Below are positions 1 through 45,204 of a DNA stretch of 45,204 nt, piece after piece. Both the position numbers and the translations under genes were made by a program. Under the pieces are notes generated by a model. The model did no database searches, was not told the DNA's origin, and was given only the letters and a program-made list of their open reading frames with translations. Every line of letters begins with the position of its first letter. Positions within the stretch are counted from its first letter, which is position 1. This stretch comes from Escherichia phage vB_EcoS_011D5, in the sequence record NC_073085.1; one strand, written 5' to 3'.

Positions 1-115
1 ACCCATCGCTACGCCGTGCGGGAATTTCTTCTTGAGACGCGCCAGATCATGCTTGTACTGGTATGCGACGAGCAACGGCGCGCCGTTCAACTCCTCCACG
101 ATACTTTCCAGCGCG
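1..115. repeat. Terminal overlap: 1-115 identical to 45090-45204 (circular closure or terminal redundancy)
   Basis: Exact sequence identity of the window ends; helicase ORF is continuous across the junction. Confidence 0.9.
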
Positions 116-1083
116 TCCAGTTTAGCGTCGTGAATTTTCACCCATTCGTCGGTGCGCTCGCCGTCTTCGTCGACTTTATACACGGCCCCGGAAGCAAGCT
201 GAAGGCACTTAATAGTCTTCGACGCAGCGTTCGCCGCCTCCACAGTTCCGCTTTCCAGTTCCGCAAATAGCTCCGCTTCGAACTGGTCATAAATCTTGCG
301 GGCTTTCTTCGGCAGGTCCACTACAACCGGCGTATAGATTGGCTTGTCACATCCGAAGTATTCAGCCGCATCAACGGTGAGCGATACGTCAGACAGGCGT
401 TGTTGTATTTCTTTCTCGGAGTTCTTGAGCGGGGCGTGCTGCATAGTGAAGCTGCCAGGCTTAACAGGCTTGCTAATAAACCAGCGATCCGTAAATGCCT
501 TATAGCTACTGCCGAGGCGTTCGCCACCATCGACAAACCACGTCTGACCCCATAGATCTTTCAGTCCGTTTGGTGCGGGTGTTCCGGTTAGGTTAATCCA
601 GCGCTTGACGTGCTTATGTGCGATCGCCGCCAGCGCACGGGCGCGCTTACTTCCCTGCTTGCTTCGATAGCCTTTCAGCTTAGTCGATTCATCGGCAACC
701 ACGACCGTAAAGGGCCACTCGTCGCCGCAATACTCGACAAGCCACTCGACCACATCATAGTTAACACAAACCACGTTAGCGTCGCTCTCAAGCGCAGCGA
801 TGCGGTCCTTCTCTGGCCCGGTGCCGTCTACTACCAGCAAGGCTGGGAAGCGCCATTTCTCCTGTTCTGGGGGCCATGTACCGGACGCAACGCGCAGCGG
901 GGCCAGCACCAGTACGCGGTCCTCCTGGTTGGACAGGATACCGGTCTGGAACATTTTATTCAGTGCCCACATGGTCGCGCCGGTTTTACCCGACCCCATT
1001 GTCGCCCATATATTGCATCGCTTATGCTTGAGGATGAACGCGGTTATCAACTTCTGATATTCGCGGCGTCGGAATCGTGCCAT
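1..1083 (-). CDS. SNF2/DEAD-like helicase, N-terminal part (gene crosses the linearisation point, continues at 45089 down to 44748; ~474 aa in total)
   Basis: Minus-strand frame open from ATG ~1083 to window edge; Walker A ...ATMGSGKTGAT... (~970-1011); DExx-like box VVVADESTKLKGY (~700-780); frame matches C-terminal ORF 44748-45188. Confidence 0.8.
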   Translation of the reverse strand, partial: MARFRRREYQKLITAFILKHKRCNIWATMGSGKTGATMWALNKMFQTGILSNQEDRVLVLAPLRVASGTWPPEQEKWRFPALLVVDGTGPEKDRIAALESDANVVCVNYDVVEWLVEYCGDEWPFTVVVADESTKLKGYRSKQGSKRARALAAIAHKHVKRWINLTGTPAPNGLKDLWGQTWFVDGGERLGSSYKAFTDRWFISKPVKPGSFTMQHAPLKNSEKEIQQRLSDVSLTVDAAEYFGCDKPIYTPVVVDLPKKARKIYDQFEAELFAELESGTVEAANAASKTIKCLQLASGAVYKVDEDGERTDEWVKIHDAKLDALESIVEELNGAPLLVAYQYKHDLARLKKKFPHGVAMG

Positions 1084-1087
1084 ATCT

Positions 1088-1312
1088 CTATTCCGCCTTT
1101 TTCCAGACTTCGGTTTCACTGTTCCAGTTCTTCTTTTTGGCATCATGGTTGGTGTGGTGTCCTACGTGCACGCCGGTCGCCCGGAATCTCTTAAATTTTT
1201 GCCAGCACACCGTCAACGGCAGCGGGTAGTTCATGCCCGCGATAAACCATACGCGATCGCCCGGTTTGCATTCGCCCAGCTTGGTGAGTCGGTAATGTTC
1301 TTTCATCGTCAT
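1088..1312 (-). CDS. Hypothetical protein (~74 aa)
   Basis: ORF-track 1088..1321, ATG at index 3; 4 nt downstream of helicase start. Confidence 0.45.
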   Translation of the reverse strand: MTMKEHYRLTKLGECKPGDRVWFIAGMNYPLPLTVCWQKFKRFRATGVHVGHHTNHDAKKKNWNSETEVWKKAE

Positions 1313-1349
1313 GTCTCCCAAAAATGGCGGGACAAGCCCGCCGTATTAA

Positions 1350-1523
1350 TTATTCTTGCGCTGCGCGGTAACGGCGCTGCCGTTCACGCTCTTTCTTATT
1401 GCGGCATGATTTGCACTCGGCCCGATACCCGTCCGGGCTGCGCGCAGTCTTGCCGGTGTATTTGTGGAACTGGGATAGCGGTTTAACGCAGCCGCAATTA
1501 CTGCAGCGTTTTTCTTCAATCAT
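1350..1523 (-). CDS. Small zinc-ribbon protein (CxxC...CxxC, basic C-terminus)
   Basis: MIEEKRCSNCGCVKPLSQFHKY...AECKSCRNKKERERQRRYRAAQE; start chosen at internal ATG. Confidence 0.5.
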   Translation of the reverse strand: MIEEKRCSNCGCVKPLSQFHKYTGKTARSPDGYRAECKSCRNKKERERQRRYRAAQE

Positions 1524-1563
1524 TTCTAAAATCCTCGTTAGTGCTAACCTGCTCACTATACTG

Positions 1564-1842
1564 TTAAGCGACCAATTCAGCAACCAATAAATTGCAGTCG
1601 GCTATGTTGTCGATAACGCGAACGTCCGCACCGCGGCGGGCCATTCGCTCATGTTCTCGTACCTGGTGCGGCTTAGGTTTGCCGCCTGGGCGCTTCACTT
1701 CGACGAACACTATCTTGCCGTTGATGATGATTATCAGGTCGGGCGCACCTGCGCGCCCCTCCCATGCCACTTTACGGCAGAATCCGCCGACGGCTTTAAC
1801 CAACTTCATAAGGTGACTTTGAATCTTGCCTTCTGGTGTCAT
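1564..1842 (-). CDS. VRR-NUC domain nuclease
   Basis: GAPDLIIIINGKIVFVEVKRPGGKPKPHQ matches the VRR-NUC PD-(D/E)xK signature. Confidence 0.8.
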   Translation of the reverse strand: MTPEGKIQSHLMKLVKAVGGFCRKVAWEGRAGAPDLIIIINGKIVFVEVKRPGGKPKPHQVREHERMARRGADVRVIDNIADCNLLVAELVA

Positions 1843-2030
1843 TTGGTTTGCAATTCCACGTTACGCAGGCGGAGGTCTACCGGCACATCCGATCGACCGG
1901 TTAGCGCCAGCGCCAGGTTTTCAGGAGTAACAAGTGCCGTAATGGTCTTGCCACGTTCCAGTCTAATGACGATTCGAATCTCGTCATTGTCCGTCGCGCC
2001 CGCGCGCATTATGCTCATTTCTGCTTTCAT
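1839..2030 (-). CDS. Small hypothetical protein
   Basis: ORF-track 1839..2075 trimmed to internal ATG so it does not overlap the polymerase stop. Confidence 0.35.
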   Translation of the reverse strand: MKAEMSIMRAGATDNDEIRIVIRLERGKTITALVTPENLALALTGRSDVPVDLRLRNVELQTK

Positions 2031-2034
2031 AATA

Positions 2035-4326
2035 TTATTTCCTGTACCTGTACATAATGTCGCCTTCCGCGGCAAGCGGGAAGCCTTTCGCCCAAATAGG
2101 CAGGTCGCACATCAGCGCGCATAGCTCCTCGGTCGTGTAATCGTCAGTATCCGGCACTTCGGTGATCAGTTCATCGTGTACGGACAGTACGATCTCATAT
2201 CCCGCAGCTTCAACGCCCGGCATGGACCATGCGAGGATATCGCGACACAGCGCCTGCACGATGTTTTCCGTGAGTTTTCCGCCGTAGGTGTACTGGGATC
2301 CCCACTGGCGCGTCGTCTGATTCTCACCCTGATATTTAATGCGGGTGCTGGTGCGTTTCTTGCCGGTATCTTCGTCGATCTCGGTCGTCACTGACAGCGC
2401 AATGCCTGGATAACTCATAATACGCCCCGACGGCAACTCAATTTTCAACCACCACCCCGCGGCGTTCGGGTCGTCGCGTTCCTCGTCGAAGGTTGGGTCA
2501 TGCTTCGCCTTCGTGCGGACTATCTTGAGCGCTTTCTTACCATCCGGGCGAACGTTCGCGCCAGCCCAGTACGCTTTGCCAGGATTGCGGATTGCACACA
2601 ACACCGCGTCCTCAAGCTCGGCCCAAAAGGCTACCGTCTTCGGGTGAGCCTCGCGCCACATGCGTTTAATCGCATCACACGTAAGCCATACGTTTTTCGG
2701 CAGTATGTAAGTCGGGCGCTCGTCCTTCTTGCCCGGCTTCGGCGGTCGCTTCGCTTCGTTAATGCGGGCATATTCATAACCACGTTTCGCCGCCGCCCAA
2801 ATGTGATCGGGGAATGTGCCCTTCATCACGTCAGCCATCGCATAAAGGTCGAGGCCCAGGTTTTTAGCGAACTGCAAGAACGCAGCCACGCCGCCGCCGT
2901 AGCCCAGGCCCAACTCACACGCCTTACCAATCTGGCGTAAGTCCTTGCGGTTGGCTTTAATGTATTCCGGGTCAAGGCCAAACATCTTACCGGCAGTTTC
3001 ACAATAAATATCGCGACCGGCCCTAAACACCATGAGCGCTGTTTTCTCGCCAGCGATCCAGGCAAGGCCGCGCCCTTCCACGTTGGAGTAGTCCGCAACG
3101 ACAAACTTCTTGCCCTTCGCCGGAATAATGCACCCGCGAACGGTCGAGGCCGTTAGCTTCGATATGTCATACGCCCAGTGTGCGGTCCCGCGTAACAGGG
3201 AGTTGATGCCGTTGGTGAGCATGTGCGACCGCACCCAAAAAGATATATCGCTCTCGCCCTCGCGGCGCTTAATCTTCCCTTCGTGGTCGTCGCTATACTC
3301 GCCACGCGCCAGGTTTTGCGGCTGGAAGCCTTTACCGGCCCAGCGTAGCGTGCGCTTTGCCCCACCATACTGAAGACAACCACGGCGGCGACCATCGGCG
3401 GACAGGCCATTTACGAGCGGATTGTACTTAGTCGATGCCGTTGATGACGCTCCGAGGCGCATCTCGATAAGCACTTTGCCTTCATCGGGGAAGTCTGGAT
3501 CTTCCAGCAGGTCGTTAAGCGTGGATTTCTGCGCGTTGTGGATTGTGAACGCAGGCGCGAGGTCACGCAGCGCTGGCAGGAAGTCATTGCCGGTCAGCTT
3601 ACCGCCGAAGCGCTCCCATGCTTCTTCCTTCAATTCTTCCTTATGCGCCTGTACCGCTTTGATCGCAGCGCGCGCCAGGTCGACGTCTACATAGAAGCCG
3701 CGGTCATTAATCAACTGGTCAATAAGCAGGATTTCGTCTTCCTTCGGCGTGTTACCCCAGTCCGGTATGCGCCAATAGACTTCACGCATCGCGACAATAT
3801 CCAGCGCAGCATAGCGCAGGAATTTAGCCCACTCCTCTGGGTGCGTCTCGCGCGTGTAGCGTCGGATTTTGTAGGTCCTAGGGGTAGGCTTACAGAATCG
3901 TTTAATCAGCGCCTTGCCTGCCTTATCCTTCGCGTGCTCTGCATCAACGCCCAGCACCTGGCACTGCATATCGAGGCTACCAGGCAACGCGTGTCGGAAG
4001 GCCATAACCATGGTGTCTTCGATCTGGCACACTGGCAAGTCAATACCCCACTTTTCGCGAATAACCAGGCGGTCAAACAGGAGGCCGTTAGCCATCACGA
4101 TTTTTGCTTTCTTGCGGGATACCTGGCGGAGCGCCTTGCGCAGTTCACGCGGCATTGTAGGGGATTCGGTGCAATCCCATGTCTGTACGCGGCCCTCGTC
4201 GATGGCGTAGGTGCAGATCATAATCTCGGTTGTCGGGTGCTCCGCGTAGGCGTATGCGCCCACTTTCTTCAGGTCTACCCCGCTAAATGTCTCGGTATCG
4301 AGAAACAGGCGTTCGAAGTCTTTCAT
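2035..4326 (-). CDS. Family A DNA polymerase with N-terminal 3'-5' exonuclease domain (T7 gp5-like)
   Basis: Exo I FLDTETFS; motif A VVADYSNVEGRGLAWIAGE; motif B RKDLRQIGKACELGLGYGGG; motif C VLSVHDELITEVP; start set at MKDFERLF (ATGA overlap with upstream small ORF). Confidence 0.9.
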   Translation of the reverse strand: MKDFERLFLDTETFSGVDLKKVGAYAYAEHPTTEIMICTYAIDEGRVQTWDCTESPTMPRELRKALRQVSRKKAKIVMANGLLFDRLVIREKWGIDLPVCQIEDTMVMAFRHALPGSLDMQCQVLGVDAEHAKDKAGKALIKRFCKPTPRTYKIRRYTRETHPEEWAKFLRYAALDIVAMREVYWRIPDWGNTPKEDEILLIDQLINDRGFYVDVDLARAAIKAVQAHKEELKEEAWERFGGKLTGNDFLPALRDLAPAFTIHNAQKSTLNDLLEDPDFPDEGKVLIEMRLGASSTASTKYNPLVNGLSADGRRRGCLQYGGAKRTLRWAGKGFQPQNLARGEYSDDHEGKIKRREGESDISFWVRSHMLTNGINSLLRGTAHWAYDISKLTASTVRGCIIPAKGKKFVVADYSNVEGRGLAWIAGEKTALMVFRAGRDIYCETAGKMFGLDPEYIKANRKDLRQIGKACELGLGYGGGVAAFLQFAKNLGLDLYAMADVMKGTFPDHIWAAAKRGYEYARINEAKRPPKPGKKDERPTYILPKNVWLTCDAIKRMWREAHPKTVAFWAELEDAVLCAIRNPGKAYWAGANVRPDGKKALKIVRTKAKHDPTFDEERDDPNAAGWWLKIELPSGRIMSYPGIALSVTTEIDEDTGKKRTSTRIKYQGENQTTRQWGSQYTYGGKLTENIVQALCRDILAWSMPGVEAAGYEIVLSVHDELITEVPDTDDYTTEELCALMCDLPIWAKGFPLAAEGDIMYRYRK

Positions 4327-4493
4327 TGCTGAATCCTCACTACGGCGTCGGCGCTGCCGATCATGGAGAAGATACCGTCGGAAAGGGTAATCTCCCCGCC
4401 GTTGTTGCGAATCTCGGCAACGATGAAATACTCGCCCAGCATTTTGGACCATACTCGCATTCCGACTTTTACTTCGCTGGCTTTAATACGCAT
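4323..4493 (-). CDS. Small hypothetical protein (~56 aa), translationally coupled to the polymerase
   Basis: Read by eye: MRIKASEVKVGMRVWSK...; RBS AGGA upstream; stop overlaps polymerase ATG. Coordinates approximate. Confidence 0.4.
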   Translation of the reverse strand: MRIKASEVKVGMRVWSKMLGEYFIVAEIRNNGGEITLSDGIFSMIGSADAVVRIQQ

Positions 4494-4507
4494 TTTTCAT
4501 TGTCCTA

Positions 4508-4533
4508 TTAAAAAGCCCGCATTAAGCGGGCTT
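4508..4533 (-). terminator. Intrinsic terminator/attenuator after SSB-like gene
   Basis: Hairpin AGCCCGC-atta-GCGGGCT followed by a T-run on the minus strand. Confidence 0.5.
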
Positions 4534-4551
4534 GAATAGTGGGCTTTGCCC

Positions 4552-5337
4552 TTAACGGCGGCGACGTTTACGTGGTGCTTCGTCTTCGTCGTCTTCGTCC
4601 TCATCTTCGTCATCGCGTGGCTTACGACGTTTACGAGGTTTCTCATCTTCGTCGTCTTCGTCGTCATCGCGGCGCTTGGACTTTTTGGACTTGCGCGGCT
4701 TGTCGTCTTCGTCATCGTCATCACGACGTTTTGACTTTTTGGACTTGCGCGGGCTTTCATCTTCGTCATCATCGCCCAGGTCTTCGTCGGAGCAAGAAGA
4801 ACCGCCACCGCCGAAGGATTCACCATCATCGCGGAAGCGAAGACCCAGCAATCCCGCACCGAGGCCTTTACCGTTGGTATTATTCCACGCCCAAATATCC
4901 AGGGACACGTTGCAATAACAACCGGAGTAGATCTCCTGGCCTTCGATCTCGTCGCCTTCTATGGTCAGACCTTGTTCCGTCTGCTTCTCGCCGAGTGACG
5001 TTTGAATGATCGGCTGTTTGAACGATTTGGCGTTGATGTACAACATGCCTTCGAATTCTTCGGTTACTTCGTCGCGCTCGTCACCGTCGCGAACTGCGCA
5101 TTCCTTAGAATCCTGAGCGTAGTGACGGTCCATCCACTTATCAGCATTCTTCTCGGATTTCAGCTTGTCGGTGAGCACTGCGCGCGCTGCCGCTTCCACT
5201 TTGTCCACCTGCGGATCTTCTTTATCAAGAAGAATCACTGCACGGTATGCCGGTTTTTGTCCATCCTGTTTAGGGGTATCACGTTCCCAGATTTTCAGGA
5301 AACATACGCGCACATTTTTCAGGTTGACTTTAGCCAT
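4552..5337 (-). CDS. Putative single-stranded DNA-binding protein with mixed-charge repetitive C-terminal tail
   Basis: N-terminus MAKVNLKNVRV...YRAVILLDKEDP resembles phage SSB N-termini; C-terminal tandem repeats DDDEDE..PRKSKKSKRR; RBS GAGGA. Confidence 0.5.
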   Translation of the reverse strand: MAKVNLKNVRVCFLKIWERDTPKQDGQKPAYRAVILLDKEDPQVDKVEAAARAVLTDKLKSEKNADKWMDRHYAQDSKECAVRDGDERDEVTEEFEGMLYINAKSFKQPIIQTSLGEKQTEQGLTIEGDEIEGQEIYSGCYCNVSLDIWAWNNTNGKGLGAGLLGLRFRDDGESFGGGGSSCSDEDLGDDDEDESPRKSKKSKRRDDDDEDDKPRKSKKSKRRDDDEDDEDEKPRKRRKPRDDEDEDEDDEDEAPRKRRRR

Positions 5338-5427
5338 TTTCCAATTCCTCATTTTCACATGTATCGGGGTTATTATGAGCCACCCCGTTCGGCTTGGTTG
5401 CTAATCTACTTGGTTGCACCTAAGCGG

Positions 5428-5670
5428 TCAAGCACTTTTATTAAAAAGATTTCTGGTCACGTAGTTGGTAGCGTTCTCGACCCAGCTTAACGGCGGTCGG
5501 TCGATGTTCTTCTCCACCCAGTCGACGGCAGCGTCACTATATCCGTCGTCAAGCCAGCGGGTCGGATGGCGAATCATCCACGCCACCATTAACACGCCCT
5601 GCACGCAATGCAGGATAAAGCCCAGCGCGCCGAGCAAAAACATCAATAAGATCGCAAATACTTTACTCAT
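5428..5670 (-). CDS. Small membrane protein (one TM helix)
   Basis: Hydrophobic stretch FAILLMFLLGALGFIL; start overlaps exonuclease stop. Confidence 0.5.
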   Translation of the reverse strand: MSKVFAILLMFLLGALGFILHCVQGVLMVAWMIRHPTRWLDDGYSDAAVDWVEKNIDRPPLSWVENATNYVTRNLFNKSA

Positions 5671-7093
5671 TGCTTAAGTCCTCGTCAGTGGCCTCCGACC
5701 ACGCAGGGCGCGGGTCGTCGATGGGTGCTAATACCGGTTTAGCCGGTGCGCGAGTGATTTTAGCACACAGCTTCGCCCACACTTTCGGTTTTTCGTCCTT
5801 CAGTACCTTCTCGGCATCGGTAGGGCTGAGCAATGTTTCTTTGTACATCACATCGCGCTTGATCCGGGCCTTCGTGAATATTTCAATCACTTCGCTCTCG
5901 TCCGCCCACTTCCGGATCCCTTCCTTACCGGCAACCATCTTGAGGCCCAGCGATTCGCCATCCCCCGCCATTACCGCTTTGAATACCGCGGACTCGATAG
6001 CTTTGATGTGCTGGCGCATTGCGTCCAGACCTTCATACGCCTTGCGCAGTTCCGCCGCGCTCATAGCGCCGGGGGCCGATTCCTTATTGCCACGCTTCGC
6101 ACGTCGGGCTGCCTTCCGGGCTTCGCGGGCCATATTGCGGTCGTGGTTGGCGCATTCTTCCTCTGTCGCAATACTCACGTCATCGCCCAGGTCTTCGTCG
6201 GTTGCCGTCGGTGGGGTCATCGTGTCGATTGCGGCCTTAGCGCGGGCACTACACTGATCCGCAAATCTGCACCACTGGCACGCATCGACGCTGGGCCGGA
6301 AGTCCGCGCGGGTGAGTCCCTTCTTGCCTCGGGAATACGCTTCCAGTGCGGCGATAGCGCGCTTGGATGCAAACTTCGCGAATATCTCCAGGGCTTCTAC
6401 CGAAATATCCCACTCCGACGCCCCACCGCAATACGGCTGGAAGATAACCAGGCGAACGGTCGTAATGTCGTACATGGTTTGCAGCTTGCGCAGCAGGCCT
6501 AGCGCGTACAACATAAGCTGTTTGTTTTCTTTTGCCTCGACCTTATGTCGCCCGGTCTTCAGGTCGCCAACAATCAGCATGTACGTGCCGTCGGTCTTCT
6601 TCATGACCATGACCATATCAGCAGTGCCGAACGTCTTAACCTTGTTGCCGTCGATCTCGAAGCCCGAGTGAAGGACACGGGTAAGATCGGCGCGCATCTC
6701 AAGCTGGACAAACTCCGCCACTTCGAGGAGCGGTCGCCAGTGGTCGATGTATGCATCGCACTGTTTCACCATATCATCATTGACCAGTACGCCGCCTTTC
6801 GGCGCTTTCGGGTGTGCCTTTACTGGCCCCTTTCCTTCGTTCTCGACGTAGCACCCTTTATACGTCTTCGCGGTTATTTTCTTCTCACCGGCGATAATGC
6901 GGTTTAGCAACACTTCAGATACGGTGTGCATACTCGTACCGTTAATCGCGGCTTGCCCGGATTCGTTCGGGATATCTTTTTCCACCACCAGGGCGGCAGG
7001 GCAACCCATCCATTTTTTAGCACCGGACGGTCCGAGTAATGAGTGTTCCGTATTACTACCGGATTGCGTTTTACGTTTTGGTTTAATCGCCAT
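5663..7093 (-). CDS. RecB/Cas4-family PD-(D/E)xK exonuclease with C-terminal Cys cluster
   Basis: N-terminal GPSGAKKWMGCPA; IVGDLKTG...QLMLYALGL (D/ExK and QxxxY); C-terminal CQWCRFADQC. Confidence 0.75.
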   Translation of the reverse strand: MAIKPKRKTQSGSNTEHSLLGPSGAKKWMGCPAALVVEKDIPNESGQAAINGTSMHTVSEVLLNRIIAGEKKITAKTYKGCYVENEGKGPVKAHPKAPKGGVLVNDDMVKQCDAYIDHWRPLLEVAEFVQLEMRADLTRVLHSGFEIDGNKVKTFGTADMVMVMKKTDGTYMLIVGDLKTGRHKVEAKENKQLMLYALGLLRKLQTMYDITTVRLVIFQPYCGGASEWDISVEALEIFAKFASKRAIAALEAYSRGKKGLTRADFRPSVDACQWCRFADQCSARAKAAIDTMTPPTATDEDLGDDVSIATEEECANHDRNMAREARKAARRAKRGNKESAPGAMSAAELRKAYEGLDAMRQHIKAIESAVFKAVMAGDGESLGLKMVAGKEGIRKWADESEVIEIFTKARIKRDVMYKETLLSPTDAEKVLKDEKPKVWAKLCAKITRAPAKPVLAPIDDPRPAWSEATDEDLSNE

Positions 7094-7281
7094 TATTCCA
7101 CCCTTGAAAACTGAGCAATGTAATATTCATGTTTAACACCGGCCCGCTTCGCGGCTTCGTTCATGGTAGCCGCCAAACCTCTGGCTTGAGTCCAGCAGCA
7201 ATTCCAGTTCTGATTCATAACGATTTCGGGTTGCTCATCGCCGGTAATACGGCAGCGAAATAAAACGAAAAATATAGCCAT
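7093..7281 (-). CDS. Hypothetical protein (62 aa)
   Basis: ORF with ATG; start directly follows stop of upstream gene (TAAATG). Confidence 0.4.
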   Translation of the reverse strand: MAIFFVLFRCRITGDEQPEIVMNQNWNCCWTQARGLAATMNEAAKRAGVKHEYYIAQFSRVE

Positions 7282-7533
7282 TTATTTTGTCTCCCAGCGG
7301 TCAATTGTTTTTGCTTCGGATGCAACGGCGAAGCGAACAAATTCCAGATTGGAATCCGCCCAAATATAAAAGTCGGGGTTAGTAAAAGTGGTGCGCTTAA
7401 TTTGCGCGGGTGTGTTGCGGCGTTTGTCTATTACGGCAACGCGGGACTGAAAATTGCCGATGCGTTCGAATAGCCAATAATATGGGCGCTGGTCGCGGGA
7501 GTCCACCGCCTCGATTAGCGTGAAACGTGCCAT
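7282..7533 (-). CDS. Hypothetical protein (83 aa)
   Basis: ORF-track, ATG start, operon context. Confidence 0.45.
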   Translation of the reverse strand: MARFTLIEAVDSRDQRPYYWLFERIGNFQSRVAVIDKRRNTPAQIKRTTFTNPDFYIWADSNLEFVRFAVASEAKTIDRWETK

Positions 7534-7544
7534 TGTCTCGTCCT

Positions 7545-7573
7545 CTAAAAAGAGGCCCGCAGATTAGCGGGCC
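7545..7573 (-). terminator. Intrinsic terminator-like hairpin
   Basis: GGCCCGC-agatta-GCGGGCC followed by a T-run on the minus strand. Confidence 0.45.
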
Positions 7574-7581
7574 GGATAATA

Positions 7582-7707
7582 TTAGTCTTCTCCGCCGAGT
7601 TGTTTATAAACTTCGTCCGGGTCGTCGCCTCTTTCTTCGCAGAAGGCGGTGAATGCCGCCCAGTTTTCTGCTATGAAATCGAGCGTGATTCTCATTTCAT
7701 AGTCCAT
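7582..7707 (-). CDS. Small acidic hypothetical protein (~41 aa)
   Basis: Read by eye: MDYEMRITLDFIAENWAAFTAFCEERGDDPDEVYKQLGGED; not in ORF track (<60 aa). Confidence 0.35.
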   Translation of the reverse strand: MDYEMRITLDFIAENWAAFTAFCEERGDDPDEVYKQLGGED

Positions 7708-7711
7708 GATA

Positions 7712-8221
7712 TTAGTCTTCCAGTTCGAAATAGGTTTCGACGATTTCTTTCAGATCTTTGTGGAAATCTTCCACGTCGTCATCTTCCAGCTTGGCGATTG
7801 ATTTGATCTCGAACGCTTCCAGCAGGTCGTCAAATTCGTCGTTCGCATCGTCATCATCACCGCCTGCGATAATCGCGGCATACTGTTTGATTTCGTCGCG
7901 CATCTCTGCCAGCGGGTCGGCATCTTTCTTACCTTTGCCTTTCGCTGGTGCTTTTTTACCCTTCGCCGGTTTTTCGTCTTCGGCTTCATCGTCGTCATCT
8001 TCTACGACTTCTTTTTTGGCCTTACCTTTCGCCGTGGCTTTTTTACCTTTCGCCGGTGCTTCGTCTTCAGCGTCGTCATCTTCTACGACTTCTTTTTTGG
8101 CCTTAGCTGGCTTTTTATCTTCCTGCTTACCAACGGCAGCGCCCACGGTTTCATAATGTTTTGCGATGATTTCCAGTGCTACTACGCCGCGAGTGATCAG
8201 GTTTACGATTTGCTCAAACAT
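7712..8221 (-). CDS. Acidic early protein with tandem KKEVVEDDD-AEDE-PAKGKKA-AKGK repeats; first gene of the leftward operon
   Basis: ORF-track 7712..8449 trimmed to MFEQIVNL; RBS GGAGA; ~84 bp tandem DNA repeat at ~7970-8140; acidic C-terminus DEFDDLLEAF...EDDDVEDF. Confidence 0.6.
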   Translation of the reverse strand: MFEQIVNLITRGVVALEIIAKHYETVGAAVGKQEDKKPAKAKKEVVEDDDAEDEAPAKGKKATAKGKAKKEVVEDDDDEAEDEKPAKGKKAPAKGKGKKDADPLAEMRDEIKQYAAIIAGGDDDDANDEFDDLLEAFEIKSIAKLEDDDVEDFHKDLKEIVETYFELED

Positions 8222-8456
8222 GGTGTATCTCCGATTGGTTAAGTTTAGGTGTCGACCATTAACTTCGTCGGTGGCCTTAACATAGTGCCCGGTTGCGCGT
8301 TCTCCCTTTCGGGTAGTGGACCGGGTTATATAATCACGGTTGGGAATCCTGACACTTCGATCCGGCCCCTGCGTTGCCCCTCTCCAGTTTGCTTCCTGCA
8401 TCCTGTCGACGAGGTGAATATTAGATTGGTTGCAGAAGGGAGTCAACAACTAATTT

Positions 8457-8491
8457 AAAAAAAAAGCGCCGAAGCAAAATGCGACGGCGCT
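8457..8491 (-). terminator. Intrinsic terminator-like hairpin in the divergent early control region
   Basis: AGCGCCG...CGGCGCT hairpin followed by a T9 run on the minus strand. Confidence 0.5.
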
Positions 8492-8561
8492 AACCAATAA
8501 GAGACAATGAGACGGGAATTATTATTACACGCGTGCGCGCCCGTTTCAATATCCAAAGGAT

Positions 8562-8590
8562 TTGACACCGTGCAGTTTTGGGTGTAGTTT
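8562..8590 (+). promoter_or_regulatory. Sigma70-like rightward early promoter
   Basis: TTGACA - 17 nt - TAGTTT, ~30 nt upstream of the 8622 gene. Confidence 0.5.
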
Positions 8591-8621
8591 CGTTGGTCAT
8601 TAGCCAACAGGAGACTGAATT

Positions 8622-8951
8622 ATGAATATCAAAGAAGCAATTGAAGTGTTATCTAATGCAATCCGCGGCGAAGCGGGTAAATCCTGGTATTACACAAATG
8701 CGGTGGATACTCTGTTATTTGAAGTGTCCAGATTATCGCGTGCTGAGAAGGAGCTTACCGCGAAGCTGGAATTACTCAACGGCACGGCAGCAAGCAAGCT
8801 GCAAAAGCACAATGAAGAAATGGAAGAATACAAAAAACAGGTTATCCGTTTGCGCGCCGAGGGCAAATCCTGGGCAATGATCGCTGAGTTGACAGGAATT
8901 AATCAGAGCACCGTGCGCTCCTGGGTACGCAATAATAAAACTTCGAAGTAA
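8622..8951 (+). CDS. HTH DNA-binding protein (putative early transcriptional regulator)
   Basis: C-terminal HTH-like SWAMIAELTGINQSTVRSWV; first gene of the rightward operon. Confidence 0.6.
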   Translation: MNIKEAIEVLSNAIRGEAGKSWYYTNAVDTLLFEVSRLSRAEKELTAKLELLNGTAASKLQKHNEEMEEYKKQVIRLRAEGKSWAMIAELTGINQSTVRSWVRNNKTSK

Positions 8952-8961
8952 GGCAACGGCA

Positions 8962-11226
8962 ATGAGCTTAATTAAATTCGCGGTAACACGACCCGCTAAA
9001 AAAGGCGAAAAAGCCAGGGCGGAAAACTTCCAGATGACCACCGATGAATTTTTCGAATTTATCAATGACGCGAAAGAAATCTCCTCGGTGCATATCAACA
9101 AGACGGAAGATAAAGCCGAGTATGCGCGCCGCAAGCGTAAGGCCGATGGCATCGTAGCTTATACCAGTGACGGCCTGCGCCGCAAGACCAGTGCGGTGGA
9201 CCGCTCGATCCTGTTCTTCGATATTGACCGCACCGACACTCGCACCCTACGCCGCTGCCGTAAGGCTTTCATCGACGCGGGGCTGGAGCACGTATTCCAC
9301 ACAACCACCGGCGACCGCCACCCGCTGAAAGGCGGCACGCGTTGCGCCCGTTTCCTGGTACTCACTGACAAGCCTGTACCGGCGGAAGACCTGGGCCGTG
9401 TCCAGTATGCGCTATTACACCAACTTGGCCTGTCAGATGTGGACTTCGACGATTGCACGAAAGACACAAACCGCCTGATGTACCTGCCGCACCAGCAGTC
9501 TGTCATTAAGTGTCACTACGGCAAACGTGCCCGCGTCCGTCGTCTGCTCCGCCTGGCGGATACGCTTGGCGTGGAGAAGGAAGAAGTACGCCGCGAGCTT
9601 ACCCAGGGCGACGACGCAGTGGCAGACGGCATTCTGGACTGGTGCTTCCAGGCAGGATTCGAGGAGTTATCTTCCGGTCGCGGTTATGAAGTGCCGTGCC
9701 CGAACGAACATCTGCACAGCGGCGAAGGGTCGACGGCTATCATGGTCAAGGATGGCGAGATCCGTTTCAAGTGTATGCACACCGGAAACGAGTGTTGCTC
9801 GGAGCTAAATAGACACCAGCACCTGGCGCTACGTCTTATCGGGATACCGGACCACCTGAACGTCGAGCCGCACAACATGTCACGTAAGCAAATCGCCGCC
9901 ATCCTCCCAGGGCTGGACGACGAGGAAGTCGAATCCTTATATGAACATATTGTTGATGCGGTTGGCGACGGCGAAGAATACGGCGTGTGCACCGATGCGG
10001 ATCTGGATAACGAGCCGGTCGCACTATTCAGTAAGCACGACCCGATCATCGAAGGGCTGATTAACTTTAAATCGACCTGGTATATGGCGGGCGAGTCGAA
10101 TATAGGTAAGTCCTTCTACGTGCTGGGGCAGATGGGCGCGGTTGCCGCGGGTATCCCGTTTGGCGGTGCGAAGGTCGTCCAGTCTCATTGCTTCTATTTC
10201 GACGCGGAAGGTGGCGAAGCCTCCAACCAGCGTAAAGAAGCATTGCAGATTAAATATGAGCACGACCTGGACAAGCTGCACATTATAGACCTGCAGTCCC
10301 GCGGCTGGGATATCACCAGCAAGTCCGGTTTGCGCGAAGTTATCAGTTTTATCAACCGCACCGCTAACGGCGAACCGGTTGGCCTGGTGGCGTTCGACTC
10401 ACTCAACCAGACTGTTGCGCTGCGGTCCGCCGATGCTAAACCGTTTGACGAGAACAACGCCAGCGATATGGGTGAAGTGGTCAAAGCGCTGAAAGCCATT
10501 GCGGAAAACACAGGTGGCAGTGCGGGCGTCATCCACCACCCGGCGAAGGGTGCAAACGGCAGCAGATCTCCCCGTGGGTCCGGCGCACTGCATGGCGCTG
10601 TCGATTCTGCGTTCTTCCTGGAACAGCCGGACGACAACCAGCCGGGACAACTCAACCTGTATCACGAAAAATCACGTAACGGCATCAAGCAAGCGCCGCG
10701 TGGCTTCGTCCTGCTCAAGTGCAAGGTGAAGGTGGATCTCCGCAAGTCAGAAGCGTTCGCGTCGCACCAGTCCACCAGCACCGGGCCAGACTTCGGCGAC
10801 GTTGTTGCCGGTTGGGACGTCAAACCAATTGCATCCACGCCACGCGATGAGACTCTGTACCTCGTACCGGTCGCCCTGGCACCGTTCGCTATAGAACAGG
10901 CGAAGGCGGCGGGCAAAGCCGCAGTTAAGGAAGAGAACACCGCCGGTCCGCGCAACGAAAAAGAGAAAGTGCTTTATGCGGCCCTGGAAAAACTGATGGA
11001 AGATAACCCGAGCCACACTGGATTCAGTAAATCGGCAATTGTCCGCCAGGCGGGACTCGCGAAGGGAGGCACTTCGACGAAGGCAATCGACGATATGGTC
11101 GAGCGCGGCGTGATTGGTTTTTATACAGACCCGCACACCGGGGCCATCTATGGGTCGTCGAATTTGGTCATCAAATCGGATATTCCCATAACGCTTTCGG
11201 CGACCGATGATGACCTGAAAGATTAA
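8962..11226 (+). CDS. Bifunctional primase/helicase (AEP-type prim-pol N-domain, zinc-binding linker, RecA/DnaB-like ATPase)
   Basis: ILFFDIDR...FHTTTGDRH (AEP motifs); CPNEHLHS...CMHTGNECC; Walker A GESNIGKS; Walker B VAFDSLNQ. Confidence 0.8.
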   Translation: MSLIKFAVTRPAKKGEKARAENFQMTTDEFFEFINDAKEISSVHINKTEDKAEYARRKRKADGIVAYTSDGLRRKTSAVDRSILFFDIDRTDTRTLRRCRKAFIDAGLEHVFHTTTGDRHPLKGGTRCARFLVLTDKPVPAEDLGRVQYALLHQLGLSDVDFDDCTKDTNRLMYLPHQQSVIKCHYGKRARVRRLLRLADTLGVEKEEVRRELTQGDDAVADGILDWCFQAGFEELSSGRGYEVPCPNEHLHSGEGSTAIMVKDGEIRFKCMHTGNECCSELNRHQHLALRLIGIPDHLNVEPHNMSRKQIAAILPGLDDEEVESLYEHIVDAVGDGEEYGVCTDADLDNEPVALFSKHDPIIEGLINFKSTWYMAGESNIGKSFYVLGQMGAVAAGIPFGGAKVVQSHCFYFDAEGGEASNQRKEALQIKYEHDLDKLHIIDLQSRGWDITSKSGLREVISFINRTANGEPVGLVAFDSLNQTVALRSADAKPFDENNASDMGEVVKALKAIAENTGGSAGVIHHPAKGANGSRSPRGSGALHGAVDSAFFLEQPDDNQPGQLNLYHEKSRNGIKQAPRGFVLLKCKVKVDLRKSEAFASHQSTSTGPDFGDVVAGWDVKPIASTPRDETLYLVPVALAPFAIEQAKAAGKAAVKEENTAGPRNEKEKVLYAALEKLMEDNPSHTGFSKSAIVRQAGLAKGGTSTKAIDDMVERGVIGFYTDPHTGAIYGSSNLVIKSDIPITLSATDDDLKD

Positions 11227-11319
11227 ATTTTGCGCGCATTGGTTGCCATTTTGAGTGTTTTTAGCTGGTCGCATTGGTTGCCGTGTGGTGTAAATATAGT
11301 GAATAGTTATGCAATAAAA

Positions 11320-11490
11320 CTGCATAAAGTAAGCGGGACAAAAAGCGGGACAGACCAGGGGCGGGACAAAGCGGGACAGCACCCCTGTCCCACCCCGGAT
11401 GACGCGGCCTGGCGGGGAGCGGGACAGGCGGGACAAACCCCAGTCTTTCAGACTAGACGGGGGTCAGTTGGCCCCCTCGTCTGAGACTGC
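11320..11490 (+). repeat. Composite repeat element copy A: 6 direct GCGGGACA(R) units, an inverted TGTCCC and a conserved GC hairpin block
   Basis: Direct reading; ~85-90 percent identical to 28560-28730. Confidence 0.85.
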
Positions 11491-11705
11491 ATAAAATCCG
11501 GGATTGCATAATACACGGCAGCATATTGGAAATCGCGGTCGTCGCTGAACTAGGCAACCAATGCGAGTTGCAGAATGGTGGGTGGGGAATGCAGTTTGCA
11601 GTTACAGCAGATAGCGATCAACTTTTTCATGCGCATGATTAATATTGGTTGCATTCGTGCCAGCACCCTGCTAGATTGGTTGCACACCAACAAGAGGACT
11701 GAACA

Positions 11706-12032
11706 ATGAAAAAATTAATCTGGAATTACGCAATGGCTATGGCGAAGGCACAAGAAGCGGCGGAGTTCGCCGGTGAGGGGGTGGAAGCAGTAGAAAGACT
11801 ATCGGCAGCGTGGGCCGTTGTGCGGGTGATGCGGCGGGCCATCGCCGTTATGCTTGAGCGCCGCTTCGACACGATGGAAGAGATCCAGCCACTGGCGAAC
11901 GCCATCCAGGACTACGCGCTTGCATTCTCCCGTGAGCGCCTGGCGTATCGCTTCGGGATCGGTGAGACGGCAGTGACAAACGTCGCCCGGATTAAAGCAC
12001 AGCGCGAACTATTTGCCCAGCTTGCGAAATAA
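11706..12032 (+). CDS. Hypothetical protein (108 aa)
   Basis: ATG with RBS AGAGGA; TTGGTTGCA motifs upstream. Confidence 0.55.
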   Translation: MKKLIWNYAMAMAKAQEAAEFAGEGVEAVERLSAAWAVVRVMRRAIAVMLERRFDTMEEIQPLANAIQDYALAFSRERLAYRFGIGETAVTNVARIKAQRELFAQLAK

Positions 12033-12040
12033 GGGCCAAA

Positions 12041-12310
12041 ATGGTCCGCAGACGAGCTAAACAGCTTTCGTGGCATATTCCACTGCATTGTATACGCATA
12101 TGGGCTAAGAATGCGACTGAGGGCGATTCTGTGTTCTGGAGCTATCGCGACGATGTGAAGCCGTTGACGCAGACACGCTACTTGCACCAGTTCGCAGCAA
12201 AACACGATTTCAGGGTGCGGACCTCCTTGCAACCAATGGGAATCCGTATTACATTACGCCGGAAGCCCGCCGTTGAGCGGGTAGGCAAACACTGGAGACT
12301 AAGCAAATGA
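12041..12310 (+). CDS. Hypothetical protein (89 aa)
   Basis: ORF-track; operon context. Confidence 0.45.
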   Translation: MVRRRAKQLSWHIPLHCIRIWAKNATEGDSVFWSYRDDVKPLTQTRYLHQFAAKHDFRVRTSLQPMGIRITLRRKPAVERVGKHWRLSK

Positions 12311-12459
12311 CCAAAGTCGAGAGTAAGGCCACCGGTCTGATCTATCTTGTGGTGTGGGAGGGGAACGGGTGTGTTACGCTCATGTACCCAAAAACAAAAG
12401 AGCGCCACACTATCAGCCAATTTACCCTGAACAAAAACTACAGGAGACTGAGCAAATGA
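12307..12459 (+). CDS. Small hypothetical protein (~50 aa)
   Basis: Read by eye: MTKVESKATGLIYLVVWEGNG...; ATGA overlaps on both sides. Confidence 0.35.
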   Translation: MTKVESKATGLIYLVVWEGNGCVTLMYPKTKERHTISQFTLNKNYRRLSK

Positions 12460-13073
12460 AATTACTATTCCGCCGCAAATCGGACGGCAAAATACTTAGA
12501 CCAATACAGACCCTTTCCGCCTACGTGCGCCTACACCACGCCGCAAGCGATCGTGTCTGGTGGGCAACAAAAGCTAAACTTCCGGAGAAATACGATATTG
12601 TCACGCATGATATTGAGCGCGGCGATGTGCTGCGTGATATTCGCGACGGCAGTATGTGGATCGTCGAGTATGTCGGGCTTCATGGCCTGCGTATGCAAAA
12701 CCGCAAGGATGGCGTCGCCGGTATGACTTACTTCGGCCTTGTCAACTACGAGCGAGTAGGCCGCAAATACTGCATTCGTGACCGCCAGCCGCATGAGCGA
12801 TCGAGCGCCATAGCGGACGCAGTTAACCGCGTAACGCATGACGTGGCGCAGAAGACGCGTGTGGAGTTCCGCAAGTCGCAGCCCGCCTACGCGACCTACG
12901 ACTCCCACCAGGTGCAAGCGAAGATGGGCAACGCAGTACGCCAAATCGTCAATCGCTTTGATGCCGTGACGAACGCACAGCGCCATGCGCAGGAGTATGG
13001 CGTTGGATTCATCCGGGTGGAACGAGACGGCAGCGTGAAAGCCATCGACCCGCGCTCGGTGATTCTGAAATGA
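12456..13073 (+). CDS. Hypothetical protein (~206 aa)
   Basis: ORF-track 12354..13073 trimmed to MKLLFRRK with RBS CAGGAGA. Confidence 0.55.
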   Translation: MKLLFRRKSDGKILRPIQTLSAYVRLHHAASDRVWWATKAKLPEKYDIVTHDIERGDVLRDIRDGSMWIVEYVGLHGLRMQNRKDGVAGMTYFGLVNYERVGRKYCIRDRQPHERSSAIADAVNRVTHDVAQKTRVEFRKSQPAYATYDSHQVQAKMGNAVRQIVNRFDAVTNAQRHAQEYGVGFIRVERDGSVKAIDPRSVILK

Positions 13074-13210
13074 GTGCGACTATCCGTGATATGCTTCAGC
13101 ATAACCGCTTCGAGATAGGCGGTCGGGTATTTCGCAATTACTTCGTGGCGCGTGCATGGGCGCGCCATATTGGCAAACCGGAAGGGGCAATTCGATGCTA
13201 CACGACGTGA
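13070..13210 (+). CDS. Small hypothetical protein (~46 aa)
   Basis: ATGA overlap with upstream stop; read by eye. Confidence 0.3.
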   Translation: MSATIRDMLQHNRFEIGGRVFRNYFVARAWARHIGKPEGAIRCYTT

Positions 13211-13482
13211 TTTATTGGTTTGGTTTGATCTGCGGGATGTGCCTGCTTACCGCGGTGCTGTTGGGTGTCCTGATGTTCGTAGTATGGCCTGCAGTGGAAG
13301 CCGCCAGCATTACCCGCATGACGTTCGAGATCTACAAGCGCCGTGGAATCACGGAGCACCCGACCAGGTTGCGCATGTGGTGGCTGTGGTATCGGGATAT
13401 GATAGGCGGTCGAACATTCGAAGCCGTCCGCTCATCCGGGTGGGAGTGGAAAGGCGTCGGCAAGTGGTCCGTTTTCGATTAA
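13195..13482 (+). CDS. Small membrane protein
   Basis: MLHDVIYWFGLICGMCLLTAVLLGVLMFVVW; RBS GAAGGGG. Confidence 0.5.
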   Translation: MLHDVIYWFGLICGMCLLTAVLLGVLMFVVWPAVEAASITRMTFEIYKRRGITEHPTRLRMWWLWYRDMIGGRTFEAVRSSGWEWKGVGKWSVFD

Positions 13483-13498
13483 TTATGCAAGCGTGATA

Positions 13499-13536
13499 TA
13501 GTCCCAGTGAGATAAAACTTACTGGGACTTTTTTTA
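13499..13536 (+). terminator. Hairpin plus T-run abutting the start of the lysis cassette
   Basis: AGTCCCAGT...ACTGGGACT followed by TTTTTTT directly before the ATG at 13536. Confidence 0.55.
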
Positions 13537-13826
13537 TGGATAAGCTAAACGAGTGGCTATTCGCCCTGGCATGTCTGGCGGGTGGCTTCGTAGGCGCACG
13601 CATTCATGGCGAGGCTACGAAGGGGCCGCTAAACTTCGTTTTGTATGTCGTAGTTGGCTTCCTGTGTGCCATATTTGGCGCACCGGCTATTGCCGAGTGG
13701 GCTGGTTTGTCGGGGGAGCGCACTGTCGCCGGTTTGGGCTTCGTGACCGCAATTTTCTGGATGCCAATCGCCGACCGGATCAGGGAGACTATTGCGTCGT
13801 TCCGACTTCCGGGGGGTGCAAAATGA
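13536..13826 (+). CDS. Holin-like membrane protein (2-3 TM segments)
   Basis: Hydrophobic segments LFALACLAGGFVGA, FVLYVVVGFLCAIFGAPAI, GLGFVTAIFWMPI; immediately upstream of endolysin. Confidence 0.6.
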   Translation: MDKLNEWLFALACLAGGFVGARIHGEATKGPLNFVLYVVVGFLCAIFGAPAIAEWAGLSGERTVAGLGFVTAIFWMPIADRIRETIASFRLPGGAK

Positions 13827-14068
13827 TTATCTCCGTCCTGTTGTTTGTTATCATCGGGGCTTCGTCCCTGTTTAACGTGTATGCGCCGTCCGTCCAGGAT
13901 GGCATTTTCGGTCGGGTGCTGTATCTGTTAACGGCAATGGTCTGTATTATCGGACTGTTGCAAACAGGAGACGTATCTGATACCACCTGGACCGCGTTAA
14001 TATGGCTGTTTGCATTGCGCACACTGCGTAATGCTGTTTTGAATGGGGTAAAACATGCGATTCAGTGA
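13823..14068 (+). CDS. Second holin/antiholin-like membrane protein
   Basis: MIISVLLFVIIGASSLF...VLYLLTAMVCIIGLL...ALIWLFAL; overlaps neighbours. Confidence 0.55.
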   Translation: MIISVLLFVIIGASSLFNVYAPSVQDGIFGRVLYLLTAMVCIIGLLQTGDVSDTTWTALIWLFALRTLRNAVLNGVKHAIQ

Positions 14069-14546
14069 CAACGGTCTAAGATTTACGGCAGCATGGGAGG
14101 CTTTCAGCCCGGTGCCGTATTTCGCGACCAAGAAAGAGCAGGCCCGCGGCCTGTACACCTGGGGTTATGGTCATACCGGCACTAATCCGCCTCGAAGCAT
14201 TACCCGAGAAGAAGCGCTGGCACTGCTCAAGCGCGATGTGGCGTATGCCGAGGATTGGGTGAACAAATACGCTCATAAGAGCATTAACCAGGCGCAATTT
14301 GACGCGCTGGTGGACCTGGTAATCAATGCCGGTCCGGGTCCGATCGTACCGGATGACGTCGCGAATGATTTCGATGACGCTGTGCGGTTGGGCGACTGGG
14401 CGAAGGTCCGTGCTACGCTGCCGCTGTTCCGCAAGCAAGGCGGGGAAGTGCTTAAGGGTCTGGTACGCCGTGCAATCGGCAGACAGGCGTTGTTTGATGG
14501 TAAGCAGTGGGACGTTGCCGAGCGAATCGGTCGTAACGCAGCATAA
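14055..14546 (+). CDS. Endolysin, GH24/T4-lysozyme-like
   Basis: Catalytic-region pattern AAWEAF...YTWGYGHTG; 163 aa; follows holin-like genes. Confidence 0.8.
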   Translation: MRFSDNGLRFTAAWEAFSPVPYFATKKEQARGLYTWGYGHTGTNPPRSITREEALALLKRDVAYAEDWVNKYAHKSINQAQFDALVDLVINAGPGPIVPDDVANDFDDAVRLGDWAKVRATLPLFRKQGGEVLKGLVRRAIGRQALFDGKQWDVAERIGRNAA

Positions 14547-14562
14547 TACGAGGGGACACGAT

Positions 14563-14964
14563 ATGTTAGATTCGATCTTGCGACGTAAAGAACGCATTAT
14601 CAAGACACTGCCCGCAGTGCAGAACCCAGAAGCGCGCCGCATCCTGGCGGGCGATATGAATATTTCAGGAGTCTTTGACAAGGCGGTGCCTGAAGGGACG
14701 CCGGTGGCGAGCGCTACCGTTACCATCACGCCAGCTACCGCCGCAGTTGGTGAGACAGCCGCCGCGACTGTTGCCATCCTGCCATCCGGCGCTACCAACA
14801 AGGCCGGGTCGTGGGTGTCTGCTAACCCTAACCGCGCCTCAATCAATCCGACTACCGGCGAAATCACCGCGAAAGCTGCGGGTAACGTCCGCATCGTTTG
14901 GGTGGCGTCAGACGGTAGCGGGGTGCAGGCTGACGCAGGCTTCACAGTAACGGCAGCAGAGTAA
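14563..14964 (+). CDS. Bacterial Ig-like (Big_2-like) domain protein
   Basis: C-terminal Ala/Thr-rich beta-sandwich-like ATVTITPATAAVGE...NVRIVWVASDGSGVQADAGFTVTA. Confidence 0.5.
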   Translation: MLDSILRRKERIIKTLPAVQNPEARRILAGDMNISGVFDKAVPEGTPVASATVTITPATAAVGETAAATVAILPSGATNKAGSWVSANPNRASINPTTGEITAKAAGNVRIVWVASDGSGVQADAGFTVTAAE

Positions 14965-14970
14965 ACCAAC

Positions 14971-14996
14971 AAGCCCGGTTAATTCCGGGCTTTTTA
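14971..14996 (+). terminator. Intrinsic terminator
   Basis: AGCCCGG-ttaatt-CCGGGCT followed by TTTTT. Confidence 0.7.
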
Positions 14997-15059
14997 TTGC
15001 TTGACTTGCAACCAACATAGACGCCATACTGCGACCAATCAACGAGAGGAGTAATCACG

Positions 15060-15140
15060 ATGGCACGTAAAGATATTTGGGTATTAGCGATCTGGACCAC
15101 CGCGGCTTTTATCGGCATGGTTATTTGCGAATTGATATAG
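15060..15140 (+). CDS. Small hydrophobic peptide (26 aa)
   Basis: RBS GAGAGGA 9 nt upstream; MARKDIWVLAIWTTAAFIGMVICELI. Confidence 0.3.
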   Translation: MARKDIWVLAIWTTAAFIGMVICELI

Positions 15141-15201
15141 CCCGCCGCCATACGGACCGTGGTATATTGTCCACGGTCCACTAATCAGGAATTAATTAAA
15201 T

Positions 15202-16344
15202 ATGCACCCGCAAACTAAAATTACCGATGAGCAATTGATCGCAGAAATTCAGGCAGGGACTACGGTTAGAGAGATCGCGAAGAAATACGGCATTGCACTT
15301 CGAAACGTCTACATGCGCAAAGCCCGCCTATCGAAAAAGGGGATTGGTCACGGCAATGATGCCGTAATCCGTAAGCGCGTTGCCGATGGCTTTGGGGTTA
15401 AGCGCGTATCGGCCCTGGTGCGCGGCAATGGCGAAGAGGTCATGTCGTGGGTCATCACTGAGCAGGACAAGGAGCGCCAACTCGAAGCTATGCGCGCTGT
15501 TGTCGAGGGTATGAACAGCGAAATCACACCGGCAGCGCCAGTAAACGCCCCGCCAGTCCCTACCCAGGCGCTCGACTTGCTAAACCTGTACACGGTGTCG
15601 GACTTCCACCTGGGTATGCTGGCATGGGGTGAGGAGACTGGCGAAGACTGGGATATGGCTATTGCGGAAGACCTGTTCTACCGCTGGTTTGTCGAAGCCT
15701 TCGCCCGCGCGCCGGACGCAGGCACTGCCGTCATCAATATCCTCGGTGATATGGCACACTTTGATAGCCTTGATGCCGTCACCCCCGCCAGCGGGCACGT
15801 ACTGGATGCAGACACTCGATACCAGAAGTTGGTCCGCTATATGATACGCATGGTGCGCAACGTCGTAGACCTGGCGCTGCAAAAACACCATAAAGTAAAA
15901 CTGCTAATCGTCCAGGGTAATCATGACGAATCGGGTATGATTTGGCTTGCTGAGATGTTCAGCACCCTGTATGAGAACGAGCCGCGCGTCGATGTGGATA
16001 CGTCCCCGGACGTCTACAAAATGGTGCAGCACGGTAAGACCACGCTGTTTTTCCACCACGGGCACAAAGCGCGATTCGATGCTATCGAGCAGGTTATGAT
16101 CGCCAAATTCAGACAGGCGTTCGGGTCGAGCGAATACAGCTACGCGCACGTAGGTCATTTGCACCACCAGAAGATTGTCGAGTCTCGCAACATGATTGTT
16201 GAACAGCACCGGACGCTCGCAGCGAAAGACGCCTACGCCAGCCGCGGCGGCTGGATGAGCGGTCGCAGTGCCAACGTCATTACCTACAGCGCCAACTACG
16301 GCGAAGTAGCGCGCTTAACCATTAGCCCGGAAATGTTGAAATGA
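15202..16344 (+). CDS. HTH domain fused to a calcineurin-like metallophosphoesterase
   Basis: N-terminal HTH TTVREIAKKYGIALRNVYMRKARL; phosphoesterase motifs SDFHLG, ILGDMAHFD, VQGNHDE, FFHHGH, VGHLHH. Confidence 0.7.
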   Translation: MHPQTKITDEQLIAEIQAGTTVREIAKKYGIALRNVYMRKARLSKKGIGHGNDAVIRKRVADGFGVKRVSALVRGNGEEVMSWVITEQDKERQLEAMRAVVEGMNSEITPAAPVNAPPVPTQALDLLNLYTVSDFHLGMLAWGEETGEDWDMAIAEDLFYRWFVEAFARAPDAGTAVINILGDMAHFDSLDAVTPASGHVLDADTRYQKLVRYMIRMVRNVVDLALQKHHKVKLLIVQGNHDESGMIWLAEMFSTLYENEPRVDVDTSPDVYKMVQHGKTTLFFHHGHKARFDAIEQVMIAKFRQAFGSSEYSYAHVGHLHHQKIVESRNMIVEQHRTLAAKDAYASRGGWMSGRSANVITYSANYGEVARLTISPEMLK

Positions 16345-16553
16345 TCAGACAAGTATTCATGAGCACGCAGGCCGCACGCCTGAAAGAACTACGCAAACAA
16401 CTGGAAGGATTGCGCCGATTCGAACGAACGGCAGCGGCAGTCGGTATGTCGATGGATGAGCGAATCGAGATACTGTCGCAAATACGCTACACAGAGGGCG
16501 CTATACGCGAAGTACAAAGCATGTTAACCCGATACTACGGGCGCGACGTTTAA
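16341..16553 (+). CDS. Small coiled-coil hypothetical protein
   Basis: ATGA overlap with upstream gene; 70 aa. Confidence 0.45.
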   Translation: MIRQVFMSTQAARLKELRKQLEGLRRFERTAAAVGMSMDERIEILSQIRYTEGAIREVQSMLTRYYGRDV

Positions 16554-16649
16554 ACCGCATAGCCTGCCGATTTGGTGGGCTTTTTTGTGCCTGTTATAAT
16601 CCCCCTTAGATGGCAGGGCCGTCTCCTATGTTGCCGATGGTCGGCGCAT

Positions 16650-17222
16650 ATGAACAAAAGGGCTTATATCATGGCAGAAATCAAAGTTAAGGGCCGACGC
16701 GCCAAACTGGACGGACGAGTAGCAGTAACCCCGCGCCGTAAACCAGGCGAGCAAACCGAGCACACCAATCTCGGACCTGAAATAGAGTACGGAAAGCGCC
16801 GTAAAGGCGGCAAATGTGGACGCCCTACTGACTACAGATCCGTCTACTGCGACCAGCTTCGCCGCTATTTTGCCGACGCCGACGCCTGGCAGGTCAACTA
16901 CTCAGATAAAGGCGCTGCGCAAGTAATCCCCCGCAACAAAATGCCAACCTTCGGGCGATTTGCCGCGGAAATAGGCGTGGGTGTAGCTTGCCTGTATCGC
17001 TGGGCGCGTGCGCATGAGGAGTTCGCCGAGGCGATGGCTGACGCTATGGAGTTGCAGAAAACCTTCCTGATGGAAGCTGGCGGTGTGACCATCGCGGCGG
17101 GCTTCGCTACATTCCTGCTTAAAGCAAACCACGGCGTCCGCGACGATGTGCCGCTGGATGACGACGAAGATGATAACGGCGACGTCGTTGTGGAACCTAC
17201 CGGCAAAGGCCAGGGCGAATAA
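16650..17222 (+). CDS. Terminase small subunit
   Basis: HTH-like MPTFGRFAAEIGVGVACLYRWARAHEEFAEAM typical of TerS; directly upstream of TerL; acidic C-terminus. Confidence 0.7.
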   Translation: MNKRAYIMAEIKVKGRRAKLDGRVAVTPRRKPGEQTEHTNLGPEIEYGKRRKGGKCGRPTDYRSVYCDQLRRYFADADAWQVNYSDKGAAQVIPRNKMPTFGRFAAEIGVGVACLYRWARAHEEFAEAMADAMELQKTFLMEAGGVTIAAGFATFLLKANHGVRDDVPLDDDEDDNGDVVVEPTGKGQGE

Positions 17223-18607
17223 TGCGTAACTATGCGGCAGAACACCGCGCACTGGAGCGCGCGATCGCAAAGCGCAACCGACCGCCACGCCCGACACGCG
17301 TTGCGCAGGCCGTCCGCCTTTACCAGCCTGATTGCTTGCCGCACCAGGTTGAACTACTGCGCGACACGAAGACTAAAATCCTCGGCCTGTGTTCCGGCTT
17401 CGGTGGCGGAAAGTCGTGGGTCGCTGCGCGTAAGGTCATCCAGCTTTTAACCCTGAACCCCGGTCATGACGGCATCGTTACAGAACCGACTATTCCCCTC
17501 CTGGTTAAAATCATGTACCCGGAATTGGAAAAGGCGTTTGATGAGGCTGGATTCCGGTGGAAGTTCAATAAGCAGGACAAGATCTATAACGTGCTGGTGA
17601 AAGGGAAATGGACCCGCGTTATCTGTGAATCAATGGAGAACTATACCCGCTTGATCGGGGTTAACGCCGCGTGGATTGTTGCCGATGAATTCGACACTAC
17701 TAAGCAAGACGTCGCGCTGGCGGCATATCACAAATTGCTCGGTCGTCTGCGTGCTGGCTTCGTCCGCCAGTTCGTCATCGTGTCAACGCCTGAAGGCTAC
17801 CGGGCGATGTATCAAATTTTCGAGGTGGAGAAAGACAACCAGAAACGCTTGATCCGGGCGAAGACCACGGACAACCACCATTTACCGGCAGACTTTATCG
17901 ACACGCTGCGTAGTCAGTACCCAGCTAACCTGATCGACGCGTACCTGAACGGCCTGTTTGTTAACCTTACGTCGGGCGCGGTGTACAAGATGTTCAACCG
18001 CGAGGAGAACGCCAGCACCGAAGAAGTGCAGCCGGACGACACGCTGATTATCGGTATGGACTTTAACGTTACGAAGATGGCGGCGGTTGTGTACGTCAGA
18101 CGGCAGCGAGTCACCGAGAACAAGGAGTTCCGAGACGAGATTCACGCGGTGGATGAATTTGTGGACCTGTTTGATACCCCGGCTATGATTGAGGCGATCG
18201 AGGAGCGCTACCCGGATCATTGTGCTGCCGGTCGTGTTGTCGTTTACCCGGATAGCAGCGGCAAATCACGCAAGACGGTCAACGCGTCGTCGTCCGATAT
18301 CGCGCAACTGGAAGACGCAGGCTTTGATGTGGAGTATGACAGCGTTAACCCGCCTGTTAAAGACCGATTGATCGCGATGAATACGATGATGTGCAACTCG
18401 AAGGGCGTGCGCCAGTATTTTGTCAACCTGGATAAATGCCCTACACTAGCGAAATGTCTGGAACAGCAGGTGTACGACCTGAAGAAAGGCGAACCGGATA
18501 AAACTGCCGGTGTGGACCACATGAATGACGCGGCGGGCTACCCTATTGCGCACTTGTTCCCTGTGATTCGTCCGATCGCCGTTGTTCCAGCCGTAGACTT
18601 CTACTAA
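17222..18607 (+). CDS. Terminase large subunit
   Basis: Walker A LGLCSGFGGGKSW; Walker B WIVADEFDT; 461 aa; precedes portal. Confidence 0.85.
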   Translation: MRNYAAEHRALERAIAKRNRPPRPTRVAQAVRLYQPDCLPHQVELLRDTKTKILGLCSGFGGGKSWVAARKVIQLLTLNPGHDGIVTEPTIPLLVKIMYPELEKAFDEAGFRWKFNKQDKIYNVLVKGKWTRVICESMENYTRLIGVNAAWIVADEFDTTKQDVALAAYHKLLGRLRAGFVRQFVIVSTPEGYRAMYQIFEVEKDNQKRLIRAKTTDNHHLPADFIDTLRSQYPANLIDAYLNGLFVNLTSGAVYKMFNREENASTEEVQPDDTLIIGMDFNVTKMAAVVYVRRQRVTENKEFRDEIHAVDEFVDLFDTPAMIEAIEERYPDHCAAGRVVVYPDSSGKSRKTVNASSSDIAQLEDAGFDVEYDSVNPPVKDRLIAMNTMMCNSKGVRQYFVNLDKCPTLAKCLEQQVYDLKKGEPDKTAGVDHMNDAAGYPIAHLFPVIRPIAVVPAVDFY

Positions 18608-18618
18608 GGAAACCGACC

Positions 18619-20139
18619 ATGACCGTTAACGTTGACAACCAGCACCCGCTCTATGCGCGCATCGCGCCAGAGTGGAAAATGATCCGTGATTGTGTAGCAG
18701 GGGAGCGCGCCGTGAAGGCGTGCGGCCCCTTGTACCTGCCACACCCCGCCAGCGGCGACACCACCGACCCGAAATCACGGGCACGCTATAAGGCATATAA
18801 GCAACGCGCTGTCTTCCTGAACGCCACCGCACGCACACTGAATGCACTGTTAGGCGTGGCCTTCGCCAAGCCGGTGAGCATGGACCTTTCCGGGGCAATG
18901 GCTGACCTGATTGATGACGTAGACGGCAGCGGGATGCCACTGGCGCAACTCCTGCGCGGCGCTATGTCGGAAGTGCTGCAATCAGGCCGCGCTGGCTTTA
19001 TGGTGGACTACGACCGCCAGGCTAACTTTGATGAACTGGGTAACGTAGTGCCGCAGACAGCCGCTGAAATGGCGACACATCGCCCGCTTATCCGCCTGTA
19101 TACGGCTGAGCAGATCATTAACTGGCGGCAGACCCACGGGGTCGACACGCTAATCGTGCTGAAGGAGACGGATGAAATCAGCACCGAAGACCCTGACGAC
19201 TTCGCAAACCACGAAGTAACGATCTGGACTGAGCTTCGCATGATTAACGGTGTTGCGCATGGTCGCCGCTGGTTTTACAACGCGGACACGTCCGAAGTGC
19301 AAATGGACTTGCCGCGTGGCTTCACCCGCACCGACCTTGTGCCGCTGGTGGATGCCGACGGTAATGCGCTTACTCAACTGCCATTTTGCTGGTGTGGTGC
19401 TGTGGACAACAACGCGACGCCGGACGCCGCACCGCTGGCGGATATTGCATCCATCAACATTAAGCACTATAACGCCGAAGCAGACGTCGCCGAGATTGCG
19501 CACATTGTGGGACAGCCTACTCTTATCGCGACTGGGCTAACCCAATCATGGGCGGATAAAAACCTGAAGGGCGGCATCGCGCTCGGGGCAACTAAGGGCG
19601 TTATCCTGGGCCAGAACATGGACGCTAAACTGCTTCAGGCCGAAGAACGAAACCTATCGGTCGCACTGTGTGAGCGCCGAGAATTGCAAATGGCTAAACT
19701 AGGCGCGGCCCTGGTCGAAAAGGGGACCGCACCTAAGACGGCAACTGAAGCGGCCTACGATGCGCAGACTGATAACAGTATCCTGTCACTGATTGCCGGT
19801 AACGTTGAGAAGGCTTTCAACCGTGCGCTGCAAATCGTCAAGCTGTTCACGGGAGACACCGCAGATCAACGTGTAACGCTGAATAAGTTCTACACCGAGA
19901 TCACGGTTGACGCACAGCTTATGACCGCGATGATGGCTGGTGTGCAGACCGGTACGGTCCGTCTGGCGGACTTTATCAAGTGGATGATGGCCCAGGGCGT
20001 CATTGATGACTCGCAAACCGTTGAGCAGGTGGAAGACGAATTGCGAAATCAGAATCCATTGCCTCAAATGTCCCCGGATGCGGTAGAATCTACCGAAGAA
20101 GACCCGGACAAGGTAGCGGACAATGGCGAAGACAATTAA
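18619..20139 (+). CDS. Portal protein
   Basis: 506 aa directly after TerL; acidic C-terminus; synteny. Confidence 0.7.
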   Translation: MTVNVDNQHPLYARIAPEWKMIRDCVAGERAVKACGPLYLPHPASGDTTDPKSRARYKAYKQRAVFLNATARTLNALLGVAFAKPVSMDLSGAMADLIDDVDGSGMPLAQLLRGAMSEVLQSGRAGFMVDYDRQANFDELGNVVPQTAAEMATHRPLIRLYTAEQIINWRQTHGVDTLIVLKETDEISTEDPDDFANHEVTIWTELRMINGVAHGRRWFYNADTSEVQMDLPRGFTRTDLVPLVDADGNALTQLPFCWCGAVDNNATPDAAPLADIASINIKHYNAEADVAEIAHIVGQPTLIATGLTQSWADKNLKGGIALGATKGVILGQNMDAKLLQAEERNLSVALCERRELQMAKLGAALVEKGTAPKTATEAAYDAQTDNSILSLIAGNVEKAFNRALQIVKLFTGDTADQRVTLNKFYTEITVDAQLMTAMMAGVQTGTVRLADFIKWMMAQGVIDDSQTVEQVEDELRNQNPLPQMSPDAVESTEEDPDKVADNGEDN

Positions 20140-21226
20140 TCAATATATGGCGGATCGAATGATTCGCCGACACATTTTCACCCAGCGCCTGAGTAATGAC
20201 CAGGCGCGAAGGGTGCTGTCCATGTGGGAGAAGTTCCGGCCTACATTACTGGGGAAGCTGACCGAGTTGCTTGATGGCAAATCGTCAATGAATAACCGGG
20301 CACTTTCCACCCTGCTAACGCAAATCGACAAGACCGTAAAAACGGAACTGCGCACCGAGTTTAAGGCGTTGGCTGAAAGCCTTCAGGAGTTTGCAGACAC
20401 GGAGGCTGATTATCTCGCCGACACATTAACGGCAGCGATCCAGCCGGTGGTCGCAGTACCTGCGATCGAGGTGGTGGGTGTAGTGACCGGTGCGCAGATC
20501 GCAGCGACTGCGATGAAAAACCCGTTCCAGGGAAATACCATGATGCAATGGCCTGACTCACTTTCTGAGTGGACCAGGACGCAGATCGGTAATCAGGTGC
20601 GAGCGGGATTCATCCAGGGCAAGCCGACGATGGAAATTATCGCGGACGTGAGGCGCGCGCTAGGTGGTCGTAGTGCGCAAGCTATCTCGAGCGTTGTTAA
20701 GTCCGCAGTCAATCACTATGCGGCTACCGCCCGAGAACTAATGGTAAAAGCAAATGACGATATTCTCGAAGGTCGCCAATGGTTATCTACATTGGACACG
20801 CATACTTCTCCCATGTGCCAGCTACGCGATCGCCTGTTTTATCCGGTTGATGTTACTCCCGACACCAAAGGAAAGCGCGGCGGGAAAATGGTGGCTGGGT
20901 CACAATATGGCGCTGGTCCGGGCAAGTTGCATTATTGTTGCCGGTCTACGGAGACGTGGAAGGTTAAAGGCATGGAAGATTGGCCCAGTGGTAAGCGTCC
21001 GGCGCTGAAGGCTGACGCGGGTCGATTGCTGAGTGAGCAGGTCGACGCGCAGACTGATTTCTTCTCATGGGTGCGGCGCCAGCCGCGCCATATCCTGGAA
21101 GAATTATACGGAGTGCAACGCGCCGACCAGATTATGCGCGGCGTGAAAGTGCCGAAGATGTTTACCGATTCTGGCGAACTGATGACTATCGCACAGCTTA
21201 AAAACCGGGGGTTATGGCGTGATTAA
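20123..21226 (+). CDS. Head morphogenesis / minor capsid protein (Mu F / SPP1 gp7-like position)
   Basis: 367 aa following portal with slight overlap; synteny. Confidence 0.6.
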   Translation: MAKTINQYMADRMIRRHIFTQRLSNDQARRVLSMWEKFRPTLLGKLTELLDGKSSMNNRALSTLLTQIDKTVKTELRTEFKALAESLQEFADTEADYLADTLTAAIQPVVAVPAIEVVGVVTGAQIAATAMKNPFQGNTMMQWPDSLSEWTRTQIGNQVRAGFIQGKPTMEIIADVRRALGGRSAQAISSVVKSAVNHYAATARELMVKANDDILEGRQWLSTLDTHTSPMCQLRDRLFYPVDVTPDTKGKRGGKMVAGSQYGAGPGKLHYCCRSTETWKVKGMEDWPSGKRPALKADAGRLLSEQVDAQTDFFSWVRRQPRHILEELYGVQRADQIMRGVKVPKMFTDSGELMTIAQLKNRGLWRD

Positions 21227-21548
21227 ATATGCAGCGATTGGACTGGTTATCGGTCTGGCGGTAGGATTCTGGCTAGGTGACTCCTATCGCGCTGGCGTAG
21301 TGGCGGAGGCGGCGCAAGAAGCGCAAGCCAAAGCCCAACGGCAGCAAACTAAAGTTGTGGAGCGCTCCGTGCAGGCCGAACAGGCCCGCGACGTGGAATA
21401 CCGGACTATCACGAAAGAGGTTGTTAAATATGTTACGCGCCCTAACCGCCCTGATTGTAGTTTTGATGCTGAGCGCGTGCGGATCAAGCAACGCGCCGTT
21501 GATGCCGCTAACGGAGTCGGCACTGCGACCGCCGTGCAAGTTCGATAG
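21219..21548 (+). CDS. i-spanin (Rz-like): N-terminal TM helix plus coiled coil
   Basis: MIKYAAIGLVIGLAVGFWLG then charged helical region; GTG start. Confidence 0.6.
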   Translation: MIKYAAIGLVIGLAVGFWLGDSYRAGVVAEAAQEAQAKAQRQQTKVVERSVQAEQARDVEYRTITKEVVKYVTRPNRPDCSFDAERVRIKQRAVDAANGVGTATAVQVR

Positions 21549-21660
21549 CCCGTCCGCAGACCCCGACGAGGATTTGATGATTGACGTGAAAAATATGGAA
21601 TGCGGGGCGAAGCTAAGGGCGCAGGTGCTGGAGTTGCAGCAAATAATTAAGGGGCCGTAA
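21430..21660 (+). CDS. o-spanin (Rz1-like) lipoprotein, +1 frame overlapping the i-spanin 3' end
   Basis: MLRALTALIVVLMLSAC lipobox LSAC; Pro-rich mature region; overlapping-gene architecture. Confidence 0.6.
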   Translation: MLRALTALIVVLMLSACGSSNAPLMPLTESALRPPCKFDSPSADPDEDLMIDVKNMECGAKLRAQVLELQQIIKGP

Positions 21661-21672
21661 TGGCCCCTTTTT
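21650..21672 (+). terminator. Intrinsic terminator between convergent genes
   Basis: GGGGCC-gtaa-GGCCCC followed by TTTTT. Confidence 0.65.
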
Positions 21673-21674
21673 CG

Positions 21675-22439
21675 TTAGCGCGGAATACCGCAAATCTCGT
21701 TGAGAGTTTTCACATCCAGCGCCACCGCCGTGGATTTTGGCTTATCCGGGTAAGGGATGAATTGCTCAACTTCAGGCCATGCCTTAATCAGCTTCTTATC
21801 GGTATTGTGCATGTCCAGCACACCGGTAACGGTAAACTTGAATGCGTCATACTTAGCACGCAACTCACGGCGGGCCTTGTCGTTACGGTCAAGGCGCTTG
21901 CAGAAGTCATGATCTGCCGGGAAATCCGCACGGCAGCGTGGCTTATAGATCGGCAGCGATTTTCCGTCCTCGTCCACTTCACACACTGAAGCCAACATAA
22001 CTGTCTCGAACCCCGGAACGATATCTCCGAGATCAGGCGAGAGCGTATTCATATATTTCTCTTCCCAGTATCCGCGATGTACGCGGTATTGGCGACCGTC
22101 ACCGCTCAAGGACAAGATGCGAACATTGCCGCCTGCGTTGATTTCAAAGGTGGCGTCGTAAACGCTGCCGATACCCTTCGGGCGATCTGTGTCATAGCGA
22201 TATGTTGCCTTGTTGGTGTATACGCTGACGTTGTACATCTGCGACTGGTCGTCGCGGATTGCCTTGATATGCTCGCGGAGCGCTGCGAACGTGCGAATGC
22301 CTTCCGGCATACAGTCCAGCGTGATTGCGTACGCCAGGTCGCGAGAGTCCATCATGATTGTTTTGGCTTCGGTAGCGATTTCGTGGTCGCGCAGGATGTT
22401 AGCCAGGATCTGATTTTTAATGTCTTTCGTCAGTCTCAT
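21675..22439 (-). CDS. Hypothetical protein (254 aa) in a minus-strand cassette inside the head module
   Basis: ATG start, opposite strand to flanking structural genes; no motif recognised. Confidence 0.6.
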   Translation of the reverse strand: MRLTKDIKNQILANILRDHEIATEAKTIMMDSRDLAYAITLDCMPEGIRTFAALREHIKAIRDDQSQMYNVSVYTNKATYRYDTDRPKGIGSVYDATFEINAGGNVRILSLSGDGRQYRVHRGYWEEKYMNTLSPDLGDIVPGFETVMLASVCEVDEDGKSLPIYKPRCRADFPADHDFCKRLDRNDKARRELRAKYDAFKFTVTGVLDMHNTDKKLIKAWPEVEQFIPYPDKPKSTAVALDVKTLNEICGIPR

Positions 22440-22478
22440 TTTTATGTCCTCATTTTAGGGGCTTTCGCCACGATTGGT

Positions 22479-22793
22479 TTAGTTGAATTTGATGTTGCCA
22501 CCGGTGGAAGTTAAGCGGGCACATACAGCTTCAACGGCATCGACGCACATGAAATCGTTAAAGGCTTCGACCAGGGCGTTTATGAAAGATGCCGGAACCA
22601 GGCCGCAAGCCGGATTATCGAATATCGCGGAGTTGATCGCCGCTTTTGCCGCTTCAGAAGCATTCATGCTCTGGCACAGATTCAGCGCTTCCGCGTTACG
22701 CATTGCGTGAAAGGTAAAGGTATTAGCTACGGTAGCTTTATTGAAACGGGCCATTGCGGCGTCTACTGGAGTTGCTACGGTCATGTTAGTCAT
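22479..22793 (-). CDS. Hypothetical protein (~104 aa), first gene of the minus-strand cassette
   Basis: RBS AAGGAAG 7 nt upstream of ATG; preceded by two TTGGTTGCA motifs. Confidence 0.5.
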   Translation of the reverse strand: MTNMTVATPVDAAMARFNKATVANTFTFHAMRNAEALNLCQSMNASEAAKAAINSAIFDNPACGLVPASFINALVEAFNDFMCVDAVEAVCARLTSTGGNIKFN

Positions 22794-22947
22794 TTTGTCT
22801 TCCTTCATATCTCTGTTGGTGTGCAACCAATATACTGCAACCAACATTCGCAATGCAAGCGAATTTTGCGATTATTTTTATCGCTGATAATATTAAGGCG
22901 TGAAGTCAAGCGGGTGGCCCGCTTTGCCACAATCCCAGGGGGATAGC

Positions 22948-23649
22948 ATGAAACTTACTAAAGCAGAATATGACGCGTTGCCGGAAGGCATGAAGGCGCT
23001 TTTTGTTGCCGATGGTGACGGGTATAAATCCACGTTCATGACCGCCGAAGAAGTACAGGCGGAGATCAAGGGTCTGAAAGACAACAACGCGAAGCTGGTT
23101 AGCGAAAAGAAAGCAGAAGCCGAACGCCGCGCCGAAGCCGAGCGCCTTGCGAAAGAGAAAGAGGAAGCCGCCGCGCGCAAAAATGGCGACCTCGAAGCGA
23201 TCGACAAGTCCTGGAAAGATAAGTTTGCGAAACACGAAGCAGACACATCGGGAAAAATCGAAGCCTACCGCAAGCAGATCCACGATCTAACCATCGGCAG
23301 CGCTGCCAAAGACCTGGCGTCGAAGCTATTCGGTAAGAATGCCGGGATCATGCAACGCCACGTTATGGACCGCCTGACGCTGGAAGACGGCGAAGACGGC
23401 AGCTTGAAAGTGCGTGTCTTGCAGGATGGCAAACCGTCCGCGCTGACTATGGAAGAGCTTGAAAAAGAGTTCCGTAATAACGCCGATTTTGCATCCGTCC
23501 TGGCTGGCACGCCAGCCGGTGGTGCGCCGAGCAAACCGACGCATGTTGTCGAAGATGTGAAGTCGAAAATCTCTATGGGCCACAGCTTCGGCATCACCGA
23601 TCTGACGAAACAGGCTGGTGAAATCATCGCTAAAATGGGCGACGAGTAA
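22948..23649 (+). CDS. Scaffolding protein
   Basis: Helical charged protein (AEAERRAEAERLAKEKEEAAARK) immediately upstream of the major capsid gene. Confidence 0.65.
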   Translation: MKLTKAEYDALPEGMKALFVADGDGYKSTFMTAEEVQAEIKGLKDNNAKLVSEKKAEAERRAEAERLAKEKEEAAARKNGDLEAIDKSWKDKFAKHEADTSGKIEAYRKQIHDLTIGSAAKDLASKLFGKNAGIMQRHVMDRLTLEDGEDGSLKVRVLQDGKPSALTMEELEKEFRNNADFASVLAGTPAGGAPSKPTHVVEDVKSKISMGHSFGITDLTKQAGEIIAKMGDE

Positions 23650-23653
23650 GCAC

Positions 23654-23680
23654 ATTGCCCGCGAAAGCGGGCAATTTTGC
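23654..23680 (+). terminator. Weak terminator/attenuator hairpin
   Basis: TTGCCCGC-gaaa-GCGGGCAA followed by TTTT. Confidence 0.35.
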
Positions 23681-23746
23681 GAGCGCGTAAATCTAAGGTA
23701 ACATTAACGGTACTGGGCGAATGCTCACAACTCAAAGGATTTCGAT

Positions 23747-24841
23747 ATGTCTTTAACAGTGTTCCAGCGTAAACTCGTCACCGCGGTTACGCAAATGATC
23801 CCCGATAACCTGAACGTGTTCAACGCTGCCGCTAACGGTGCTGTTGTTCTCGGCACGGGTGAAGTGCTGAAGGACGTTGTGGAAAAAATGTCCGTAGGCT
23901 TGATCGCTAACCTCGTTACCGATCGTAACGCCTATGCCCCTGTCGGTACTCCGGCGACCGCAAAAGTGCTGGCGCGTATGCTGACCAACTCCGTTAACCT
24001 GTCCGCGAAAGTGGGTCCGGTAGCAATCACTAAGGCCATGATGGCTAAGATCGAAACCAACGTTAACAGCGTTGCGGCTGAGATTGCGGCACAGGCTACT
24101 CAAGCGATTATGCTGCATTACCTGAAAGCAGGTATCGGCGCAAGTAAAGCGGCGATCGAGAGCAACGCAGCGGCAAAATACACCCAACCGGCGCGCGTTG
24201 ACGGCGTTGGCGGTCGAACCTTCCCGACCCTCGCAGACTTCCCGCTGGCGGCGTCCAAGTTCGGCGATCAGGCGTCTTTAATTAAATCCTGGTTTATGGA
24301 CGGCGTTACCTGGGCAAACTTCATTGCATACCAGGCGCTCCCGTCTGCCGAGCAGGTATTCGCGATCGGCGACCTGCAGGTAATGGGCGATGGCTTGGGC
24401 CGTCGTTTCATTATTTCCGATGCCGCTGCCGATGCTATGGGTGCTGGCACGATGCTTGGTCTTGTCCCTGGCGCGGTTGCAGTTACGACCAATGGCCTCG
24501 ATATGCTGGCGCAGGAAAAAGGCGGCAACGAGAACATTGAGCGCTGGTGGCAGGGCGAGTTCGACTTCAACGTGGCTGTTAAAGGCTATCGACTGAAGGC
24601 GTCCGCACGTACTCCGGTCGAAGGTGTTCGCTCGTTCAAACTGTCCGACATCACCACTTCCGATAACTGGGAACTGGACCAGGGCCAGGTAGACAACGCA
24701 CCGGCAACCGTGCAGGACGTTGGAGGCGATAGCGATACTAAAGGCCGCCGCCGTACGCAGACCGCGCAGGCAGTGCCGACCCGTCACATCAAGGAAACGG
24801 CTGGCGTACTGGTTACGCTGACTGCGACTACCGCGTCTTAA
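23747..24841 (+). CDS. Major capsid protein
   Basis: 364 aa after scaffold; RBS AAGGA; followed by a strong terminator. Confidence 0.7.
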   Translation: MSLTVFQRKLVTAVTQMIPDNLNVFNAAANGAVVLGTGEVLKDVVEKMSVGLIANLVTDRNAYAPVGTPATAKVLARMLTNSVNLSAKVGPVAITKAMMAKIETNVNSVAAEIAAQATQAIMLHYLKAGIGASKAAIESNAAAKYTQPARVDGVGGRTFPTLADFPLAASKFGDQASLIKSWFMDGVTWANFIAYQALPSAEQVFAIGDLQVMGDGLGRRFIISDAAADAMGAGTMLGLVPGAVAVTTNGLDMLAQEKGGNENIERWWQGEFDFNVAVKGYRLKASARTPVEGVRSFKLSDITTSDNWELDQGQVDNAPATVQDVGGDSDTKGRRRTQTAQAVPTRHIKETAGVLVTLTATTAS

Positions 24842-24857
24842 CAGGCGCAAATCCCAA

Positions 24858-24886
24858 AGGGGCGGGCTTATGCCCGCCTTTTTTTA
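24858..24886 (+). terminator. Intrinsic terminator after the major capsid gene
   Basis: GGCGGGC-ttat-GCCCGCC followed by T7. Confidence 0.8.
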
Positions 24887-24900
24887 TAGGAGTGAATGAA

Positions 24901-25401
24901 ATGTATGGCGACCCGCAAACATTTGTCGATTATGCCGCGGCGCGAGGCGTTGAAGTCACGCTGAGCGATGCAACGCGACACCTTACCGTAGTTAATGACT
25001 TCCTTAACGGCATCAACTGGATCGGAGAACCCGCAGACCAGACAGGCATCGACGCATGGCCCCGCATAAATTACCCATCGGACGGTAAGCCGGTGCGCGA
25101 CACGCTCACTGAAGTTGTGGCCGTAGTGCCTGCAGGGCAGATCGTAGATTTTGCATCAATCCCCATTGCCGTCGAGCAAGCCGTTTACAGGTTAGCGATG
25201 TTGGTGGCGGACGAGGTCGATATTTCTCCTGTTGGCAGTGGTAAGGAGACTATCCGCGAAACTGTTGGCCCGATCACGATGGAATATGACCCTGCGACGA
25301 TTGGTAGCGGTGTCTCGTTCCCGTGGTGGGATGGCTTGCTGGGCCACTGGATTGACTCCGACGGCAACGCAGCGGGTAATTTTGACGTATTCCGGGGGTG
25401 A
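24901..25401 (+). CDS. Putative head-tail connector/adaptor protein
   Basis: Position between capsid and tail genes; RBS AGGAG. Confidence 0.45.
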   Translation: MYGDPQTFVDYAAARGVEVTLSDATRHLTVVNDFLNGINWIGEPADQTGIDAWPRINYPSDGKPVRDTLTEVVAVVPAGQIVDFASIPIAVEQAVYRLAMLVADEVDISPVGSGKETIRETVGPITMEYDPATIGSGVSFPWWDGLLGHWIDSDGNAAGNFDVFRG

Positions 25402-25505
25402 TATGAATCCTGCATTACTGGCGGCTATTATCGCCGCAAATACTAAACGCCAACCGGAACAGGAACCAGCGCCAGAACCGGAACCACCGGTACAGGAGGA
25501 TGAAA

Positions 25506-25859
25506 ATGGCGGGATTTAATTACACGGGCTTAAAGCGGAAAGTCAATCCGCTGATTAAAAAGTTTGGCATTACGGCTACTGTGACGCGTCCTGGCACCGT
25601 AGACCGCATAGACGGCGACGAAGTGATCATCCCTGCGACCTCGTTTGACGTCATCGGGCTTCGCGAGGAGTACAAGCCGAGCGAGATCGACGGGACGCGT
25701 ATCGTTGCCGGGGATGTGAAGTTTTTGTGCCAGGCCGTCAAGCAGGTAAAGGTCGGTGATTTGGTTAGCCTGAACAATACAGACTACCGGGTTATCAATC
25801 CCAACCCCCTGCAACCAGCGGGCCAGACCATGCTGTTTCAACTACAGCTAAGGGGCTAA
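25506..25859 (+). CDS. Putative head closure / neck protein
   Basis: Synteny; RBS GGAGGA. Confidence 0.45.
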   Translation: MAGFNYTGLKRKVNPLIKKFGITATVTRPGTVDRIDGDEVIIPATSFDVIGLREEYKPSEIDGTRIVAGDVKFLCQAVKQVKVGDLVSLNNTDYRVINPNPLQPAGQTMLFQLQLRG

Positions 25860-25860
25860 C

Positions 25861-26454
25861 GTGGCTGAAGTCTACTCATTCGCCGCCACTATTGCTACGT
25901 GGGTGGATAAGACGAAGGAGAACAACGATAAGGCGGTGCGGGCGTACGGGATGCAAATACTCGGACGCCTTATTGAGATCTCACCGGTGGGCGACCCTCG
26001 CCGGTGGAAAATTAACAGGGCTTACGCGCTGGCCCGCCAGCACGCGAACAATGTGAACGCCGCGCAGCGTCGCAAGAATGGCGGCAAACTGAAGCGCGGG
26101 CAGAAAAAGCACGCCAGCGTGCTGGTGTCATTCAAGACTAAAAACGGCAACGTCACGTTCCGCCAGCGTGGCTGGGCTGCGAAGAATTACACCGGCGGAC
26201 GCTTCCGGGGAAACTGGCAGGTGACGTTCGACCGCCCGGCTGTTGGCGCTATTGACCGCGTGGACAAGGCCGGAACGGCAACATTAGCCGCTGGGCGTGA
26301 AGTGTTGGCGCACTATGATTCGAGTGAATACGGGTCGATCTGGTTTACTAACAACGTGCCATACGCGCAGCGACTTGAGTATGGCTGGAGTAAACAAGCG
26401 CCAGCGGGGATTGTTCGCGTCGTAGCGGCAGAAATTAATTCGAAGGTGAAATAA
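25861..26454 (+). CDS. Putative neck / tail completion protein
   Basis: Synteny; GTG start with RBS AAGGGG. Confidence 0.45.
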   Translation: MAEVYSFAATIATWVDKTKENNDKAVRAYGMQILGRLIEISPVGDPRRWKINRAYALARQHANNVNAAQRRKNGGKLKRGQKKHASVLVSFKTKNGNVTFRQRGWAAKNYTGGRFRGNWQVTFDRPAVGAIDRVDKAGTATLAAGREVLAHYDSSEYGSIWFTNNVPYAQRLEYGWSKQAPAGIVRVVAAEINSKVK

Positions 26455-26876
26455 TGAGCAATACCGCAATCCGCAAAGCGCTTAACAGCGTGGTTGAAGA
26501 GTTATCGGCAAGCCTGAGCACAAGCCAGCGTCCGATTAGGGTTAACTGGGAGAACGTGAGCGGCGACCACGCAAACGGCAGCGGTGTCTACCTGGAGCCG
26601 TACCTGCTACCGGCCCCGACCCAGTTTGTGGGCTTACAGCAGAAGGGTCGGATCTATGCTGGCGTATATCAGGTTGCCGTGGTGTTTCCCGCAGGAACTG
26701 GAACACAGTACGCGAGCGAACTGGCGGACGCCATCGCTACGTCTGATAAGTGGCTGGCGGTGAAGATTTCCGGTGCGTCATTTCAGCTTCAGGACGCGCC
26801 ATACACCAGTTCAGTGATTGAAGACGTTGATCGCGCCCGCATCGTGGTTACAGTACCCTACACCTGTTGCGCCTGA
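26454..26876 (+). CDS. Putative tail terminator protein
   Basis: Synteny immediately upstream of the major tail protein gene. Confidence 0.45.
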   Translation: MSNTAIRKALNSVVEELSASLSTSQRPIRVNWENVSGDHANGSGVYLEPYLLPAPTQFVGLQQKGRIYAGVYQVAVVFPAGTGTQYASELADAIATSDKWLAVKISGASFQLQDAPYTSSVIEDVDRARIVVTVPYTCCA

Positions 26877-26937
26877 TTTGGCGCTATTCTGCGCGTGCTG
26901 TATCATTAAACCGTATATCTAAACAGGAGCGTTCATT

Positions 26938-27663
26938 ATGGGTTATCAACTTCCTAACGGGTCTAGCGTCCAGATTGGGTCCGTACTGGGCAACGGTATC
27001 GCTGTTACGGCAGCTACCAACGCCGCCGCGTCGATCTCTGATCTTACGAAAGGTTGCGTTATCACCTGCGCGGCTTCTCATGGCCTGCAAGTTGGTGACG
27101 TGGTTATGTTCACTAAAACCCCGTGGGTACGTGCGCTGAACCGCGCGTTTATCGTGGGTAAAGTGGCGACTAACGACGTTACACTGGCGCGCTTCGACAC
27201 CTCGGACGTTACCAAATATCCTACCGGTGCTTTCGGCGTAGGCACACCAGGCGAGGTGGTGAAGGTGTCGAGCTTTATCGACTTCCCGTTTATCACTAAC
27301 GTCGCCGTGTCTGGTGGCGACCAGCAGACTACTACCTTCCAGCCGTTGCAGGTGAATACCGCGATCAGTCTGAACACCACGAAAAACCCGTTGGTCCAGA
27401 CCTACACTTTCACCCACGACGAAGAAGACCCGATCCGCCCGATTCTGGAAGACCTGGACGACACACAGAAAACCACTGTGATTAAGTTCACCAACCCGGC
27501 AGCGGCAAGCGGCAAAGGTGAGATCCGCATTTACCCGGCTAAGGTGTCTTTCCAGAAGATTCCATCTGCTGAAGTAAACAACGTGGAGACGGTGGAGTCC
27601 ACCCTCACTATGCAGTCCGATATGGTTATTTACCGTAAGGATTTGGTCGAGGCGCTGTCGTAA
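26938..27663 (+). CDS. Major tail (tube) protein
   Basis: 241 aa; RBS CAGGAG; followed by strong terminator and G/T chaperone genes. Confidence 0.7.
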   Translation: MGYQLPNGSSVQIGSVLGNGIAVTAATNAAASISDLTKGCVITCAASHGLQVGDVVMFTKTPWVRALNRAFIVGKVATNDVTLARFDTSDVTKYPTGAFGVGTPGEVVKVSSFIDFPFITNVAVSGGDQQTTTFQPLQVNTAISLNTTKNPLVQTYTFTHDEEDPIRPILEDLDDTQKTTVIKFTNPAAASGKGEIRIYPAKVSFQKIPSAEVNNVETVESTLTMQSDMVIYRKDLVEALS

Positions 27664-27691
27664 TTTGGTCGCTTAAATAGCGGGTGTTAAT

Positions 27692-27717
27692 ATGGGGCCA
27701 GTACGGCCCCTTTTTTA
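27692..27717 (+). terminator. Intrinsic terminator after the major tail gene
   Basis: GGGGCC-agta-CGGCCCC followed by T6. Confidence 0.75.
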
Positions 27718-27732
27718 TTGGAGAATTACATA

Positions 27733-28095
27733 ATGGCTAAATCACCACTCTTCACACTTGACCCTAAACCGACCTTTAAGCTGCCGATTGAGATCCCGCG
27801 CCCTGGTGAGAACGAACCGGGCAAAATGACGTTTACCGTGCGCCACCGCCCTATCGACGAATTTTCGCAGACCATGCAGGACACTGAGCGCAAATTGTCG
27901 GAGTATGACGACAATGACCCGGAAGGATTTAACGTTATGGTCGAGGCCATCATGCACGTCGCTGAAGGCTGGAATTTGCCGGACGAATTTAATGCTGCCA
28001 ACGTCCGCCGCCTGGTAGTCAACTACCCGCGCGCGTTCGGCGTGTTCCATACGTCATACTACCTCGAATTGATGGGGTTGCGTGAAAAAAACTAA
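27733..28095 (+). CDS. Tail assembly chaperone (gpG-like)
   Basis: Acidic ~120 aa protein between major tail and tape measure genes; ends at slippery run. Confidence 0.7.
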   Translation: MAKSPLFTLDPKPTFKLPIEIPRPGENEPGKMTFTVRHRPIDEFSQTMQDTERKLSEYDDNDPEGFNVMVEAIMHVAEGWNLPDEFNAANVRRLVVNYPRAFGVFHTSYYLELMGLREKN

Positions 28096-28409
28096 TTGAG
28101 GCGGCGCGGCGCTTTTATGGCCCGCCGCCACCCTCCGAAGATTTAGCCGCAAGTTTATGGGGCGCGACACCTGAAGACGTGTGTCCACCCGTTGCGCTGT
28201 GGCCCGACAACGCGAAGGTAGTCGCAGTCTTCACAGATTGCTCCACGCAATGGCGTACCGGATTTGGTGGCGCATACGGCATCGACTACGGCGTACTGGA
28301 ATGGTTATTTAAGATGCACGGCATCGAAAACGCGCAACGTGCGTTTAAAGATATCAAGCTAATGGAACGCGTTGCGCTGGATGAGATGGCGCGGCAGAAC
28401 CCCGCATAA
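27733..28409 (+). CDS. Tail assembly chaperone frameshift fusion (gpGT-like), joined by -1 shift at ~28086-28092
   Basis: Downstream ORF 28179..28409 lies in the -1 frame of the G-like gene and has no start or RBS of its own. Confidence 0.6.
28086..28092 (+). other. Candidate -1 programmed frameshift slippery heptamer A_AAA_AAC
   Basis: Heptamer 3 nt before the G-like stop; -1 frame open from 28086 to 28409. Confidence 0.65.
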
Positions 28410-28730
28410 CGAAGCGGGACAGGCGGGACGTCCCGTTTTGTCCCGCCACCATTAAACCGCATATATACTCACTTTCATTGCATAAACTAAAAGCGGGACA
28501 GGGGTGCTGTCCCGATCTGTCCCGCCCCTCAAAAGTGAATGGCTATGCGGTTTTTCTGCATAAAACAAACGGGACAGAAAGCGGGACAGAATGAGGCGGG
28601 ACAAAGCGGGACAGCACCCCTGTCCCAGTCAGTGCTGCCGCTGGTTTTAGCCGATCGGGACAGGCGGGACAAAGCCCAGTCTTTCAGACTAGACGGGGGT
28701 CAATGGCCCCCCTCGTCTGAGACTGAATAA
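28410..28730 (+). repeat. Composite repeat region copy B: ~12 GCGGGACA/TGTCCCGC units in both orientations, GGGACGTCCC palindrome, conserved hairpin block
   Basis: Direct reading; 28560-28730 is ~85-90 percent identical to 11320-11490. Confidence 0.85.
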
Positions 28731-28793
28731 GGTTTGTTTTAAATTCGCTGATACAATGACCGACGGCAACTGCATAAAAAGGGGGACTGCATA

Positions 28794-31436
28794 ATGGCAG
28801 ATCAGGCAGCGGGCATCACGCTCAAGGCGGACGTCGCGCAAATTAAAACGGCTAATACTGTGCTGGACACATTCGCGCAGAAATCCGAGAACACAGAACA
28901 GAAAGTAAAGAAATTAAACGACACACTCGGCAAGTCGAAAAAGGTTACTGGCGACGCCGCGGGCGGAATGGAAAAGTTAGCGACTGAATCGCAGCGCGCC
29001 GCCGACGGCATGACGAAACAGGAGCGACTAGCCAGCCGATTAGGCATGTCGACCAAAAACCTGGGATTTGCTTCACGGAACGCGGCATTCCAGTTACAGG
29101 ATATTGCGGTAACGCTTGAGATGGGTATGCCGGTGCACCGCGTCATGCTTCAGCAGTTACCACAGCTAACCGGCGCATTCGGCGGATTAGGTAACACGCT
29201 GCGTTATGTTGCGGGCTTCCTCGGCCCAGTAGGGATCGGACTTGCGGCAGTAACGGCGACATTAGGCGTGGGCGTGGCAATCACGTCACGGGCAGAGAAC
29301 CAGGTAGCCGCGCTTAATAAGACGCTGGCGCTGTCCGGTAATATTTCAGGCCTCACAGCTAACCAGATCCTTGTGCTGTCCGAGAACGCTGAGCGCATGG
29401 GCGGGTCATTTCGCAAGACGCGTGACACAATCCAGGCGCTGGCGGCGGCGGGTGTGAAAGCGGGTGGTGACTTCGGCGCATTGGCTAAGGTAGTTAATGA
29501 CTTTGCGAAGGTGTCCAGCCAGCCGATCGAGGATGTGGTGGCGGCGGTGGCGAAGCTGTCAACCGACCCCGTTGGCGGACTGCGTGCGCTGGCGGATAAG
29601 TATCACGTCGTAAACGAAGCGCAGATCCAGCAGGTACAGTCGCTCGTTGATGCGGGTCGTGAGACAGACGCAGTTGCGTTGGCTAACAAAACAGCCGCTG
29701 CGTCGTTCACCAGTATGACCAATGAGATCAAGGCGAACATGGGTACGCTTGAGCGATCTATGAACGTCGTCACATCGGCAGCCAAATCAATGTGGGATGC
29801 CATCCTGGATGTGGGCCGCGCGCAGTCCTCCAATGAGTCCGAGATGAAAGCGCGCGAATCACTACAGCGCATGACCACGGCTTACTATGCCGAGATGAAA
29901 GCGGTAAACGCTGCCGGTGGGGTAATGACTGAAGCGCAGAAAGCACGTATTAACATGCTTTACAGCGAACTGGTCGCCCAGGAAAAAGTGGTGGCGTCGC
30001 TCACCCTGCGTAACCGTGCTGAGCGAGACAACGCCCGCGCCGCAGACGAATCCGCAAAGGCGAACGAGGAGGCCAACCGCACTGCCCGTGACCGCGCCGC
30101 GTTCGAGAAGGAATACGCCACCAACGCTAAGAAGCGCGCCGACGAGATCGCCCGCCTCAATTTGCTGAATAAGCGCGGCGTTATTGATGAGAAAGAACTA
30201 GCCGAGGCGGTGAAGCAGGTAAACGAGCGGTACAAAGACCCAGCCCCGAAAAAGGCCGCGGCTGTTCGCGTGGATGCCGGTATGAAAATGCTGGAAGTCG
30301 CACGGAGCGAACTGGCCCAGCTTCGAGAATCCGGCAAGCAGATCGAAGCCAACGCGTCTACGCAGACCCGCACGCAACGCGCTCAAGCGGCCTTAAACAA
30401 GCTGATCGCCGACAATGAGCAGTTAATCGCTGCGAGCAAAGAAAGAGCGCTAACGGCAGCAGAAAAGCAGCAATTAGTCGAGTTCGGGCGCGTGAAGGAA
30501 GTCCGCGAGCAGATCGTCGAAGAAGCCAAATTGCTGGATGCGAAAGAGCAGCAGGTTAAGGCGCACGCGCAGATCGATGCCTTCGTTAAGAACCAGAACG
30601 CCGAACTAAAAGCCACCGCCGCGGGGTATGCGCTTTCCACTCGCGAAGCGGCAAACCTGCGCGAAGAATTGCAGCTAATTGACCGCCTGAAGCGGGTTGG
30701 CGCTAACGATACCGATATTGACAAGGCGGTGTCTAAGCTGCGAGAAGTGCAGGAAGCACAGACCGGCGCTAACGCCTCGTTATGGGATGGATTCAGTCGC
30801 GGGCTTAAGGATAGCGTGGATGAAATGGGTAACGGATATACGCAGATGGCGTCGCTCACGAAATTTACATTCAGCGCTATGCAGGACACGATGAACGAGT
30901 TTTTCGAGACTGGTAAGCTGAACGCAAAGGATATGGTTAAGTCCATCCTGAGCGAATTAATCAAGCTGGCTACCTCGCAGGCGTTCAAGTCCATCGTTAG
31001 CGCTTTCGGTGGTGACGGCGGCAAAAACGGATTGTTCGGCGCTATCTTCTCTGGCCTCACTAAGAATGCGGACGGCGGAGCGTACACAGGCGGCAATCTC
31101 GCGGCCTATTCGGGGAAAGTGGTAAGCCAGCCTACCTTTTTCAGTTATGGCGTCCAGGCGTTCGCTAAGGGCGCTGGGTTGATGGGTGAGGCTGGACCCG
31201 AGGCCATCATGCCACTGAAGCGCGGGCCGGACGGGAAACTGGGCGTTGCCGCGTCTGGCGCAGGCGGTGGTATGGTCGTGACGACTAACGTTTACACGGG
31301 GACCGGTAAGACGGACACCAGTGTTAGCGGGCCAGACCCACGTACCGCGCAGGCGTTCGGCAAGCAAATCACCGAGGCGGTGAAGTCCGAGATCGTGAAA
31401 GCGACTAAACCAGGTGGTGTACTTTACAAACGATGA
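28794..31436 (+). CDS. Tail tape measure protein
   Basis: 880 aa Ala/Gln-rich helical protein downstream of G/GT; Gly-rich segments. Confidence 0.85.
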   Translation: MADQAAGITLKADVAQIKTANTVLDTFAQKSENTEQKVKKLNDTLGKSKKVTGDAAGGMEKLATESQRAADGMTKQERLASRLGMSTKNLGFASRNAAFQLQDIAVTLEMGMPVHRVMLQQLPQLTGAFGGLGNTLRYVAGFLGPVGIGLAAVTATLGVGVAITSRAENQVAALNKTLALSGNISGLTANQILVLSENAERMGGSFRKTRDTIQALAAAGVKAGGDFGALAKVVNDFAKVSSQPIEDVVAAVAKLSTDPVGGLRALADKYHVVNEAQIQQVQSLVDAGRETDAVALANKTAAASFTSMTNEIKANMGTLERSMNVVTSAAKSMWDAILDVGRAQSSNESEMKARESLQRMTTAYYAEMKAVNAAGGVMTEAQKARINMLYSELVAQEKVVASLTLRNRAERDNARAADESAKANEEANRTARDRAAFEKEYATNAKKRADEIARLNLLNKRGVIDEKELAEAVKQVNERYKDPAPKKAAAVRVDAGMKMLEVARSELAQLRESGKQIEANASTQTRTQRAQAALNKLIADNEQLIAASKERALTAAEKQQLVEFGRVKEVREQIVEEAKLLDAKEQQVKAHAQIDAFVKNQNAELKATAAGYALSTREAANLREELQLIDRLKRVGANDTDIDKAVSKLREVQEAQTGANASLWDGFSRGLKDSVDEMGNGYTQMASLTKFTFSAMQDTMNEFFETGKLNAKDMVKSILSELIKLATSQAFKSIVSAFGGDGGKNGLFGAIFSGLTKNADGGAYTGGNLAAYSGKVVSQPTFFSYGVQAFAKGAGLMGEAGPEAIMPLKRGPDGKLGVAASGAGGGMVVTTNVYTGTGKTDTSVSGPDPRTAQAFGKQITEAVKSEIVKATKPGGVLYKR

Positions 31437-31443
31437 TAAAATG

Positions 31444-31473
31444 GCCCTCACAACCATCGTGGGGGTTTTTTTT
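31444..31473 (+). terminator. Terminator-like hairpin with T8 run after the tape measure gene
   Basis: CCCTCAC...GTGGGGG followed by TTTTTTTT. Confidence 0.4.
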
Positions 31474-32073
31474 ATGTCACAAGGTACAATCACACTAACG
31501 AAAGGAAGTAAGACCGTCACGGGCGCGGGAACGGCGTTCTTGAGCGGGGTCGGGAAGGTACGCGTATTCGCCCGCATCGAAGGCAACGACTACACCGGAA
31601 AAATTGCGGCATTCAACTCTAACACCGTCATCACCCTGGCGGATAACTGGGCCGGTCCAACGAAATCCGGTGCGGTGTATGAGCTAATCGAAGCACACGA
31701 CCCGCGATCAAACGAATGGCCCTATTACTGGCACATGCAATTGCAAGGAGGCGGCGACGTGCAGTTAGCTTTCCGGTCGGAGGAATTGCAATTCGGTAAT
31801 GGCTACGGTCAGAACATCGCGGACGGCCCGAACGCCGAAACGAAACAGTTCCCCGTGCAATTCGTCGGGCTGACTACTGACAAATGGTGCGACCCTAAGC
31901 TGGTTTACAACTTCCTTCGCGGGCACTTTGTAAAACCGTTCATCGTCACCGCGCCGGATGGCGAGACAGGTTTATTCGTGGTCGAGCGTTCGAGCTTGTC
32001 GTACACTGACAACGGGCACTACACGGCAACGGTATCCGCCACCCTTAAAACAGCTATTGGATTCGTAAGATGA
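31474..32073 (+). CDS. Minor tail protein (gpM-like position)
   Basis: Synteny after tape measure; ORF-track 31414..32073 trimmed to MSQGTITL. Confidence 0.55.
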   Translation: MSQGTITLTKGSKTVTGAGTAFLSGVGKVRVFARIEGNDYTGKIAAFNSNTVITLADNWAGPTKSGAVYELIEAHDPRSNEWPYYWHMQLQGGGDVQLAFRSEELQFGNGYGQNIADGPNAETKQFPVQFVGLTTDKWCDPKLVYNFLRGHFVKPFIVTAPDGETGLFVVERSSLSYTDNGHYTATVSATLKTAIGFVR

Positions 32074-32858
32074 ATAAACTCTATCGTGAAGCAACGCGCT
32101 TTGACCCATCGGGCCGCGTTCGCCTGATTCACATTGACGCGCAGGACGTGGAACCCGGCGACGGCGCGATCGGCGCGGGGCACCACTATTTTCACTACTG
32201 CTTTATTCCGCACACTGCCGAGGATATTGCTGCCGCTGGGGGTGACGAAGATAAGCTAAAACCTAAATCAATCTTCTTCGGCGGGCAGGAGTTCGAATTT
32301 TGGCCCTTCGATTTGTCCGGCCTCAACTTCTCCACATCAACGGCAGCAGAACCGCGGCTGACCATTGTCGATATTGGCGGAATTATCACCCGGCTGTCGC
32401 TGAACCACGACCAGCTACTGGGGGCGAAGGTTGAGATCATTGATACGTTCGCGAAGTTCCTGGATAACGGGACAGACCCAGACCCGACGCAGAAACGAGT
32501 TCAGGAGTATTACATCGACTCGCAGGTCGGGCGCAATCCGGGCAAGCAAATCACCTTCGCACTATCCTCACCTGCGGATATGGAAGGGCAGGTCGTTCCA
32601 CGTCGCCAAATCATGAACATGTGCGAATGGGCGCTCAACGGGAAGTACGCCAGCGGGGACGGTTGCACTTGGAACCTTGCGCAGCCAGGCATCAAGTATT
32701 ACGACGAACGCGGAAACGAAGTCATCGCAATGAATATGGACCGATGCGGCGGCTGTTTGTCTGATTGTTATCTTCGTTTCGGGCAAGGGCTTGCGGACCC
32801 TAAAGCTGCGGTGCTGGACTTCGGTGGTTTTCCTGGGTCCAAATTAATCAAGGGGTAG
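32070..32858 (+). CDS. Minor tail protein L-like with C-terminal Cys cluster
   Basis: CEWALNGKYASGDGC...DRCGGCLSDC as in gpL-like proteins; synteny. Confidence 0.65.
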   Translation: MNKLYREATRFDPSGRVRLIHIDAQDVEPGDGAIGAGHHYFHYCFIPHTAEDIAAAGGDEDKLKPKSIFFGGQEFEFWPFDLSGLNFSTSTAAEPRLTIVDIGGIITRLSLNHDQLLGAKVEIIDTFAKFLDNGTDPDPTQKRVQEYYIDSQVGRNPGKQITFALSSPADMEGQVVPRRQIMNMCEWALNGKYASGDGCTWNLAQPGIKYYDERGNEVIAMNMDRCGGCLSDCYLRFGQGLADPKAAVLDFGGFPGSKLIKG

Positions 32859-32860
32859 CC

Positions 32861-33601
32861 ATGTTAACGCAAAAGGTTAAAAGCGATATCGCCGCGCACG
32901 TTGCGGCATGTCTGCCTGAAGAAGCCTGTGGGCTGGTCGTCATGGTAGGCCGCAAACAAGTATTCGTCCCATGTCTGAACGTATTCGAAGACCCGACCGG
33001 CGTGCGCTCACGCAAAGACGCGTTCACGATTAGTGATATGGCCTGGATGGATGCGGAGGATATGGGCGACGTCGTGCGCGTAGTCCACTCTCATCCGGGC
33101 CAGCGCGAGCTTACCCCATCACTGGGCGACGTTAATGGATGCAACGGCAGCGGCGTAGTCTGGACCATCACTAACGAATATGGCGACTTTATCGAGATCG
33201 ACCCTGAAGACCCGCCGCTGGTAGGGCGTCGATTTGTTCTCGGAATTACGGATTGTTACGGCCTCGTCATGGACTGGCACAAAAAGCAGGGAGTAAACCT
33301 GCCAGACTTCCGCGTGCCATATAACTGGTGGGAGACAGGCGAAAATCTGTATATGGATAATTGGTACGGCGCGGGCTTCAGGGAGTGTGAGGAAAATACG
33401 CCGGGGGCGATGGTCATCATGCAGATTAGCGCGCCAGTGCCTAACCATGCCGGAATCTACCTTCCGGGCAACCAACTACTACACCACATCTACGGCAGCC
33501 TGTCGAGCGTGGTCCCCTTCCGGGCAGGATTTTTCCGGGACAATGTGGTTAAATGGGTACGTCATAAAGACCTACCGGGGAATATCACAGAATGGCAATG
33601 A
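32861..33601 (+). CDS. Tail assembly protein K-like (MPN/JAMM plus NlpC/P60)
   Basis: VVHSHPG JAMM-like motif; DCYGLVMDWH Cys-His; synteny. Confidence 0.7.
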   Translation: MLTQKVKSDIAAHVAACLPEEACGLVVMVGRKQVFVPCLNVFEDPTGVRSRKDAFTISDMAWMDAEDMGDVVRVVHSHPGQRELTPSLGDVNGCNGSGVVWTITNEYGDFIEIDPEDPPLVGRRFVLGITDCYGLVMDWHKKQGVNLPDFRVPYNWWETGENLYMDNWYGAGFRECEENTPGAMVIMQISAPVPNHAGIYLPGNQLLHHIYGSLSSVVPFRAGFFRDNVVKWVRHKDLPGNITEWQ

Positions 33602-34209
33602 CAACGTTTAAATTGTACGGCGTCTTGGGGCGTCGATTCGGTAAAGTGCATAAGCTGGACTGCTTCACTCCGGGCGAGGGTATCACCGGCCTGTGTGTGA
33701 AGTTACCCGGCTTACAGGACTTTCTAATGTCGGCCCACCTGGACAATATGATGTTCAAAGTGCGCAAGGGCAACCACACAATGACCGGTTATGATGAGCT
33801 TGGAGAGTTCCACGGCAACCGCGTAGTTACCATCGCTCCGGTTATGACTGGCGCAAAAAGAGGATTGGGCCAATTGCTGGCGGGTGTCGCGATCGTAGTG
33901 GCGTCGTTCTATACGGGCGGACTTGCTACTGCCGCTTTCGGGGCTTCGGCGGCAACCGCTGCCGCTATCGGTACGGCTACATTTTCGTTCGGCATGTCAC
34001 TTGCGCTGGGCGGTGCTATGCAATTGCTGTCCCCACAGCCGAAAGGATTGCAGACACGGCAGGACGTGGATAACAAAGCGTCGTATGCGTTCGGCGGGCC
34101 GGTAAACACGACCGCGCAAGGTACGGCACTTGGTGTATTATGGGGTGAGCGTGAGATCGGCGGCGCTATTATTTCAGCCGGAATCGTAACCGAGGATTTG
34201 AACGAATGA
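33592..34209 (+). CDS. Tail assembly protein I-like
   Basis: Gly/Ala-rich hydrophobic C-terminal half; between K-like and J-like genes. Confidence 0.6.
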   Translation: MAMTTFKLYGVLGRRFGKVHKLDCFTPGEGITGLCVKLPGLQDFLMSAHLDNMMFKVRKGNHTMTGYDELGEFHGNRVVTIAPVMTGAKRGLGQLLAGVAIVVASFYTGGLATAAFGASAATAAAIGTATFSFGMSLALGGAMQLLSPQPKGLQTRQDVDNKASYAFGGPVNTTAQGTALGVLWGEREIGGAIISAGIVTEDLNE

Positions 34210-37200
34210 CGATTGTCTATGACGTCACAGGCCATAAAGGCGGCGGTGGCAAACAGCACACCCCACAGGAGACACCCGATAGCCTGCATTCGCTGGCTAA
34301 AATCCGCATCTTGCTCGCGCTGGGAGAAGGTGAGTTCGAAGGTATTCCAGACCCTAACGAATTACGGCGGCGCGTATATCTGGACGGAACACCGATCCAG
34401 AATGCAGACCTGTCTGAAAACTTCCCTGGGGCGCGTGTGGAGTTCCGCCCCGGAACACAGCACCAGGATGTGATCCACGGATTTTCAGCGGTGGAAAGTG
34501 AGCAATCTGTCGGTGTAAAACTGGAAAACGGTACGCCGTGGGTGCGCCAGATTAACGATACCAGTCTGGACGCCGTGCGCATTCGTATCGGTATTCCGGC
34601 CCTGTACACTAACGAAGATAATGGCGACCTGGTGGGTGGGCGCATCGACTATAAGTTCGTTGTGTATACGGATAACGCCGACCCGCGTGAGTTTACCTTC
34701 GCTGCCGTTGGTAAAACAATGTCTCTATACGAGCGCGATCACCGCATCGAGCTACCGCCGAACGTTAACACCGGCTGGCGCGTGGAGGTGCACCGCATAA
34801 CGGCGAACTCCACATCGGCAAAAGTGGTTAACGATATCCAGGTGCAATCTATTACTGAGATTATCGACGCCCGTCTTCGCTACCCGCTAACCGCGCTGTT
34901 GTTCGTGGAGTTCGACGCTAAAGCGTTCCAGAACATCCCGCGCGTGTCCATCAAGTGCAAAGGCCGCAAAGTTCTAATACCGAACAACTATGACCCGATT
35001 AATCATACCTATTCGGGGGACTGGGACGGCACGTTTAAACGCGCATGGACGGATAACCCTGCGTGGCACTGGTACGATATTTGTATTACGGAACGCTTCG
35101 GCCTCGGTCGCCGGATCAAACCGCAAATGCTGAACCGGTACGCGCTCTACCAGATTGCGCAGCGCTGCGATCAACTGGTCAGCGACGGCAACGGTGGTCG
35201 AGAAATCCGCTTTAAGAATGATATGTACATTCAGTCACAGACGGATGCCTGGACCGTGCTTAAGGATTTGGCTGCCATCTTCGCCGGAATGACCTGGTGG
35301 GGTAACCAGATGTTGAATATCGTCAGTGACCAACCGGTAGCCGCGGTGTCACACACTATCACCAACGCATCTGTTATTGATGGGCGATTCGACTACGCAT
35401 CTGGAAGCCAGAAAACGCGGTATTCCACTTTCGCGGTAGCCTACGGCAACCCGAAAAACCACTATGATGATGCCATCGCAACGGGCCAACGTGTCGAACT
35501 GGTACGCCGCCATAAGATTAACCGTCTTGATATCACGGCGATCGGCTGTACGCGCGAGTCAGAAGCGCAACGCCGGGGGCACTGGGCGCTAATATCCAAC
35601 CAGCTTGACCAGCAGGTCAGCTTCAAGGTTGGCATGGAAGGTCTATTCTTTATTCCGGGTAGCGTAGTCGCGATCGCAGATACTAATATTTCTGGCGGAT
35701 TCGAGACTCGCGGCGGTCGCCTGTTGTCAGACCCTGGCACGCGTACCGTGCTTAACACAGACAGCGAAATCACATTCCGCCCTGGTGATAAGTTCCTGGT
35801 ACGCACCGATAGCGGAAATGTGGAGACTCGCGAGATCGCCAGCGTCAACGGCAACAAGGTCACTCTAAAAACCGCACTGGATGCCGACCCGATTCCAGAC
35901 CAACCGTTTTGCGTTGATGGCGATGATATCCAGTTGCAGAAATTCCGCATCACCGATCTGGAATATGACGACTCTACCAGCACTTTCTCGGTGCGCGGGA
36001 TTGAATACAACGATAGCAAGTATGATGCCGTTGATAATGGCGCTCGCCTTGATCCTGGTATCTTCACGCAAGTGCCTGATGGTGTAATGAAGGGGCCGGA
36101 ATCCGTGACCATCACCACGTCGCAGATTTCATCGCAAGGACAGCTAATCACCAACGTGGATATTGTTTTCCCGCCGGTGAAAGATGCCGTGGTGTATGAA
36201 ATCCAGTGGAGGCGTACTAGCCTGCAGAATATGGCGATCCAGTGGGGTAACGACTGGGTGAATATCCCACGCACGGCGTCGAATGGGGCACACATCCCTA
36301 ACGTGTTCTCCGGTAACTATCAGGCACGCGTCCGCGCAATTGGCATGGGCGAGATATCATCCCCGTGGGTGTCTTCCGCGATCACGCCGGTGGAAGGTCG
36401 CCTCGGCGGGCTTAACGCACCAATCATCACCAGCGCGATTTCGGGTCTGCATCAAATTCTATGGAAGTGGAACCACAACAACGCCGCTACGGATATCTCA
36501 TACACCGAGCTTGAAGTGCGCAAGACGGGTGAGGCAGAATGGAAATTCTTAACAAACGTCCCATACCCTGGCGCGGAGTATGCGCAAACGTCGCTGGAGT
36601 TCGGAATTTACCAGCAGTTGCGCGCCCGTGTAGCGGATAAAATCGGCAACCTGTCGGACTGGTCGGCCCCGTTTGAAGGGCAGGTGAGCGACAAAGTTGA
36701 CGAGTACATGAAGGGGCTTGATGACGAGTTCTTGACTTCCGAGGATGGTAAACACTTCCAGGAAGCAATCGACACCATTCCTCAAGGCATTTATGAGTCT
36801 ATGCTAACGGACGCACAGCAATTGATTAACGCCCGCTCCGAGTATCAAGGGATTTATGCGGAAATCAAGGTGGCGTATAACGTTGCCACGGACGCCCACA
36901 AGGCAGTAGCGCAACTGGAAACGTTGATCGGCACACGACTTGATGATGCGGAGGCGTCAATCCACACGTTGCAGACAGCGCAAAGCACGCACGAACAAGC
37001 GTTCGCCCAGTACCAACAAACTGTCGCCGCTAAGTTTGGGGAACAGGAAGCCGCCATCCAGCAGGTACAAACGGCAACGGCAGACGTAGCTGGCGCACTG
37101 GCGGAGTACAAGACCCAGGTCGCGGCACAGTTCGGTCAGCAGTCTGCCGCTATCGAGCAGAAGATGACGTCTTCGTTTAACCATGCTGGTGGCAGCGCCA

Positions 37201-37652
37201 CATATAGCCTTAAGGCTGGCGTGACGTATAACGGGGCTTACTACGATGCCGGTATGCAGCTTTCAGTTGTTGCGGAAGGTGGCGCGGTTAAATCCCGCAT
37301 CGCGTTCAAGGCGGACCAGTTCTACATCATGCACCCATCTAATGGGTCGCTTTCGTCCGCGTTTATCGTTGACGGCGGTCAGGTGTACATTGACACCGCA
37401 CGCATCAAGAACGCGTCTATCAACTTCGCGCAGATCACGGACACGCTGCAGTCGAATAACTGGAATCCAGGCAACAGTGGCTGGCGTATCGCGAAGGATG
37501 GCGGGGCGGAGTTCAACAACGTAACGGTACGAGGCAACTTGTTCGCTACTACTGGTAACTTCGGATTCTCTGGAGGGTCGGTACAGATCGACGCCACCGG
37601 CATTAACGTGCCATTGCCTGGCGGGGGTAGGGTGAAAGTGGGGACGTGGTAA
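34206..37652 (+). CDS. Central tail fibre / host specificity protein (gpJ-like)
   Basis: 1148 aa after I-like gene; canonical lambda-like order M-L-K-I-J. Confidence 0.8.
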   Translation: MTIVYDVTGHKGGGGKQHTPQETPDSLHSLAKIRILLALGEGEFEGIPDPNELRRRVYLDGTPIQNADLSENFPGARVEFRPGTQHQDVIHGFSAVESEQSVGVKLENGTPWVRQINDTSLDAVRIRIGIPALYTNEDNGDLVGGRIDYKFVVYTDNADPREFTFAAVGKTMSLYERDHRIELPPNVNTGWRVEVHRITANSTSAKVVNDIQVQSITEIIDARLRYPLTALLFVEFDAKAFQNIPRVSIKCKGRKVLIPNNYDPINHTYSGDWDGTFKRAWTDNPAWHWYDICITERFGLGRRIKPQMLNRYALYQIAQRCDQLVSDGNGGREIRFKNDMYIQSQTDAWTVLKDLAAIFAGMTWWGNQMLNIVSDQPVAAVSHTITNASVIDGRFDYASGSQKTRYSTFAVAYGNPKNHYDDAIATGQRVELVRRHKINRLDITAIGCTRESEAQRRGHWALISNQLDQQVSFKVGMEGLFFIPGSVVAIADTNISGGFETRGGRLLSDPGTRTVLNTDSEITFRPGDKFLVRTDSGNVETREIASVNGNKVTLKTALDADPIPDQPFCVDGDDIQLQKFRITDLEYDDSTSTFSVRGIEYNDSKYDAVDNGARLDPGIFTQVPDGVMKGPESVTITTSQISSQGQLITNVDIVFPPVKDAVVYEIQWRRTSLQNMAIQWGNDWVNIPRTASNGAHIPNVFSGNYQARVRAIGMGEISSPWVSSAITPVEGRLGGLNAPIITSAISGLHQILWKWNHNNAATDISYTELEVRKTGEAEWKFLTNVPYPGAEYAQTSLEFGIYQQLRARVADKIGNLSDWSAPFEGQVSDKVDEYMKGLDDEFLTSEDGKHFQEAIDTIPQGIYESMLTDAQQLINARSEYQGIYAEIKVAYNVATDAHKAVAQLETLIGTRLDDAEASIHTLQTAQSTHEQAFAQYQQTVAAKFGEQEAAIQQVQTATADVAGALAEYKTQVAAQFGQQSAAIEQKMTSSFNHAGGSATYSLKAGVTYNGAYYDAGMQLSVVAEGGAVKSRIAFKADQFYIMHPSNGSLSSAFIVDGGQVYIDTARIKNASINFAQITDTLQSNNWNPGNSGWRIAKDGGAEFNNVTVRGNLFATTGNFGFSGGSVQIDATGINVPLPGGGRVKVGTW

Positions 37653-37657
37653 AGGAG

Positions 37658-37682
37658 AAGGGGCCGGATGGCCCCTTTTTAA
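37658..37682 (+). terminator. Intrinsic terminator between convergent genes
   Basis: GGGGCC-ggat-GGCCCC followed by TTTTT. Confidence 0.7.
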
Positions 37683-38644
37683 TAGATGTTAGGAATTACG
37701 AGTAACGGGGTGGGTACTGCAATGTTTTTACCCGGCATTTGGAATTGCTGCCGTGAATAGTTGCCGATTACCCGGTTTTTGGCGATGCGCACATTACCGC
37801 CTGCCATTCGAATCCCGTTCATTCGAACGTGATTGTAGCCGCCGTTGTTCTCAATGAGCGCGCCGGTATACGAAAGCTGGACCAGGCTATTGCCTATGTA
37901 CTGATCGCCGCCGCCGATATAGATAAGGCGGTCATAAACAAATGGCTTATTCACTGTTGAGAACGTGACCTGACCCTGGTTGTTTGTCATGGTGATGCCG
38001 TTTCCGGGGGTGGGTGGCGTATTGTTGAATATAACCAGGTCCATTTCAACGGCAGCGCCTACGTCGTCAATCCCACCATAGGACGCATTACGGACGATAA
38101 TACTTCCGCCATCGAAGCCGACCGACACGTTTCCGTCGTCCCAGCGCGCGAATGGGACACCGCCTACAGGTAACGGCATACTTCCGTTCACCCACACGCG
38201 CTGCGCATATTGGCAGGTCATTAGCCTGGATACATTTGATATGGCGGTAAAGTCCGTCGAGTTCGCCACCAGTAACCCTGCGTTGCGCGAACCCACCGGC
38301 AACACTTCCATGATCACCCCGCCCCATGTTGGAAGCCCGCTATATGCGCCATATGCGTCTTCACCTCGCAAGGTGATTCCGCCATCCCCGTTACGTTGTA
38401 CTGAGGTGACGTAGAAAGGGTCGGGCAAGACCAGTGTCTGGTCGAATACTTCTATAACTTCAACGGGGCTTGTGAGCGCGACGACCAGATCTGACCCTGG
38501 CGTTAGCTGAGTGTTAATAGTAAGCGTCTTATCAGACTGGCAGCGCTGATAGAATGAGGTACAGAATGACGGAGCGCGAAGTCCGGCTGTTATCTCCATC
38601 ACCGGCCTTCCGTCGTTGTAGTCTATAAGTATTCCAGCGCCCAT
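37679..38644 (-). CDS. Hypothetical Gly/Asn-rich protein (possible beta-solenoid), co-transcribed with the lipoprotein
   Basis: Repetitive G/N/V-rich motifs (GGGDQYIGN, NNGGYNH, GGNVRIAKN); start coupled to lipoprotein stop. Confidence 0.55.
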   Translation of the reverse strand: MGAGILIDYNDGRPVMEITAGLRAPSFCTSFYQRCQSDKTLTINTQLTPGSDLVVALTSPVEVIEVFDQTLVLPDPFYVTSVQRNGDGGITLRGEDAYGAYSGLPTWGGVIMEVLPVGSRNAGLLVANSTDFTAISNVSRLMTCQYAQRVWVNGSMPLPVGGVPFARWDDGNVSVGFDGGSIIVRNASYGGIDDVGAAVEMDLVIFNNTPPTPGNGITMTNNQGQVTFSTVNKPFVYDRLIYIGGGDQYIGNSLVQLSYTGALIENNGGYNHVRMNGIRMAGGNVRIAKNRVIGNYSRQQFQMPGKNIAVPTPLLVIPNIY

Positions 38645-38646
38645 AA

Positions 38647-38868
38647 TTACCACTCCCGAGATTTAACTGATACCGTACCAGAGAAGTTGCCGTCACTATC
38701 CGCGGACAGGCCGGTGAAGCGCATGTCGACCTCCCCGGCAGGGACTTTTTGCCCGTCAACGTAGCGCAACATGCAGCTTCCGTAAGCTACCGTAATGCAA
38801 TCGCCGTTGTTACGCTCTACCGCGCAGCCGGACAGAAGAACCGCACAAATCACAATTAATGTTTTCAT
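38647..38868 (-). CDS. Small lipoprotein (73 aa precursor), Llp/Cor-like superinfection-exclusion candidate
   Basis: Signal peptide MKTLIVICAVLLSGC with lipobox LSGC; RBS AGGGGA; next to receptor-binding genes. Confidence 0.6.
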   Translation of the reverse strand: MKTLIVICAVLLSGCAVERNNGDCITVAYGSCMLRYVDGQKVPAGEVDMRFTGLSADSDGNFSGTVSVKSREW

Positions 38869-38948
38869 GGTATCATCCCCTATATTTGGTTGAGTTTTAG
38901 TATTGCACCGCTCAACCAAGAATGCAACCAATTTATGAGGATTCAGCT

Positions 38949-40589
38949 ATGGCAGCGGGTACACTATCCGTAACGAATAACAGCAAGGCGGTTGTCGGGG
39001 TAGGCACGACGTTTACCACGTTTACCGCTGGCGACTTCTTAACTCTGGTGGTGGGGCAAGTGCCTTACACTGTTGCTATCGCGTCCGTCGAAAGCGACAC
39101 CGCGATTACGCTTGTGCTTCCGTTCGACGGCCCCACGGCAACCGGCCTCGCGTGGGATGGCGTTAAGCGCGATACCATGTCGCTGGCAACGATGGGCGTA
39201 ACAGTACAGGCACAGAAAGCGTTGCGCTTGATGATCGCTGACGAAAACAACTGGCGTGCAATCTTCGGAGACGAAGAAGAAGTCACGGTAACGCTGCCGA
39301 ACGGGCAAGTTATGCAAGGTATGTCCTGGGGCTACCTGTCACAATTGATGAATCAGATCGACCCCGTTGAAATGCGCAACCTGCAACAACAAGCCGCGGC
39401 ATCTGAAGCAGCAGCGCAAGGATTTCGCAATGAGGCCGAAGGCTTCAAGACTGAGACGGCGGGGATCCGCGACGCCACCAACCAGATTAAGGCGGATACG
39501 CAGGCTATCCACGACGCCACCAATACCATCAAGACGCAGACGGCCCAGATTAAGACTGACACGCAGGCCATCAAGGGCCAGACGGACCAGATTAAGACAG
39601 ACACCGGCGTTATTCGCGATGAGGCCAATGCCGCGAAGGCTGAAGCGCAAGCCGCCAGCACTGCCGCGCTTGGATATCGGAACGAGGCCGAACAATTCAA
39701 GAATGAGATTGACCCGTCTAACTTTCTGGCAAAGGGTGGCAACCTGGCTGGGTTAACTGACTTGCCCGAGTCGCGGGATAACTTGGGTTTAGGAGCGTTG
39801 GCGACTAAAGATTCGGCGGCGCTAAACTCCACAGATACGACCGGTATTCTGCCCTTAGATAAGGGCGGTTTAGGCGCTGGTACCATCCCTGGCGCACGGG
39901 AGACGATGCATATTTATGGTCATGACGCTACGTTCGGGACCATAAATAATATCCTCACATACTTCAACAATATTGCGGGTAACGGCGGACTCTTCTCGTT
40001 TCGAGATGGTGCCGTTGACGCCACGAACACCTACAAATTCGGCTCAGCAATACTGTTTCGCACAGCCGACACCTACGGACTGTTAAGTGTTGACCACAAC
40101 AGCGGAAACGTTAGAGCATCCGGTGGTACAGTTTCTGGTGGGATCGCGGCCACAGCATACATCAACAACCTGTGGGGTACGCGTAACACCACCGTAGACG
40201 GTAACGGGTTTATTAAAACCGCGTCGCCCATCGTCAAGATCTTCAGTGACGGTGCCGCGGAGACTAACGACGAGGCCGAAGGCGTTACGGTGACTCGCAT
40301 ATCTGCGGGGGTGTATGTTGTGGAGGGGTGTCTAGGCCTCAACTCAGACCCATCCTGGGGCGGGCCTGACGGCGGGATTGAGATTCCGACGGACGTGAAC
40401 AAGCAGCCTCGTTTATGGGTTGATTATAAAGTGCGCGCTGACGGCTCTGTGGAGGTACGCACATACCACCGAACACACCCACACGCTCCAGCATTCGCAA
40501 GAAATGAGATAGAAGGTGTGGCGGAAGGGGACCCGGTTGATATACCGCGTGGCACGTTCATATCTGTTCGGGTTAATATGCCTGAGTAA
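38949..40589 (+). CDS. Tail fibre protein with 11-residue periodic helical repeats
   Basis: RBS GAGGA; repeats IKADTQAIHDA / TNTIKTQTAQ / IKTDTQAIKGQ / TDQIKTDTGV (33 nt periodicity ~39460-39620). Confidence 0.7.
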   Translation: MAAGTLSVTNNSKAVVGVGTTFTTFTAGDFLTLVVGQVPYTVAIASVESDTAITLVLPFDGPTATGLAWDGVKRDTMSLATMGVTVQAQKALRLMIADENNWRAIFGDEEEVTVTLPNGQVMQGMSWGYLSQLMNQIDPVEMRNLQQQAAASEAAAQGFRNEAEGFKTETAGIRDATNQIKADTQAIHDATNTIKTQTAQIKTDTQAIKGQTDQIKTDTGVIRDEANAAKAEAQAASTAALGYRNEAEQFKNEIDPSNFLAKGGNLAGLTDLPESRDNLGLGALATKDSAALNSTDTTGILPLDKGGLGAGTIPGARETMHIYGHDATFGTINNILTYFNNIAGNGGLFSFRDGAVDATNTYKFGSAILFRTADTYGLLSVDHNSGNVRASGGTVSGGIAATAYINNLWGTRNTTVDGNGFIKTASPIVKIFSDGAAETNDEAEGVTVTRISAGVYVVEGCLGLNSDPSWGGPDGGIEIPTDVNKQPRLWVDYKVRADGSVEVRTYHRTHPHAPAFARNEIEGVAEGDPVDIPRGTFISVRVNMPE

Positions 40590-40599
40590 AGCATAATGC

Positions 40600-40625
40600 G
40601 AAGGGGCCATTCGGCCCCTTTTTAA
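40600..40625 (+). terminator. Intrinsic terminator after the tail fibre gene
   Basis: GGGGCC-attc-GGCCCC followed by TTTTT. Confidence 0.7.
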
Positions 40626-41197
40626 TTTGAGTTTTCCCAGTCCATTTTGCGCCGCACAAGCGGGCTTTCGTAGTATTCCTTACCTTCCACTTCCACTAAA
40701 TGCCAGTCATTCACAATCACGTATGGCTCTGCTATATCCTCAATCACGCCGTGCGCGCTATGCTGCCCGAACGACACGCCAACCAGAATAACACCGGCAA
40801 CCCGACGGGAAAGATACTCGCGGGCACAACGGGCCTCAACCAGACCGCGACGGATGCCGCTGGTGGCTTTGACCTCATATGTCCAGACGGCATCAATCAT
40901 GTGCTCTTTGTAGTCAGGACCGGATTTTACCTTGCGCTTGCCGACCATGATAATATCGCCTCGGTCGATAGTGTTAGCGCTAAACAGGCCGGTACGCATT
41001 AGCAAACCTTGCGGGATACAGCTACGCCCGCCCGCCTGCCCTTCGAGGTACATTCCCGCAAACATCTCACCCAGCACACCGACAAGGCGGCTTTGCTTGC
41101 ACGCGTCAGACTTTAAGCGCCACTGTTCAAATTCGATGCTGGCTAACATTGCCGCCAGGTGGAATTGTTTACCGGTTATTTCATATTCGCCGTACAT
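40622..41197 (-). CDS. Hypothetical protein, possible PD-(D/E)xK nuclease
   Basis: GDIIMVG ... IDAVWTYEVKAT is compatible with a D...ExK motif; weak. Confidence 0.4.
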   Translation of the reverse strand: MYGEYEITGKQFHLAAMLASIEFEQWRLKSDACKQSRLVGVLGEMFAGMYLEGQAGGRSCIPQGLLMRTGLFSANTIDRGDIIMVGKRKVKSGPDYKEHMIDAVWTYEVKATSGIRRGLVEARCAREYLSRRVAGVILVGVSFGQHSAHGVIEDIAEPYVIVNDWHLVEVEGKEYYESPLVRRKMDWENSN

Positions 41198-41238
41198 TGT
41201 GCATCCCTCATTGATGCGGGCCGAAGCCCGCGATTAAA

Positions 41239-41730
41239 TTATTTAAGTGCGCTGCGTACCAATTTCTTTTCCATGTTACGGAAATCTTCCTGCGTCATGC
41301 AGATTTTCGATCCGTCCTCGCCAGTTAGCAGGACCATAGGCTGCACATCTTGCGCTACAACCCCAAAATCGCGGGCATTCACCGTCTTGCCCGCGGAAGA
41401 ATGCCCGCCTTTTAGGCTGTCGAATTGTGCTGCCGTTGTATCGATCTGAATCTCGTCATGCACGGTCATGTAAGACTCGCCCAGCAGGGCGGCATACGCC
41501 ACCAGATCCACGATGTTATCTTCCTGGTGCTTACGGTGCTGGCGCACCAGCTTCAGGCAGATCAGGAAGGTCCAGGCTTCTTGCTCGGTAAGGTCGCGCC
41601 CGGTAAGCGCGTTAAACACGGCGGCGACCTGTTTAGCGCTGCGTTCTTCTTTCGCGTTGTCATAGCCGTTTTCTTTCCCGCGCTGTTCCATAGTGGTGGC
41701 GGCGTTTTTGCAGTATTCGTATGCTTTCAC
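41239..41730 (-). CDS. Hypothetical protein (163 aa)
   Basis: ORF-track with GTG start; RBS-like AAAAGGG upstream. Confidence 0.4.
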   Translation of the reverse strand: MKAYEYCKNAATTMEQRGKENGYDNAKEERSAKQVAAVFNALTGRDLTEQEAWTFLICLKLVRQHRKHQEDNIVDLVAYAALLGESYMTVHDEIQIDTTAAQFDSLKGGHSSAGKTVNARDFGVVAQDVQPMVLLTGEDGSKICMTQEDFRNMEKKLVRSALK

Positions 41731-41794
41731 AGTATTACCCTTTTTAGTGAGGGGGCTTTATTGCCCCCGACACGTTTAATATAGTGCAACCAAC

Positions 41795-42265
41795 CTATTG
41801 GTTGCAAGTGAATTTTGCAACGTTTATTGCGTAAATTTTCGGGACCAAATCACCACACGCCCGACGAATTGCCGCGATGTTCTTCTCGCAATCTTCAATG
41901 ATGACCAGTTCCGACACGTCCGCATAGCAGACCATTTTGAACACGGCGCACGCCTTAAACTCTGGCGGCGGGGTGTCGTCCAGCATGTGGCGCATAAACA
42001 ACCGGCCTACCGGGAAGACCTCCAATTGCTCGGCGGTGGTGTCCCAGCATTCTCGCTGCCGGTTGGTCAGATACGCGATCTCGAAGCCTCGCTCTTTGTA
42101 CATGCGCAGCAACGGCAGCATATCCATATTCAGGTCTTCGCGTACGTGCGCCTTGTGCCACTTCGCCCAAAAGGTGGATTTAGTTTTTATACCAGGCACC
42201 AGGTCGGCGCGCGCATCGCTTGAACCGTTAATAACTCCATCCAAATCGCAAATCAGTAATTTCAT
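41795..42265 (-). CDS. HAD-superfamily phosphatase / nucleotidase-like
   Basis: Motif I LICDLDGVI; motif II YLTNR; C-terminal acidic motif IIEDCEKN. Confidence 0.7.
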   Translation of the reverse strand: MKLLICDLDGVINGSSDARADLVPGIKTKSTFWAKWHKAHVREDLNMDMLPLLRMYKERGFEIAYLTNRQRECWDTTAEQLEVFPVGRLFMRHMLDDTPPPEFKACAVFKMVCYADVSELVIIEDCEKNIAAIRRACGDLVPKIYAINVAKFTCNQ

Positions 42266-42486
42266 TTTAGGCTCTCAATAAGGGTGGCTCGGGCGCTACG
42301 CGCGGTGTAAGAGTTGCACACGAAATGACAACGTCGGGTCATGACAAGCCAACCGGTGAGGTCAAGGCCCAGGATGTATTCGGGGCGAGACGCGCGCACC
42401 ACACGATCGCGGCGTGGGTCGATGTTATAGTCTTTTTGCATTTGGTCTACGACCGCGTGGTCGCGGTCAACGATTAAGATATTCAC
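42262..42486 (-). CDS. Small hypothetical protein
   Basis: ORF-track; GTG start overlapping the 3' end of the Dam-like gene. Confidence 0.3.
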   Translation of the reverse strand: MNILIVDRDHAVVDQMQKDYNIDPRRDRVVRASRPEYILGLDLTGWLVMTRRCHFVCNSYTARSARATLIESLK

Positions 42487-42952
42487 GTAGTTCTCCTTCG
42501 CTCATTATTTCAATTTGTGCGCTGCCGATGGGCGGCGCTTCGTCAAAGATTATCAATTGCTGGCACTTGTTATTGCTCGGCCCGACTTCACCGGTTACAG
42601 CATGTATGAATCGGATCCGCCAGTCCAGAAGAATTATCAGGTTTGCAGTCTTCCGGGCCAGCTTCGCCCACTTAGTCGACGTGTCCTGATTCAGTAGCAT
42701 GACGGTCCGGCGTCCGTGCGCTGCGCACTCGACCCACGGCAGCGGATCGGAATACGGCGGATTGCACCACTTCCACCCTTTCAACTCCGACCAGTCCGCA
42801 TCGAGCGCGCTGTGCTCTGCCGTGAAGTAACGCGGCAGCAGGTGGTTTGCGTCGCTCGCCGCCATATCGTAACGGAATCGGTACTTCCGGCGCAGTGGTT
42901 TAAATAAAGCTGGCGGTGTGCGCCAGCTATCTTTTTGCTCATTCTCCGTCAT
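42467..42952 (-). CDS. Phage Dam-type DNA N6-adenine methyltransferase
   Basis: WRTPP...FRYDMAASDANHL...WCNPPYS (NPPY catalytic motif). Confidence 0.8.
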   Translation of the reverse strand: MTENEQKDSWRTPPALFKPLRRKYRFRYDMAASDANHLLPRYFTAEHSALDADWSELKGWKWCNPPYSDPLPWVECAAHGRRTVMLLNQDTSTKWAKLARKTANLIILLDWRIRFIHAVTGEVGPSNNKCQQLIIFDEAPPIGSAQIEIMSEGELREYLNR

Positions 42953-43397
42953 AGTCTGGATCTATCGCATACAGGGCGGTTTTCTTGCCGCTAGACAGCA
43001 CACGTTGGACTCGGGATATCTCCGCCCTACTGAGCGGTCTGCTATCGGAATAGTAGCTGCCGTTTGCACGCCACGCTATACGCACCAGTCCTTCCCGCGG
43101 GATCGAAGACTGGCGGCCTTTGGGGCGCACGTACTCCTCCGCGCGTTTACAATGCTCCCGCAGACCGTCGGCAGTGATGCGGTTTAGCGCCACGCTGGTT
43201 GTGTATCCGGTGCGCTGCATAATACCCATCAACTCATACAGCAGATCGAAGCGCTCCTCTAATTCCTTGCGCGCCTTCTCCTCGCCTTCATAGCTCGCCA
43301 GGTAGGTGTCCGCCAGCGCGTTCGCGCGTTCGGCCTGTTCGCGGGCTTCGAGGCATTGCGCGGCCCAGTAATTTTTTTCTTCTTGTAAAATTTTCAT
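42939..43397 (-). CDS. Coiled-coil hypothetical protein
   Basis: ORF-track, ATG start; helical charged sequence. Confidence 0.45.
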   Translation of the reverse strand: MKILQEEKNYWAAQCLEAREQAERANALADTYLASYEGEEKARKELEERFDLLYELMGIMQRTGYTTSVALNRITADGLREHCKRAEEYVRPKGRQSSIPREGLVRIAWRANGSYYSDSRPLSRAEISRVQRVLSSGKKTALYAIDPDYDGE

Positions 43398-43640
43398 CTA
43401 TTTAGTCTCCGTAGTGCGGATTTCATCGCGTGGAATAAATTTGCCGTCCATCTCCACCCAGCAGACTCCGTATCGCCATTGGGTGTTACGGCCTGTTTGC
43501 TCGGCATACACGGTCTTGCATTCGTAGCGTTCCGTGTAGTAAATAGCCGTCGAAGGTATGCCAATACAACCGGCAATCATGAGGGTGAGTAGCACCCAAA
43601 ATCGAAGGTCGCCGTCGTAGTCGAAAAATAATGATTTCAT
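43398..43640 (-). CDS. Small membrane protein (possible lipoprotein)
   Basis: MKSLFFDYDGDLRFWVLLTLMIAGCIGI; RBS GGAGA; two TTGGTTGCA motifs upstream. Confidence 0.45.
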   Translation of the reverse strand: MKSLFFDYDGDLRFWVLLTLMIAGCIGIPSTAIYYTERYECKTVYAEQTGRNTQWRYGVCWVEMDGKFIPRDEIRTTETK

Positions 43641-43720
43641 CGTGTTGTCTCCGGGTATTAAAAAGGGCGTCCAACCGGACACCCTTAAGATAATGCAACC
43701 AATATGATTATGCAACCAAT

Positions 43721-44044
43721 TTACGAATAAAAATTTGGGTCGCGCGCTACGTCTACCAGATACAGATTGCTCATGCGGTTGCCGTAGTGCCCTGGTGTGC
43801 GCTGGCGGCACACAACGGCGAAGCCTGGGGGAATTGTATTGCCCGTCTCGATAATCCACGCCACGCGTGCGCCAGACAGCGTCTTGCCGTTGTATTCGAT
43901 GCGCGTGCCACCATCGGCAGTGTTAAGGTTGCCAATCTTACAGCCTGTGGACTTCAGGCGAATGACACCGGTCTTGCTGTCGTAGGAAAAAAGCTGATTG
44001 GTCATTGCCACTGAAAAGTCGATTGCGTCGAATGCAGTATTCAT
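43721..44044 (-). CDS. HNH-endonuclease-like protein with substituted catalytic residues
   Basis: Scaffold YDSKTGVIRLKS...GTRIEYNGKTLSGARVAWIIETG resembles phage HNH homing endonucleases, but the usual HRVAW / VDHING positions read ARVAW / VVCRQR. Confidence 0.5.
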   Translation of the reverse strand: MNTAFDAIDFSVAMTNQLFSYDSKTGVIRLKSTGCKIGNLNTADGGTRIEYNGKTLSGARVAWIIETGNTIPPGFAVVCRQRTPGHYGNRMSNLYLVDVARDPNFYS

Positions 44045-44751
44045 TTTAAATTTTCCTCGTTAACCGCTATCGCGAAGCCGCGCGGGGTGAGTGAGCGGAT
44101 TAATTTTGTACGAGCGGATTTACCACCGAGGCGACTATACTGCTTCGAGTACCCATTTTCAACGAAAACAGGTTTCTTCTCTGGCATACGGAAGCCGTTG
44201 CCGGTCCATAAGCAGGTCAGCTTCGGATATGAATCGCGGGCGTTGATGTATTCCGGGAATAACGGGTGCACGTCATCCTCCGGCAGATATCCACCATACT
44301 CCCACGGGTTAAACGAGTGGTCCGGCTTGCGCCATTGGGTCGATAGCACGCTGCGCGGATTCTCAATCATATATGGCACTTCGAAGAAGTCCCCCAGGTA
44401 AGCGGCGATCTTCGCGGTGCGCACCGCCTTAAGCTGAAAGGCCGGGTCTTTGGCCCGCTTGCGCGGGAAAGCTGGCGCACCGCTAACTGCCAGATCCGTA
44501 CACAGCGGGAACGCATATATGATATCCGGCGTACCGAAATCGCCATTCATCGCGCGGTCTACAAAGTCCAGATCGATAAACTCATTGCGATATCGGATCC
44601 CGCGACCATAAATCCGGTAGTCTAGGTACGACCCGTGGTCGGCTTCGGAGTAGTTGAAGCAATAACACTTATGCCCCATCTCGGCAGCACGCTCAATCAT
44701 CAAGCCGCTGCCGTCAAACAATGACCAGATTGTCATTTTAGCAATAGTCAT
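44041..44751 (-). CDS. DNA cytosine-C5 methyltransferase-like protein (short, divergent)
   Basis: Motif I-like LFDGSGLM; motif IV-like AFPLCTDLAVSG (PLC instead of PCQ); motif VI-like MIENPRS; LTPRGF near C-terminus; ATGA coupling to helicase stop. Confidence 0.65.
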   Translation of the reverse strand: MTIAKMTIWSLFDGSGLMIERAAEMGHKCYCFNYSEADHGSYLDYRIYGRGIRYRNEFIDLDFVDRAMNGDFGTPDIIYAFPLCTDLAVSGAPAFPRKRAKDPAFQLKAVRTAKIAAYLGDFFEVPYMIENPRSVLSTQWRKPDHSFNPWEYGGYLPEDDVHPLFPEYINARDSYPKLTCLWTGNGFRMPEKKPVFVENGYSKQYSRLGGKSARTKLIRSLTPRGFAIAVNEENLK

Positions 44752-45204
44752 TTGCGCGCCTTTTTAGCTTTCATGTATTCCATCAAGTCGTCCTGAATAT
44801 CTCGCTTACTGTCGCGACGTTCGGCGACCAGTTCATCCAGTGTCCCGCGCGCCTGGATAATGTAGACGAATACCGGACGAGGGTGTCCGGCTTGCATCTG
44901 GCGAACCGGCCCTATACGCTCCACAATCTGCGAAAAGTGCTCATAGTTCCAGGTGTCTGAGAAGATAGCAAGGTGGTGCCCCCCATCCTGCAGGTTAAGT
45001 CCGTGACCCGCTGACGCTGGGTGTGCAAACATGATGGGGATCTCGCCCCTGTTCCACGCTTCCATATCCTTATTTCCTTGCTTACCCTTACCCATCGCTA
45101 CGCCGTGCGGGAATTTCTTCTTGAGACGCGCCAGATCATGCTTGTACTGGTATGCGACGAGCAACGGCGCGCCGTTCAACTCCTCCACGATACTTTCCAG
45201 CGCG
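44748..45204 (-). CDS. SNF2/DEAD-like helicase, C-terminal part (helicase motif VI-like HPASAGHGLNLQ)
   Basis: ORF-track 44748..45188 has no true start (GTG in-frame) and continues upstream into the duplicated end. Confidence 0.8.
   Translation of the reverse strand, partial: ALESIVEELNGAPLLVAYQYKHDLARLKKKFPHGVAMGKGKQGNKDMEAWNRGEIPIMFAHPASAGHGLNLQDGGHHLAIFSDTWNYEHFSQIVERIGPVRQMQAGHPRPVFVYIIQARGTLDELVAERRDSKRDIQDDLMEYMKAKKARK

What the first reader, a model, noticed from the sequence alone, without database searches (positions are those of the whole stretch)
41795..44751. DNA-modification/nucleotide-processing cluster with a short, divergent C5-MTase-like enzyme
Within 3 kb on the minus strand, translationally coupled to the SNF2 helicase, are a 236 aa C5-methyltransferase-like protein, an HNH-like protein, a Dam-type N6-adenine MTase and a HAD-family phosphatase. 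The C5-MTase-like protein is well below the usual 300-400 aa, has no obvious target-recognition domain, and reads PLC where canonical enzymes have PCQ around the catalytic cysteine. Two MTases of different chemistry suggest active evasion of host restriction; the divergence leaves room for non-canonical specificity or chemistry.
Basis: partly seen in the sequence, partly recalled or inferred. Interest (0 to 1): 0.55.

Follow-up and report, generated by a model that had tools for sequence, protein, structure and literature searches.

The report
Compact phage Dcm-like cytosine methyltransferase cluster
The short "C5-methyltransferase-like" gene belongs to a large, already recognised family of compact phage DNA cytosine methyltransferases, one of which has been shown to make 5-methylcytosine and to trigger a bacterial retron defence, so the cluster is ordinary apart from a private Pro-to-Leu change next to the catalytic cysteine.

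Summary
The window is the complete genome of Escherichia phage vB_EcoS_L-h 1M (Dhillonvirus). The described genes are all there, on the minus strand, tightly packed behind an SNF2-type helicase.

The short length is a family trait: about 1,900 clusters at 50% identity, mostly 200-260 aa. The TRD is only about 34 aa, and motif X appears to be missing.

"PLC" is not a family feature. The consensus is FPPCT, and this isolate alone has a CCG>CTG (P83L) change. Distant members carry E, V or D at that site, so the effect on activity is unknown.

- **Dam:** solid.
- **HAD:** solid.
- **HNH:** rests only on a PHROG hit, and no catalytic His is evident.
- **Non-canonical chemistry:** not supported.

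Verdict: already known, low interest.

The parts
44041..44751 (-). dcm-like gene: 236-aa compact C5-cytosine DNA methyltransferase. Motif I is F12-D-G-S-G16, the catalytic loop is F81-P82-L83-C84, motif VI is E130-N131-P132, K177 is conserved, and motif IX is R219-S-L-T-P-R224. There is no motif X.
44503..44505 (-). Codon 83, CTG (Leu), where every close relative has CCG (Pro). It lies immediately before the catalytic Cys84.
   Evidence: A 41-nt probe hits only this phage's own records. There are 0 hits in IMG/VR. A control probe with CCG hits EC115 at 100%. Among 116 family representatives this position is P 88, E 12, V 10, D 3 and never L.
44748..45204 (-). 3' part of the SNF2-type helicase gene (aa 324-474). 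The 5' part is at 1-1083 on the minus strand. The stop overlaps the dcm start (ATGA).
   Evidence: tblastn of the Oekolampad helicase and the 115-nt terminal repeat. PF00176 E 4e-11. Overlap read and conserved.
43721..44044 (-). 107-aa HNH-like protein. Its start overlaps the dcm stop (ATGA). The expected catalytic His is not evident (VVCRQRTPGHYGNRMSNL).
   Evidence: PHROG 99 E 1.9e-15 only. No Pfam, NCBIfam or PDB hit. Homologues found only in Dhillonviruses. AF2 model unusable, pLDDT 46.
43398..43640 (-). 80-aa small protein of unknown function, hydrophobic by eye and possibly membrane-associated. It is a variable accessory gene.
   Evidence: PHROG 18961 E 6e-52. Annotated CDS. Present in 7 of 15 Dhillonvirus loci.
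42939..43397 (-). 152-aa protein of unknown function. The PHROG label 'DNA ligase' is unsupported.
   Evidence: PHROG 10530 E 5e-90. No Pfam hit. One record notes 'Possible DNA ligase but no evidence'.
42467..42952 (-). 161-aa phage Dam-type N6-adenine DNA methyltransferase with an NPPY motif.
   Evidence: PF05869 E 2.7e-36, 125 bits against a cut-off of 28. TIGR01712 E 8e-25. NPPY read in the translation.
42262..42486 (-). 74-aa protein of unknown function. It overlaps both neighbours.
   Evidence: PHROG 10685 E 1e-45. Conserved in 15 loci.
41795..42265 (-). 156-aa HAD-superfamily phosphatase (DxDG at residues 7-10). It resembles the phosphatase domain of polynucleotide kinase-type or class B acid phosphatase enzymes.
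   Evidence: PHROG 415 E 2.4e-36. PF03767 E 2e-5, below the cut-off. Weak alignment to acid phosphatase 2i33. BASEL annotation 'putative phosphatase'.

Best explanation
The 236-aa protein is a member of a widespread family of compact (about 230 aa) phage orphan DNA cytosine-C5 methyltransferases, the 'Dcm-like' enzymes.

**Proposed mechanism**
- It binds AdoMet with motif I (FDGSG) and the motif II/III residues N33 and D60.
- It attacks C6 of a flipped-out cytosine with Cys84, assisted by Glu130 of the ENP (ENV-type) motif.
- It transfers a methyl group to C5.
- DNA recognition is left to a minimal TRD of about 34 residues (roughly 185-218) plus a family-specific loop (149-176). The motif X helix of canonical enzymes is absent.

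**Context**
- The gene sits in the replication-module gene string (helicase > dcm > HNH-like > ... > Dam > ... > HAD), and the overlapping start and stop codons suggest co-expression.
- The likely role is to methylate replicating phage DNA, probably at CCWGG, alongside Dam methylation, presumably at GATC. This would blunt restriction enzymes that cut those sites.
- The cost is that the enzyme is sensed by retron Ec86/Eco1.
- This isolate carries a private P83L change next to the catalytic Cys. I judge it more likely to leave at least partial activity than to kill the enzyme.

**Shown:** homology, fold, motif conservation, purifying selection and synteny, plus activity of phage K42 Dcm, reported in the literature.
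**Inferred:** activity of this allele, the target sequence and the biological role.
For: - **Family membership.** PHROG 757 E 7e-82. 1,646 word-index homologues, and the 120 best listed are nearly all 225-250 aa apart from a few fragments. 1,901 clusters at 50% identity match the profile, mostly end to end at 200-260 aa.
- **Motif conservation** in 116 representatives: C84 108/116, E130 113, N131 107, P132 114, R141 101, K177 108, R219 106, P223 106.
- **Motif IX.** The C-terminal RSLTPRGFAIAV matches E. coli Dcm motif IX RRLTPRECARLM.
- **Pfam.** 14 of 23 relatives hit PF00145 over motifs I-IV at E<=1, and three pass the cut-off.
- **Experimental link.** Phage K42's 711-bp dcm (C82, E128, K175, K176) raises 5mC in Ec86 msDNA by LC-MS and triggers the retron. 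Mutating CCTGG abolishes defence. It was published as Cell Rep 2024;43:114857, cited. The Hanrivervirus herni orthologue has exactly those residues at those positions and is 54% identical to the window protein, E 2e-86.
- **Selection and context.** dN/dS is 0.04-0.06. Synteny and the ATGA overlap are conserved in 15 Dhillonvirus loci. CCWGG is not avoided: 144 sites against 70 expected.
Against: - The window protein itself gives no Pfam, NCBIfam or PDB sequence hit.
- Leu83 replaces the Pro of the near-universal Pro-Cys dipeptide. It is not seen in any relative examined, so this allele may be impaired.
- By sequence, motif X and a canonical motif VIII R-x-R are not identifiable.
- The CCWGG specificity of the family was assumed from E. 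coli Dcm and supported only by msDNA site mutants. It was not mapped genome-wide.
- The tested enzyme is only 54% identical.
- No methylation data exist for this phage.
Confidence: 0.85

Rival explanations
1. The gene is a family member, but this allele is a hypomorph or dead. P83L distorts the catalytic loop so that little or no 5mC is made. The change could be a sequencing or assembly error, a neutral laboratory mutation, or an escape mutation selected on a host that senses phage Dcm activity, such as retron Ec86/Eco1 (native to E. coli B/BL21).
For: - The change is a single CCG>CTG transition at a site where all 15 Dhillonvirus loci and 117 of 120 best hits have Pro. It is found in no other phage record or IMG/VR contig.
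- Only one of the four differences from the 98%-identical cluster representative lies at a conserved position, and it is this one.
- Loss of dcm function is exactly how phage K42 escapes retron Ec86.
- From my own recollection of mutagenesis work on M.EcoRII (not retrieved here), replacing the Pro of the Pro-Cys motif lowers activity without abolishing it.
Against: - Position 83 is not invariant in the wider family: E 12, V 10 and D 3 of 116 representatives. The FPVCT/WPVCT subclade keeps all other catalytic motifs, so a hydrophobic residue can be tolerated there.
- The K42 escapers were deletions, frameshifts or upstream changes, not active-site missense changes.
- The isolation host of this phage is unknown.
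Confidence: 0.3
2. The family performs non-canonical chemistry. One option is transfer of a carboxymethyl group from Cx-SAM, as CmoX does, using host CmoA. Another is a different C5 adduct, giving a hypermodifiable base rather than 5mC.
For: - hhalign aligns motifs I-IV of the family to CmoX at E 7e-4, and both have a PPC motif.
- E. coli supplies Cx-SAM through CmoA.
Against: - The published CmoX signature is SPPC plus Arg350 in motif X. The family has FPPC, and its sequence ends just after motif IX, so no motif X Arg can be identified.
- There is no CmoA or CmoY homologue in the window.
- The K42 Dcm produced 5mC by LC-MS in a cmoA+ host.
Confidence: 0.03
3. The protein acts on RNA rather than on DNA. 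It would be a DNMT2-like tRNA m5C methyltransferase that tunes translation during infection.
Against: - DNA MTases score higher than DNMT2.
- The K42 Dcm methylates msDNA, and the effect depends on a CCTGG DNA site.
- The gene sits among DNA replication and modification genes.
Confidence: 0.03

Closest known systems
Phage K42 / BASEL 'Dcm-like C5 cytosine methyltransferase' (PHROG 757; trigger of retron Ec86/Eco1; Wang et al., bioRxiv 10.1101/2023.08.16.553469, Cell Rep 2024;43:114857)
   Same: - Same length: 711 bp, 236 aa.
- Same motif layout and the same catalytic residues (C82/E128/K175 correspond to C84/E130/K177).
- 54% identity over the full length to the Hanrivervirus herni orthologue.
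- Same annotation in sister Dhillonviruses Oekolampad, welsh and HH3.
   Different: - Leu instead of Pro before the catalytic Cys.
- K176 of K42 corresponds to Leu178 here. That position is variable in the Dhillonvirus clade.
- The genomic neighbourhood differs: only dcm is shared between Dhillonvirus and Drexlerviridae loci.
E. coli Dcm / M.EcoRII-type C5-MTases (Pfam PF00145)
   Same: - Motifs I, IV, VI and IX are recognisable.
- Motif IX is nearly the same string (RxLTPR).
- The presumed target is the same, CCWGG.
   Different: - Half the size: 236 against 472 aa.
- TRD reduced to about 34 aa.
- No motif X (QxGN).
- No N-terminal extension.
- Below Pfam detection.
- hhalign to Dcm is not significant.
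DNMT3A/DNMT3B catalytic domains
   Same: - Motif IV context PC(N/T)DLS is alike.
- Both have unusually small TRDs.
   Different: - 12-16% identity.
- DNMT3 enzymes keep motif X and act as oligomers on CpG.
- No evidence here on the oligomeric state of the phage enzyme.
CmoX, the DNA cytosine C5-carboxymethyltransferase of Synechococcus phage S-B43 (PDB 8YF3; PMC12783734)
   Same: - Phage-encoded C5-MTase homologue with a PPC catalytic motif.
- The N-terminal 86 residues align at E 7e-4.
   Different: - 372 aa with a full TRD and motif X.
- Signature Ser95 and Arg350 are absent or not identifiable here.
- No cmoA or cmoY neighbours.

Membership tests
Compact phage Dcm-like C5-MTase family (PHROG 757) | Full-length match to the family profile at a length of about 225-250 aa | tested here: met
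   PHROG 757 E 7e-82, residues 2-234. The profile of relatives matches representatives end to end, mostly 200-260 aa.
Compact phage Dcm-like C5-MTase family (PHROG 757) | Family-invariant residues (C84, E130-N131-P132, R141, K177, W182, R219, T222-P223, G225) | tested here: met
   All are present in the window protein. Their conservation is 87-98% in 116 representatives.
Compact phage Dcm-like C5-MTase family (PHROG 757) | FPPCT catalytic loop (Pro at position -1 to the Cys) | tested here: not met
   The window has FPLCT. Pro occurs in 88 of 116 representatives, E/V/D in 25, and Leu in none.
Compact phage Dcm-like C5-MTase family (PHROG 757) | DNA cytosine-C5 methylation activity | not testable with these tools
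   Shown only for phage K42 Dcm by LC-MS of msDNA. The Hanrivervirus herni protein, which shares K42's length and named residues, is 54% identical to the window protein.
Canonical C5-cytosine DNA methyltransferases (Pfam PF00145) | Pfam PF00145 gathering score | tested here: not met
   No hit for the window protein or its 98% relative, even at E<=10. 14 of 23 relatives hit at E<=1, and 3 pass the 22-bit cut-off, over motifs I-IV only.
Canonical C5-cytosine DNA methyltransferases (Pfam PF00145) | Class I MTase fold with C5-MTase topology | tested here: met
   [not shown]
Canonical C5-cytosine DNA methyltransferases (Pfam PF00145) | Motif I FxGxG (AdoMet binding) | tested here: met
   F12-D-G14-S-G16. 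It aligns to M.HaeIII FSGAGG and DNMT3B LFDG.
Canonical C5-cytosine DNA methyltransferases (Pfam PF00145) | Motif IV Pro-Cys dipeptide with catalytic Cys | tested here: inconclusive
   Cys84 is present and aligned to the catalytic Cys of HaeIII, DNMT3B and CmoX. The preceding Pro is Leu in this isolate.
Canonical C5-cytosine DNA methyltransferases (Pfam PF00145) | Motif VI ENV (Glu that protonates N3) | tested here: met
   E130-N131-P132, invariant in A2. It corresponds to E128 of K42 Dcm.
Canonical C5-cytosine DNA methyltransferases (Pfam PF00145) | Motif VIII Q-x-R-x-R | tested here: inconclusive
   No R-x-R string. The conserved K177 (K175 of K42) was placed there by the K42 authors through superposition on DNMT3A. 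I could not verify this without model coordinates.
Canonical C5-cytosine DNA methyltransferases (Pfam PF00145) | Motif IX RxLTxRE | tested here: met
   R219-S-L-T-P-R224-G against E. coli Dcm R-R-L-T-P-R-E. The comparison was made by eye.
Canonical C5-cytosine DNA methyltransferases (Pfam PF00145) | Motif X (Q-x-G-N-x-V) and a TRD of about 80-100 aa or more between motifs VIII and IX | tested here: not met
   The protein ends 6 residues after the motif IX stretch (RSLTPRGFAIAV). Only about 34 residues separate strand 179-184 from motif IX. hhalign finds no C-terminal match to Dcm or CmoX.
CmoX DNA cytosine C5-carboxymethyltransferases | SPPC motif plus Arg (R350) in motif X, usually with cmoA/cmoY neighbours | tested here: not met
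   The signature comes from PMC12783734 and was verified in the S-B43 sequence. The window has FPLC, no motif X, and no CmoA or CmoY homologue.
Phage Dam N6-adenine MTase (PF05869) - the 161-aa protein | Pfam gathering score and NPPY catalytic motif | tested here: met
   125 bits against a cut-off of 28. CNPPYS is in the translation. TIGR01712 gives 87 bits, below its equivalog cut-off of 97.
HNH endonuclease - the 107-aa protein | beta-beta-alpha-metal motif with catalytic His and Asn/His | tested here: inconclusive
   Only PHROG 99, E 1.9e-15. No Pfam hit even at E<=10 and no PDB hit. Where HNH_3-type proteins have D-H, the conserved sequence reads C-R (comparison by eye and from memory of the HNH_3 consensus). 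The AF2 model is unusable.
HAD-superfamily phosphatase - the 156-aa protein | N-terminal DxD nucleophile motif and a HAD profile match | tested here: met
   D7-L-D9-G in MKLLICDLDGVI. PHROG 415 E 2.4e-36. PF03767 E 2e-5, 24.6 bits, just under the cut-off of 27.

The most novel reading that the evidence does not exclude
Two readings are not excluded by the evidence.

1. The compact family lacks motix X and has a TRD of only about 34 aa. It may recognise DNA in a way unlike canonical Dcm, for example as a DNMT3-like dimer or using the family-specific 149-176 loop. Its true specificity may not be simply CCWGG, since this has never been mapped genome-wide.
2. The private P83L allele of this isolate may be a naturally selected hypomorph that lets the phage evade Dcm-sensing retron Ec86/Eco1 while keeping the gene.
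Probability: 0.15. Interest if true: 0.5.

Novelty: already known. Interest (0 to 1): 0.2.

Why it matters
There is little new for discovery. The genome is in GenBank, the family is annotated in sister phages, and one family member (phage K42 Dcm) has been characterised as an active Dcm that triggers retron Ec86/Eco1.

Three practical points remain:
- The GenBank record of this phage mislabels the methyltransferase as an HNH endonuclease and truncates the helicase.
- The family is a minimal natural C5-MTase scaffold (about 230 aa, no motif X, tiny TRD). Its recognition mechanism and exact target have not been determined.
- The Pro>Leu allele beside the catalytic Cys is a ready-made natural test of how much that residue matters, and of whether phages can tune Dcm activity to escape Dcm-sensing retrons.

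Tried and rejected
- **Sequence searches of the 236-aa protein.** Pfam, NCBIfam and PDB gave nothing significant. Profiles of relatives against PDB gave only E of about 1 to HaeIII and DNMT3B over motifs I-IV.
- **hhalign of the family profile.** Against E. coli Dcm it was not significant. Against CmoX it aligned only the N-terminal 86 residues. The C-terminal motif assignment (motif IX present, motif X absent) therefore rests on string comparison by eye.
- **Model coordinates.** They are not exposed, so I could not check which residue fills the M.HhaI N304 / CmoX R350 position or the R-x-R position.
- **Tool limits.** The afdb50 fold library was unavailable.
- **HNH-like protein.** The homologue search returned only 5 Dhillonvirus clusters. 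The AF2 model had pLDDT 46 and was not used for fold search.
- **Literature.** A search for mutagenesis of the Pro in the Pro-Cys motif found nothing usable, so that point rests on memory. No paper describes this phage beyond a name in a list.
- **Rejected: P83L explains the missing Pfam hit.** The PPC-carrying 98% relative also has no hit.
- **Rejected: the short length is a truncation.** The profile matches end to end across the family, and dN/dS is 0.04-0.06.
- **Rejected: the HNH-like protein is a required specificity partner of the MTase.** Other phage families carry dcm without it, and K42 Dcm alone works in vivo.


Full report
**Identity of the window**

The region 41700-45204 is 100% identical to Escherichia phage vB_EcoS_L-h 1M (OM262540.1 / NC_073086.1, genus Dhillonvirus). 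That record is 45,204 bp, the same length as the window. A further 147 phage records cover at least 80% of the region at 80-96% identity, so the cluster is a standard part of Dhillonvirus genomes.

The first and last 115 nt of the window are identical. The helicase gene is split across the ends: aa 1-361 lie at 1083..1 and aa 324-474 at 45203..44751, both on the minus strand. This is an assembly overlap of a circularly permuted genome.

**Check of the observation**

The helicase is SNF2-related (PF00176, E 4e-11). Its TGA stop overlaps the ATG of the 236-aa gene as ATGA. That overlap (GTGA in one locus) is conserved in all 15 Dhillonvirus loci fetched from IMG/VR. The 236-aa stop overlaps the 107-aa start in the same way. 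The remaining junctions are overlaps of 4-20 nt or direct abutment, apart from one 80-nt gap (coordinates).

Family assignments:
- The 161-aa protein is a phage Dam (PF05869, 125 bits against a cut-off of 28, with NPPY present).
- The 156-aa protein is a HAD phosphatase (PHROG 415, E 2e-36; sub-threshold PF03767; DLDG motif).
- The 107-aa protein is 'HNH' only through PHROG 99 (E 2e-15). Pfam, NCBIfam and PDB give nothing.
- Where I expect the D-H of HNH_3-type enzymes, the conserved sequence reads C-R. That comparison was by eye against a consensus recalled from memory.
- Its AlphaFold model was too poor to use (pLDDT 46).

**What the 236-aa protein is**

It has no Pfam, NCBIfam or PDB sequence hit. 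It does match PHROG 757 'DNA methyltransferase' at E 7e-82. Sister phages annotate the orthologue as a Dcm-like or C-5 cytosine methyltransferase, while this phage's own record calls it 'putative HNH endonuclease'.

The family is large and uniformly short:
- 1,646 word-index hits, and the 120 best listed are nearly all 225-250 aa, apart from a few fragments.
- 1,507 of 50,697 phage records. They span Dhillonvirus, Drexlerviridae, the Jersey-type Salmonella phages, T4-like JSE, large (~137-150 kb) coliphages such as CarlMeissner and Phapecoctavirus, phiKO2 and 9NA.
- 1,901 clusters at 50% identity, whose best 150 are matched mostly end to end at 200-260 aa.

The short length is therefore a family trait, not a truncation. 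dN/dS against Dhillonvirus orthologues is 0.04-0.06.

**Fold and motifs**

An AlphaFold model built on 23 sequences is confident (pLDDT 89.3, pTM 0.89).
- Foldseek against the PDB returns DNMT3A/3B methyltransferase domains first, at E about 1e-6.
- BFVD returns phage cytosine methylases.

The recognisable motifs are:
- I: F12-D-G-S-G16.
- III: D60.
- IV: F81-P82-L83-C84.
- VI: E130-N131-P132.
- IX: R219-S-L-T-P-R224, compared with E. coli Dcm RRLTPRE.

These residues are 87-98% conserved across 116 representatives.

The protein ends 6 residues after the motif IX stretch (RSLTPRGFAIAV), so I find no motif X (QxGN). Only about 34 residues lie between strand 179-184 and motif IX, where canonical enzymes have the TRD. 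This part rests on string comparison.

**Experimental anchor**

A preprint reports that phage K42 (a KarlJaspers-like Drexlerviridae phage) escapes retron Ec86 by disrupting a 711-bp dcm gene (10.1101/2023.08.16.553469; published as Cell Rep 2024;43:114857, per the reference list).
- Expression of that Dcm is toxic only with the retron present.
- A C82A/E128A/K175A/K176A mutant is inert.
- LC-MS shows high 5mC in msDNA only with the wild-type Dcm.
- Changing the msDNA CCTGG site abolishes defence.

The Hanrivervirus herni orthologue is 236 aa, has C82, E128, K175 and K176 at exactly those positions, and is 54% identical to the window protein (E 2e-86). The window protein therefore belongs to a family in which DNA C5-methylation has been demonstrated. 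The CCWGG specificity was assumed from E. coli Dcm and supported by site mutants. It was not mapped.

**The 'PLC' feature**

The family consensus is FPPCT, which aligns with M.HaeIII PPCQ, CmoX SPPCS and DNMT3B SPCN.

The change is one transition (CCG>CTG) and is private to this isolate:
- All 15 Dhillonvirus loci and 117 of 120 best hits have [F/Y]PPCT.
- A 41-nt probe centred on the codon hits only this phage's own records and nothing in IMG/VR.
- The same probe with CCG hits the closest relative, EC115, at 100%.
- It does not explain the missing Pfam hit, because the PPC-carrying 98% relative has none either.

Its effect is uncertain. Among 116 family representatives the position is P 88, E 12, V 10 and D 3. 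A subclade with FPVCT/WPVCT keeps every other catalytic motif. I therefore put roughly 0.3 on a substantially impaired allele. One attractive but untested cause would be selection on a host carrying a Dcm-sensing retron.

**Non-canonical chemistry**

The one natural precedent is CmoX of Synechococcus phage S-B43. It is defined by SPPC plus Arg350 in motif X and usually has CmoA and CmoY as neighbours (PMC12783734; residues verified). The window protein has FPLC, no identifiable motif X, and no CmoA or CmoY homologue in the genome. The K42 enzyme gave 5mC in a cmoA+ host. I give this reading about 3%.

**Role**

CCWGG occurs 144 times against 70 expected from dinucleotide shuffles. GATC occurs 172 times against 174 expected. 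Neither site is avoided, which is compatible with self-methylation but does not prove it.

The BASEL study reports Dhillonvirus and Drexlerviridae as markedly less resistant to type I and II RM systems than Queuovirinae. For Drexlerviridae it saw no simple link between MTase genes and restriction resistance. Any protection is probably limited to enzymes whose sites overlap CCWGG or GATC. The Dcm also exposes the phage to retron Ec86/Eco1.

Only dcm is shared with other phage families. The rest of the string (HNH-like, 152 aa, Dam, 74 aa, HAD) is Dhillonvirus-specific synteny, with the 80-aa gene present in 7 of 15 loci. I see no evidence that the genes form one pathway rather than a set of co-transcribed early genes.

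**Verdict**

The feature is an already known family. The residual interest lies in the private P83L allele, and in the unmapped specificity and recognition mode of this minimal C5-MTase scaffold.

Noticed in passing
window 1-115 and 45090-45204; helicase at 1-1083 (-) and 44751-45203 (-): The first 115 nt are identical to the last 115 nt. This is an assembly overlap of a circularly permuted genome. The SNF2-type helicase gene is split across the record ends, and GenBank annotates only a 143-aa C-terminal fragment as 'DNA helicase'.
   Followed up: yes
window 44041-44751 (-): The GenBank record OM262540.1 labels the 236-aa methyltransferase 'putative HNH endonuclease', the same label as the neighbouring 107-aa gene. 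Sister phages label it a Dcm-like or C-5 cytosine methyltransferase. This is a likely annotation carry-over error.
   Followed up: yes
whole window: CCWGG occurs 144 times against 70 +/- 8 expected from dinucleotide-preserving shuffles (0 of 100 shuffles reach it). GATC is at expectation (172 against 174). I did not test whether the CCWGG excess is just codon usage (CTG-G / CCA-G).
   Followed up: partly
window 44737-44751 (-): The dcm gene carries a 15-nt N-terminal insertion (ATGACTATTGCTAAA, adding MTIAK) that looks like a partial duplication of the start region. It is shared with 4 of 15 Dhillonvirus loci. The others start directly at the MTIW/MIIW methionine, and all keep the stop/start overlap with the helicase.
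   Followed up: partly
L014 4699-5018 (Escherichia phage SSL-2009a); protein P0125: The HNH-like gene is frameshifted in SSL-2009a (two tblastn pieces, and the annotated 111-aa product has an unrelated C-terminus). This suggests the gene is dispensable or that the record has a sequencing error.
   Followed up: no
window 43398-43640 (-) and 42939-43397 (-); loci L003-L018: The 80-aa gene is present in only 7 of 15 Dhillonvirus loci, and one locus (L012) lacks the 152-aa gene. These are variable accessory slots inside an otherwise fixed gene string. The PHROG label 'DNA ligase' for the 152-aa protein has no support from Pfam or NCBIfam.
   Followed up: partly
L021-L024 (IMG/VR contigs of 8.6-52 kb), about 47-50% identical homologues: A subclade of the compact MTase family has FPVCT/WPVCT instead of FPPCT and YDYTGE instead of FDGSG in motif I, yet keeps all other conserved motifs. 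Other representatives have Glu or Asp before the catalytic Cys. The Pro-Cys dipeptide is therefore relaxed in this family.
   Followed up: partly
window 41239-41730 (-): Just downstream of the cluster is a DUF6378 protein (PF19905, E 2e-9). PHROG labels related families 'phosphofructokinase', which is probably a propagated misnomer.
   Followed up: no
window 42908-42928: A perfect 8-bp GC-rich inverted repeat (AGCTGGCG-GTGTG-CGCCAGCT) scores as terminator-like on both strands. It lies inside the 5' end of the Dam gene, close to its overlap with the 152-aa gene. Its function is unknown.
   Followed up: no

What the first reader, a model, noticed from the sequence alone, without database searches (positions are those of the whole stretch)
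43721..44044. HNH-endonuclease-like protein with the catalytic histidines apparently replaced
The sequence follows the phage HNH homing-endonuclease scaffold, but where family members have H-R-V-A-W and V-D-H-I-N-G it reads ARVAW and VVCRQRTPGHYGN. That points to a catalytically dead HNH domain kept as a DNA-binding or protein-interaction module, perhaps a terminase-associated or regulatory factor, or a domesticated homing endonuclease.
Basis: partly seen in the sequence, partly recalled or inferred. Interest (0 to 1): 0.45.

Follow-up and report, generated by a model that had tools for sequence, protein, structure and literature searches.

The report
Dead, truncated HNH nuclease domain
A small phage gene labelled "HNH endonuclease" in more than 150 genomes keeps the nuclease fold but has lost the residues that cut DNA, and is still conserved by selection, so it is probably a non-cutting nucleic-acid-binding or partner-binding helper whose role is untested.

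Summary
The window is the complete genome of Escherichia phage vB_EcoS_L-h 1M (Dhillonvirus). The finding is gp63 (43721-44044, minus strand, 107 aa).

It is not decaying. It is present in all 156 Dhillonvirus records and has dN/dS of about 0.06. Homologues at 40-60% identity share the same losses and a new invariant G-H-Y motif.

The conserved neighbour is the SNF2 helicase, not the methyltransferase, and it is not near the terminase.

I read it as a domesticated pseudo-nuclease, most likely acting by nucleic-acid binding in the replication module. That function is inferred, not shown.

Dead copies of this domain recur across the family, so this is a new variant of a known kind, of modest interest.

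A side observation: a genome-wide TTGGTTGCA repeat tracks the zinc-ribbon protein gp02 better than it tracks gp63.

The parts
43721..44044 (-). gp63 CDS, 107 aa including the stop codon. It is a free-standing, degenerate I-HmuI/HNH_3-type domain.
43868..43870 (-). Codon of Ala59, at the position of the conserved His of the canonical 'aHRxaW' strand. The homologues have Pro in eiAU and Leu in P0013.
   Evidence: Alignments and the domain census. The codon was read.
43808..43813 (-). Codons of Val78-Cys79, at the positions of the metal-ligand Asp and the general-base His (I-HmuI Asp74/His75). Cys79 is Leu in P0007-P0010 and Pro in P0013, so it is not a conserved substitute.
   Evidence: hhalign, mapping of the canonical profile onto 1u3e, clade alignment.
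43787..43792 (-). Codons of Gly85-His86, part of the clade-specific G-H-Y insertion in the hairpin loop. The His is invariant in every member of the dead clade, and its role is unknown.
   Evidence: His is also present in P0011 (PGHYAQR) and P0013 (STHADQR).
43763..43780 (-). Codons of Asn89-Arg90 through Asn93-Leu94: the retained structural 'NR..NL' core of the HNH_3 motif.
   Evidence: Invariant in the clade and in canonical proteins.
43721..43747 (-). C-terminal tail (residues 100-107 plus the stop codon). It replaces the alpha-helix that carries the metal-binding Asn in active enzymes. It is predicted as coil with lower confidence. Asp102 falls at the spacing of I-HmuI Asn96.
   Evidence: AF2 secondary structure shows no helix after strand 94-98. 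The A4 census shows gaps at the N94/N97 columns. Spacing was counted.
44054..44058 (-). Shine-Dalgarno GAGGA for gp63, inside the 3' end of gp64. The gp64 stop TGA (44041-44043) overlaps the gp63 ATG (44042-44044).
   Evidence: Sequence. The same overlap occurs with the MTase in L006-L008 and with the helicase in L025.
44041..44751 (-). gp64, the upstream neighbour. It is a phrog_757 DNA methyltransferase-like protein, mis-annotated 'putative HNH endonuclease' in this record. It is not an obligate partner of gp63.
44748..45204 (-). C-terminal part of the SNF2-family helicase. The gene continues at about 1086..1 once the 115-bp terminal duplicate is removed. This is the conserved upstream neighbour of gp63-like genes in every lineage examined.
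43694..43720 (-). Two copies of ATTGGTTGCA, 17 nt apart (43711-43720 and 43694-43703), starting directly after the gp63 stop codon. They belong to a genome-wide repeat family.
   Evidence: A variant pair also follows P0013 in L026.
43658..43688 (-). Conserved 10-bp hairpin followed by a U-run, terminator-like, between gp63 and gp62.
   Evidence: RNA fold and conservation in 11 phages. It was not called by the consensus terminator scan.

Best explanation
gp63 is a domesticated relic of an I-HmuI/HNH_3-type homing endonuclease. It keeps the N-terminal beta-sheet domain and the beta-hairpin of the His-Me finger. It has lost the general-base His, the metal-ligand Asp, the alpha-helix carrying the metal-binding Asn, and the AP2 DNA-binding domain. 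By the canonical mechanism it therefore cannot cleave DNA.

It was fixed next to the SNF2 helicase gene in the common ancestor of Dhillonvirus and Eiauvirus-like phages. It is made as the last gene of the helicase(-methyltransferase) transcription unit, translationally coupled to the gene upstream.

Shown: homology, loss of catalytic elements, purifying selection, core-gene status, conserved position.

Inferred: it acts without catalysis, most likely by binding DNA through the retained beta-sheet surface and the conserved Arg/Lys residues (Arg29, Lys54, Arg60, Arg90), in DNA replication, recombination or modification. Binding a protein partner such as the helicase is the main alternative mode.
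For: - Homology and fold.
- Catalytic positions replaced. They map to I-HmuI Asp74/His75/Asn96 through.
- No C-terminal helix in the model. No AP2 region, since the protein ends at residue 107, whereas canonical relatives continue into an AP2 domain that matches plant AP2/ERF structures.
- Purifying selection: pN/pS 0.098 and median dN/dS 0.059 among 15 close genomes, comparable to gp64 (0.052) and Dam (0.098).
- Core gene: 156 records carry gp63 at >=80% identity and 156 carry the helicase at >=90%.
- Homologues at 40-60% identity (P0006-P0011, P0013) share the same losses and the new invariant His86.
- The position directly downstream of the SNF2 helicase is conserved in Dhillonvirus, EP23, L006-L008, L024, L025, L026 and eiAU.
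- A canonical active HNH_3 gene sits next to the orthologous helicase in Jerseyvirus SS3e, so homing endonuclease genes of this family do visit this locus.
- Weak fusion hints towards DNA binding: a NUMOD-like tail N-terminal to the domain in eiDWF gp31 (E 3e-4, below cut-off) and HTH-like matches C-terminal to it in P0013 (E 0.04-0.1).
- Precedents for dead His-Me fingers or homing-endonuclease relics that keep DNA binding: Smad MH1 (PMC5714182) and CapR (PMC8096241).
Against: - No experiment or structure of a complex exists. DNA binding is inferred only.
- The protein lacks every accessory DNA-binding module that gives canonical family members their specificity.
- The net charge is only about +3.
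- An invariant His86 in the loop, invariant Asp98 and near-invariant Asp102 (at the spacing of the metal-binding Asn) leave a small chance of a rebuilt active site.
- I could not inspect model coordinates to see whether these residues cluster.
- The HTH and NUMOD fusion hints are all below the Pfam thresholds.
Confidence: 0.6

Rival explanations
1. gp63 is a non-catalytic protein-interaction module rather than a DNA binder. Examples would be an accessory or regulatory subunit of the SNF2 helicase it always follows, or a decoy or inhibitor aimed at a host or competitor nuclease.
For: - Invariable placement directly after the helicase, often with overlapping stop and start codons.
- It has no dedicated DNA-binding domain.
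- The clade-specific invariant surface motif PGHY has no counterpart in the DNA-cleaving relatives.
Against: Gene order in phage modules is often inherited without any physical interaction. Orthologous helicases in Jerseyvirus, Kagunavirus and Serratia phage Smarc3 work without any gp63-like gene. No co-folding or co-evolution test could be run.
Confidence: 0.2
2. gp63 is still a nuclease or nickase with a rebuilt active site: His86 as general base and Asp98/Asp102 as metal ligands at shifted positions.
For: His86 is invariant across the whole dead clade, including the most divergent members. Asp98 is invariant and Asp102 nearly so. Asp102 lies 9 residues after the Asn of 'NL', exactly like the metal-binding Asn96 of I-HmuI.
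Against: - The alpha-helix that positions the metal ligand is not predicted, and the tail has lower confidence.
- The acidic residues are not in register in eiAU gp31 or P0011.
- His86 sits in an inserted loop three residues before the structural Asn, not at the end of strand 1.
- Both the Asp and the His of the DH pair are gone.
- No known His-Me finger uses such a geometry (classification in PMC5714182).
Confidence: 0.08
3. gp63 is a specificity or regulatory subunit of the adjacent gp64 DNA methyltransferase-like protein, which is short (236 aa) and might lack its own target-recognition domain.
For: ATGA stop/start overlap and a shared transcription unit with gp64 in Dhillonvirus and in the distant relatives L006-L008 and L024. 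gp64 gives no Pfam hit.
Against: - EP23 keeps gp63 but has no gp64.
- L025 and L026 have gp63-like genes without this MTase.
- eiAU has an unrelated MTase family next to its homologue.
- gp64-type MTases occur in 1507 phage records from many genera that lack gp63.
- About 151 records carry gp64 at >=90% identity, against 156 with gp63.
Confidence: 0.05
4. gp63 is the sequence-specific binder of the genome-wide TTGGTTGCA repeat, and so a transcription or replication regulator derived from a homing endonuclease.
For: - A pair of the motif starts directly after the gp63 stop. This arrangement is conserved even in L026, with a variant motif.
- The motif is strongly enriched in Dhillonvirus (13 copies against 0.30 expected) and eiAU (14 against 0.28). 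It is absent from SS3e and K1H, which lack gp63.
- gp63 is one of only four non-structural proteins shared with eiAU but not with SS3e or K1H.
Against: Serratia phage Smarc3 has 8 exact copies of the motif and no gp63-like gene, but it does have a homologue of the zinc-ribbon protein gp02. gp02 therefore tracks the motif in 6 of 6 genomes and gp63 in only 5 of 6.
Confidence: 0.05
5. gp63 is a decaying, functionless remnant of a homing endonuclease gene.
For: It has lost the catalytic residues, the C-terminal helix and the AP2 domain. One genome, SSL-2009a, has a frameshifted 3' end.
Against: dN/dS is about 0.06, with pS about 0.40 among close genomes. The reading frame is intact and the length is constant across relatives down to 40-60% identity. 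It is present in all 156 Dhillonvirus records.
Confidence: 0.02

Closest known systems
I-HmuI (Bacillus phage SPO1 HNH homing/nicking endonuclease, PDB 1u3e); His-Me finger group 2 of Jablonska et al. 2017
   Different: The Asp74/His75 equivalents are Val/Cys. The helix carrying Asn96 is missing. There are no C-terminal helices or HTH domain. gp63 is 107 aa against 174 aa. There is no detectable sequence match to 1u3e by HMMER.
Phage HNH_3 + AP2 homing endonucleases (PF13392, phrog_99). Examples: Acinetobacter phage APK2-2 gp22, Seuratvirus phiG7 gp67, SS3e orf46
   Same: These are the closest active relatives by profile score (up to 46.9 bits against the gp63 profile). They have the same N-terminal 'fxYdxxtG...G..i...gk' region and the same hairpin.
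   Different: They keep HR, DH and the helix Asn, and carry an AP2 DNA-binding domain. Judging from annotation and scattered positions, they are sporadically distributed. gp63 is a fixed core gene.
Degenerate N-terminal repeats of tandem HNH_3 proteins (architecture 'dead + active'). Examples: P0023, P0030, P0052
   Same: Simultaneous loss of the upstream His and the DH pair, and truncation right after 'NL' with no helix, exactly as in gp63. This shows that dead copies of the domain recur: 22 'dA' and 5 'dd' architectures among 144 non-clade proteins.
   Different: Those copies are fused to an active copy in the same polypeptide. They score lower against the gp63 profile (median 18 bits) and lack the G-H-Y insertion. 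gp63 stands alone, and its genome has no active paralogue.
Smad MH1 domain and ENPP nuclease-like domain (catalytically inactive His-Me fingers)
   Same: A His-Me finger scaffold that lost the catalytic His and was kept for binding. MH1 binds DNA as a transcription factor (PMC5714182).
   Different: They are eukaryotic and unrelated in sequence. They sit within larger multidomain proteins and their binding function is experimentally established.
CapR of the Vibrio cholerae PLE satellite (domesticated homing-endonuclease domain acting as a repressor)
   Same: A relic of a homing endonuclease from the phage world, retained as a non-cutting DNA-binding protein (PMC8096241).
   Different: CapR derives from a different endonuclease family's DNA-binding domain, not from the nuclease domain itself. 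Its target and function are demonstrated.

Membership tests
His-Me finger / HNH_3 (I-HmuI group) | Homologous sequence and beta-sheet plus beta-hairpin fold | tested here: met
His-Me finger / HNH_3 (I-HmuI group) | General-base His at the end of strand 1 (I-HmuI His75) | tested here: not met
   The aligned residue is Cys79. It is Leu or Pro in other clade members.
His-Me finger / HNH_3 (I-HmuI group) | Metal ligands: the Asp preceding the His (Asp74), and the Asn in the alpha-helix (Asn96) | tested here: not met
   The Asp position is Val78 (Thr or Arg in relatives). No helix is predicted after strand 94-98, and the census shows gaps at the Asn columns. Asp102 lies at the Asn96 spacing but in a low-confidence tail. 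That residual possibility is listed as a rival explanation.
His-Me finger / HNH_3 (I-HmuI group) | Structural Asn of the hairpin loop ('dNR') and the 'NL' strand | tested here: met
   Asn89-Arg90 and Asn93-Leu94 are conserved.
His-Me finger / HNH_3 (I-HmuI group) | Passes the curated Pfam HNH_3 (PF13392) threshold | tested here: not met
   No Pfam family at E<=10. No NCBIfam family at E<=1.
Free-standing homing endonuclease gene (mobile element) | Sporadic presence or absence among close relatives, plus an accessory DNA-binding domain (AP2, NUMOD or HTH) | tested here: not met
   gp63 is present in all 156 Dhillonvirus records at a fixed position. It has no AP2, NUMOD or HTH domain. It is under purifying selection.
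Free-standing homing endonuclease gene (mobile element) | Site-specific DNA cleavage activity | not testable with these tools
   This needs an in vitro cleavage assay. The sequence argues against activity.
Terminase-associated HNH (HK97 gp74-like packaging factor) | Located adjacent to the terminase or portal genes, with an intact HNH motif | tested here: not met
   Terminase lies at 16650-18607 on the plus strand. gp63 lies at 43721-44044 on the minus strand, inside the replication/modification operon. The motif is not intact.
Methyltransferase specificity/partner subunit | Obligate co-occurrence with the partner MTase | tested here: not met
   EP23, L025 and L026 lack gp64. eiAU has an unrelated MTase. 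gp64 homologues occur in 1507 records without gp63.
Pseudo-nuclease retained for DNA binding (like Smad MH1 or CapR) | Loss of catalysis together with demonstrable nucleic-acid binding | tested here: inconclusive
   Loss of the catalytic residues and purifying selection are shown. Binding was not tested. The only support is retained conserved basic residues and sub-threshold HTH/NUMOD fusions in relatives.

The most novel reading that the evidence does not exclude
gp63 is an 'anti-homing' or locus-guard protein. It would be a dead copy of an HNH_3 endonuclease that still recognises the ancestral target next to the SNF2 helicase gene. By occupying that site, or by titrating a partner, it would protect the replication module from cleavage and invasion by active HNH_3 homing endonucleases brought in by co-infecting phages. 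This would explain why a nuclease relic is a core gene under strong purifying selection at exactly the kind of site where related phages carry an active copy (SS3e orf46 next to its helicase). Nothing in my evidence excludes this, and nothing tests it directly.
Probability: 0.08. Interest if true: 0.6.

Novelty: new variant of a known kind. Interest (0 to 1): 0.3.

Why it matters
More than 150 deposited phage genomes label this gene 'HNH endonuclease' or 'homing endonuclease'. The evidence here indicates that it cannot be one by the known mechanism, so the annotation misleads genome-safety and phage-therapy assessments as well as comparative counts of homing elements.

Biologically, it is a clean, small example of a nuclease domain itself being retained as a selected core gene after losing catalysis. 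The more familiar case is retention of the accessory DNA-binding domain. The census also shows that such dead copies recur throughout the HNH_3 family.

Its function would be cheap to test, since it is a 107-aa protein from a genetically tractable coliphage genus in the BASEL collection. The result would show what the non-catalytic part of an I-HmuI-like domain can do on its own.

Tried and rejected
1. Pfam, NCBIfam and sequence searches of the PDB with gp63 or its clade profile found nothing. Homology had to be shown through PHROGs, custom HMMs, hhalign and fold comparison.
2. The word-indexed protein search found only close relatives. The exhaustive representative search was needed to reach canonical family members.
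3. The methyltransferase-partner idea was rejected on phyletic grounds.
4. The terminase-associated idea was rejected on position.
5. The pseudogene idea was rejected by dN/dS.
6. I tested whether gp63 descends from the dead N-terminal repeats of tandem proteins. Its best-scoring relatives are active single-domain HNH_3+AP2 proteins, so this is not supported. P0067 (dead, 'A..VVC', still carrying the tail where canonical relatives have AP2; not checked by search) may be an intermediate form.
7. I tested whether gp63 binds the TTGGTTGCA repeat. The idea was initially attractive. It was then weakened by Serratia phage Smarc3, which has the motif and gp02 but no gp63.
8. A collection-wide scan for the motif pair was uninformative.
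9. The consensus promoter/terminator scan did not call the conserved hairpin after gp63. RNA folding and conservation do show it, but covariation support is minimal.
10. Literature searches for Dhillonvirus plus HNH, or for inactive HNH in phages, found nothing on this protein.
11. I could not inspect model coordinates, so the geometry of His86, Asp98 and Asp102 remains unchecked.

Full report
**What the window is.** Megablast of the region matches Escherichia phage vB_EcoS_L-h 1M (OM262540 / NC_073086, 45,204 bp, genus Dhillonvirus) at 100% over its full length. The window is that whole record. The finding corresponds to gp63 at 43721..44044 on the minus strand, 107 aa, annotated 'putative HNH endonuclease'. 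Its ATG (44042-44044) overlaps the TGA of the upstream gene gp64, and a GAGGA lies 9 nt upstream.

**Checking the observation.** Pfam and NCBIfam give no hit at all. Sequence searches of the PDB also find nothing. Homology to the I-HmuI/HNH_3 family is nevertheless robust:
- phrog_99 'HNH endonuclease', E 1.9e-15.
- An HMM built only from 20 canonical HNH_3+AP2 proteins finds gp63 as the single hit in a six-frame scan of the genome, E 2.8e-18.
- Profile-profile comparison of the gp63 clade with those canonical proteins gives probability 99.65, E 4.7e-25.
- The model gives 59 matches at E<=1e-3 in the viral structure library; after two gp63 orthologues, the named ones are mostly annotated HNH or homing endonuclease.

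**Which residues are replaced.** The canonical alignment has invariant W57, D72, H73 and N85-L86-R87. Nearly invariant positions are H53-R54, N81-R82, N94 and N97 (P0021 numbering). The same profile aligns to I-HmuI so that D72/H73 correspond to Asp74/His75 and N94 to Asn96. From my knowledge of Shen et al. 2004, these are the metal ligand, the general base and the second metal ligand.

In gp63 the aligned residues are as follows:
- Ala59 in place of H53.
- Val78 and Cys79 in place of D72/H73.
- His86-Tyr87 as a two-residue insertion.
- Asn89-Arg90 and Asn93-Leu94 retained.

The protein stops 13 residues after 'NL'. The model shows no helix after strand 94-98. In an HMM alignment the columns of the helix Asn are gaps. 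The AP2 domain that follows in canonical relatives, and that matches plant AP2/ERF structures, is absent.

**Is it a decaying relic?** No.
- tblastn finds the gene at >=80% identity in 156 phage records. The adjacent helicase is found at >=90% identity in the same number of records. gp63 is therefore a core gene of the genus.
- Across 15 close genomes, Nei-Gojobori pN/pS is 0.098 and the median dN/dS is 0.059, with pS about 0.40. This is similar to gp64 (0.052) and Dam (0.098) and lower than gp61 (0.18).
- More distant homologues keep the length, the same losses and the new invariant G-H-Y. These are P0007-P0010 at 50-60% identity, Edwardsiella phage eiAU/eiDWF gp31 at about 40%, and metagenomic P0011 and P0013. 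In P0013 the motif reads T-H-A.
- Cys79 is not conserved (Leu or Pro elsewhere), so it is not a functional replacement for the His.

**Context.** The gene lies on the minus strand in the replication/modification operon. The order is DNA polymerase, VRR-NUC, gp02, SNF2 helicase, gp64, gp63, then a conserved intergenic element, gp62, gp61 and Dam. The record carries an exact 115-bp terminal duplication (1-115 = 45090-45204). Removing it joins the 'DNA helicase' fragment gp65 to unannotated sequence at the start of the record, giving one helicase of about 475 aa.

Across lineages the constant upstream neighbour is this helicase:
- Dhillonvirus and the distant relatives L006-L008 and L024 have helicase, gp64, gp63.
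- Shigella phage EP23 has helicase then gp63, with no gp64.
- L025 has helicase then P0011 with an ATGA overlap.
- L026 has helicase, a 60-aa DUF7167 protein, then P0013.
- eiAU has helicase, gp31, then an unrelated C5 methyltransferase.

gp64-type methyltransferases (phrog_757) occur in 1507 phage records from many genera. There is thus no obligate link between gp63 and the methyltransferase in either direction, and none to terminase, which is about 25 kb away on the other strand. Jerseyvirus SS3e, whose helicase is 64% identical, carries a canonical active HNH_3 gene immediately upstream of that helicase. This fits an origin of gp63 from a homing endonuclease that landed at this locus.

**How unusual is a dead copy?** I aligned 227 domain instances from the 157 proteins recovered with the gp63 profile. 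Of these, 167 keep the catalytic His and 60 do not. Outside the gp63 clade the architectures are 74 single active, 31 active-active, 22 dead-active, 5 dead-dead and 2 single dead. The dead N-terminal repeats lose the upstream His and the DH pair together and stop right after 'NL', just as gp63 does.

The domains that score best against the gp63 profile, however, are active single-domain HNH_3+AP2 proteins (up to 46.9 bits). Dead repeats have a median of 18 bits. gp63 most likely arose from a single-domain enzyme. P0067 (dead, 'A...VVC', still with the tail where canonical relatives carry AP2; not checked by search) may be an intermediate. The search profile was built from dead sequences, so these proportions are biased towards dead copies.

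**Mechanism.** The canonical chemistry is not available: there is no general base, no Asp ligand and no helix Asn. What remains is the beta-sheet domain and hairpin that contact DNA in I-HmuI, with conserved basic residues Arg29, Lys54, Arg60 and Arg90.

Two relatives carry sub-threshold hints of fused helix-turn-helix-type modules:
- a NUMOD-like tail in eiDWF gp31, E 3e-4;
- HTH matches in P0013, E 0.04-0.1.

Known precedents are Smad MH1, a dead His-Me finger that binds DNA (PMC5714182), and CapR, a homing-endonuclease relic that acts as a repressor (PMC8096241). I therefore favour a non-catalytic nucleic-acid-binding role in the replication/modification module, with a protein-partner role as the main alternative. 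Neither is shown. An invariant His86 plus Asp98/Asp102, the latter at the spacing of Asn96, keeps a small probability of a rebuilt active site. I could not examine model coordinates to test this.

**A side trail.** Directly after the gp63 stop codon lie two ATTGGTTGCA copies 17 nt apart, followed by a conserved hairpin and U-run. The whole element is nearly invariant even in relatives whose proteins are only 55-60% identical. TTGGTTGCA occurs 13 times in the genome against 0.30 expected. Most copies lie between annotated genes or inside very short ORFs, and they usually occur in pairs.

The distribution across related phages is:
- eiAU has 14 copies against 0.28 expected, with a cluster after its helicase-primase gene.
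- SS3e has none and K1H has one.
- L026 has variant pairs, one of them right after P0013.

Only gp02, gp57, Dam and gp63 are non-structural proteins shared with eiAU but not with SS3e or K1H. This made gp63 a candidate binder. However, Serratia phage Smarc3 has 8 copies of the motif and a gp02 homologue, and no gp63-like gene. The 57-aa zinc-ribbon protein gp02 therefore fits the motif's distribution better. I leave this as a lead about gp02 and assign a low probability to gp63 being the binder.

**Verdict.** The terminase and methyltransferase suggestions are not. This is a new variant of a known kind: a free-standing, truncated pseudo-HNH_3 domain fixed as a core gene. Its practical value is correcting a widespread annotation, and its conceptual interest is modest.

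Noticed in passing
window 43694-43720, 41785-41806, 22822-22845, 15007-15039, 11239-11282, 11645-11684, 12228-12236, 8426-8434, 5394-5418, 1579-1588, 38923-38931; L027 (eiAU) 26869-27643 and others; L150 (Smarc3): The repeat TTGGTTGCA, often ATTGGTTGCA, occurs 13 times exactly in the window (0.30 expected). Most copies lie between annotated genes or inside very short ORFs, and they usually occur in pairs with variable spacing or inverted. It is equally enriched in Edwardsiella phage eiAU (14 copies) and Serratia phage Smarc3 (8 copies). It is absent from the related SS3e and K1H. Its distribution matches that of the 57-aa zinc-ribbon protein gp02 in 6 of 6 genomes. It looks like an operator, iteron or promoter element of a lineage-specific DNA-binding protein.
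   Followed up: partly
window 1-115 and 45090-45204: There is an exact 115-bp terminal duplication, probably an assembly overlap of a circular or permuted contig. It splits the SNF2 helicase gene. gp65 'DNA helicase' (44748-45179) is only the C-terminal third. The N-terminal part (about 1086..1, minus strand) is unannotated.
   Followed up: yes
window 44041-44751 (-): gp64 is annotated 'putative HNH endonuclease' in this record. It is in fact a phrog_757 DNA methyltransferase-like protein (E 7e-82), called a Dcm-like C5 methyltransferase in other records. It gets no Pfam or NCBIfam hit, is only 236 aa, and has homologues in 1507 phage records.
   Followed up: partly
window 1350-1523 (-): gp02 is annotated 'HNH endonuclease' but is a 57-aa CxxC...CxxC zinc ribbon with a basic tail and no HNH motif. 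Other records call it Lar-like or KilA-like. It is conserved in eiAU (64% identity), L026 and Serratia phages.
   Followed up: partly
window 43658-43688 (-): A conserved 10-bp GC-rich hairpin followed by UUUUU lies between gp63 and gp62. It is conserved in all relatives examined. The consensus terminator scan did not call it, and covariation support is minimal.
   Followed up: partly
L020 (Shigella phage EP23) 976-2812: EP23 lacks the gp64 methyltransferase entirely. Its helicase stop is followed within 2 nt by the gp63 homologue, which starts four codons later than in the other phages.
   Followed up: yes
L023 (Escherichia phage SSL-2009a) 2501-2836; P0005: The gp63 orthologue of SSL-2009a is frameshifted after residue 73, giving a 111-aa product with an unrelated tail. 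This is either a sequencing error or a rare inactivated allele.
   Followed up: no
L002 2860-3315 (eiAU-183 gp31); P0006 residues 38-57: The Eiauvirus homologue has a 45-75 aa N-terminal extension. Its end (GVSQVLQGHKKSHRGYVFRR) resembles the C-terminal NUMOD-like tail of I-HmuI (PF22083, E 3e-4, below cut-off). It may be a fused fragment of another endonuclease's DNA-binding module.
   Followed up: partly
L148 (Salmonella phage SS3e) 28368-28787: orf46, annotated hypothetical, is a canonical HNH_3-type endonuclease (custom HMM, E 2e-31). It sits immediately upstream of the SNF2 helicase, the same neighbourhood where gp63 is fixed in Dhillonvirus.
   Followed up: partly
phage records MG065648.1 (Campylobacter phage A144), OQ221563.1 (Acinetobacter phage NJ01), NC_013600.1 (Sodalis phage SO-1): Records named for non-Escherichia hosts are 92-97% identical to Dhillonvirus coliphages across this region. 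The host assignments may reflect contamination or mislabelling.
   Followed up: no
proteins P0012 (1644 aa) and P0019 (2622 aa): Two very large proteins match gp63 residues ~38-100 in 9-13 repeated stretches. They are probably unrelated beta-rich repeats that score by composition.
   Followed up: no
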